64,000 nucleotides of DNA, taken from Tubiluchus corallicola. Taxonomy: Eukaryota > Animalia > Priapulida. Location: positions 558,001 through 622,000 of the forward strand of contig JAQGDQ010000009.1 of the NCBI GenBank assembly GCA_030141605.1, read 5' to 3'. Both the position numbers and the translations under genes were made by a program. Below are positions 1 through 64,000 of this stretch, piece after piece. How positions within the stretch are numbered: position 1 is the stretch's first letter; every line of letters begins with the position of its first letter. Under the pieces are notes generated by a model. It ran no database searches and was not told the DNA's origin. It worked only from the letters and a program-made list of their open reading frames with translations.

Positions 1-2452
1 CAAAATCAGCAATAATTATAAGCACGCATGCAGTTTTTTAGACAGTTTCATTTTGTAAGTACAAAAAATTTACACGTAAATTTTATACAATATAATATTT
101 TATATAGAACTAGTACTGTATTAATTTCATACAATAATATAGTACCATTGTATTTAACTTGAAAGAGCACAACACTAAAGTCTCGATGATTAAAACTTAA
201 CCTTTAAAGGCCAAAGATGATATTTACTGCTCTTAATTTGTACAGTTCGTAAACCGAGCTCCATTAATTAAACATGCGACGTAAAATAAAGTCAGTTTCA
301 TGAAATAAAATTTAATTGAAAATATTCCACGCAGTTGACAGCCTATAGATACAGAACAAAATAATATAAACTGCGTTTAAAGGAAATCATATTATGAAAT
401 AAGTACAGTTTTATAAAAATCCTGTTATTTCATATAAAGTGCAGAAAATTGCTAGTATTGTATTAACTGTAGAATTAAAAAAAAATTTATAAATTTCTAT
501 AGTAGCTTCACGACGATGCACTACGCCAATGAAGAAACTGGTCATAATTTTTGTTATACTGTTGTGATTAGAGGTTAAGCAAGTACACTCATAGAAACCC
601 CATGTTTTTCTATAAAATAATTGTCGATTAAGGATTTAAACTTTACTATGGTTGGTGCGGTAATCACCATGGCAGGCAGTATCTAGTAATGTCTATGAGC
701 ATCACATGCATGTACAAACAGTGCAAATATATAGTTCATTAATTATAAATGCGCGTGTTCATGCCAAGGTTCATATTTGCACGGTTTATGGCTTCGTGCG
801 TGGGTGGAGATTTATTATTTATTTATTTCCGTGTAGATGACGCCACGAGCGTCCACGTGTGAGTAGCACTTCAGCAGCATGGCCTCGCCAGGCTTGTCTA
901 TTAGAATTAGTTTCAATTAGTTTTAAAATTTAAAAGGTAAAACTTGAATATTTATAAGTAGTGATGGGTAATGATGACAAATATCTTAATTAATTGCCAT
1001 TGTTGATTATATTTACCCAAATTAATTAATGGACCCCTTGGCAAGTTAGGTTAGCTAAGCAACTTGCAGCATGTATAAACGCATCAATTTCTTCGCAATT
1101 CATAGGAATTTTGTCGTTGGTGATCGCCGTTTTACTTAAATCCTGAAAAAATTATGTTCTCGAAACATATACGCAACTTGTATACCTAAGCCACAGCTCA
1201 AATTCTAAAAGTTTCTCTTTAGTCTTTACACTACAGGTCTCCGAATGGTAGAATTTATTTTGTCAAATTACAACATAACAGATTATTGTACATTTAACGT
1301 TGATGTCTCCAGAATGATTGAAAATGAATGAATGAACTGTACAATTATATGACGATAAATGTTGTATACACTTATATAGTGTAGATATTAAATTTTGAGC
1401 ATTCTTACAAATGAAGTTCTTGACAAATAACTCACCTTCGTGGTGAGTAAACCCTGATTTCCGTCTCTTGCACCAATCTGTCATCCACCGAGTAGCTAGC
1501 CAAAGAACACCCTTGTCCAGTTATTTGTTGTTGGTTTACTCTCCTCCTAATATACCAAAAGGTTAAACCTCCTAAAATACCTGAGAAGTTATCTATGGCA
1601 GATCCATTGCAATATAAATTGTACCAGTTTGTATTTGCATGCTACTCACGTATGTGTTTGTTAGTTTTATTGTTAACTTGGTGGAGTACTTTGAGGATTA
1701 TTAGAATAAAAAGTACTTATTGGAACAGAGTTATTTTATTTTGGCAATCATGATAATAGAAAGTATTTTAGGCATGAAAATATTTCACTAATTTTGTTAT
1801 GACCTGTTATCTTCTTTGTTAGTGGACAAATTGCCTTTATTTAACTAATTTTAATTAAAATTTAATTAAAGTGAAAAGTTAATCTCATTACAAATTTTTC
1901 TAATTGTACAAAATTACCCTTAAAATTTTGCTGAAAACTGCGATTTAAGTTTATGCTGATGCTATTGCATAGATAGCTTGCTCGAATAAATGAAGCTATT
2001 ACTAATTAGTGAGCTATATATAATTTATATCATAATAGTAATAGTATATCATAATTGTATCATAAAAGTGCATTCAAAGAGGAATACTCAAGAACACTAA
2101 TTAATTTTTAATTCTTGAATTTCTCATTTTAATTTTTTTTATTAACTGTGAACTTGATTTTGTAAGTAATAAATTGTATCTTATGTATTAGTGCTTGTTT
2201 ATTTATTAAAATATTTGTTATCTTTTTCAGTTCATGAATTTTTAAAGTAATTCTTATCTGTAGTAGATTTATCTAGTTATTTTATGTTGTAAGTGTGTTA
2301 CAAGCCCATGTCCATATTTGCATGTGACTTGTTTAATTATCGTTATTAATAGAGTTCTTACAGTCACAAATCAATAAAAAACCAGTTGGAATTTTTTGTT
2401 ACTTCTTGGTAGGTTTATTTGGAAGTCATATATTGTGCAAATCTTCAAAGGC

Positions 2453-5400
2453 ATGGGTGGAGAAAAAGTGTTAAGAGAACAAGGTGGAAATACATTCAAG
2501 GTATGCTGCCAATAAGCGCCATGTAAATCTTATAGTTGTTTTCAGTTTTAAAGCTTCGTATTGTTCTGAAATTCATCTTACTAGGTTTTTCATTTTGCTA
2601 CTAAGGCTGTAACGATGCATCACGATATCTTTTATTATGACACATCTCCAGAGTGTACCCTTATGGTGACAATATAAGCCAATGATATAATTTATCAAAT
2701 TAGCATGCGTAAGCACTAGTACTAGTAAATAGTTTCAGCCCTACTTACTACATGGTTGGTGAGAAAATGAATGTAAAGCACAAACTGTGAAGTCTGGTTG
2801 TATGTGTGTTTTCCTGTTTTACATTTAATTAAGTGTACATTGAAGAAAATGTGCTAAAATACTAATTTTTTGTGGCAATATTATAATACTTTGGCTAACG
2901 TTATTGAAAGGAAGGTTCTGTTATAGTTAGTAATAATAATAATAATAACTTATTAGATATTTAAAATGCATTAATATTAAAATGGACAAATATATTTTAC
3001 ATACATAAGTCACAACACATAAACACATCACAATACATAAACACATTTAAAACAGGCCTGCATAATATACATTTACATTATCTGATGAAGAATTATAACA
3101 GCATCTATAATCCAGCTAAAATTAATATGCCTGCATACACACACTATTAACCATTGCAGATGTATATGCAAAACCACTAGAAATCAGCAAAAAGATCAGT
3201 ACTTTGTGTCCATATTATATTTTTAGTTAACTAAAAAGTTCTTTGTTAAGATGAATTTTAAGAAAAGACTTGAATATTTCAACGTAAGTCATTTTATGTC
3301 TTTAGTTTCAGTCATTTTCTGAGCGAATAGCAGGAATTCGGATAGATGTCATCCACCAGGTTCGAAGGCACCATTCTGAAACGCCAGACGACTCGGACAC
3401 TTTCTTTCATGAAGAACTTGAAAAGTGGTCTGATTTGAACCTAACTGAACATTTTGGCAAGTTTTTATCATTAAAATATTGAATGTTTGTTTTATAAAAT
3501 CATCTACTTGACAATAGTAAGTTGTTAGATGGCCTAATTTCTGTTATGTAATAATGCTGTGTTGTGTTTCAATTAACTCTGTTCCTCTTCACTATGACAA
3601 TGATGTATTGTCTGGTGAGATTGTTTTGATGTATTTTTGTTTGCTTCCAGTACTATTCTATAATCAATATACTAGCTTTTTTAAACATGTTTAACGTGAT
3701 TTTGAGGAAGAAAACTATGTACAGTTTGTAATAAGTTGTGAAAATTGTCCAAATTTCTACAGTGCATAGCAGTTTTAATGAAAGAATTCTAATGTTGTCG
3801 TAACCATAAAGTATTGAGACATGGGGCCAATTATGTCTTCGTAATAATTATTCTTTAACAAAATTAAAGGAAAGCAAGATGATTTTTCATATCCTACCCA
3901 TTTTGATCCCATCTAATAACATGTATACATTTTAATGCCTATAATAATGCTGAAACATTTCTGATAATTACTTAAAAACTTAATTAACGACAGGCCAGCT
4001 TAACTAGTGATGACATCACAACTGAGGATAATTTTCAGCAGCACAAATATACCACGAGCATGTTGGACGTGTTTGTGATTGCGAAAATATAGTGCTATTG
4101 TACAACATTCAGTGTGATGTACACAAACTCAAATTTTAATTTTAATTTAAAACTTAAGTTCACCGCTGTGCTCACACACGACTCTCAAACATGTGTACTA
4201 TGTCGCAACTGAACACCTCTGAACTGAGAGGTAGGGATGTTAAACGCTAAAAATTTGGCATTACGATACAATACTTTTTTTCAACGGTATGATAACGATA
4301 ATCTGTTTTTTAGACAATACGATACGATGTAGTAAATTATTTCGAACAAGAAAAACGATACTGAAGTTAGACAATATATGCAACAGAAAAAGTTTTTATT
4401 TTGGGAATGCACATTTTTTATTAAAATTTTTCTATTAAAATTTACTGTTAATGTTTGGTTTGAAAAACTGTGTTTGAGCTCAGTGAGCCTGTCTATTTAT
4501 TTAATATCGTCATGAGAGTGCTTTTCAGGGAGCCTCAAACATAACAAAAAATGAAACGCTAATTACATTGATTCACTGTTACTTAAATGTCCTATAACAT
4601 TCAACACTTAAATTAGATCAGATTATAAGATGGTGGTACTATACACACCATAAACATAGGCAACTATTATAAGAACCTAGCTTCACGAATCCACATCTGT
4701 CACCGTTAGTCAGTTTTCTTGTGACCTATAAGGCTATAACACATAATTATATTATTATGTCCTCTCAGTATGGCTCATTTCTGCTTGGATTAATTTCTAG
4801 GACTCGGAGAACGAATTTCACATAAATAGGAAGTTTTGCAAGAGTAGGCATTGGTTCTTGTAGAGTAAGAACTTAGAAGCCATGCACGTGTAAGGAATTA
4901 TTTGGCAACAGTTGAATTGTGATGCTTGATAAATTCCGCTTTACTGTTTCTTATCCCCGATTTCTGCTAAGCAGTCACTGCCACTGACAGAATGTAAGTC
5001 ATGTGAGGTATTTCTATGTCTGCCGTACTTTTGCAGGCTGTTTCCCCGATTCTTGTATGCACCGATTACATATCTATGATGAAATTCTCTGCTTCGTTGT
5101 AATAATGATTCATACATGAATAAACGTACTACTATGATAAAAATATCTACCTATGCGAGCTGCACGTGACTGGGAAAGTGACACTGAAAACACGGTACCG
5201 CATGTCAGTGAGATTCAGTCAATGAAGATAGCTGTTATTGCCAGGCAAAAGTACCAGAAAATGATTCCTAGTCTGACAAGCTTATAATTTTAAATAATTC
5301 TTTTTATCGACTTTTTTGCATAATTACTGTAAAAAAACAGAAAAGCAAAGTGAAGCGATTTTATTAAGGTAAACGATAAGCAACAATACGAAAGTCGATA

Positions 5401-8400
5401 CGATAATGATATTCCTAGAATATTATCAATACAATAACAATAAAAACAAATTTTTCATATTGATACAATAATTATTGATACGTATCGTGATCGTTAACGC
5501 CCCTACTGAAAGGTACTTAGCAGCTGTTTTTGTGCAGCTACTTGTGGGATACAAAGACTGGTGCCCATCTAATTAGTGATGGAGTGAAGAACTAGCCTCG
5601 TGATGTGGAATTACATTTCTAAGCTAATAATTCTTTCACACGAGTCGTTCTTGAAAAAATAGTGTTCCTTTTAATATTTTGCAAGGTTTTGAGCTATAGT
5701 TTAAGATGGGGTCCTGTTTTCCTTAATCGCCCCATAATCAATTTTCTTTGGATTGCTCTGCTTTTACTTGGGTTTTGGTTTATATAGTTCAAAGTAGGCA
5801 ACATATGTTGATGTTTCATTTATAGGTCTGCATATAGGTAGCATTACAAAAAAGTAGATTGTTTAGTGAAGAACTGACTTTTGCGTTTAGTGGCCTTCCA
5901 CCGTGAAGTATGGGGGAAAACAGAAACATTTGCACAACTTGTTCACTATCAAAAGGAAATTGTGGATTCACTGAAGAAATACTTGCAGATGACAGACAGT
6001 CTCGCCTTAGATGCTCTAACTCAGTAAGTGTTAGTTTAGATTTATAAGAGGTTTTATATAAACAAAAGATTCTGGTAAGGTGTATGATAAGTTCAATATT
6101 CAGTATACTGTTATGTTGATGAAGCAACGTAAATGAAACATGCATAAAAATTTCTTTTAAGAATATTTTCTAAATAAAAGTGGCTATCAGTTCTCAGTAA
6201 ACGTTGCCAGTTGTTATGTTTGGTGTATGTTTCAGCACCATCGCATTGGTAATTTGCATTTTTTTTATTTAGATTGTTAGTGGCATTTGCCAGAGATTTG
6301 CAGAATGACTTCTATCCGTACTTTCAAGACTTTTTCAACATTCTTGTTCAACTTCTCAACACACAAAAACCAGATACCCTAGAGCATTGTTTTACATGCT
6401 TAGCTTACCTATTTAAATTCCTGTGGCGACATCTTGTAAAAGATTTTGAAAACATCTTCAGGTATGATCTTTCATCATTGCAAGAAGTAGTTCAAGTTTT
6501 TTCATTAAATATTCTACTTCAATTCTAAATTATTTAGATTAAAGAAATCAGCAACAAAAGTAACTTAAGTTGAGAAAAAGGCAGTCAGAAACTTCAAGAG
6601 AATTTTTATTGTTTTAGTACCAATTAATTTGAAATAGGTTTGGTGCTTAAGGATTGATAATCGATAACTGAATTGTATTTTGTTTAATAGTCCCTTGCCT
6701 TACTACTTAATCTGAATGTTTTTTGGGCATCTTTGGTAGAATTTATAGCCCATTACTGAGCAGCAGTCAAAAACTACATATACGGAGGTTTGCAGCTGAG
6801 AGTTTTGCCTTCTTGCTGAGAAAAGTAAAGAAGACTGACTATTTGTTGGATCTAGTCTTTTCATCACTACAAACTAATCGCGAAGTATGCATTTTACTCA
6901 CATCTAAGATTGTACTGTTACATCCTGCAGTTTGTTGCTTTTTAGATGAAACTTTGATCAAATTGCATTAGTTCTCTTCAGGTAATGTCCCCATTATTTT
7001 TGATGCAACACATTTTGTAAAAATATTCGTCCTATTTTATTTTTGCTGTCTGTGGAGCATTTTTGCCTAAAATGTAACAAAATTGTGCTGCTGTATTTTT
7101 ATTAGTGAAGCTTGTTATTTGTACTCATGTCATTATAATGTATGCTACTGTTATTTTTTCCATCCAAGTTAACAAACACAGTTAGAAGAGACTGCCTTTT
7201 TGTGTTTACTGGCAGGGCTCATGTTCTAAACTTCTGTATCAAGGCTGTAATGTTCCTAGAGGGATTTGTGCCACTGAAATGTCCTCTTGGTTCCAAGAAA
7301 GGCTTTGGATTAACATTTGATCTAGCTTGTGTTCTATGGAGACCAACCACAATGTTGAACTACATTTTAACAAATTAACAATCCCTGAAGTGTTGGTACA
7401 GCAATCTGTGTGACTGGAATGCTTTTAAATGAAGCCAAAAGTTGTTTGTGTGCTTTTTGTTTTTTCGTTATTGTTTTTTAGTTGTCGGTTGGGATCGGCC
7501 ATTTGTTATTTGAAATGGTGAAAGGTATTCAGCATCAGCTACACAGTTGTGCTGATACTATCTTCCCAGCTGTCATTTGGAAGCTGGGTGCCGTGGAATC
7601 CCTGAAGAATCAGGAAATGCAAAGTACACCTCAGGCCTGCCAGGAATTAATATTTGAAGCTCAAAAACAAATGATGGAATTGTTATTGGAGTATTTAAAC
7701 AAGGATTCCTCAGATCTCATTTGGAAGACATTGTTGGTTAGTTTTCGCCAATGTTTTATTTTTTATTATGCATACAGAAGGCCTAAATCTTAAAACAGAA
7801 ATATAAGTTCTATTTCATCTATTTTAATACTACTTTCAGAATACAGAAATGTTCTTGTATAGTATAAGCAATTTTTGCTGATGGTTCATGCTGCAAAAAA
7901 GTAACGGATAATGCCACCTGCTATGTACATACTTCTTTTTCTGTTATTAAAAGCCATTTGTGATGCACAATACATACGTCTTTATACATTAGTCATCTTG
8001 TGAAAACTAAATCAAAATTTATTTCACATAGACTAGCACTTAAAACACTGTTTCTATGACTAATGATATGCTCATCTCAGCATTAGCAGCATCAGAGACT
8101 GTGCTCGTTGAGCATATATGCTGTCGCTAAATAAAGGGACTACAGATTAGGTGTGTTAATTTTCAATTTGCAGTTTTGTCAACATGAAAACACTAAAAAC
8201 AGTACTTATTGCAGTGTAACTTTTCAACTCTCAATGTTTACGTGTTGTTGTGTGTTGAGATTTAATACTCAGGAAAGAGAGAGCTTGGCTAGTAGAGTCC
8301 AAGACTGTAGCTTTTATGACCAAGACAGTCTTAATATTGAAAACTGCAACCTCAAGACCACAACTTCGAGACAACCATTTCCTTTGAAATTTGCTGTAAG

Positions 8401-11400
8401 AGTATTAAAATTGCAATTAAAATATTTTTGCATGAATTCTATATATATAATTTCCATTCACTATAGTGAACTATACTTTGAGTTATTGTGAATAAATAGA
8501 TAGTGTACTTACATAGTGTATTTAAGATAAAAATTATTATTTTTGACTGAAGTGGAATAAACATCATGACTATGCTCAATTTTAATGACCATGTGCATGA
8601 GCAAAATCCATGTTGGCAAGACCCACTGCCCATGAGGCCAAGATAGGCAAAGATTGGCAAGACTTACATTGCTCAACTGTCTTTCCAACTAACACATTTA
8701 AGTTTTTGTCGTTTACTTTAAATGTTTGTTATAGGAAGCAATTTCTCAGTTACTAAAAACGTGGGAAGAAGTACCTGCTGTAGCTATGCCTAGACGATCG
8801 AAACGAAATGGAAAATTAAAAAGTGTTATTACTGATAATACTCTACAATATTCTGACGGGAAAATTGTTTTAGAGCAGTTGAATTACACTTTGAAGATCA
8901 CCTTCCTTTGGGTTGACTATAGGAACGGGAAATTTGTGAAACTGTCTACAGAAATATGCAAGGTAGTGAAATTATGTACAATATGCTATTGCTTCAGTTT
9001 AAAAGCTTATGAAAAAGTTATCCTTGAATATACTGTATCGTACTCTAACTTACATTGTGAGTCCTGCAATATTTACATTTTAAAATTTCAAATGACTGTA
9101 TTGTTCGCGGTTGTCACTAGATTTTACAGGAAGACAGGACCATTTTTCATATACTACCCCATTTTCATGTCTGATAAAAAGTATACATTTTAACACGATT
9201 AATACTGCAAAAGCGGTTCTGATAATTAAATGGTAGATTAAAAACTTAATTAACGGCGAACAAGCCCAATTATTGATGACATCATAAACTAAAATAATTT
9301 TCAGCAGCAAAAATATTTCATGAGCGTGTTGCACGTGTTTGTGAAAGGGAAAATTGAGATACAGTGCTACTGTAAGATATTTAGTATGTTGTACTAAAAC
9401 TAAACATGTTTTAAGATAAAAATTCAAATTTCATATTTACCGCTGTGTTCACGCTTGAGCTGTCGAACTAACGCACGTTTGTCACAAACTAACACATCTG
9501 AACTGAGACGTACAGCACCTATTTTTTGTGCAATGCACTTCCGATATGCAGGCGCTAGTGTCCCTCTAACTAGCGAATTACGAAATACATGTAACGGCGA
9601 AGAACTAGTGGCGCGAACGCGAAATTGTGTTTGTGTAGTAATAATTCTTTCACGTATGTCATTTTTGCAAAAGACGTACATTTCTTTCAAGAGTAGATTG
9701 TTTAGGCCTACAGTTTAAAAATCGGTTCGGTTTTGCTTTAAGTATAAGATAATCCAAATTGGCTACTTTTACTTTTTTTACTTTCTACCACTATAGCATT
9801 GTTAATAAATGGTTTCTGTAAGTAAAGTGTACTTGAGTTTAACGTGCTCTTGTTTTCCTGAACAGGTGATGACACGTTGTCTTTCCAATGAAAATTTATC
9901 TGAAGAATGTCAATCATCAATTTTGGACATCACGTCTCGATTCTTGCAGCGCAAAAATGGCACTCCGCTACGATCCGATGAAGCAAACGACCTTTGCAAG
10001 CACGTGTTTCTGTCCAAATTTAGGATGCCGCTAATATTTAAATTCACTAGGCAAATGTTCTCATATGGAATGTTCCAAAAGGTGAGGATTTAATCTGTGT
10101 TTTATAATCATGTATTGTTGAACTTGCACTGACTTGTACTTGTTCAAAAATAAGTTTAAAAATGATGAAGTGGTACTATAAACACCCGTTATGTTATGCT
10201 GTATAAAACTCGCCCTGTAGTTTTCTCAAAGTAATTGTACAATTTACTGAAAGAACTATTGCTTCAGTGATAGCAAAAGTGAGTACTCTTGAGGTCGCAA
10301 TACTGAATTTTAATATTCATTTTATTAAGAGTTCTTTTTTCTTTTAGTTACTATTCTGGCCTATTAAATATTTTTATTGTACGACATAAGAAACCCAAAA
10401 TCTTTTCAATCATTTTTAAGTTTCTTTGGCATTTATTTCTCCTTATCTACATTAAGCTTATTTATTTTGCTTATAATGAAAATCTTATAATGACTGTATT
10501 ACTATGATGTAGCGTAACGCATTACAATCATGTATTGTAATATTGTTTCCTAATTCAAATTTTAATATTTTATTTGCTAGGATGTATTGCCTCCTTTAGT
10601 TGAGCATTGTGAACGATTGCTAGATAATGCTGATAGTGACGATGTGATAAATGATATTCTACATTTGATTGTTGAGTTGGTTGTACATAACACGCCAGTT
10701 ATAGCAGATGCTTCACAGTTGCTAAGCCACCAGATCTACACATTACCTTTTCATCACAAATCAGGGTAACAGTTTTACACATGTGATAGAATAATTTTGT
10801 ATAATTGCCTTTGCTTTAAGTTGTTTAAATAAACGTAGCGAGTAAATGAATGTTATTTAAAGGGGAACAGAACTCAGTTTTAAACTTCAACTCAAAATAA
10901 TGTGACGTATAAAATATCAAAAGTGAAAATAGTTGTGAAAAAATTTTTGCCGCAGAAACGTAATTTGACATTTGCACGATTGATTTTTCCCTTTGCACGT
11001 GTTCTACCATTATATTTAGGTGGACACTAGCGCTGAGATTTTCGAAATGCACTACATAAAAAATAGATCTGTGTTTGATCGTAACAATACAGCTCAGTTG
11101 TGACTTATGCACATATTCGAGAACGTGTGCTTATGTACAGCAGTAAACATGAAATTAAACTTTTCTAAACATTTTATTGCCTCGTTTTGGTGTATCACAC
11201 CAAATGGTGTACAGTAACATTGTAGTTCAATTTTCGCTTTCACAAATAGCTGCACTACGCTCATGGAATGTTTACGCTGCCACAAAATCATGTTCAACTG
11301 TAACGTCATCACTAGTTGGACTTCCCGGTCGTTAATTTTTTTAAATTATTTAATTATTAAAAACAGTTTGGCAGTGTTGTAGGTGTTAATTCTTTTTATC

Positions 11401-14400
11401 TTGCTTCAAAATAGTGTAGGATAGGAAATACAATCCTGTTTTTCTTTAAGGTCACTGATTATTAGTATGTTTTTTGTACTTGAAGTCGCACTGAAGCACC
11501 CATGAGGACAATGTCCTTGTAGCAGCTTTTGCTAGAGTAATTTATTTTTTCAGGGATCGGAAATCTTTCTATTCTTTGCTGCTACGTTTACTGGGAAACT
11601 ATGCACACGGAGGAGGTTCAGCCAGAGTCTGGGCTACCCTTGTGGTGCTGCCACACCTTAGGTACCTCATCTTCATTTCCTAGCAACTTTTCAAAAATGG
11701 AAATTCATAAAGTGTAATAGAGTTGTGATGTTCGCGCTGAGATAATTTGACTCGCAATGGGAACTTTAAGAGAAATTGTTCAGTAAGCGGCAGCAGCAGC
11801 TGAGGCCTGGTAAATCTAATTTCCAGTACCCACCAGAATATTAAATTACCACATTATTCCAGGTTTTTTATCTGCCTGGTAACAATGGTATAATGTGGTC
11901 ATTTAATATCCTGGTGGGCACTCCGCACTGAAATTTAGATGTAACAAGTGTCAGTTGCTGCTGCTACTTGCTAAACAATGTATCTGAAAGTTCCTACGTT
12001 AAATTTTGAGAAAAATTGTTCAACAGTTGTTGGGTAAAGTGATGCTCTTTTATTTTATCTTGAGGGAGCCGTTATTGTTGTATTAAGGAAAACAATAAAT
12101 ACCATTTATTAAGTTCCAGACTTGCATACGAATGCCTTTGGGGAAAAGTTGCTGAGGCAAAAATAGTGGAAATTTGCACTACAAATTTTGGACTACATAT
12201 ACTGTTTATTTGCATTACAAGTGTATATTGGAGAATTGATTGTTAAAATAATTAATTAATATAGAAACTTTGTCTGTAAAGCTTCCTTTTGTCAAGTTTC
12301 ATTTTTTATTTTTTCGATGCCCTAATGCTGTCTGTTTTGTTTTATGTTACATAATGGAAAAGTGTCAGCATTGAATGTTTAAATTACCATGGACTTAATT
12401 TTGACAGGAATCTTAACATAACAGAGGTTGTGCAAGAAGTGTGTTCTCTGATAAATCATTTATCACAGAAGTCAGCATCAATTGAGGAGTTGATGATATT
12501 ATGTCAGGCATATATCACGGTGGCTGTGATACTTGGACGTGATGAATTTCTTCAGTTGTTTGATTTTAAGAATGTGGTTGTCGATCTTCTCAGGTAAGCT
12601 TTTCATGGTGTTGCTTGCACTGCAGCTTTGAAGCAGATTACATACACGATTGAATGATTAGACTAGGCTTAGGCGTGTGTGCTCAAATTTGTCACTGTAG
12701 TGGCAGCCACTGAAGTAGACGGTTTGCTATGCTAGTGTTCTTGTTAGACTCCACTAAGTATCCAATATTAAGAAATGGGGAATTTGTAGTGCTATTTGCA
12801 GACAAGAAACAAGGGAAGACTCCTAAGACGCAGCGGAAATAACGGAATAGTTATGGTGAGCTTTTGACTGCAAAGTGAAGCTGTACTTGTTAGTGAATAG
12901 CTTACCGACTGCTGCAAGAGCTGCTCTGGGCATTTTCATTTTCATTACTGTCCTGTCTATTTCTTTCATTAAAGGAGAAGTACACACATCCAAACGTGCC
13001 AATACTTCACTGCCAATTTAGTATTTCATCTTAGAGGATTTTCAAAGATATAGAGAAGTAGATTCTGATATTGCCACAACCATCTATATTAAGTATGCTT
13101 TGCCACTGAATGAGCTATCGTTGCTTGCAGTGCGCTTACTGCATAATAAAGTGATCTATGTCATCTAAACAATGCAAAAACCTACTGAATGAACTAAAAT
13201 AAACCATACTGTTTGACGAACATTTGTTTCAGTTTTCCTTGATTCGCTAGCCTTTGCGCCTGACCGTAATTATCGTACATTATTTTTTTTGTAGGAAACA
13301 TCCTGACTGCAGACCTGTATTGCTCATAGCTGATGTATTTCTTAGTTTGATTGCCTCAAGCATTCAGCAAGAAGAACATCTAGATTCAGACTTGGCTGAG
13401 TTACTGTACTCTATACTTCAAGACAATTTGTCGTCGCCTTATCATCATGTAAAGTGCATCTTCTTAGAATTTAATTGCAATTTTCTAAGTGCCACATTTG
13501 ATTTTAAAGTTCGCTAATTTGAAGTTGTTACAGATATTTTTTATCGCTCAATGGCTGACACTTTTTAGGTACTTTTAACTGAAAGCAAATACACTATACC
13601 TTCAAAGCAAACTTTAATACAATACCTTTTTATTGTAGGTACGATTGTTGACGTTACGTATTATGTCGGCATTTACTCTGCATTTGCCAGTTATTGAAGA
13701 GGGCACAAATGTGGGCCAACCAGGCGTATTTCGTATCTGTCTCGACGCCGAAGATTTGCAGCTATCCATGTTGACCTACAGAGAGATTCTGACCAATCTG
13801 CGTAAACTAGACCTTGATTTGGTGCAGCATAATCTACCAACTTGTGGAAGCTATGATACTGTAAGTTGACCAAGAGAATTTGTGGTAAGGCAGCTGTAGT
13901 GAAAATGTACCGAGATGCACAGAACTGAATGATCATTTATCAACTCTTTTTTAAGTTTTCTTTTGCTCATTACCATCATTTATTGCACTATCACATTGGA
14001 AAGAATATAACAAGTCCCGAATTATTCAGAATAGTAGGCCTTAACTCGTAGTTCATTCATTTTTGTAGCATCTGTTAAACAGTGCAGCTTCAAGTGATAA
14101 GATTTCCAGAAATATGGCTAAACATGTTTTTAAAAAGTAACGTGGAAAGCTAAATTTCATTAATTGACATTGAAGTTTTGTGTGGAGCTCACACTAATAC
14201 ATAACCATTATGATAAATAATTACTAACTCCCTGCCTTAGTTCTGTTTATTTTGCTTCAGGTGGTCTCCAGGCTGTTTTCGAGAAATCACTTGTAATCCT
14301 TTGACAAAAACATTTTATGATTTTGTAAATTGTAAAAACGTTTACAGTTTGAGCAGTGCAATTTCAATGTTTTTGTCTTGATTTTCAGGTTCCATTGAGA

Positions 14401-16955
14401 TACCTGTTAGGTGTCTTGTACAGAAACTTTTCTCTTTTGTGGAAACCAGTCATGGAACTGATACAGACACAGGCTTTCGGTTTACCACTTAACAGGTTTT
14501 GGGAGGTCTTTGGCAGGCATTTGCATCATGTTGCGCATTTGGCAGGTACAAATAATTATTAACTATGGCACCATTATCATATTAAACTGTCTAATATAAA
14601 AAAATGTCTACAATTTAAAAAATAACCAATCAAAGGTTATGTAACTGCAAGTTTAAATAGATCAGTAGACTGAACAGATAGAACAGGCCAAGAAAAGTAG
14701 GTCAATGTAGAAAATTTAGAGCAAAGTTGGCCAAGTAGATGTTTACATTAATTATGTGGAAAAATTTGGTTACTTAGTACCACAGCTTTTTCGACGTCAG
14801 TGCAACTGGCGTGTTGCACCGAAGGTTTGCCTAGATAAAGTAAATATTGAAAAATCATGATTGTCTTATGCACTCGCATTGCAGTAATTTACATGTTACT
14901 ACAGACAAACAATATTAATCGGGGCAATAATTGTTGCAAAAGTCCTGAACTAGTCCTCTGTATCATAAAGAATTATTTGGTTTCTATATTCTATTTTGCT
15001 CTTGTTTGTTGCTGTGACAATGCAGCTGCCTCAGCTATATCAGTACTTAAGGCTTTTACACATACATACAAACTGGAAGTGATAATGTTATAAAAATGAA
15101 ATGAAATAATTAAGACGAAGTCACAATTAAATATTCTGAAACTGTATTTGATAAATTTTATTCGATTAATTCTCTGCTGATATCTTATTTAATTTAATAG
15201 TAAGTGTGTAGTATAGATTTAAATGCCATGCATGCACTGTGAGAAATTACTAGACTCGAATCGTTGTGACCCAAACAATAGGTGCTTTGTTGCTGTAGCT
15301 TTCATCACACTATTAACCCTTTTACCGGCAAATTTCTGCATTGAAAACTGGGCAAATAAAATATTTGAAATTATCTAATGTTACAGAATCATGTTTAAAA
15401 GTCTTTAAAGAATAGAACGGGTTTACTAATACTTATTTATATATTCTTTGACCTATACACGATTTATTTATTTCATTTGGATATAATAATTATGGTGGCA
15501 AATAAGAAAGCAGTAAATTGCAGTGAGATTGTACGAATTGTACAAGCGATACAGATTAGATTATTTTCTTATTCACCACCATAATTATTATATCCTAATG
15601 AAATAAATATGCAACACGTGGTTTCTTACGGGAAATTTGCAACCTTTGCATAACTAGTGAAGCAAAAGTGACCTAACAGGGCTGTGGGAGACATACAAAA
15701 TCTGTTAGCAAAGATTATGCAGAAAATCTATGCATGGGAATGGTGTCATTATAGCTCTATTGAGCACATGAATAAAGGGACAAAAAAGTCGAGTCACCCT
15801 GCCAGTCAATAAATGAGAAGAAAGTCACTCTGCCAGTGAAAGAGTTAAGAGACAAAGTTTAAAGCATGTGGGGTCATGAAAAAACTGTTTTTGTGTTTAT
15901 TGCCGATCTATCAAGTGTACAGCTTGATCTGGTATTGTGAAAAAAGAGACGTGTTATACTGCTTTACATCATCTTCACGATCAGCCACTGTGTGGTGCCA
16001 CCATAAGAAGTAGTTGTACTGGAGCATTGAACATCTACTTCAAACTATCTTTGCTGAGATAATACACATAGTTATTACAAAGTACTTAGGTCATTGTTAT
16101 AATAATAAATTAATTCATCTATTTTAGAAAAAGAATTGAGGTGTCAAGAAAGCAGTGATCTGAATTTAAAGCACAACTTGTTTGAAGCAGAAAATCTGCA
16201 GTCGTTTTTCCAAGAGAAATTAGACATATTAACACAGCACCACGATAAACCAGATTATTCTAATCACCGGTTTTTGCTGTGGCAAGCTATGAAAGGTTTT
16301 GCTACTCGTGTCCAGGGAAAGACGAGGGATTTATCCGTTCTTCTTCTGCAATTTGTGGAGTACGATTTTTTATCAGTTTGTCATAAATAGTATTTTATTA
16401 CCTTACTCTTTGAGCACTGGTTTGAGCACTTACTTTTCCTAGGATTTTAAGAATCCTTTTGATAGGTGGTGGCGTGAATGTGATTAACAATGACACACAT
16501 CACCAGAAATAGATGCTCATGGCTTGCATTTGTTTTAAGATTCTAACAATAGGAATTTTTAGCAAGTTCCAATTCTTTTCCAAGTATTGCCAGATGTCCC
16601 AATTAAAGTTTGTTTCGTATTTGCACAGGATGTGTTATATGTAAAATTCAGGGTCTTGGAACTTGTGTACCATCTCTTATGCAACAGCCCATTAGTTTTT
16701 CTAAAGCCCAGTTTTTTTAAATAAAGCATACTGGTTTTACTAGTACTTGCATGGATGATTGTATATAATCCTTTGCTTTTATGTTTTAGTTAGTCAGGAG
16801 CTCACTATGTAGTTAGTCATGTAAAAGCATTTTCAATATCGCCCAATGAGCAAGGTGTAGCTTGCCATGACATTTGGGAAAAGGAAGAAAGAGCAAGAGA
16901 GATAACAAAAGAGACTAAGATAGAGAGAGAAGGGGGAGAGAGAGGAGAGAGAGGG

Positions 16956-17047
<92 letters not shown>

Positions 17048-20000
17048 AGTAACAAGCCTAATCATTAGAAAGTAAATATTACATGTATATAACTGAACTT
17101 TAATCTGCTAATATTTTTTAATAATAAAATTAATTTAATTTGGAGATAAATAATACTGATTACTAAATATACTTAATTTTAAACATACACGTTTGATATT
17201 AATTCAGGAATGAGTTCCATCCAGTAGACCACACTGTTTCGCATGCTCAGGATGTTCGTTGCTCCTCAGTTACAAATGCTGATGATACAACTCTAGATTC
17301 AGATACAGAAGACGTGGCCAATGACCAACAGTGCAGTGCAAAAGACAGTAGAGCAGGAAAAGTAACCGTGCCTTTGAAAAGGAGGAAACCGTACAGACGA
17401 GCCGCGTCAAAGTCTCTTGTGGTGCACTTAGAAGCTTTTGCGGAATTTCAGGACCCTCGGTCTATGTTTCAGGAACCAAAGCTGCGGAGTTTGTATCTGG
17501 ATTTGTTAACATACAGAACATCTGCAGTTCAGAAAGCAGCATTTAAGTGCTTGCTGGCATACAAATATGATTACCTAGTGCCTTACCAGTACGTTTACTC
17601 ATTCTAAACAAATTAGTTTCTAACGGAAAATAAAAGCAAATTTATACTTTGTTAATAAAGGTATTTTTGTTGATAGTGGTACATTGCAAACCCTCCTAAC
17701 ATCATGTCCAGTAACATGCCCAGTAGAAACATTGTGTTTGTTTATTTTTCTCATTTGCTAAGTGATGGAGAAAATTTGCTGTTGACTTTTCACCTGAGTA
17801 TCTTGGTCACGGATGTAATTGATCCTGTAATAAATTAGCAATATCTGTTTATCGCCAGCATATCGATGCAAGGTCACATCATCAGCTTCACTGCTTGATT
17901 ACTTTATACTTCATATTTTATAGTTTTTATGTTATATGTTTATTCAACCTGCCTGGTTCTAATGATAAATAATCTTCTTTTTCTTCTTCTTATTATTATT
18001 ATTCCTTTTCTTACTATTATTATTATAATTATCTTTATTATTATCAATATTATCAAAGTAGTTATGTAGCCATTTAACAAATTATTTGATTTTAAGAACT
18101 GCTGATAGCTGTTGCTTTTATAGCACCTTTTGAGATTTTTAGCTTTACTGGTTTCAGTGATTTGACAGTATCCAAATACTGTTTTGTTTCAGTACTTTCT
18201 GTAGTTTGGTGAGAGTTCGTTTTTGAACGACCTTTAATTTTGCGTTTGTCGTTCATTTTTAACAGCACGTGGTGATGTTGTATGTTGACTATTTGACATC
18301 ATTTTGCTACCGGTAACATTGTATCATGAATTTTCCTTTTTTCTATAAGGATGCATATTGCATAATTCTTACTTACATGCGGTAACGTTACTTCCATTCA
18401 AAATGTTCTGGAAGACTTATGGCTTAAATGTGTGGGGTCACGTTTCGTAATGTTGATGTTACATTTTTATTTAGAGAAAATTTTGAAAGGTTGATAGATG
18501 ACAAAAGTTTCAAAAGTGAAATTGTGAACTTTTCTGTGTCAGAAGACAACCCAGTGGTCGACGCCAAACATCGCTCCGGTGTACTGCCAATACTGATGAG
18601 GTAAGTTTGCCAATTTCTTTCTTCCGTCTGTTACTGAGTTGTTCATTCTAGAAATAGTTAGTTTGTTACTTTCCAAGCAATGGAGTAATTGAGTAATTTC
18701 ACTGCAACAAATTTGTTATGCATAATCAAACCGTTAAAATTTGATGTACATGATTTATTCTAGTTTATCAGAAAGAAAACTAATTTGTTTGCAGAGTATT
18801 ATATGGAAAAATGTTGACAAAGAGTGGCAGCAAGTCGTCGAGATTAAAAAATACTAACGTACGGAGAGGGATAGTCCTGCGCTTTCTGGCATCGTGCCAA
18901 GGACAGGATCTCCAGGTTTTCATTGATTTGGTACTGAGTCCATTTCGTCGATATACATCCAGTAAGTTTTTTAGCATTGAGGCATTATGCTTGATTTAAC
19001 ATTACATTTCTTTCGGTAATATATTTGTGCAATTTCTATGTAAAAACTTGGGCAGAAGGCAGGCCTTGCAGTGTTTACTTTGATGAATTTAGTTTATTGG
19101 CAATGGGAATTGTCACACTTCTGTTGTTTAGCCTCATTAGTAAGTGGGTGGGTAACTGCCAGGAAAAATTTTGACATGCTCCTGTGCTTCTTTAAGGGTG
19201 GTTGTAAATACATCGAAACATAGCCAAGAAAAGTGTGCCAGTTCAACTTTTGTATGATTATCATTGCTAATAAAAAATCCGTGTGTACTGGCTTACATTG
19301 TACCATGCTGTATAAACAAATTTAAAACTAACGGTTTTGAACTGTATCAGAACTTGATATTCTATTGTTTCCACTAGGTGGTGTTTTGCAAAACGTCAAA
19401 TCTCTTATGGCCGACTTAGATTACACTGCTATCATACCCTTAAAACGACAAATCAGGTTTGTATTTTTCAAGTGAATTTTGATATTTTTTTGGTCATTAC
19501 ACAAATTCCATTGCAATTGCAAACTCTCCAACTTGTGGATAAAATTTTGAATGATGTTTTTTGATAATATCTTTCTAATTGATACATTTTTAGTGCTTTG
19601 AATACAATGGACGTAATGTTTAGTCGCATGGGTTCCAAGATTCACATGTATTTGCCTGAGATGCTGCAAATTACATTAGGACTGACTGCCATTTGTGTGC
19701 AGCTGTTGGAAAACCGGTCACAAGTTCATCCGGGCTTGATAAATTCACTGAAGAATATTCGTACGCTGTGTTTTAGCAGAATTTACCAGGTGTGGATTTT
19801 TTAAGAAATTAACATATATAAAGTATAAGGTGTTGTACACACTTAAGAGCTATATAGTCTTGTCTGTATAGAGCTCTTGTTCTTGCTGTAGTCAGTATTG
19901 CATATAAATACTTGTCAGAGAGAAGTAATGCATACTGGGGGAAGATTTAGTGGTGGTTAATGGGACTAGTTGTACCAGTTTTAGAGTCGCTCTATTTTTC

Positions 20001-23000
20001 TGCAAGTATTTGTTTTGCTTTTTTTTGTGTAAATGTTTTACGTCTGGTAATTACTGCAACTTTTGTAATCAAAAGAATTAGGTAAGGTGAATGTACAAAC
20101 TTATGTTGTTGAAATGATCTTAATTTTCTTTCGAATCCTTGCAAATTTGTACAGCAAGTTGACGTTTTAATGTTTTAATGTCTTCAAAACATCTAAAATA
20201 CAGAAAGTCAACCCTACTGTGGATCTCGCTAGTTCTAGGGTGGAAAACGTGGCCTTGATGCTTATCATGTAATTGAATTGTGTTTATAGAAAGATCTGAA
20301 GTGCACACCCATTTCCCAAATCACTGCCAAGCAAAATGTTTTCTTAGTGCTGGGACTTTGGGAGCATTCGTGATATAGACAAGTTTTATGCAATAATAGT
20401 TTTGGGTTGATTCATAGTGTTAACTGTCGTTTATGCTTATGCTACCTGTTTCAGTTTTTCATGACGTTTGATAAGTATCCTTTCACCAGCGGTGAGTTAG
20501 ATGCGCTGTTTGAGGCTGCAGTTTGGCCGGCACTGAAACGCTTGCCATTCGAAAGTGCATATAGTCCATCCTTGTTACTTAAGTTAATGCATTATTGGAG
20601 CTTGAATTCTAGGTATGTTGAAATTTTTAATATAATATAATATAATATAATATAATATAATATAATATAATATAATATAATATAATATAATATAATATAA
20701 TATAATATAATATAATATAATATAATATAATATAATATAATATAATATAATATAATATAATATAATATAATATAACATAACATAATATATAATATATAAT
20801 ATAATATAATATAATATAATATAATATAATATAATATAATATAATATAATATAATATAATATAATATAATATAATATAGTATTTTAATATAATATTTGTA
20901 TTTAATCTATCATGTGCTGCACTATGTTATTGTGCATTCCTGTTGACTATGTATTAATGATATGATGTTAAAATTACCTACAGCCAGTCATTGCAGATAT
21001 CAGTATGGAATAAATTCATTTTAATTGTGGACATTTGTTATCATGGGTGTTTGTAAAAAACCGATTAATCAAGGAAAAGCAGAGAATTTCTACCAGTAAA
21101 AATGTACTTCGTAAAAAAAATTAAATCTCAAATTTTGCATTAGTGTCTTTCCTTATTCATTTGAATTTTACTCGGCAAACAAAGTTTTCAGCATTATTGT
21201 AAATCTACTTTGCCCATATTTTCTAATTACCTTTCTCCTTAATAACTACCTAATAACAGCATGGCTCATTGCTGGTTACAGTTTGCATTATACTTTATCT
21301 TAACTGTACATATTTTGCAAAGATTTCACCGACTGCTTGGTAAGCATTACCCAGATGATATGTCACTCACTCCACTGCCGTATGTCTTTCAACTGTTATC
21401 TGCCAAAAATGTTACGTCCAAAGTGCAAGACATGGTCATGGACATCATTGAACATCTTCTTGCGGAAACTGATGACGACGATGATGATGATAATGTCGAG
21501 GAGGATCTACCAGAAATTGCTGTTTCACATTGCATAGAGATACCACCGAGTGAATTGCATGAAGGAGGTGAGCAAAGTTTAATCTGGTTTGTTTTGAAAT
21601 ACATCCATCAACATGGTTTGATTTGATTTTTGAACAGTTAACATTTTTAAACATGCAGAAGGTGATGTAGAGGTGTGTGAAATGCCTTTTATATTTTCAC
21701 AAGTTTTAGTATATTCCACTGTTTACTCTCTTCTGTTTTTTTTTGTTTTTTTAAGCTTTTCTGATCTCAAAGTAAACTTTAATAGACATGAATCCTGTTT
21801 TGTAGCCATTTAGAAATTTTCTAGTGCTTTTTAAACATATAAATGTTATTAGACATATTTTCAGTTTCCTAGAATATTTTCCCGAATGTTCGAATAATTT
21901 TCCCGATGGTTGAATAAAAATGGTATTAGAGTTTCAAAAAATTACAAACAGTAGTATAGGGGCAACCAATGTAAGATGTTTGTGAAATGTAAGAGCTGAA
22001 CATCTCGACGAGCTTAATTTCTTGAAATCACACAAACTTATGAAGCTGTTTTTAGAATCTCTAATTTACCGTTTGCTCCGTGTAACGAGAGCTGCCATGA
22101 TTATCAAGAATGCTAAAGGTTTACATGTTCTTGCTTAACGAAATGATTACGTTTACATGATGTTCTCTAATCTATGTGTGTGGTTGGAGGGGAGATATAT
22201 ATTACTGTCTGAATCATGGGAATAAAATAGTTGCTGTGGCAATTATATTAAATAACTAGCGGCTGAAGCTGAGTTAGTAGCTACTACATCAACTGAATCA
22301 CACAGCAAATCAGCTAGCTCGGCTGAAGTTGACTGAATTTTCAGCTGAGTTGGCTTAAAGAAAAAAATCAACTTTGAATTATTGTTAATAATGATAAGAT
22401 GTTAGTTAACTGTTAAATTATGGAGACAATTTTTTTAAATAATTTGTGTTGCTTATACACAGAAAAAAGCTGATATACAACTCAAATAATGCATTAGATA
22501 TCAATGTTTTATTATTATAAAAAAGCAAAGGATTTGTTGCAAATATAATTTAAATCCCTCTCTTGGCGAGGTGGCTTATCTTGGTTACCGGTGAATCAAT
22601 ACCGAAACACCAAAGTGATCCCATATGTGTGACTAACGTTTGTGTATTTAATTTTGAATTGACTGCTTTATCGTTCAAAAACTTCTAAAGTTTAGTATCT
22701 CTGCCAGCACACTCACAATCTGGCCGCGAATCTGCGATGCATTTGCCATATTTCAACCAGTGATTTCCTCATCGTCATAAGCCTGTTATGTCAATTGTAG
22801 ACATTGGCCCCACAAAATGCTAAAATAAAAGAAATATGCCCTCAAGGCAGGTAAACACAGCAGTAATCCAGCAAAAAAAACTGGACACTACCATGCCAGT
22901 GGCTTGTTCGTAAGCGCGAAAATGTCGGCTAGATCGACTCCTGTCACTAAAGCTGGGTTACTTATCGGCCAGGTCAACTGTAGAAATAAACCGGCTGGAG

Positions 23001-26000
23001 CTTAGTTGAAACTGAAATGCTCTGGCTTCTATAAATAACTTGTAAATGATAATTACATGTGCTTTTATCTGTATGATCTAGCTTGAAATGCACGTCTGAT
23101 GAATCTAGTCACTGTAGTGACTAGATGCTAAAATTAATTACCACCACTGTGACTGGACTCGGTTACATTAGTTATCGGTTACAATAAACTGACCTGAAAG
23201 AAACACTATTATAACTAGCTAGACAAACTTCTAACTTGTTTTGTTTTTCTGATATTATTTTAAGTCACACACTAATCCATTTGTAGGCACTGCTTATTAA
23301 AACTGCTGCTTTGGCACATTCTCATTTGCTTTAGCTATGCAATTTTTATAATATGGCACTTTACATGAGACGTATGAACCAAATTATGCTTTCTTCCATC
23401 TTTCTGTATTTCAGTAAAATATTTCCAAACTTACAGCTTTTTTTCAGCCATTGTGTATTTCACTTTGTTCACTGTTGTATAGTACTATTGAAGCAACAAG
23501 TATAGGCAGGCAGCAGCAAGTACACTTGATACAGTCGTAATATTATTATTGTTACCATTTCGACATCACTTCAGAAGTAAGATATAAGGTGAAGGGAAAC
23601 CATTTATTGCTTGTAAAAGTCAATAAACATTTAGATGGGCTAAACTGAGCTCTCTTGTTCCCAGGTGTAAACGTGATAACGCTACGTATAACCCTTTACC
23701 TGTTTTTAATGGCTCGGCAGGCAAGGGATAAATTAACTGAAATTGTAAGTATCTGAGCACGGTGTAGTATATGCAGTAGAAGGCTGATTATGTCTTTGAA
23801 CTGTTACATTCATCAGGTTGTTTTGATTTTGATAGATATGATGACTTACGGCACGTGTCTTCTTTTACCACATATTACTACGATACTTGAGTACCTTCAA
23901 ATGGTTGTCGACAAGATGGCAAAAAGTAAAGGTCGACAGAAGACGTATCCAGTGAAAGAATTGTCTATACTTAGTCGCATCAGCATGTTTACGCTTGACA
24001 AAATCCATAGTTCGCTGCTTATTAAGCTTCTGCTTCCATACCTTGCAAGAAATATTTCGCGTCCCGAGCATGTAGAAGTCGACATTATGAAAAGCATCGC
24101 AAATTTAGTAAAACTTTTGGATGATGCAAGTAATTTGCTGGCACCAGTAGTGAAGCTGTGTAGTAATCTTGTTGCTAGGGTGCCACGGATTACCATCTGC
24201 ACCATTCTTCAGGTACACATTATTTTTCAGATAAAGTTTAAACATTATCACTAATGCCTGAAAAAATAGTAGATAAGAACAAGCAAGAACAAGTTTCCTT
24301 TGTTTATTGACGATCATTGAATCATGTGTTTTTAACATCAAAATTACATTTTCAAATGTCATATTTTTTTGGTGTCCATATCACAATACATGCAATATGA
24401 AAAGAAACAGAAGTTTGCTTCGTGTAATGAGCTGTTGAGTTATGCTGGGAGGAGTAGTCAAGAGAAAGATAATTATTCAATTTTATGTGTGCATTTACTA
24501 TTTTCCATAACTTCACTTTGTTTTGTGTTGTAAAATTGCTTTTAATTGTGACGAAAGTGAGGAAGTAATCTTGTCATTATAAGTCAAGATCATTAACGAA
24601 ATTTGTAACTGATAGTGTTTCGTAGTAATTTCAAGTAACTGTAATTCGGGTACATAATTAACTCAATTTAGGTACATAAATAATTACTTAAATGGCTAAA
24701 CTGTCATTGTAGTCTTCTTTGATAGTAACCAATTACAGATTTTACAACCAAAACAATGGCTATCAATAATAGCATGTGTTTTGCTTGCATCGTGAGACTT
24801 GGGTTTCCAGAAATCAATGAATTACAGATCTTGTGTTATTTCTTATGCAGTAGTACTTGTTGATCTGTTTGACTGTTTTCTTTTCTAGACTATGGCACAA
24901 AAAGATCCTGGCTGTCAACCTATAGCTGAAATTGTTACTAAATTAAATGCGTGGGATAGAAAAAGGGTCGATGAACCAGACTACGAAACTCGCCTGAGTG
25001 CTTATGGTGAAATCAACAGTTGTATTAAGTCATTTGACGCTATGCAAATGGAATCTGTACAAGGCAGTGCTTATGTGTTAGCTGTTATACACAACTGTTG
25101 CTTTTTTATAAACAATGTAAGCAGTTTTCTGTGTCTGATCATGAAAATTAATAACAAATTAAGTTACTTAAATTTCATGTATTACAAGGTATGGGTGTTG
25201 ACCCACCTTTGAATAATGGAAAAAAATCTTTGACTTTTCTTGCATAAGAAAATAGAAAGAGTAGATGCAAGACAACGAAGTGATGAAAAAGGGGATTTAA
25301 TTTGAATGAAGAATACTTAGTGAAGAATATTTATTTTAAAGTCTGATTCCATTCACAGCACTGACGGCCATTAATCGACTGGGGATATAATTGCATGGGG
25401 GTTTTGTAGCGAGACATGTGGCACGACTCATTTATTTATTGATGTTTTTATTTCTGGAGATAAAAAATGCTGAGAATTGAAAAAGTAGATTGTGATATTG
25501 GGAAAATTAGAAAAAATATTAAGATTGTTTTACATCTACTTCTGATAACTATTAATCCTAACAGATCCATCATTTCTCTACATCCTGTATTTTTTGTTTT
25601 TTAACTAAATAAGTGCATGTCCATAGATTGATAAAAAAATTATGTGAATTGGCATTGCTTTGTGTAATGATTGATGCTGTAATTCAATTATTTTACCATT
25701 CTGTAATTTAATCATTTTAGCATTATTTCCGTTCATTCTGCACAGGATCACTAAGTTTTTTTCTTAATCAATTAGGTTATTTGTATGAAATTAGTAAGAA
25801 AATCATTGGCTTTGTGGTTTATAACGTAGTTTTAACAATGCATTTTGATCTTGTTTAGACGGACGATTTGTCAGTGCGTGACAGTTCATCACACTGTCTG
25901 CTCAATCTGATTCAAAAGCTTGCATCAGTACAAGATGCGATGACTGCGAGAAATCTGAAGATCATCCTGGAGGACAATTTAATTCTCCAGGTGAAGACCG

Positions 26001-29000
26001 GGATAAAGAATAAAAACGAGGTGATCCGCAAAGCCTTGGGTTCAAATCCTAGGCAATACAACAATCATTTTTTTTGTAATGATCTTTTCTTTCAGAAACA
26101 GTGGCATCAGAATGCACAAGATCCTCTTTAATTCTGACAGGCAAACGAAATATCATTTATTATGTGCATTGTGTAGAAACTGAGTGTTTTTTGCTTAAAT
26201 TTTGTAAAAATATTTTGTTTGAAGTGGAAATAAATATTACATTACCTTGCATTACATTAATGTTCTATTACAGGAAGAGTTTAGGTTGAAAACTTAAAGT
26301 AGATTTGCAAGCATATAATCACTTGTGTTGCTACATTGCATAGCTCAAAATTGGTCTAATGGATATGTGACACATTAGTTCAAGTTTTTGTGTCATTCTA
26401 TTTCGTTCTTTCCAGAATGTGCGTCACGAGTACATTTTGGTTTTATCTCACTTGGTCCGAAATTTTCCCAGTCATCCATTGTTTCGGGCACTTGTGGGTC
26501 TCACCGATCCTGACCCAGAAGCCGATTTCTTTGAGAATATCAAACATATACAGGTACAAAAATTTTGTACTGTTTTTCGTGTTATGCACTGTATGAAACC
26601 GTGGGTTGCAAGATTACGTAAAGCTTTTTTAACATTGTGTAGCTACCCTTGTACTAATGAGGTTGGAATTTGTATTACCGTTAAACTAGTTAGTTATAAT
26701 AAATGGGAAATAAATTATTGTGGTGCTTGTGAAATTTCGCATGTTGACTTGATCATTTTCAGGTACACAGGCGAGGTCGAGCCATGAAAAAACTACAGGG
26801 CTACCTACAGAAAAATGTGATTCCACCTTCCACGGTTATGGAATTTATCTTCCCCCTGGTGGCCGTCTTTCTATTTAACGAATCGTACATCAAGCAGCAG
26901 AACGTAATAGATGATAGTATAAACACTGTTGGTGCAATTTGCAAATTGCTTCCCTGGCAGAGTTACGAACTGATTATGAGGAGATACATGACAAAACTTA
27001 TACACAGCGGGATAGAATATCAGAAACAAGCTGTTAGGTAATCAGGTTATTGTTGTAAATAAGACCCACGGCAAAATACATACAGAAGTAAACTCGTTTA
27101 AAAGTAATCTAACAGAATTGAAAATGTACCAAAGGAATGTACTATGCTGAATTAACAGCGCGACAGGGTCCCAAAATCCATTCAAAAAGTTTTCTTGCAA
27201 GAACATTTTGACGAGAGTATTATCTGTGTTAGCCTCTCTTTTAGGCTGTTTGACACATTTTCAGCTTACGTCATCTTAAATTACTAAATACTTATCATGT
27301 TTTGTAATTTGTACCTGTAATTTTTATATTTGTAATTTGTACCAGTAATTTATAAGATTTAAAATGAGCCTGAAGTGATATAAAAGTAATTTTTGTTTTG
27401 CTGAGATTTAAATTCAGTGATCGTACTTGTGTTTCATGTCAGTAAATTTACTCTCAGATGGGAAGTATGTTAATCATAAGTAGATATCAGGTGGCACAAA
27501 AAATGTGCCAATGTTTTGATCGTGATTTTATAAAGAGGAAATTAATATGCTGAAGTTACAGCCATTTATGTATAAAACCAATTTTTTTAGTTCATTACCT
27601 TTGATTTTTCCAAAGGTACAGAAATTTTAAAACAACAAAATATAAATGTGTGTCACTATTGCCGAAACTTACAGCAACTGCTCTATGTGTTCACCATTTT
27701 CATTGCAAACTAGATGAAGATATTTCTTTCAACAGTTGACACAGCTTTTCCCTTCTTTAAAGGGTATTTGGTCCCAGAACTCAACGATTTTTACTTTTAA
27801 TTCTTCTAAGTCAACTGGCTCCTGGCAGCCATCATGCATTTCTCTGGGAATTTCAGATACCATAGTTCATAGGATTAAGCTCCATTTTTTGGCAACAAAT
27901 CTCTATCAGTGCTTTATTTTCTATGGTGAAGAGCTTGACGTAAAAAGGTTAATTTCATTATTGTTCTGCTTCCATGTATTGAATGCTTAAAAACTACATC
28001 ATGGCTGTTTTTTTCAAATCATGCTTAGGCGACATTGTACTGGCATTTAAGTTTTTAACATTCAAAAGTTTTTCAGCCATAACTTAAAAATACTAAAACT
28101 CTAAACTTATGACTTTCTCAACCAAAGGCTAATGAATGTATCACGCTGTAAAATTTCGAATTTTTATTGCATTTGCTTCCAATGTTACTTTAGTTTAAAT
28201 CCTTGCACATTTTTTACCACCGATACAAAACTGTCTATATACATTCCAAAACGTTCACTTTTTGTCTGTCTAATTAGACAATTATCTAATTGTTGTAGCT
28301 TATGTATCTCGATTCTTAATAATAGCTGTGCTTGCCGTTCCATTTGATATAGAAAATGTTCAAAAAGCTGGGGATCATAAAACAAACAGATGTGGCAATT
28401 TAATGTCGGATTTTAAAAAATAAAATTTTGAGGTGTTGTTCGTTGATTAGCAATCACTGTTTTATTTCTGCCGACAATTACAATACACTTAAGATACTTT
28501 TCAAGTGGTGCCATTACAAAGGAAAATGTCTGAAATGCAAAAAGACTTGAATGAAACTTGCCATCATCTCATCATATGTAATTTTCTATTCAAAATTCTC
28601 ATCAGATTGGCAAGCTCTATCTTTAATGTCTGTGTCAAACACATAAGATATGTTCAGTATAAATTTTAATGCCTAAGTTTTAGTAGATTTAAATGTTTTT
28701 ACCATAAATTTATTTACTACTTTGTAGTGTTAATATTTGTCATGTAAGTGTTTATGTAAACTTTTTAATGTACAAAGTAATGTGTATTCAACTGTTCATC
28801 CCAATGATCCCATGAGGAGTACCATCAACAGTACACCCCTATCTGGGACTTTGTGTCTTTTAAATTTTGTTGTTTATTGCAATAATTTTTTTAATAAACA
28901 GCTCACAATTCATGTTCACAATCTACTTTTTTTGTAGGCTTATTGTTGCTATACTGGATGGGTTTCATTTTGACTTGAGTAGTTGTCAGTCAGTTGATTA

Positions 29001-32000
29001 CATGACTGGCCAAAATGTGGAGTCTGACAATGTTGACAATGATATCAGTCAAGAAGTTATTGAAGAGGAAAAGGATGAGGAAACAATGGAAGTTGATACT
29101 GCGACAAAGCAAGATGAATTGTCCACTGATAGCACCCACAGTGCCAAGCTTTCAAACAGGATTAATAGAGTCATAAGCAGAACTGTTTTGCCACAACTTT
29201 ATAAAGCACTCACGAGAAAGGTATGGAAACCTAATGAGTTTTAGTTACAGTACGACACCGCATAATGTAGAATTTACACTTGTGAAAGATTTTATTTGAT
29301 TTACTACTTTATACTTGATTCTTGAGCTTAACAGTAATAGTTCTGCACTTTGGCTTAGGCGAAAGTGCCGCAGCAGTGTACAAACAAATATTTAAGAAGT
29401 TTTTATTGTCACAATTGCATTTTTTTTGCATAAATGAGTTTGTTGTTTGGCTAGTATGTTGGTTTGTTATGTAAGTGAGTAGGCAATTATTACCCTGTTT
29501 ATTTGCTAATTTATTGTTCTATGATTTTAATTCCATTATTGGCTTCAATAAATATTCATTCATTCATTAGTTCACTCATACAGTCAGTGAGTCGGCTGTT
29601 GAATGTATCAGTTAGTCAAGTCAGTTGATCAGTAGGTTAGTTTCTTAAATGGTCATTCAATCATTCAACCAGTGGTAGTGATGCAATCATTTAGTCAATC
29701 AGTCAGTGGTAGCCATCTGATCATTCAGTCAATCAGTCAGTGGTAGCCATGTGTTCATTCAGCCAATCAGTTAGTGGTAGCCATGTGTTCATACAGTAAA
29801 TAGTCAACCAGTCAGTGGTAGCCATGTGTTCATTCAGTCAATCAGTTAGTGGTAGCCATGTGTTCATTCCGTAAATAGTCAATCAGTCAGTGGTAGCCAT
29901 GTGTTCATACAGTAAATAGTCAATCAGTCAGTGGTGGCCATGTATTCATACAGTAAATAGTCAATCAGTCAGTGGTAGCCATGTGTTCATTCAGTCAATC
30001 AGTTAGTGGTAGCCATGTGTTCATTCAGTAAATAGTCAATCAGTCAGTGGTGGCCATGTGTTCATACAGTAAATAGTCAATCAGTCAGTGGTAGCCATGT
30101 GTTCATACAGTAAATAGTCAATCAGTTAGTGGTAGCCATGGGTTCATTCAGTAAATAGTCAATCAGTCAGTGGTAGCCATGTGTTCATTCCGTAAATAGT
30201 CAATCAGTCAGTGGTAGCCATCTGATCATTCAGTAAATAGTCAATCAGTCAGTGGTAGCCATGTGTTCATTCCGTAAATAGTCAATCAGTCAGTGGTAGC
30301 CACGTGTTCATTCAGTAAATAGTCAATCAGTCAGTGGTAGCCATGTGTTCATTCAGTAAATAGTCAATCAGTTAGTGGTAGCCGTGTGTTCATTCAGTAA
30401 ATAGTCAATCAGTCAGTGGTAGCCGTGTGTTCATTCAGTAAATAGTCAATCAGTCAGTGGTGGCCATGTGTTCATACAGCAAATAGTCAATCAGTTAGTG
30501 GTAGCCATGTGTTCATACAGTAAATAGTCAATCAGTCAGTGGTAGCCATGTGTTCATTCAGTAAATAGTCAATCAGTTAGTGGTAGCCATGTGTTCATAC
30601 AGTAAATAGTCAATCAGTTAGTGGTAGCCATGTGTTCATTCAGTAAATAGTCAATCAGTCAGTGGTAGCCATGTGTTCATACAGTAAATAGTCAATCAGT
30701 CAGTGGTAGCCATGTGTTCATTCAGTAAATAGTCAATCAGTCAGTGGTGGCCATGTGTTCATACAGTAAATAGTCAATCAGTTAGTGGTAGCCATGTGTT
30801 CATACAGTAAATAGTCAATCAGTTAGTGGTAGCCATGTGTTCATACAGTCAATGATTACAATTCTGGCAATCATTATTGCACTTCTGTTATTTTATTAAT
30901 GGTGTTTTGATGATTTACAGGTTAAATCAGAAGACGATCATAAACTGAGCCACAAGTCATCTGATGTAGGAGATACGGAAATCTTGCAGGTTCCCATCGC
31001 CATAGCAATGGTGAAACTCCTGCAGAAACTCCCCGCTGGTGCCCTGGAGCAAAACTTACCAAAGTGAGAACAACAAAAATTCCTGTTTAGTCTCAGCGAT
31101 ATCATTTTATCATCGTCGGCATTACCACCACAATCACTGGCAGCAATGACACCGGCAATAACAGCACTATCCTGATAATATGATATCAACACCGCCACCA
31201 GCTAGCACCTTGCTGCCATTCCTGCTACCTTTAGCTCCGCTGCTGTCACCACTACCACCATCATCATAGTCATTGCCACTTAGGCCCCTGCAACTGCTGT
31301 TAATATTTTTCTGAGAATAAATGAAATCTGTAGCAAATACTTTATTGAAAAATTTTGTCTTTGCAGTTTACTTGTGAAAATGGTTGAATTACTGAGGTCT
31401 CGCAAGAAGGAAGTCCGTGATGTTACTCGTGATACATTGGCCAAAATCATGACTTCACTTGGTGCAAATTACTTGTTTTACTTATTGAAAGAGCTGAAAG
31501 CAACACTGCGAAGAGGATATCAACGCCATGTTCTCAGTTACAGCACTTACACTGTTTTGAAAAGTATGGAACCACAGTTTAAAGCAGGAGACTTGGATCG
31601 TTGCTTAAATGTACTGATTGAGGTATGTACTTTTGAAAATCTTGTATACTTGGGATCAGGGTTCCCGCGGTCAGGGAAAATCCTTGAAAATGCAAGCTAT
31701 CCTGGAAAGTCATGAAAAAGTCAGGGAAAATGATGAAAACGGGCCAAAAAGTCAGGAAAATTCGAAAGGGTTGCAAAAATAATCACCATAACCGATATTT
31801 TTCCAAACATATTTTTCAGCGATTCATGTTCAAGGGAAATTTTGCTATGACAAGCTCCCAATTTCGATTTATGCTCCAAAAATAATGATCGGATTAAGAA
31901 AGTTTATTTAATGTGATTAGTGTAATTTATTTAGGACTACTGGAACTGTGTTGACACATATATCAGTATATGTACATATGTCCATACACATAAATGTTTG

Positions 32001-35000
32001 AATATGTAGGCTGGTAATACAATTTCTGCTTATCTTGGTCATGTAAAATCAATATTTGGTTAGCAAAAAGTCATGGAAAATTATTTTAAAATTCTGTGTG
32101 AATTCTGTAGTATTTAATTATGTATTGGGCACAAAATTTGAAAACCAGTGTTATGTACGAAATAAATAGTACAAATTAATACATGGTAAGTGTTGTGTCA
32201 TTAAGCTTAAAAAACAACTATAGATGACTGTATAACGTGCAGCCATTAATTACGGATTTATGAAAAACGAATGACTTATTCTGCCTGATATTTTGAGTAA
32301 GATTACAATCAAAATTGCAAGTTAATTCCACTTCTAAATTTAGCGCTGCTTTGTGCAAGAAATTCATATGAAAACTCGGTGAAAATTCAGGTGTATACAT
32401 GAACAAGAGTATTTAAAACATTTAAGAAGATAGTTTTCATAAATTGTTGAGAAGATTGTCAAACAGAAGCTGGGTAAATGTCTCTTCATTTGGTTGTTTT
32501 AAATAACTTCTGGCCTCAAATATAACAAATTATGTTTCTTTGTTTGTACTCCTATCAGCAATGATGAAAACACCACTAATATTCTATTCCTATTCTCACA
32601 CGACACTAATCCATACATGTTGACTATGTGTATTATAAACACTTAACTTTGATACATCATGTGATACCATTAAATGACATTATTTTGGTGAAATATTTAA
32701 TTACTGTGTAACTAGGAATAACAGCTTTAAATGCTAATGAGATGCAGAAGCAGCCAAATGACCAAAACTTTATCATTATGGTTCACGGCAAACTATGGTG
32801 GCGAAAAATTGGAATTCTTGATTGCATCCAGTGTTTACTTTTTTTCTGTAAGCACATTAACATTTTAAATCTGTGAACAAGCACTTTGAAATTGTTAATG
32901 TCAAGTTGCTAACAACATTAGTATTCAATGGAAAACAATGCTATGCGTTTGTAGATTTTTACCGATGAACTGTTCGGAGATGTATCAGATGAAAAAGAAA
33001 TAGCTGGAATTGTTAAAAAAGTTCCGGAAGCAAAAGTTGTGAAAGCCTTTGATGCTTTTGAGCTGATTTCCAAGTACATTGGACAAGGCTGCCTTACCAA
33101 ACTCGTGGATCCGCTTAAACAGGTAATTTTTTTTTACAAATCCAGTAATTAAATGTAACAGAAGACTCTGAAAACGGAACTGTGAGTGGTACTAATAAGC
33201 AACTTGAATCAATGTGTTAAGAGATTCATAAATTTAAACAGGAAAGAAATTAACTCACATTTGTTGTAAGTTTTTTCAATGGGTAGGTAGTAGTCATTAT
33301 CTTTGTATGAAAGGTTCATTATACTCTAATGATGTTGTTATGGTTGCACTGTTACTTAAATCATCAGAACGTAAAAGTTTTAGTAAATACCTCTTATATG
33401 AGCTTGCCTTTAAAGCACAAGAAAACACTCTTCGTAAATAAAGCTTAAAATATTTGTCTTGAAATTTTATGTCACGTACATCCTGCCTTATTGCATATTG
33501 AGTTTGTGTTAGCAGTAATGCTGTATAAAGCTTGTGATGTTAAACTCCTGTGATGACCATCAGGTGTAGCCATTTTACCAGTAAGTCTTTTGAAACAAAC
33601 TTATATAACATTGCGTGAAGTTTGAAAGAATAATCAGAGCATTCATAGTGCACTCTTTGCTAACTAAGCAAAAGTTTAAGTTTCTTTACATTGTCAATAA
33701 AATCAATAATGTATTTTTGGTGAATCAGTGGTGCACACTGGGATAGTGAAGCAGTGTTGTTTTACCAGGTGTCGTGAAGATTTTAAATTATTAAGAATTT
33801 TCTTTATTACTTATGTAAGTCTTTCAAATAGGCAAACGTAATGCAAAGTATTATAACTTTGTATGGAAATGTTTGGGGATATATTTCAAAATTCTCCTTT
33901 CTTCCCCTTTAAGCCAAATTTGAAACTAACCAAAGCTCCAGCTTGTCAATGTTTTATTCAGCAAATGGGTTACTAGAGTGTGAATATGTATTTTATTTTC
34001 ATAATCATATTTTCAACTTATTTAGATTTTAGATGAAGCAAAGAGTCACAAAGTTGTGAAAAGGGTTCAAGACATTGTTCGGAGACTAGCACTGGGATTG
34101 ATGGATAACTGTGAGATGCCAGTTGCCAGCCTTCTCATCTGTTGTCATGGATTGATTAGTGATAGTCTTCCAATGATTAAGCCAAAGTATGCTTTTACGT
34201 AGTAGTGTCAGGCTTGTAAAAATCTGCAAATTATAGTATATGGAACATGTTAGTTTTGGCAAAAAGTAGTTGAAAATTACGTTTTTCTTTGTTGTTTTTT
34301 TCTGGTCACCCTGTTTTAAACAGTATTTTCTTAATAAGATCATTCATTTAATATACTGCATGACCCATATAGTGGTGAATTGGTTGGGGTTAAACCAGTA
34401 ACTAAAATTAATACAGTGGCCATAATAAAGTATTTTTTATTAATATGAACTAGTTTTTTATTATATCATTTTGTAGGAATGAGCCAAGTAATCCATTTGA
34501 AGTCCGAAGTTTACGTCCGCCTAGCACTTATTTACTTCCGCCTACTCCCGGGAGACGAAAAATCAGTAACAAGACAACCCCAAAGACGAATGCCCATGTC
34601 TTGGTTGAATTTGGTTTACAGGTAATGATTTTTAACCGTGAGTTTGTCTTTTATTACATAAACAGTAAATAGAATGATTGAAATAATGGAAAAAAATTGT
34701 TATATTTTCTAATTGAAGTTCTTTCTGTGTCTGTAAGGTGTTCAGTGTTGCTGATCAGTAATTTTTACTTTGTGTAAATTCTTAATTGTGTTTATGCATC
34801 TTTGTAACTGTGTTTTTGCGTAATTTTAATTAAGTTTTTCATGTTTGTAATTGTGTTTATGCATGTTTGTATATGTGTTTTTGTGGACAGTATTATTGCA
34901 GGATTTTCGAAAAGAATTCGGGTTGCTTTTGTAAACTTACACTAAGCACATTAAGGAAAAGATGCATAACTTTAATAGAATAAAACAAAAATGTAGCAAA

Positions 35001-38000
35001 ATGAATGAAGTAGTTAGCCAAAAAATTGGTTACAGTATGTATTATGTGAATTTTTTTTATTTAGTTGTTGCACTTATGCTTGAAAAGAGGTCGGGCTGGT
35101 GGTGTGGCAGAAAAAGACAAAGAAATGCTGGATCCATTTGTAGCCATTCTGGTTGACTGCATTTCTTCAAAGCATGTTAAGGTTGTATTAAAATTGGTGA
35201 CATTATACTGTATTGTTATAGAAAGTTCTTGTCTTCATTTTTTTAAAGTGTTCTAATTATTTTGTTTGTTTGTCACTTAGTTAGCTAGTTAGTTAGTTAG
35301 TTAGTTAGTTAGTCAGTCAGTCGGTCCGTCTGTCAGTTAGTTAGTTTAGGGAAGTTTCGGAGGTCTGGGAGGAATGTTTTTGTCCGCTTTCTTTCTCACA
35401 AAATTTGACGAATCCCATGTAGAAAACTATTTATAATGTTAATTTCAAGATTGCGATTAATGATGACACATTAATGATGACCGTGTTTGGTATCAAAGTT
35501 AATTAATTGTCGGTTTATATCATCACAATGTAGAAAAATTGTTCTTGTGGCACTTTGTGGGGAAGTTTTGGAGGGAGCTTTTGTTGCTCTTTGGAAAGAA
35601 GGGGAACTGGCCTACAAGGTAGGCAAGGCTAGTTTTTTTTTCAAAACAACTCGACGGTATGAAGGGTACAAGTTATTACCAGATTTTATTTCTGGGAATT
35701 CTTGCTTGGGAGCTATAATGACATGTACTCATTGCTGTGTCATTGTCAGTTATTACTCTTTCTTTAATCTTTGTGCAGTGTGTATGTAAATGGTGCTTAT
35801 TTAGTCGTTAGACATTGGAACAATTACTGGTGAAGTCTCAATGTGAACGGCTGTGTATTTTAGTATAGTATGTTTGGCAGAGGTCTTCTCAAAGTGTCCT
35901 AATTAAATTTTGTTTTGCCCTACTATGTTATGTATGCCTACATCGCTGTAGTACAAATAGTTTCGTTTTTAAATATTTTAAAAAATATGTTAACTTTGTG
36001 TTCAATAGATAACAACTGAATCGCTTAACTGTCTTTGTTGGATACTGAAATTTGACCTACCCAGTGTTGAGATGAATGTACACAAGGTAGCAGAGAACAT
36101 TTTTGTATTACTAAAGAATTATGCCATCGCTGGTGCTGCGAAGGGTGACAACTTTGATTTGGTAGTTGCTTGCTTCAAGGTAATCTGAAAAATTGCTTTT
36201 ATGATAATTGTAAAGAAATTTTTTGACTGAATTCATTTTGTCAGTACATTATTTATTATGTTTATTTATGTTTGTTCGCTGTTTTCTTTTTGTGGAGTAC
36301 CAATATCGTGTAACAAAATTAAAAGATATTTATTTGCTTATATTTTTACAGAGAAAGTACTAAGTACAATCGTATTTTCATTATTTAATACATCTTAATT
36401 GTAGACTGCTGAAACCATTTATTAAAAGTAACTACTGCATTGTTAATCTACTAGGCTATGACAGTTTTAGTTAGAGATGTCAAAAGTCACACCATAACTC
36501 CGGAACAGCTACAAGTTCTGCTTACTTATGCTGAGCAAGATATGTATGACAATTCACGGCAGTCTACAGCTTTTGGTCTGTTAAAGGTGAGGATGACAGG
36601 AATTCTTTACTGTTTTAGAAGTTTTTCACAGCAATTTGTAGTAATAATGTTGGTGTTGATTTGCTTCTTATAGCGCATGATATTATTATTCAGTTACCTT
36701 ATTTTTCACTATTAGACATAACTTGAAGGGAAACAGAGTACGTTTTAAACTTTGACCTTTATAGGCAATTTTGGGAAGAAAACTTATTATTCCTGAGATA
36801 CATGAAGTCTTATTGAAAGTTCGCAAGCTAGCCATACAGTCAGAAGCCAGTCACATTCGAGCTCAAAGCCGCCAGGTAAGGTTTGCTCAGATTATTTGCT
36901 AGGGAAGTACAGTAGTCATTGCTTAATAAAACCATGGATAGAAAAAGCAGCCACATTTTAAAACCATTTAGACACGGCCTGTTGTTGCTCCCATAGAAAC
37001 TATTGTTAAGAAAATTTGATTGACTAAGCCACTGCGCTGTTTAATAAGGCCACATTTTAAAGTAATAAACAACAAAAGCAATAGTAAAATGAAATTACAA
37101 AATGTATTTTTGGTAGTTCACGTGTTTTTTAAGATATTCAGTTGAAATTTGTCCCATTTTCTAGATTCGCCTCTTCTTAGTTTCAAAGTCACACTGTAAG
37201 GCAAAGTCGAATGTTTCGTCATAACCGCTCTGCATGTACAGTTACTACATTACATTTTATTCTGTTAATGCATGCAGGTGTTTCTTGCGTACCTGTTGGA
37301 TTATCCTCTTGGCAAGAAGCTACAAAAGCATCTCGAGTTCTGGTTATTGCAGTTGGAATATGAATATGAAGCCGGCCGTGATTCTGTGTTAGATATCCTG
37401 CTTTCTATTCTTGAAACTTTCCCACAGGTTAGTGTTTTCATTTATTAGTTAAATTTTGTTTTAGTTATCAGCTAATCATTACTGACTTTTTTACTGGTCG
37501 AGTGATGAATAAATTCTGTTCAGTGGATTTGGATATTTTTCTCCTTTATTTTCCAACAGAATAAAATTATTTGTTACAATGTTTTCATCATCTTCTCTGC
37601 ATCTGTAATTCTGTTGAGAAAGATTGCTTAACCCTTTAATGTTGTAGAACATGCTGGAGGAGTATAGTGGGCTTCTCTTCGTACCGATTTCTGCACGAGT
37701 GGTGAATGATGACTCGCCAAAGTTGCGTAAAAAAGCTAGCAATGTTGTAAAACTGTTATTGAAGAAGATTACAGGAAATTCAAGAGACAGTTTGTTTGAT
37801 ATTGTTACTATGTGGATGCAAGATAGAGAAGTGAGTGTCACATAATATACACTATATAACACGTTCAACTGTCTTGTTTCCCAACATCTACACAAGTGGA
37901 TGAGCTACTAGAATGTGATGTATTTCATAAATTGTTAGACTGCTTGAAAATATAAAACATTTTCAGATAGCTGCCTCTGCCTGGTGATGACTTCTGACAT

Positions 38001-41000
38001 GTTACTACTGTTTCCAATATTTTATATATTTTTGTTTCTTCCTGTGACATGTGCAGTTTGTAAAATGCTTCACCATAGGGACACTTCAATTTCTCAAGCT
38101 CAGAGCTGTCGTTGTTCTTTAGCAGTGTAAATTCTCTTTGTCCCTAATACCTACTGTGATGATGTCCCACAGAATGTTTTGCTTATTTACATAATCACCA
38201 AATGTAATGTATAGTAATGCAAAACTCTGACAGATTAAAGCTGAAATATGGTAGACCGGTGTTATGCATTTTGGCAACTTCAGTGCATTTTACGCTGTAA
38301 AACTCAGGAGTTTAATCAGTAGTGTAACTGCTAAGATTGCTGATATTTCCAGATGATAAACCTGTGTAAGTCAAATATTTGTTATAAACTGAGTTAGTTA
38401 GTATACAGATTACATACTAACATTAGACCATGAGGTTAACAGGTTTCTTCACAGCGTAGCACCTTATAGAAACTAGCAAACATGTTTTAGGCCTGATTAC
38501 CATATGTTTTCACTCATAACAAATAGGTATTCTTTGGTATAAATCCGGTTCTATTACAAGCCGGAAAAACTCGAGATTATTAAAGACTAAAAGAATTATT
38601 TTTCTATTATCTTGCATTACTGTTTTGAACAATAGAGAAAAGAAAGCCCATAGTTTCTTCTGTAATGTAATGTAAAAATGTCATTCCTGTTAAATTTACC
38701 TAATAATTTCTTTGTTTTTTAGACTAGTGTACGCCGTCTTGGTGCTCAGTTATGTGGACTGTTTATAGAATCTGAGGAGGAAAATTTTGAAAGGCGCATT
38801 GAAGTTGTTTTACCTATAATTTCCCAACAAATACAGTCTGAGAAATACTCACAGGTAAAGTATCCAGTCGAGTATAAACTGATGAAAAGTCCCTTGTGAC
38901 GAGTGTCAACACTAGCCTTGGTTGGAGTAAAATTTGTGAAATTTGTTGCAGTGTGTCTCTATTAAAATTTAATCAGTTAGTCTTTTGTTAACATGCCAAA
39001 AAAGCTTAGTGTCAGTGGTGTCTATTTTTTCAAAATAACCAAAAAATACACTAGTGCAAATTGGTGTTCTAATTGCTCATGTAGCTTACATAGTAATGTT
39101 ATCTTACAAGAACATAGTCTTGTGTTAGGATTTCAGATGCACTACTTTGGCTTAATAGTTTTAGACATTCCATGAGATAGACAAAAATTTCTGTCTTAAA
39201 TTTTTGCTTTGCAGTTTCCCATGTAAACTGTAGAATGCTCAAGTTTTCTATGTCAATGCAGTTAATGTAGCATTATACATCTCACTCCTGCTTTTGCCAT
39301 TTATTATTAGACTAATTAATAAAACAATGAAGAGAAAACCAAATGCAAAAATAGAAATCACTCATCTTGTTACTGTATAAAAACTCAGATTTCAAATTTC
39401 AACACATCAGTAACGTAATCACTCTAGTGTAGTGCTGCAATCACTGCCCTCTAACCATGTATTCTGCCATCATTTATACTATTCTTAAGTTATATGGTGT
39501 GGCTGACTCGATTACCTCCTGGTCTTTCCTCACCCTATCTCTATACACTTTACATAATTTGTCGTAATTGTCTTATGAATATAGTATTGGAGATAAATAA
39601 ACTTTTAAATTGAATTGAATTGAATACTATCACCTGTCTAAACATTAACAAGAACCAGCAATGTTTGACTTTGGAAAATTTGTTCTAAGTTATCCTATTG
39701 GTCACTACTGTATGTCATAAATGTTGAAGCTAATAAGTTTTATTATAACATCAACTTTTTAGGATTCCATGGAAGACAGTGAACTGAGAATACAGGATCA
39801 TCTTCTCTTCTGCCTACTTAATTGTCTACATAAACTGCTCCAGTACACTTCAGCACTCCGCAATGGGGAATATGGTGAATTTGATTTAATGTGGGGTGAG
39901 TATGAATTATCTCATTCGAGGTAAATATTTTTTCTATATAGATTTTGATTATGACAGTTAATTAAGTCAGCTTTATTAATTATTTATCAAATGCATGCAA
40001 TTTTTTGATTTGTCGAATGCATATATTGACATTTTAAGGCTATGATATGCCAAAGGATCCAATTTCCAACATCTGGTGTCTGGCTGTCAGCTTCCAGGGT
40101 CCGTCATTTACCGGGTGCTAGAACAAAACATCTGGCATGGTAAAAAAAGGACGATAATGAAATTTATTTCAATTTTTCGTTACTTATTAGCAATAATTCA
40201 CCAATGCATGCAACATTATCACAAGGCTAGTCGTCATTGGCTGGTGAGGAATAGACGCTAGACACTGGACATCAAATGCTCAAAAACTAGAAATTTCTAT
40301 TTTATAGCGTCTTGCTTTCCTCTGCCAGAATCTTTGGTTTCATCACTTATTGAGGTAAGAGGACACCAGATGCTGGACGCTTTGGTGTATCATAGGGCAT
40401 ATCGGTTGCTTAAAAACTGGCACTTTATTGGAAAGATGTTAGCTTCGTTGTATGAGATTTCGCATTAAAGTAAATGATTCACTGAGCTTTCTTGAGTTTT
40501 AATGATATCATTGTTATTCATGCCCAGTACATGTAGCCTATAGGAAATGCATCTCTTGCCTTATTTATTGATCTCAGCTTCTGTACTGGTTATCATAACT
40601 TTTTTCAAGTTGTGTATTATGCCATTTTGCTTGTAGTTCCTTACTAGAAAAGTATACTTCAACATTTTGAGACCAAATGTTTAAAAGGAATATAGCTTAA
40701 AAGTGTGCAAAAATACAATGTTACAAACATTTTTTTAGAAAAAATTTCTTCTCATCTACTTCATCCACATGTGTGGGTCCGGCTGGTATCTGGACAATTG
40801 TTTGGTTTTCTTTTTGCTGCTTACCAGCCAGAGGATTTATCTGCTTATAAATCTGATACAATCTCTAATGATCGGTTAGACAAAAGCGCCTCTAAGCCTG
40901 AGTACTTGCTGCATGATACTCATAAGAAGGTAAAAACACTACTTAATACATTTTTCCATAAACTGGAAACATACTGTTCTATTAGTCAGTTTGCTTTTGT

Positions 41001-44000
41001 TACAAAGCATATTAATCAGTTTATATTTGTTGTAAAACATATTAGTCAGTTTAGTTTTGCTGTAAAACATATTCACTCATATCTCAGTTTGCCGGACAAA
41101 AGCAGGGAGACGTCGGACAGAATTTGCCAATTGTCTGTATTTACTGATACTAACCTAATACAGTAGGCGTGTATTAGACTCATGGTAATATAGAGTCAAT
41201 CTCCTAATTGTCTCAACAACGTCTAGTACGGGCCACTCCTATGCAAAAGTATATAAAACTTGCCGGCAGTTGACTCAAATAACTCTGAATAATTGACTGT
41301 ATATTTTTCTGTGTTTACACGCTGCTTGGTTACACTGATGTAATGATGTAAACAAAGTGGGGGCCCACCATCTAGAGGTCAGATTGCGAAACAACGGACT
41401 GTGTCCGTGGTATGCTGGACTCTTTCACTGTCCAGATTTTGCCCAATTCTTCCGATTTCCATAAAAGCTAGGTATGGCAAACCGAGATATGAGTGTGTTA
41501 ATCAGTTTACTTTTGATGTAAAACGTATTAATCAATTTACATTTGTTGTAAAATGTGGAGTAAGATTAATTTTGCTAATTGTCGTAATTTGTCCTTATTT
41601 ATAAATCTGTGACACTTGCAAAAATCTGTGACACTGTTAAAAATTATGTTTAAGCCTGAAGTGTTTCTCTTGTAACGATTAGTTATGATTAATTTATGTT
41701 ATTTGTGCTTCTCTTCTGCGTTTTTAGTTGCATGACCTGACAATGTCATTTTGTTCTCAACTACAGTCTCCTGCTTTGAACAAGGAACTGGGAGATCAGG
41801 TTTGTTACAATTTTGCTAGATATACAGTTTTTATACATATATGTCTTAGCTCCTATGTTGGACACGATTGGTCATTGTTGCATTCGCTTCATTGCATTAT
41901 CAGATAAACAGTTTCAAGATGTTATAAGATGTTATTATAACACATAAATGCTGTAGTCCATTTTGTTTCACTGCTATAAATGTAAGTATTGAATAAATTA
42001 TTATTATTATTATTATTATTATTATTTATTAAGATGTTCTCTGTTACTTTGAAATGTAGTAGTGGTAGACCAGTGAAGGTTTTAGATGGATTCGCCTTAT
42101 TGTTCTTTGCATCAAATTCCATTATGGAAAGCACTTACTGATAGTTAAAAAAATTTACATTTTTCTAGATGTATTTTTTAAATCAGTTCAAATCACTGTA
42201 AATCATTAGTATCACCATTTTTCCTGAGCCATCATTTTCAGATGACAAGCTGTTCACTTGTTTCATTATCACCGCTCTTCGTTTAACTATCACAGGTCAA
42301 TAATAAATTCAGGTTAACAATAAAGTGTTTGACTATTAAATGATCCTAAGAATAAATAAGCTTATTATTTTATTTACTTATAACCTGTCGTGAATTTACT
42401 GAACTGACAGTCTTTGAAACAATCACTGCTTAAAACTTTCATCTTGTTCATGTGCATTTTTCAAGTTTTACATTTTGCTTAAGTTTTTAAGGGTTATAAC
42501 ATACACAAACCTCAGTCTTACTAATTTTTTAAGATATATTAAGTTACGTGAAGATTAAAATGTATAATAATTAGAATTGTTAATGATCACTGATGTTATA
42601 AACTGCAGAATACTTGTTTTCATTCCTTGTTATTTACAGGTAGTCAAAAATCTCATTTTCATTGGAAAAGTCTTTCATCTCTGGGACAAAAGCAGAAGTG
42701 TTGCTTCTGCACAGATTGATGACAGCGAAGATCCCAGTCAACAAGAGCATACATCACTTCTTTGGCTTCTTAGAAAAATGAATAGAGAAGCAAAATTTGA
42801 GGCATCTCATCGTCCAAAAGAAACAATTAAGGTATCACTGGTGTTTATTTTTGCGTTTCTTTTTGAGCTTTAGAAACTTTGCTAATTGTCAATGATTGAA
42901 GGTATTTAAATGGGTTCCCAAAATGCTGTCATTTTCATTGCCTTTGTTATGGCCGTTAATTTTTGCAATCTGGTCAGTCATTCTGCCAAAGTAGATTTAG
43001 TGAGTTAAACTTGTTATGGTCGGTAGTGAAGATTAGCCGTGAGTTTTGAGTGCAGAGTTCTCTTAGTTCTTGGGTGGCTTTTATGAAGAAAGGCAATAAA
43101 TGTTTTGATGACAATTTTGTACATAGTAATGGTTATTTAACAAAACTATGGCGGGTTTTGTAGCATTATTTGATGTTAGACATGCTTTTTTGCAGGTTTA
43201 TATGCAAGCTGATAATTTATTTCATTACGTAACAACAAACAACAATAACTTTTACTTGAAATTACTCTGTTGTTAAAGTATACTAGGAGGGATTACCTAT
43301 AGAACATAGGGAGACTTAGTGTAAAACACAATTGCCTCTTTAATTGTTGCTGATTCTAGACTAAATGTAGACGATCTACGATTGCAATTCATTTATTTTT
43401 AGAGATCTTGCGTGTTTCTGTGGTTAGCTGCCATGGCTCAACATTTGGGAAAAGAATGTCTACCTGTGCTGGAGATTATGTTAACCCCTCTACATAGAGA
43501 AATAAATGATCCACAAACAGGTATTTAATCAAACAATCACAAATAGACAGCTAAAATTTGTTGCTTGAATATTAAATGTATGATATTTCAACCTGTTTTA
43601 AACAAATGTTGCACGTAAAATGTGATTATAATTTAACAAGGAATAATAAGGCCGCCATTTTATTTGTAGTTCTAATGATCCTGTAAACTACATAGTGAAC
43701 ATCCTAAGAACGGAACAATCAACTGTCTGCCTGATGAGCTGGTTTTTTTGCTTATCAAAGCATTTATTTAATGGACTAATTCAATAAAATGATATAATTT
43801 ATGTTTATGTTCATGAATATTTCAATAAAATGACAATGAATAAATCATAAGTTATGTTCCTGGATTACAATTTTAGACGAAGAGCTGAAAACGCTTGGAA
43901 ATGATGTGGTTAATCTGATGAAGACTATGGTTGGAGTGGAAGAGTTTAGCAAAGTTTATGCTCAAGTTGGAAAGTTGGTAGCTGAGAAAAAGCAAATCAG

Positions 44001-45001
44001 AAAGCGACAAAGAGCAGTAGAGGTGAGTGCGTTTCCACAATTAATCTTTGATAAAGTAAAAGTTGCAGTGATTGCGGCCGGGCTTAGCCACAAAAGTTAA
44101 GAAAAGCTGAACCTTGTTGGCTTATGGATGGGTGATTACCAGAAAACTGTTCCTAGTTATTTTTTATGCCAGATATGCCTAGTTATGCATCTTGGTTGAT
44201 GCAGTTCCTCAGCTTGATTGTGTTGTTATCCTTCATAGTGAACTAGAGTCCAATCCTGCCACATCTGTTGCATGGTAAATGGCTTGCAGAATGCCTAGGG
44301 GTAAAGAAGTGGATTTCATCGTTTTTTCGCTGTGCCCAGAGTAAAACATCATTTTGCCCAGTTTCTCATATTAAGAACTTGCATTTCGCCAAATGTTTTA
44401 GTGAAGTTGTAAAGCAAAAGATCAGTTTTTAAGTTTATTTTTTATTTTATTCTCTTTTTTAGACTTATCTATTGCTTTGCACAGGTGTTCTAACATCGGC
44501 AGACATAATTTCAACAGTTATTAAATTATTGCTCTAGCGTGATATGAAAAAAGCATTTGTACCTTAAATTACTTGTTTTTTTTGCACGTTGATTCGTGAA
44601 TAGGCAAATGTGTTGTGGCTGGAAGTATCTGAAATGTGCGGCAAATCGAGTCGTGTGTATTCTAAAAAGTTTGTGAACTTTCATGTCAAACAAATTCATA
44701 GCGAAATAAAAGCCATGCAAGACAAAAAGAAATATTAGAATGCTGGGAAAACTTTCATGGAAATGGTTTGGCATAAAAAAATAAACAAAACATAAATGCA
44801 CGCACAGTTACTTGAAACCATTCTGAGACTTGTACTTAAGAATTACCATACTTTTCTTTTAACTCATAGGCTGTAGCTGATCCTGCTGAAAGTGCAAGAA
44901 AGAAAGCAAGGAAAAATCTGAAAAAGCAAGAAAATAGAAAAAGAAAAATAGAAAGAAAGCGAGTAACAAAAAAGCATACAGGAAAGAAAAGTTATATTTA
45001 A
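2453..45001 (+). CDS. UTP20: Small-subunit processome component 20 homolog (UTP20/DRIM), 47 coding exons
   Basis: Exons joined by hand: 2453-2500, 3306-3456, 5891-6023, 6273-6461, 6740-6884, 7482-7736, 8735-8962, 9866-10081, 10581-10765, 11554-11661, 12408-12593, 13295-13448, 13639-13860, 14389-14545, 16128-16359, 17208-17588, 18475-18600, 18795-18961, 19378-19456, 19594-19789, 20455-20612, 21323-21567, 23836-24212, 24889-25116, 25859-26020, 26416-26553, 26763-27037, 28938-29220, 30921-31063, 31367-31622, 32955-33122, 34026-34186, 34477-34621, 35065-35181, 36009-36179, 36455-36586, 36765-36875, 37278-37427, 37648-37830, 38723-38854, 39763-39895, 40739-40929, 41728-41799, 42640-42831, 43403-43520, 43877-44022, 44870-45001 (TAA). 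Motifs matching UTP20 as recalled: NTFKFQSFSERI, KWSDLNLTEHF, FARDLQNDFYPYF, HIRRFAAESFAFLLRK, LNAWD..EPDYETRL, DPEADFFENIKHIQVHRRGRA, LRRGYQRHVLSY, HLLHPHVWVRLVSGQLFG, plus a basic C-terminal tail. Confidence 0.96.
2602..2743. mobile_element. Short degenerate hAT-like MITE in UTP20 intron 1
   Basis: Ends taaggctgtaac...tttcagcccta form imperfect inverted repeats of the TAGGGCTG type. Flanks tttgctac and cttactac resemble a decayed 8-bp TSD (6/8). Confidence 0.4.
3864..5726 (+). mobile_element. TTAA-flanked Kolobok-like non-autonomous element, copy 1 (interrupted by a hAT MITE)
   Basis: Starts ttaa-aggaaagcaagat and ends gtcctgttttcc-ttaa. The body aligns by eye with 9124-9741 and with the reverse complement of 10857-11449. 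Confidence 0.7.
4232..5505. mobile_element. hAT-family non-autonomous element
   Basis: TIRs tagggatgttaaacg and cgttaacgcccccta-type end (5492-5505). Subterminal cgata repeats at both ends. 8-bp TSD ctgagagg (4224-4231) and ctgaaagg (5506-5513). Confidence 0.8.
9124..9741 (+). mobile_element. Kolobok-like element, copy 2 (uninterrupted)
   Basis: ttac-aggaagacaggac ... gttcggttttgct-ttaa. Internal similarity to copy 1, including tgatgacatca and aacacatctgaactgaga. Confidence 0.7.
10857..11449 (-). mobile_element. Kolobok-like element, copy 3 (inverted)
   Basis: ttaa-aggggaacagaac ... atcctgtttttct-ttaa. The reverse complement aligns with copies 1 and 2. Confidence 0.7.
11759..11995. repeat. 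~240-bp imperfect palindrome (foldback/MITE-like)
   Basis: The arm ggaacttt...gcagcagc...cccaccagaatattaaattaccacattat is mirrored by ataatgtggtcatttaatatcctggtggg...gctgctgc...aaagttcc. Confidence 0.75.
15313..15848. mobile_element. piggyBac-like MITE with a nested palindrome
   Basis: ttaa-cccttttaccggca ... tgccagtgaaagag-ttaa (TTAA TSD, CCC-type terminus). Internal inverted repeat at about 15466-15609 (atttatttcatt.ggatataataattatggtgg / ccaccataattattatatcc.aatgaaataaat). Confidence 0.65.
16921..17043. repeat. (GA)n microsatellite
   Basis: Directly visible; it produces the spurious poly-SL ORF. Confidence 0.98.
20629..20878. repeat. (TATAA)n pentanucleotide microsatellite
   Basis: Directly visible, starting about 17 nt into a UTP20 intron; it produces the spurious ILYYI ORFs. 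Confidence 0.98.
29690..30852. repeat. 41-bp minisatellite (with 33-bp variants), roughly 28-29 units
   Basis: Unit tcagtaaatagtcaatcagtcagtggtagccatgtgttcat. Period of 41 checked from ggtagcc at 30541 and 30582. Some of the early units lack 8 nt. Confidence 0.95.
31657..32107. mobile_element. Decayed hAT-like MITE (CAGGGTTC terminus)
   Basis: Begins cagggttccc, with several gtcagggaaa/gtcatggaaa subterminal repeats. The right end tgtgtgaattctg is degenerate and there is no clear TSD. Confidence 0.5.
33540..33912 (+). mobile_element. TTAA-flanked dispersed repeat, family B copy 1
   Basis: Colinear similarity with 61500-61832 (tttgaaacaaa, aataatcagagcattcata, cttcccc..ttaa). Confidence 0.65.
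40038..40398. mobile_element. MITE with ~35-bp imperfect TIRs
   Basis: ctatgatatgccaaag..ccaacatctggtgtc is mirrored by gacaccagatgctggacgctttggtgtatcatag. Confidence 0.6.
40981..41552. repeat. 30-bp tandem repeat (about 5 units) split by a transposon
   Basis: Units like attagtcagtttgcttttgttacaaagcat lie on both sides of 41074-41495. Confidence 0.75.
41074..41495. mobile_element. Non-autonomous DNA transposon with CAC..GTG ends (Chapaev/CMC-like)
   Basis: 20-bp TIRs cactcatatctcagtttgcc and ggcaaaccgagatatgagtg. Putative 4-bp TSD tatt/tgtt. A related end occurs at 56549. Confidence 0.7.
44085..44145 (+). mobile_element. Possible 5S-rRNA-derived SINE fragment
   Basis: aagttaagaaaagctgaaccttgttggcttatggatgggtgattacc loosely resembles the 5S internal control region (aagctaagcagggtcgggcctggttagtacttggatgggagacc). 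Too degenerate to be a 5S gene. Confidence 0.35.
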
Positions 45002-45490
45002 CTCTCCAGTCAAGTTATAGAGAGTAAGAGAGATATAATAAACGAAACAAAATGGTATAACGAACGTCCTGCTGTTGTTTGTTACAATTTTATAATACTC
45101 AATGCGTACTACTAAAAAGTGCAATTTTAACTTGATATGATACAGTATTTCTTGCTTATTTATATTTTCGCAGGTTGGCTTGGAGATCTTTTATTTATTT
45201 AATGATTATTGATTACCATTGTTAATACTGCTGTTGATAAATTTTCGCTTGTACTTAAAGCTTCGGTAGCAAAACATTTTTTTAAAAATTATGTTTTATA
45301 CTATTAGTGGTTTAGATTGGTAGTGGTTTATACTGTACTAAGATGTAGATTTGTAAATAAGTTCAGTTTTCTTTATAAAATTTGCTCATGTATTTATTTT
45401 CTATTGTATGTATTAAAACATCGGCTTATTGGTTTGATATGAGAAATTTGATAATTTGTAAAATTAAAATGAATTTGGACAGTTTTTTGT

Positions 45491-45496
45491 AATAAA
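45491..45496 (+). promoter_or_regulatory. Candidate UTP20 polyadenylation signal
   Basis: AATAAA about 490 nt after the stop codon, followed by T-rich sequence. Confidence 0.4.
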
Positions 45497-46541
45497 ACAT
45501 ATTTCTTTCCTCAACATTGGTACCGCCGTTACTTTTACTGAATGAAACTGTAGAGCACAACATAAACTAGATGTCATGAAGAGAAATGTTGAGGCAATAC
45601 ACATGACATGCATATCATAACTGGACTCACAAGTAACGTGTAGGCTAGTTCACAAATAAGCTTCAAATGTGTGAAACAAAGAAAAGCCGAGTGGCCACTG
45701 TGTGTTTAGCAATGAACAGTAAGCAGAAGTAACTCGATAGGTGACTGCCAGGAATTCGGTATGAGCAGTCAACATGTCGTACTCCTTCCGGTTGTTAACC
45801 TCATTGAGGATATACAAGTATGTGAAAGTGACTGAGACAATTTCTGCCAGTTCAATGGTAGAGGCTTACACACTAGGTTATGGTTCTGCCACAATCATCT
45901 ACGCTAATTGTAGGCATTGCCGTTCAGTACTGGCCCGGCTTCATCTTAAATGTTGTAGACTGATGCACAATACCGTATAGACTTGTTTATTATTTCAACA
46001 ATAGATACATTAACCACAATATTATCTTCAGAATATTAATCATGATTACATTGTTTTATACCATGCAAGTTTTTATCTCAAAGAATATTATTGGGCACAA
46101 CATTAATAAACACTGGTTGATCAAGTTCAGAGCACCATAGAAATATTTGTACACAGAAAAATAAGCAAAATCCTCAGTTTGAACACTAATCGCAACAAAT
46201 CAGTATATGGATAGTTTAAAAGAGATGCATAAAAAGAAACACTAACAGAGGGACTTACTTTTACTTACTAATTCCTACACGAAACGAGAAATTAAATGCA
46301 CTTTATAACGAAACTAACACAAAAATATTGTTTGCTGTCTAAAGTTACATAGATGTTCTATCTAAATGAACTGCACAACAGAACTCAAATTGACATCTTC
46401 ATTTAAAGTCAAACATAAAGTGTTTTTCATTCACTGGTAAATACAGTGCAGATACACAATACTGTCAATACAGTAAGCGCTTATTCTCTGGTTATAGTAT
46501 CACAGCTATGCAAGTTTGTTACCTGAAAACGGCTACACATA

Positions 46542-48410
46542 TCACTGTTGATTTTTATCCAGTTTTGCTAACAGAAGTTCGTTTTTGTGGCACTCGTCTT
46601 TAAACTCTTTTACTGTTTTGAAATACAGTCTTTCTTTTTCTACTATATCTAGATACTGGTCACTTAACTGATCACGTTTCATCTTTGTCTCCTGTTTTTT
46701 CTTTTCTACCTTCGTACGATTTTGTTTCACGCCTTCCACGATTTGCTCAAACTGCTTGAGAAATTGTTCCTTTGTCACTGGCGAAGACATGGCTTGCTCA
46801 AACGTGTCATGAATAGAGTTAAGCAAATTAATTTCCTTGCTTATGTAAAGCCTGCTGTCATCTAGAATATTATAAAGTGTGTAAAACTGTTTAGTTTCTT
46901 TTAGTTTGTGTGCAACTTGATTGTAAAGCTCAACAAATCTACGCTGATATTGACTTAATTCAGCTCGTGTTGGAACTTCATCAATTTTTCGCTGAAGTGT
47001 AGCTATGTCCCTATTTTTCCTGGCAAGCATTATCTGCAGTTTCTGATATTTAGCTTTATCAATTTCATACTGACACTCGATCAGCTCGGTTCGCTCCTGA
47101 TCTTTGCTGCTGCTGATGTTGCCACCCGAAGTTTCTAGTTGCTCTATTTCAGTCTCTAATCGTGACTTTTCCTCCTTGCATTTGGCACGGAAATCACGCT
47201 CTTGTTTCTTTAGGCTTTCATTCTCTGCGATAAGCGATTTTAGACGTTCTATAACAGCTCTGTTCTCATCGTTCTCTATATCACCTAGTTCACCAATTGT
47301 CTCTTGTAAATTGTCGTGTGACTGCTTACAACGTCCCAACTTCAGATGCATATCATCGTGCCTCGACTTTAATTCAGAAGAAGATTTTTGTACATCGCTA
47401 AATTGTGCCGTGCCAGATGTCAACTGCTTTTCTAATGAAGCCATCACGTGAGTATGTCTTTGAGCACCACTCATCCGCTCTCCTTTTGCTTCCTGCAGCT
47501 CTGCCCGCTTCTCTGCGTACTCTGTTGCCATCTGCTGAATTTCTTTTGACTGCATACCTACGATGGATCCAACAGCGCTGGCAGTGAGTTTTCTATCTGA
47601 TGTAGCAGTCATTCCTCCCATTAAGGCAGCAATTTTTTCTTGTTCAGCAGCATGTATTTCATCATTTATCTTGTCGTTATCAGTGCCAGGTTTTTTATTA
47701 TCTGTACTATTTTTAGTTTTGTGTCTAAGCAAGCCGGGAACTTGTCCATACTCTAATAATGTAGAATGTACCCTTGATTCTTCATCGATTAGTTGACTGT
47801 GATCGTGTCTTTTAAACCTGCGCTGAGGAGCATACTGCTCTCTAACAGTTTTTATAGTACTACCACTTTTGTCTTTATTCTCATCCCTAACCAGATCTTT
47901 GGGCATTTTGTAATTCTTGCTAAACTGCAGCAGAGAAAAGGAGCGAATGTAGTCTCCCATCTCTTGGCGTGACTCAATGGCACGTTTGACTAACCACTGC
48001 ACTACAGGATAAATATGGATGAAGTCCAGTCCCTGTATCTGATGCGGCTCAATTGGGTGAGGACACTTCATTTTAGGCAGGACGGCGACTATTTTCTCTG
48101 TTAGCGCAATTTTTTGACCTATGGTAGAGTTTTCCTGGAAAAGTAGATCGACGTCAACATCGAAGTTACAGGTAGTAATACACCAAGTCATGCCACCAAC
48201 AACTTTGTCAAATGGTGATAAACCTTTTATTCGAGCTCGAAAATAACCAGCTGCCAAGAGAAGATCGATAATTTCATGCATTTTAACGAACTGCTCTTCA
48301 TCTTCTCTGGTTTCTGGCTCAATTTCTCTACCATCAGCATCATATAGAATGGTCATTTGCTTTGTACTAGCTGTCCGTCCACGCGGAGTGAACATGCTTT
48401 GTTCTGTCAT
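46542..48410 (-). CDS. CCDC93: Coiled-coil domain-containing protein 93 (CCC/Commander complex subunit), intronless CDS, 622 aa
   Basis: N-terminal ETREDEEQ..LLAAGYFRARIKGLSPFDKVVGGMTWCITTCNFDVDVDLLFQENSTIGQKIAL and C-terminal IDEVPTRAELSQYQRRFVELY match CCDC93 as recalled. The ORF is full-length and uninterrupted. Confidence 0.97.
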   Translation of the reverse strand: MTEQSMFTPRGRTASTKQMTILYDADGREIEPETREDEEQFVKMHEIIDLLLAAGYFRARIKGLSPFDKVVGGMTWCITTCNFDVDVDLLFQENSTIGQKIALTEKIVAVLPKMKCPHPIEPHQIQGLDFIHIYPVVQWLVKRAIESRQEMGDYIRSFSLLQFSKNYKMPKDLVRDENKDKSGSTIKTVREQYAPQRRFKRHDHSQLIDEESRVHSTLLEYGQVPGLLRHKTKNSTDNKKPGTDNDKINDEIHAAEQEKIAALMGGMTATSDRKLTASAVGSIVGMQSKEIQQMATEYAEKRAELQEAKGERMSGAQRHTHVMASLEKQLTSGTAQFSDVQKSSSELKSRHDDMHLKLGRCKQSHDNLQETIGELGDIENDENRAVIERLKSLIAENESLKKQERDFRAKCKEEKSRLETEIEQLETSGGNISSSKDQERTELIECQYEIDKAKYQKLQIMLARKNRDIATLQRKIDEVPTRAELSQYQRRFVELYNQVAHKLKETKQFYTLYNILDDSRLYISKEINLLNSIHDTFEQAMSSPVTKEQFLKQFEQIVEGVKQNRTKVEKKKQETKMKRDQLSDQYLDIVEKERLYFKTVKEFKDECHKNELLLAKLDKNQQ

Positions 48411-48923
48411 ATTTCACGTGTGCAAAATAAGCTTATTTAGACTAACAATGCCTAACACTAGTGTTACTTCCACTAAACAAATGTGTTAGCAAACTTGCAG
48501 AAATGAAAACAGTCCTAAAACACTAAAGCCATTCCTTTTTTGTGGCAAATCTGAAAAAAACAAAAATAATTAGACATTTCGCCAGCTTTTCATAGAGACT
48601 GGCAGGGCAATATTTGGTCATTTATAAAAGGCTTGATAAGTATAGCTACATATAAGAGTATTTATAAATACGCACAGCCTGTTGCAGCTTCAAAAAAATA
48701 GTTCTCAAATTTATTGTTTCTGAAACATTAGCTTCTTACATTGTAACGTAAGAATAAGACTCCACTGACACCTCGCATATTTTGGAAATCCTGACTAGAT
48801 CCAGTGTTGTGGGCGTTACATGTGCATCAGTTTGTATGAGCTATTACTTTTTCTGTTTTTCCATCTCTTCATAAATCTCTACATGCCACAAATTGCAAAG
48901 AAACTGATCAAATTCAACTTTAC

Positions 48924-49499
48924 CTAGTTACTGCTGCTATCACTTGAAGTTACGGGCTTGTTTGTAGGCTCATTGCGTTGTTTCCACTCTCTGTAGAAAT
49001 CAGCAAGGGGCCACCCTCCCTTTTTCTCTTTTGGAACAAATGTCTCGTTATTTTGCAGTCTGTACCAGCTCCAGTGAATAAGGCCTAAAGCAGGAACCAT
49101 AACAATAAAAAACCTGAAAAAACATTTACTAAAATTATGTGATGTTATGTTATATTAAAACACCTTGAAATTTTCAAAAAATGGAGATACTACGTGAATA
49201 CTGAAACAACTGAACAAGTAGTTTTCGCTCATGACCTCGTAACTATCTACAAGTACAAGTATGACTATGAGGATTTTCAAAGAAACTAATCTGATCCAAG
49301 ACTGTGTCCTCACTCATTATCTTGAACAGGTTGGCAAGGTCAATTAACAAAACTCACTGCTTTAGTTCTTTTATCCACCCTACTTAATAAAGTTAGTTAG
49401 TAAACTAAACAGTAAATTACACTGAATGATTTCAGGGTCGACCCAAGTACCACAGTTAGCCTACCTGTAACGACTGCAGAACTGTTTGACTGCGTCCAT
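48924..49499 (-). CDS. 74-aa single-pass microprotein resembling MKKS uORF protein uMKKS1; two exons (49499-49465, 49113-48924)
   Basis: Spliced translation MDAVKQFCSRYRFFIVMVPALGLIHWSWYRLQNNETFVPKEKKGGWPLADFYREWKQRNEPTNKPVTSSDSSSN*. Donor AG|gtaggc and acceptor ttttttcag|G are canonical and phase-matched. The start context gtaATGG is good. The core matches recalled human uMKKS1 (YKVLVVMVPLVGLIHLGWYRI). Confidence 0.85.
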
Positions 49500-49859
49500 T
49501 ACGCACAGTACGAATTCTATGTATTCGGGCTTCTTATAAAGCTAATATGATATACTTCACAAGCAACTTAAAATTTCAAATCAGGATTTCAAAATTACTT
49601 TAAATTTGATAAAAAAACGCCTTGTACTCCATGCACAGGCAACACAACACGGCAACATCGCCCATACCAGTTAACTGTTCAAGTGTTTTGGGAACTTTAC
49701 TGCCGCCTTTCGTGTGTTTTTGTTCGATTCAAATGCAGTTTATTTCTAAGATGCTTGCAATAGTTATAATAAATTAAATAGCCACTAGGCAGATACACGA
49801 TGCCGCCTCCGTAGAAATTCCACATGGTTGATCACACTTATCCTTCACCAGATTCCTAT

Positions 49860-50530
49860 AAGAGAATCTCAATAGACTAACAATACGTCGACGACATTGG
49901 TTGGATTAGCATTTTAAAATTCTGCCCAGAAACATTTAAAAAACACATGGGTTCACTACTTAACACTGAAGATGATAAAAAATAGGAAACAAAAGGCAGT
50001 GTACGGTTTTATCCAAAATAAATCTATTCTAATCAGCCAGAAACCATTCTCAAAACAAGGCTGTATCTTTTCAATGCATATGTAACGTTGGGCTTCACTG
50101 TAATGCAGGAAGCAGAAATAGATGGTTTCACAGAGAAATACATCTCAGACAAATCTTAAAAATAAAATGACAATAATTACATCATTTTAAATGAACATCT
50201 GTATAACTGGACCAAAGAGAAACTTTAAAGCAGTAAAATTATAATCAGAAAACTAAAATGGGTAGAACATTTAATGAGATTACCAAAGACAACAATAGTA
50301 AGATTAGCATTAAACGAGGCACTGAATCTCTGAAACCTATTAAATGACTTCAAAGCAAACCGTAGACAACTTTGATATCAAGAATTAATAAAGACTTACG
50401 ACAGCTCAGAACAAACTTAACAATAGCATCACAGTTGAAAATTTCAGCTGCAGCCAGGAAACAGTGACGTGCTCTAATAAAGGACAGAGGTTCAATGTCT
50501 AAAATATTTGTTTAGAGCAACAGGAGAAGA
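49860..50530 (+). mobile_element. Degraded non-LTR retrotransposon 3' fragment (RTE-like)
   Basis: Broken frames read GSLLNTEDD, KTRLYLFNAYV, IDGF, LNEHLY and RKLKWVEHLMRLP..LALNEAL. These resemble the post-RT C-terminal region of RTE-clade LINEs. Multiple stops and frameshifts. Confidence 0.65.
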
Positions 50531-53044
50531 AAGTAGCCAAGCTCCGCAAGTTTTGTGCATACCATCACACCACACCACAACAACAATCCGCATTACACCA
50601 TTATACCACTTCACCACTCAACAATACATACTATGACTGAAAAATTCTTTAATTTAGTTGTTGATTCTAAAACTAGAGAACATACTTTAAAACTGTTTAA
50701 AGAGTGGTCACGTACGTTTTGACATTCGTAAATGTTCGTTTACTGTGAGTGTGGTGAAATGAATGGAATAATCTTGCCTGCCACGGTGATTGCTGCGCCA
50801 GCCATAGTAAAGCTTAAATCTTTAATCTACAATTACTTCGTGGAAAAATATGGGGTTTCTATGAGTGTACGCGCTCAACCCTTAATATTGACGGTATATA
50901 AGGTAACGTTGACTTACGTTGGTGTGTATCTTCTCGACGTCGTTTCCTGGTGTAGTTTGTTGGCGGTGTGTTTTGTTTTCCAGATTTTCTGATTAACTAT
51001 TGACATGGCTACGCACATTTAGTTCCTAAAAATCATATTCCACGCTATAATGTGGACTAGAAACTAAATTTTAGAAGTTAAGGATTTTCTAAAGTGCTAT
51101 TTGTCAACAGGTTGGACGTGCCATGTGTTAGACTGTCTACATGTAATGCCTGTATAAACTTAAAGACTCTTTTATGTATAAAACAGTATCTGGCGATTTG
51201 TTACATGGTTGAGCAGTCATACTCATATAATGTAAGAGGTTCTAGCATTGATGTCTTGCTGAAATCTAGGTTTTTCAAAAAGATACTGCTTTGAAACCAA
51301 ACTTCCTGTTTGCCATAATTGGCAATCAATTGCACCCTTTTTATTTTTTATTTTATTGTTATTTTGGCTATATCTCTGCTTTGGTAATATTAACATGACT
51401 TAATCATTGTCATAACATCATCGTACTAACATTACTAACATATATTCCTCATCAGCATGCTGAATTTCAACGTTTTTGCAGTTTGTCCTCATTCTAGAAA
51501 GAAAGTGTGTGTGTGTGTGCATGCATGCGAGTGAGAGAGAGAGAGAGCTCATTTAATGCATTTCTGTTTTTGTTTCTCACATTTCAAATTTACCATTAAT
51601 GTGGGCGGCACCAATACAAGATTTTCTTCTTGGTGTTGTACAGAGGCATACCAGTAGCCTCAACAAAAATTACATGTTATTGTGTTGAATCAAAATTTGT
51701 GTTAATTTAATGCTTTCTGTATAAATTATCATTGCAAACTAATTTGCTCGTGGTAAATCTAACAATAAATTCTAAAATTCTGGCCTTGGTGAAACCCATA
51801 TTTATCTCTTTAGCTGAATTATGGGCAGTAAGAATTGGCCTAACAATATGAAATGACAATTTGCTTCATTCTCCAAAGAAAGACTTAAAGTTAAAGTAGA
51901 GAAATCCATACAAGGTGATTTCATTTGATTGAAATTGCCTGAGTAATCATTACAGCATTATATAAAACTCTAGAATCAACAAGAAAGCCTAGGGCACCGA
52001 GAAGCTTGGAGGGGTCGCCTACTAATGCATAATGGACATGAACAACTGGTAGCCATTAATGTATGCAGTGGTTTAAAACATCTGTGCATAATTCTGTCAA
52101 ATGTATTATTTTAGTTCAATAACAGCTGTGCATGATTGTCATAGTGATAAAAACCCAAGATTCCTTTTCTTGCAAAGTCTTTCATGGAGATTTGATGGAA
52201 ATATTTTTAATCTGCAGACCCTATGCATCATCAATTCTATGTTCATCACTACTTCATTAAAAGAAGCCAATACAAGCATTTTTGATGTCTGATTAAAGAT
52301 ACATGCATGCAGTTCCGAAAAAAGGTTAAGAAAGGCTATAATTGAAAAACTGAAATGGTATTTATTATTATATGTCATGATAGTTTTCACCATTATCTTG
52401 GTTGTACTGTGCATGACTACCTCGGTGGGATTTTGGAATTTGATGTGCTATGTTTGCAAGTGCCAAATTCAGTTATGCAGTTATGACGTCCACATTAGGA
52501 ACTTTTGTGAGACTACAATTTTTTAAGCTGTTCCTACTTGGGTTTGAAATAGCAGTTTGACCAGTTTTGTAAAAAAAGATCATTTTAATTAATTAGATTA
52601 AAAAATTGACATTACGAGTTCCGAACAATTATTACGTCTGTGTCTAGAAGACAAAATGTCTATTACTTTTACTTCAATGTTCCGCAAAGCCACACAATCT
52701 TTGGATGCCTGTGCAACCTTTCCATATCCATGGGAATTCTCCACAATGACAACCCTGAACCATCTTGTGACATTTCTACATTCTAGTTCTATCAGAGCTG
52801 TTACATCAGTTGCATTGTAAAAATGGCCTAACTGCTACTTGTTTTGGTTTTACATCTACGTTTTCTATGTTGTAAGGTGGCATTTTAATTTGGCTAATTG
52901 TAAATTATTATGTTGTAAGTGAAATTTTTGTTGTTAGATTGCTAGTGGATGGTAATGCACCAAGCCAGATTCTGGAAGACTAGCTATCCCTTCGACTCAC
53001 TTGCTGCAGGAGAAAGTTCACTTTATTTATCTGTAGAGTGAATA

Positions 53045-54400
53045 ATGGAATCGCTTACCTTTTTAAAATGTGTTGATTGTGCGTGCATGTTTCTGTCTGA
53101 TGAATTATTCGTAAAGCATGTTAGGTCTGCCCACTGTGCAGAGGCATTCATTGTCAACTCTCAATGTCCTGTGTTGGAGTTAGGGGATGCGAATTTTATT
53201 GCAACAATGCCTGACCGCAAGTGTTTGATGTGCACTGTATGTCATTGTACATTTCCTTCTGAACAATTGTATCTAGAACATGCAAAGAGTACTCACTGTG
53301 CCAATGTTTCTTTTGTGAAATCGCAAATAAAAATTATGAATGCAGCGGAGCAAACCAATTTCCAAAATCCTACTTATTTAAACGAACAGGAAAGTGAGTT
53401 ACAGTCTTTACCTACCAGCAGTTCTAACAGCATTCAGAATAGCAACTGTATGGTGTATGAACCGAGTGAAACACTGAATCTTAATTTTGGTAAACATGAA
53501 CCTGCGGATGAAGAGGCTAGTGATAGCAGCAGTGCTGAAACAAAAAGTTGGGAGTCACGTCCGTTTTTTTGCAGTGTCTGTGGAAAAACATTTCGTAGAA
53601 AATATCACGTAAAGCGTCATATACTGAAACATGTAGCTGAACATAAGGTCTCCAAAGATGACATAGAAGACTGTGTTAAAGATTTAAATGAAAAGCTTCA
53701 ATATTCCTGCAGCTTTTGTGATAAAAAATTTTCAAGAAAGGAAGTGCAAGAGCGACATACCTTGAGATCTCACACAAAGAAACAAACGGTCTGTCACATT
53801 TGCCACAAGAAGGTTATTGACATAAAGAAGCACATTCAGCGTATACACGAACAAACTCACTTCTTTATATGTGATGTTTGTGGCAAAAAATGTAAATCTA
53901 AGAATGACATGACTAATCACAGACGAATACATACTGGAGAAACTCCGTATACTTGCAATGTTTGTGACAGAAAATTCAAGTGGCTGTCTGTGCTGAAAAA
54001 ACATCTCTACACTCATTCTGAAGAAAGATTGTTTCTTTGTTCCTTATGTGGAAAAAGTTTTCGGACAAATGATAATCTCCACAGACATAGACTAATACAT
54101 ACTAGCACCAACATGAACTACAAGTGCAATGTGTGCGGTGCGAAGTTTCTACGCAAAGCACAGTTAGTTGCGCACAGTAAGTCTCATGGTGGAAATAAAC
54201 CTCACAAGTGTGTGATATGTGGTCATGCTTTCTTGCTAAAAGTCAATTTGAAAACTCACCTAAGGACTCACACAGGTGAGAAGCCTTATAAATGTGATAA
54301 GTGCAAGAAGGCTTTTGCACGGCAACACTCCTACAAACGTCATCAACTGAAAAGTCACACAAAACAAGTTATAAAAGTACAGGCACTTCCAGTTACTTAG
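53045..54400 (+). CDS. C2H2 zinc-finger protein (about 9 C-terminal fingers plus 2 atypical N-terminal fingers), single coding exon
   Basis: Repeated CxxC-x12-HxxxH with TGETPY/TGEKPY linkers. A candidate splice acceptor ttgttag at about 52938 suggests a 5' UTR intron. Confidence 0.93.
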   Translation: MESLTFLKCVDCACMFLSDELFVKHVRSAHCAEAFIVNSQCPVLELGDANFIATMPDRKCLMCTVCHCTFPSEQLYLEHAKSTHCANVSFVKSQIKIMNAAEQTNFQNPTYLNEQESELQSLPTSSSNSIQNSNCMVYEPSETLNLNFGKHEPADEEASDSSSAETKSWESRPFFCSVCGKTFRRKYHVKRHILKHVAEHKVSKDDIEDCVKDLNEKLQYSCSFCDKKFSRKEVQERHTLRSHTKKQTVCHICHKKVIDIKKHIQRIHEQTHFFICDVCGKKCKSKNDMTNHRRIHTGETPYTCNVCDRKFKWLSVLKKHLYTHSEERLFLCSLCGKSFRTNDNLHRHRLIHTSTNMNYKCNVCGAKFLRKAQLVAHSKSHGGNKPHKCVICGHAFLLKVNLKTHLRTHTGEKPYKCDKCKKAFARQHSYKRHQLKSHTKQVIKVQALPVT

Positions 54401-56548
54401 AGTTCACAATCATTTCTCGACTATAATATGCTACAACAAGTGGTTAAGATACTGAACTGACATAGATGGTTCCCTCACCTTGAAAAATAGCTGAAACAAT
54501 ATAAAAAATTTGAAACTTCTCATAAGTATAGTACACAAATTAATTCTTAATCACAGGCAGTGATAATGAGTTAGAAAATGCCATAGTTAAAAAATAATAG
54601 AAAAAAGAATGTTTTAATTGTAAAATTTTTTAATTCGTATTTATTCTCAGAAGTAGTTTTCCCAGCAGTCACCAATCCATTTACTGTTCAGGCTCTGTAT
54701 TGCTAAACTTCATTTGCTAAGTATGCACTGTGATCACTCAACTGAACTACTGCTTAATGATGACATACTTTTTATTTTGCAATTTTGTATTTGGTAACAG
54801 TGTCCTAAAAACTTCTTTTTTCACTCTTACATTTTGTAAAAAAAAATCTAAAAATCATGTTGAACTTTCTATTTAATTTTTCATTTATATATTCACAGCT
54901 TAGTTTTTTAACTCAGTATTTTTATTTGTGCAATTTGATGATTTTTTAAATTATCGCTGTTTATACTTAACCTACAATGCCTCAGAACTGAAAAATGCTG
55001 GGTGTTATTTGAAATTTAGTGGCAATAATTAACAAAAAACACATGACAGTGCTTCATGATAACTTACTGCTCTCGCCAATTTAGTTCTATTGATTTGTCA
55101 TTCTGTGTTCTATTTTGTTAAATGTACTGAACAGTTTTTGTGGATGTTATAAGTGACGTTATATTGTCTGTTTGCATTTCTCGGTGTTTGAGTTTTGCAC
55201 TATACGCTCGCATTATAAAATTTCCTGGACAAAGTACATAATTATAAGCTGGTTTATAATGTAATCTGCTCATTCTACTGATAAACAAATGCAGAGTTTT
55301 AGTACAACATGTTGGCAAACCGATTACTGTGCTAGCTTATAGGAGTAGAAGTAGCAATTAGCCTTCAGTCTGCTGAGCTCGATACATTTATATTGCCCAA
55401 TGTAATGCTACACTTTAGATTAGACAAAGGGTCCTGTTAAGGTTCAAACTAGGAACAGTGTCATGTTTTCTCTTGTCTGCTTCTTTTTCCCCCACATTTG
55501 CATCAAAATGTTCGTACGGCAGTTTACATGAGCCACATGCCTGTTTTCTTTATGGAAGATTGTGACTTCAATTCGACAGGGAGTCATACTAAAGACTTGA
55601 AAATGGTGTCGCTGGTTCTTTGACCAAGCATTTGGATTAATTGAAATACCATACAGGTAATAATAATCATGTTATGTAGATTGTAGTTTTTTATCCCCAA
55701 CGTAGACATGAAACTTTTGAGCTTATGATAGGTTTTGATTTCTACGATGACTTTAAATATAGATTATTATCATTCACTTTTAAATTGTCACTGCTCTGTC
55801 AGCATTTCAAAGCTCTGTTTCTTTTGATACTGAAAAATTCTACTACTTAGCTGCTCTATATAGTATATTTTCTTCAAAACCAAGTAACCTTAAAATGAAC
55901 CACTTACTATTTTCTGCAAGTGTTGTTTTGCTTGTCCAAATCACAGGCTTAAGTAGAAATAAATTATCTTATGAATGGGCTCGACAATTTCTTTCATTTA
56001 CTGATGCAGAGAATGCGTTGCGTCTATGTACACAAATAAAAATTTTTGTGTGGTATAATAAAAAAAGAAATGCTAATGTGTTACGCTAAATTATTATTAA
56101 ATGATTAGCCATTTGCCGACCGTAATGGTCTTGGCTCACGCATTGCATAATTTTCGTCCATTAAATTTGAAAAAGATACGCAAGAAATTCTGTTAAATTG
56201 AATAAGTGGCGCTAAGCATAACCACACGCAAAGATCTTTCGCCTTGCAATTTGCCAGCGTTGGCCTTTTGGAAAGTTGTTCTTTAATGACGTTTATATCT
56301 TCTTTTTTGTCAAGAAAGAAATACCACCAGCGTATTGCACATTAATGATGGCAAGTGGCTCTTTCATTATCTAGTAGTTATGTTCTTTTAGATGTTCAGA
56401 TGGTATAATACCTGGATAGGGCACTAGGCTACAACGTAGCGAGCCTATTGCCTTTGGTAAATAGGTCACTGGCTTCTCCACGACCGCATTAAAAATGAAT
56501 TATCGTTGTATGTATACTATATTGCCTTACCAATGTAAAAACGACGTA

Positions 56549-56642
56549 CACTCTTATCTCGGTTTGCTGGACCTGGCTTTTAAGGATATCGGAAAAATTG
56601 GACAAAATCTGGACCGTTAAAAGCCCCGCATACTGCGGACAT
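56549..56642. mobile_element. Second copy (terminal part) of the CAC-ended element at 41074
   Basis: cactcttatctcggtttgctggacctggcttttaaggatatcggaaaaattggacaaaatctggac matches the reverse complement of about 41400-41495. Confidence 0.65.
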
Positions 56643-57476
56643 GGTTGTCATACCATAATTATCAGAACATACGTTCATACCTTACAAAAAAGATATTATG
56701 CTATAATGGATAATTATTCAATATTGACTTTTGAAACCTATATCTAGAAACTGAAATCTCACCCTATCTGCATTAGAACATGCAATATAGCTAAGTAATG
56801 TTTTATACAAGTGACTGCTGCCATGTTAGCGGCCATCTTGAAATCCTACATAAGGTGATGTCATAGGTGTTTTCAAGCGTCATATGTGGATTCACGTTAA
56901 ACATAATCACCTAATCACCTTTTTTGCTAATCTGATAGCTAAAATGTGGCCTGTATAAGCTAGTGACAGTCGTCTTGTCGAACCACATTGGATGATTTTC
57001 GTTTGGCCTATGTCCGAAATTAATCAGCTTGATAAATTTTAGCAATTTCTGCTTTTAAGGCAGAGAGTGATTCTGGAAATTTTATGTATTATTCTGCTAC
57101 CTTATTGATTCTGAATGTACTAGTAAATATTAGGTCCAAATATGTACCAGTTTGGTGACTTTTGCACAGGAGAAAGTGAGCACAACAGGAGAAATATTGA
57201 TGAGGGAGGTTCACTGAACATTTTGGAATATGTCTCACATTTTTGCAAGGTGGGTTGATTAAATGTCAAAATTTGCTGACAAATCTGCTTGCTTATGACT
57301 GACAGCATAATCTGTTAATTGGTAGATGAGATCAATAAATGATTTTTACCATTTTCTTTTATGTTTTCCAGAATTTCAGAATTTGCAGTTAAATTCACAT
57401 TTGATTGACACAGTTCAACATTCGTGTATAGCAGATGAAAACGCTAAAACGCAAGTTGCGCTTCGGACATTAAGTT

Positions 57477-58490
57477 ATGCCACGGTTTGTGTTTCTAAAA
57501 TGCACAGCTTGTGCTACGTTATTTTTGACGGAAGACTTGTTTTCAAAACATGCCAGATCTCAGCACTGTGTTGAGGTGGTTTTTGTTGAACCAGAGAAAG
57601 ATGAGAAAGAAGAGCATGTAGAGCTCCTCAATTCTGTAGTTCCTGAAACTAGTGTAAGTGATACTGAGAAAACGGTGAACATCAGTCATATTATATTTGT
57701 TGGGGATGACTCAAATGAGTGCCAAAACGAGAGTACATGTAGTCATGAAAACGAATTTAGCAATTCAGAAAATTTTAAAGAAACAAGTAAGAGTGAAACG
57801 AATAGCCTTATGGCTAGCCCGTTGAAGGACCAAGTAAAATTGGTGCAGAGGACTAGAAACAAAACCAAAAAAGGGAAAAGATTAAAGACTCTGGAAAGCC
57901 AGTGTATGGAAAACACATTTGACTGTGATGTTTGTGCCAAAAAATTTAGTTTAAAAGAGAATCTGAAACGACATGTGCAGACTCACACTGGTGAGGCTCC
58001 ATATGCTTGCGACATTTGTGACAAAAGATTCAAACAGAAAGCTCAGAGAACTACACATCGATACACACACTTTGAAGAAAGGGCATTCCTGTGCTCAGCG
58101 TGTGGAAAGGGCTTCCGTACTGCTCAAGGGCTTCATAGACACGGTTTCACTCATCTAACAGATAAGAACTTCCGGTGCAAAACGTGCGGTGCCAAATTCC
58201 GTTACAAGGAGTTATTAGTTGTTCACGAAAAAACTCACAGCTCAATCAAACCTTTTGCGTGCAGCATGTGCGATCGTGCATTTGCCCAAAGAATAAATCT
58301 GCAGACACATTTGCGCACACATACAGGAGAAAAACCTTACGTTTGTTGTGTGAATAACTGTGGCAAAGCTTTTAGCAGGCAACAGTCTTATAAAGCTCAC
58401 CATTCTCGTGCTCATGGACCGCATGTTACTACATGGGAAGCTCAGACGGGTTACCGTAACAAGTGCGAATATGAACCAACAGTCTTATAA
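57477..58490 (+). CDS. C2H2 zinc-finger protein (6 C-terminal fingers plus 1 atypical N-terminal finger), paralogue of 53045..54400
   Basis: TGEAPY/TGEKPY linkers. The finger series is colinear with the neighbour (EER.FLCS.CGK.FRT, CGAKF, NL.THLRTHTGEKPY, FARQHSYK/FSRQQSYK). Confidence 0.93.
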   Translation: MPRFVFLKCTACATLFLTEDLFSKHARSQHCVEVVFVEPEKDEKEEHVELLNSVVPETSVSDTEKTVNISHIIFVGDDSNECQNESTCSHENEFSNSENFKETSKSETNSLMASPLKDQVKLVQRTRNKTKKGKRLKTLESQCMENTFDCDVCAKKFSLKENLKRHVQTHTGEAPYACDICDKRFKQKAQRTTHRYTHFEERAFLCSACGKGFRTAQGLHRHGFTHLTDKNFRCKTCGAKFRYKELLVVHEKTHSSIKPFACSMCDRAFAQRINLQTHLRTHTGEKPYVCCVNNCGKAFSRQQSYKAHHSRAHGPHVTTWEAQTGYRNKCEYEPTVL

Positions 58491-59285
58491 ATCTCACCAT
58501 TCTTATGTTCATAGACTGCATGTTACTACATGAGAAATTCAGACAGGCTATCACGCTTACAAATATGAAGCAACAGCCTTATAAAGGCCACCATGCTAGT
58601 GCTCATGGACTGCATGGTACTACATGGGCTAGATGGGCTACCACGACAAGTGCAAATATTAAACAACAGCCTTACAAAGGTTACCATTTACATATTCATG
58701 GTAAGGGTGTAAGGGTGAGCATTCTTTGTCAGAAAGCGAATTTGAATCAAATCAAATTTTTGACTTTCGAGATTTCGAATCCGAATCGAATTATAATTCA
58801 GTTTTAAAGATTTTTGAATCATTAATGAAGAACAGTCTTGCAAAGATCATGCATATTGCTTGAAATTGTTCTAAAGTAGAAACATCAATAATCTGTTTAA
58901 AAATTGTGCACAGGACTTGCAGCTAAAATGTGCTAATTGCACGATGTTTCAAATGTTATAATCATAAAAAACTTCTGTAGTTGAAGTTGTGAATTATTCA
59001 AATCCATAATTTTAGGTTCAAATCGAATTCAAATTAAAAAAATTGGTTTGAATCAAATTCGAACGTCTGAATTCACTTTGAACATTCAATGCTCACCACT
59101 AGTTCATGGACTGTGTGCTACTTCATGAGAAGCTCAGACGGACTATCACATAAAGCAACAGTCTTATAAAGGCTACTATGCTAGTGCTCATGGACCGCAT
59201 GTTACTACATTGGAAACTGATGGTTTACTAGTGTGAATATGATGCGACAGTATTATAAAACTTCCTGATGTGATACTCATGGACG
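58380..59285 (+). repeat. About 6 diverged ~93-97-bp tandem copies of the zinc-finger gene's 3' end
   Basis: Units begin caacagtc/ccttataaa at about 58380, 58477, 58571, 58664, 59156 and 59246. Most contain a variant of ctcatggac.gcatgttactacat. Confidence 0.8.
58702..59101. mobile_element. hAT-like MITE inserted in tandem unit 4
   Basis: TIRs taagggtgagcatt and aatgctcaccacta. cgaat subterminal repeats. 8-bp TSD attcatgg/gttcatgg. Confidence 0.75.
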
Positions 59286-61117
59286 AAACTATGCTGACAA
59301 GTGGGTAGATTTGCCTGTCTGTAAAATTGCTCACCCATTTGTAAATCAGGATGAAATATTTTTTTTGTGAAATGTAAATTATTAAACATAAATGAAATTA
59401 AGAACCTTCCTTAAAAATGAGTACAGAAATACCATTTTATGTTAACTACTTAGCAAGCAGGCAGCAGAAATTTGCAAAAAAAAATTAATCTCGCAAAGTT
59501 TTAGGAATGCAATATTACAAACCTTTAATAATTTCATAAAGTAAAAAATACTATAGTAGTGGTATTATTGCCTCCAATTCATTGGTCACAACTTATAAGT
59601 ATCCATTGCATTGTGTACTGTTATCTGTATAAGCATTTTTATAAAGCAATCAATGTCTTTATTCTCAAATATATGTACTGTGTACAATTACTTGCAAAAG
59701 TACTGACAAACTTCCTGAGTTGTTTGACTTTCTATCGTTCCAGTTAGTAATTTACATACTGTCTGTGAGATGCATCTAGTACTACTTATTTTGTCAGCAT
59801 GACATTACTAATGTCAAACTGTGGGTCAGGTTTTTTAGAGACATTAATTTTGGGAAACAAAAGCACATTGGTAAGGTTAATGACAAGACATTAAAATAAA
59901 TGTGATCCTATGAGCACTTAAAATCTTCATTGGAAGGCACATTCTGATGGTGCATTTTTATTTGTTCATAATTACTAAACAGCACACACAAATGTGGCAA
60001 AGCTTCTAAAGTTTAAAAGTTTGTAGAATTTCAATGGAATATTCTAAAACTTTGAATAATTATAAATGATCACAACTGTTTGTTAAATATAAACTTAATT
60101 ATAGTGTTGCATATAATGACACCCAATTATATAAAAAAATGATACCTACTAGTGTGCCATAAAATTTATGAATTAATCTATATAAACGGTGATAAATTGT
60201 GGACAATTGAAACTATTGTCATGCAGAAACAAGCAACTTGTTGCTGAAAGGTAATGAACACATTCATATTAACAAATTTGCATTGGTATTTCAACATGCT
60301 GCTCCTTTTGTACCAGTTTCTTTTTTTTTAACTTATTTTTTATGCAGTTATGTTAATTTTCCCACAACATGACAATTATATTACAGGAATATTACAATTG
60401 TGACACACTTGCACCATAAGAGTGAAAAATGGATCACAAAGACATGTACTTGTTACTGGTCTGCTCCAATTTGTGTAGTATCAAATAAAAGATGTGGTGA
60501 GTTGAATTGAGAAGCCATAAAATCAAAGTCTTTGAAGGTCAAAAGCTAAAAAATATAATAAATACTAAACAAATGGCACCAGTACAATACAATAAGTTTG
60601 ATACATACTTTCAATCTATACAGCATGTACTAAAGCATTTGAGATGTGCTGCTAAATGTTTAACATGCCTTTCAGATTTATTGGTTGTAATTTGTAACAT
60701 GTCATTAACACAGGGCTCAGAGCAAGTGTGTGCCACTTAAAGAACCAGCAACAGCCCACCATGTGAAGCAATATGCAAGACTGAAAGCCACAAACAACTG
60801 TGTTGGTAATAGCCTGACAATTAATGTCAACTTAAACAAGTTCGAAACAGCACACGTCTAACCTGAGCAATTATGTAAAATAATTAGATCAATTAACAGT
60901 AACAAAGTGAGAGGCTTCTGAGAAACTTGCATAAATGGCAGGAACTGGTCAAGTTTACACTAGCTTTGGTTCTTCTGTCTTTCACCGGTGAAATAAAACC
61001 TGTACCAACCATATATCCTGCCCTTCCTATAAGCAACCTCTCAAATAGCTAAAAGAAAACAGAACTAAAAGTGTGATTTTGTATGCACACCCATGGCAAC
61101 TGTAACAAGTGATGTGA

Positions 61118-63582
<2,465 letters not shown>

Positions 63583-64000
63583 CTACAATAAGAGTTTTAA
63601 ACAGCATTAAATTGCTTAAAAATTGAATAGCATGAGTTTAACCTCTCCGCATGATTGTTCTTTTAGAAAACAGTTTTGTATGAGCAATATGCAAAGAAAC
63701 CCACATTGTAATATAGCTAAATGTTTTCAAAGAGGATAGAGGATTTTCACATGGCACTGAATATTTACCATTACGTTATGACATACGCAAAATCGAAATT
63801 ATTACAATAAATGTGAAAATCTCGTGCCTGTGAAATATAGCACATTTAGCTGACTGGTTATACGAGAGTTACATAGAACTACAGACATTAGGGACACCTT
63901 ACAGGCCAATGCTCCATTCCAACAATAAGAGCAGGTGAAAGTAAGCTTAAGTTAGCAAGTTTCTGCCTTTTTAATTACAATAGTTGCGAAGCAAAAATAC

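Follow-up and report, generated by a model that had tools for sequence, protein, structure and literature searches.

The minus strand of a 64,000-nucleotide stretch of Tubiluchus corallicola DNA (hereafter the window) carries, upstream of an intronless CCDC93 gene, a spliced short ORF that, judged by its sequence, is a real gene and a member of the uMKKS1 (LOC128706665, micro-MKKS63) family. The explanation of the whole locus favoured here, with a little better than even confidence, is that a retrocopied CCDC93 has replaced MKKS beside this gene and would be transcribed from the microprotein promoter on a bicistronic message. Shared transcription from that promoter in any form, counting bicistronic, exon-skipped and trans-spliced versions together, is considered fairly probable. 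Neither the protein family nor the retroposition model is new; what is new is the pairing with CCDC93, and the family member described here is unannotated.

The microprotein gene and its family

Coding exon 1 (49499-49465, minus strand; 35 nt, 11 codons plus 2 nt) opens with an ATG that has G at -3 and +4, and is joined across intron 1 (49464-49114, minus strand; 351 nt, GT-AG) to coding exon 2 (49113-48924, minus strand; 190 nt), which encodes a hydrophobic helix with the motif P-x5-H-x2-W-x3-Q, a second helix and a polar tail ending at TAG. Read directly on the minus strand, the spliced exons give 74 codons plus the TAG; the first-pass annotation, which had proposed this 74-residue ORF, proves correct in all its exon coordinates, in placing GTAAAG directly after the stop, and in the T-rich acceptor, accompanied by a branch-like CTAAT, that opens an exon at 48550, with 140 nt leading to the CCDC93 ATG at 48410. 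A start without splicing is ruled out by stop codons in frame immediately ahead of exon 2. Splice sites were scored with a fixed, approximate matrix against 1,867 control GT and 2,053 control AG sites, a self-trained model having settled on a GT-type repeat and been dropped in its favour; by this measure the donor at 49465, the strongest in the region, is equalled by none of the control GT sites, and the acceptor at 49113 by 67 of the control AG sites.

A phmmer search of 1,835,955,588 proteins with residues 12-74, the kind of HMMER search that the first-pass annotation had suggested, returned family relatives among eight matches at E<=1e-3. Seven of these, with single-sequence E-values of 2e-4 to 1e-3, belong to one family of 55-90 residues aligned on the same segment (three are named, two from spiders and one from a midge); the eighth, P0123, is a repeat artefact. 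Of 1,121 candidates, 21 matched the profile built from the relatives; 15 of these matches had not been found before, and the named sources include a locust, two mosquitoes and a gastropod. The match P0131, a DNA polymerase, was dropped as a clustering artefact. Across 23 aligned family sequences a Pro, a His, a Trp and a Gln are invariant, and the window peptide has all four. Against a 21-member profile built without the window peptide and excluding P0136, the spliced product scores 74.9 bits and exon 2 alone 63.0, the next best of 2,040 stop-free pieces reaching 4.5 bits; with a 14-member profile, restricted to members not found directly with the window peptide, the corresponding scores are 61.6, 50.7 and 5.6 bits. 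The ~12 bits that exon 1 adds to the score on the larger profile support its inclusion. Pfam gave no family for the 74-residue peptide and a single, sub-threshold match among eight short relatives, a word-based search with exon 2 yielded no candidate, and viral contigs contained no match to the microprotein or to CCDC93. A crude selection count over 48 codon columns of five insect-like copies found 6 columns with silent changes only and 13 with an amino-acid change, and strong purifying selection on the microprotein gains no support from it.

Homology to human uMKKS1, proposed in the first-pass annotation, is upheld by the agreement of the family search, Atlas clusters and a comparison of the core, and gene order at the insect-like loci described below lends it independent support. 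With the human sequence taken from the supplement of PMC13577902, 12 of 21 core positions are identical to the window peptide without gaps, and the vertebrate-like family match P0128 agrees with the human protein at 20 of 37 positions, both counts being made by eye and carrying no E-value; the human protein has Lys, again by eye, where the family has its invariant Gln. The three best Atlas clusters for the peptide, all short and eukaryotic, score 0.89, a lead level on the tool's scale, and one bears the name ‘LOC128706665 homolog’, the clusters being otherwise unnamed; a preprint (10.1101/2024.10.01.615885) describes LOC128706665 as the MKKS alternative protein with a predicted link to complex IV. 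Human uMKKS1 (63 aa, Q9HB66), as described in PMC13577902, PMC11837024 and PMC7066179, is similar in size, has one N-terminal hydrophobic helix, and likewise stands before a larger ORF, from which a splice junction and poly(A) signals separate it. The loci differ in partner (MKKS in humans, CCDC93 in the window), in the human ORF being described as one 189-nt stretch where the window coding region is interrupted by an intron, and in the second microprotein of the human MKKS leader, uMKKS2, no ORF resembling which occurs in the putative CCDC93 leader.

AlphaFold2 gives the microprotein one confident helix on the hydrophobic segment (pLDDT 87-90) and a weaker second helix, and the hydropathy of that segment, 1.48, is the lowest of eight compared (others 1.54-1.99). 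The human protein has been located at mitochondria with tagged and endogenous data (PMC13577902; also PMC7066179), and is reported in PMC13577902 to be the main product of its locus and to be needed for full mitochondrial respiration in microglia, its knockout reducing oxygen consumption. By extrapolation from it, the 74-residue protein is predicted to span a mitochondrial membrane once.

An intronless CCDC93

CCDC93 (48410-46542, minus strand) is full length, with 622 aa encoded in one coding exon and matches to PF09762 (E 2.9e-134) and PF21673 (E 3.4e-45). All four homologues align to the window protein colinearly and in one piece, which makes the coding region a single exon, intronless here, whereas introns in orthologues are indicated by amphioxus isoforms with differing internal cassettes (11 and 25 residues). 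Human CCDC93 is multi-exon, and the genome around the window gene is intron-rich, the neighbouring convergent UTP20 having many exons across about 40 kb. Among the listed differences between the window CCDC93 and run X2, 17 of 18 are synonymous; the gene is under purifying selection, and the predominance of silent differences argues that it is no pseudogene. Run X2, which is low-coverage and RNA-like, yields two CCDC93 contigs and, at 90% or 80% likeness, none on the microprotein or the junctions, and has no bearing on expression; contigs of run X1 span both introns, which shows X1 to be DNA from this organism or a very close one.

In a FastTree tree, the window CCDC93 is a long branch outside the sampled molluscs, echinoderms and chordates, with one of three ENA CCDC93 proteins as its sister. 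Since these three, on contigs of 7-38 kb, may also be intronless, intron loss in CCDC93 may predate the pairing. Bicistronic pairs are proposed in PMC13303939 to form when an intronless retrocopy inserts beside an active gene, and the downstream ORFs of human bicistronic transcripts are reported there to be intronless in 50% of cases, as against under 10% for monocistronic transcripts. The locus matches this pattern of ‘gene symbiosis by retroposition’, and CCDC93 likely arrived as a retrocopy.

Partners of the microprotein in other animals

The suggestion of the first-pass annotation that an old gene has repeatedly stood as first cistron is supported, and its proposal to survey the downstream gene across phyla answered, by a scan of metagenome contigs for the family, in which 27 pattern matches were reduced to seven confirmed loci (L001-L007). 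Six are insect-like, their best named match being a locust protein; they are close kin (L006 and L007 show 2 differences in 13,731 bases) and are counted as one lineage. GTAAGT lies 20-25 nt past the microprotein stop in all six, and the five that extend far enough to show a partner (L001, L003, L004, L006 and L007) have an MKKS-like gene 2.2-2.7 kb downstream, with two AATAAA in the interval, an acceptor 18 nt before the MKKS-like ATG, and six upstream AUGs in the leader.

The insect-like partner is a divergent group II chaperonin-like protein of 562 aa encoded in three exons (Pfam Cpn60_TCP1, E 1e-29); published human lengths are 570 aa for MKKS, 723 for BBS10 and 710 for BBS12 (PMC2846930). 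Compared by eye, two blocks of human MKKS share 18 of 29 and 17 of 41 residues with it, and the corresponding block of BBS10 about 7 of 45. Its nearest Atlas cluster (0.95) is named BBS10, an automatic name that was weighed lower than these comparisons, and the protein appears to lie near MKKS/BBS6 rather than BBS10 or BBS12. The seventh locus, L005, is mollusc-like (best named match a gastropod protein), 1,226 nt long and devoid of an evident intron, and has an ORF with a DnaJ domain beginning 57 nt past the microprotein stop with no AUG between. The two ORFs of L005 share one contig, which is no proof of a single message.

Remnants of an MKKS-like or DnaJ gene were sought in the 64-kb window and none was found (best tblastn E 0.95). 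From its presence in both humans and the insect lineage, MKKS is likely the ancestral partner, and DnaJ in L005 and CCDC93 in the window are likely replacements. A position upstream of MKKS is a property of the locus, and membership of the protein family is independent of gene order. The functional link to the Commander/CCC complex that the first-pass annotation had drawn from the pairing is not supported, since three unrelated partners (a chaperonin-like protein, a DnaJ protein and a Commander subunit) argue for an association that is regulatory or historical rather than functional; the microprotein and CCDC93 probably do not work together, and a physical or pathway tie of the microprotein to Commander was rejected as unsupported by the evidence.

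A shared message

A CpG-rich stretch (49950-49500, minus strand) precedes the microprotein ATG and is a likely promoter or 5' leader. The GT at 49668, ranked second of the 129 GT sites in 50200-48410 by the approximate matrix, may be the donor of a non-coding first exon. The CpG observed/expected ratio of the stretch is 1.03, compared with a median of 0.52 for the UTP20 body (102 windows, of which 3 reach 0.99). Between the microprotein gene and CCDC93 the ratio is 0.47, similar to the gene body, leaving a single CpG-rich site upstream of both genes.

The putative intron 2 (48923-48551, minus strand; 373 nt) would run from the donor right after the microprotein stop to the acceptor at 48550. 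That acceptor is strong, equalled by 12 of the 2,053 control AG sites, with 10 of 74 windows of 514 nt holding one as good (~14%); the donor at 48924 is moderate, equalled by 70 of the 1,867 control GT sites, with 67 of 641 windows of 60 nt holding an equal (about 10%), and an alternative donor at 48740 scores slightly above it. With a donor of this strength the splice 48924>48550 is plausible. The candidate intron also holds an AATAAA (48715-48710, minus strand) with a T run about 15 nt later, a candidate poly(A) site for a microprotein-only message, although with a background of 2.1 per kb chance alone would also account for one AATAAA in 373 nt. Two TATAAA (48666 and 48626, spanning 48666-48621, minus strand; background 0.8 per kb) are candidate CCDC93 TATA boxes, variant poly(A) signals, or chance occurrences. 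Downstream of the acceptor, the putative CCDC93 leader exon (48550-48411, minus strand; 140 nt) contains a 5-codon uORF at 48532-48515. The AATAAA, both TATAAA, this uORF and the intronless state of CCDC93 had gone unremarked in the first-pass annotation.

On these signals, one promoter near 49500-49950 would drive both messages, a short one ending near the AATAAA at 48715 and encoding the microprotein only, and a long one in which the donor at the stop joins 48550 and the microprotein is followed by CCDC93, with alternative polyadenylation setting the ratio of short to long. By the 55-nt rule for nonsense-mediated decay (PMC3951408), the long form would be immune to decay, the first stop lying 0 nt from the junction if 48924 is used. 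On the putative long message the CCDC93 start comes after four AUGs, two of them in strong context, so that CCDC93 would be translated less efficiently, through leaky scanning or reinitiation, as has been reported for MKKS in humans; since the insect-like leaders carry six upstream AUGs, such a number is nothing out of the ordinary in this family. The microprotein would act in the mitochondrial membrane in support of respiration, as extrapolated from the human protein, and its ORF would dampen CCDC93 in cis, a role for which the precedent is the human upstream ORF, reported to dampen MKKS (PMC11837024, reviewing earlier work; PMC7530721).

Alternative readings of the gene pair

The arrangement of stop, donor, poly(A) signal and acceptor is common to the insect-like MKKS-like loci and the human locus, and together with the strong acceptor and the sole CpG-rich site it argues for the shared message. 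Against it stand the moderate donor, the polyadenylation and TATA-like words between the genes, and the four upstream AUGs ahead of a gene expected to be broadly needed. These are the observations that fit two independent neighbours, a reading judged rather unlikely, in which the microprotein gene would end at the AATAAA at 48715, CCDC93 would have its own promoter in 48900-48560, and the GT after the stop would be accidental: the AATAAA has its T run, two TATAAA occur where 0.3 are expected, donor and acceptor each fall within reach of chance at the frequencies given above, and CCDC93 would avoid all four upstream AUGs. The CpG profile nevertheless stays flat across the intergenic interval although both other apparent promoters nearby show a rise, the insect-like MKKS loci have kept the same layout, internal AATAAA included, and the donor and strong acceptor must either both be accidental or serve a very short first exon.

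Less probable again is a shared promoter from which CCDC93 would be expressed mostly by skipping exon 2 (49465>48550), or from a non-coding first exon joined to 48550, with the bicistronic form minor. The donor at 49465 far outscores that at 48924 and the acceptor at 48550 outscores that at 49113, and the skipped join, read directly, leaves just a 20-codon uORF, short enough to permit reinitiation; human MKKS isoforms, as described, also diverge at the junction following the microprotein exon. This version still requires the microprotein promoter, and differs from the favoured bicistronic reading in isoform share only.

An operon resolved by spliced-leader trans-splicing, with cleavage near 48695 and a leader added at the 48550 acceptor to give two monocistronic messages, is considered improbable. 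The spacing, with a poly(A) signal some 165 nt ahead of a strong, T-rich acceptor, is like that in nematode and tunicate operons, and CCDC93 sits on its long branch outside the sampled molluscs, echinoderms and chordates; a cis donor is present at the microprotein stop, however, and the matching layout recurs in the insect-like loci and in humans, in neither of which is spliced-leader trans-splicing known. That the short ORF has decayed, or is unrelated to uMKKS1, is very improbable: the modest single-sequence E-values and the Pfam and word-based searches without a match would suit it, whereas the frame is intact with all four invariant residues, the donor at 49465 is the strongest in the region, the peptide scores 61.6 bits against the 14-member profile, and gene order connects the family to MKKS.

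Relation to known systems and significance

STREMI-SLC35A4 and other human bicistronic pairs described in PMC13303939 likewise place an older mitochondrial microprotein first and an unrelated intronless ORF second, and, as in the window, a functional link is not evident in the account of them. The window differs from those pairs in being invertebrate, in that an older partner has likely been replaced rather than a first one acquired, and in that we infer co-transcription; MKKS does not occur in the main text of that paper. The Drosophila set of conserved-peptide uORFs and dicistronic transcripts (PMC2276209) similarly comprises invertebrate upstream ORFs of ~70 residues enriched for mitochondrial proteins, as described there, although it was called from pairs conserved among dipterans, whereas the partners of the window ORF differ across phyla. 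A review describes micro-MKKS63 as conserved across mammals (PMC11837024). Nothing in the literature searched describes uMKKS1 in an invertebrate or CCDC93 as its partner; subscription papers, figures, and the supplement and Fig. 2a of PMC7530721, on the taxonomic range of the uORF, may contain an invertebrate example.

A bolder generalisation, offered tentatively and thought doubtful, is that the uMKKS1 gene may serve as a bilaterian-wide landing pad whose promoter and stop-adjacent donor have been reloaded with MKKS (ancestrally), DnaJ and a retroposed CCDC93, in which case the only CCDC93 of this animal, a core subunit of Commander, would be a second cistron under control of the microprotein ORF. 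The occurrence of the family in arthropods, molluscs and Tubiluchus points to an ancient gene overlooked by annotation. The natural swap of partners disentangles what the microprotein does in its own right from its braking effect on the downstream ORF, and the locus allows the gene-symbiosis model, put forward for vertebrates, to be tested in an invertebrate.

Partner genes within the microprotein family

On the mollusc-like metagenome contig L005 (1,226 nt), the family member (L005:18-218) is followed, after 57 nt, by an ORF encoding a DnaJ domain and a hydrophobic segment (L005:275-1021), presumably DNAJC4-like; the single contig is intron-free and zero AUG triplets lie between the starts of the two ORFs, making the pair a candidate leaky-scanning bicistronic message. 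In the gastropod gene model P0146, the family segment is joined to another short hydrophobic stretch, which may be a separate microprotein that the annotation has run together with the first. The insect-like contigs carry an MKKS-like gene of 562 aa (L003:8578-12194 and L007:13073-16774), in contrast to the queried insect proteomes (Acercaria to Holometabola), where BBS6, BBS10 and BBS12 were not found (PMC12491567).

Genomic neighbourhood and CCDC93 structure

The many-exon UTP20 gene (window about 1500-45000, + strand; Pfam PF07539, PF20416, PF23099) converges on CCDC93. Between the microprotein gene and two single-exon C2H2 zinc-finger ORFs (53042-54400 and 57474-58490, both + strand), whose N-terminal starts are alike and zinc-binding-like, lies a high-copy repeat (50120-50720), with a depth of 648-715 against about 12 nearby in X1, a DNA sequencing run from the same or a very close organism. 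A stretch rich in CpG (50700-51000; o/e 1.37) could serve as the promoter of both zinc-finger ORFs, or as a bidirectional promoter.

CpG o/e is higher in CCDC93 (46542-48410; 0.76) than in the UTP20 body (0.53, introns included). The full-length CCDC93 proteins P0052, P0053 and P0058, called on ENA contigs of 7-38 kb, may likewise derive from intronless genes, and their intron status bears on the timing of CCDC93 intron loss.
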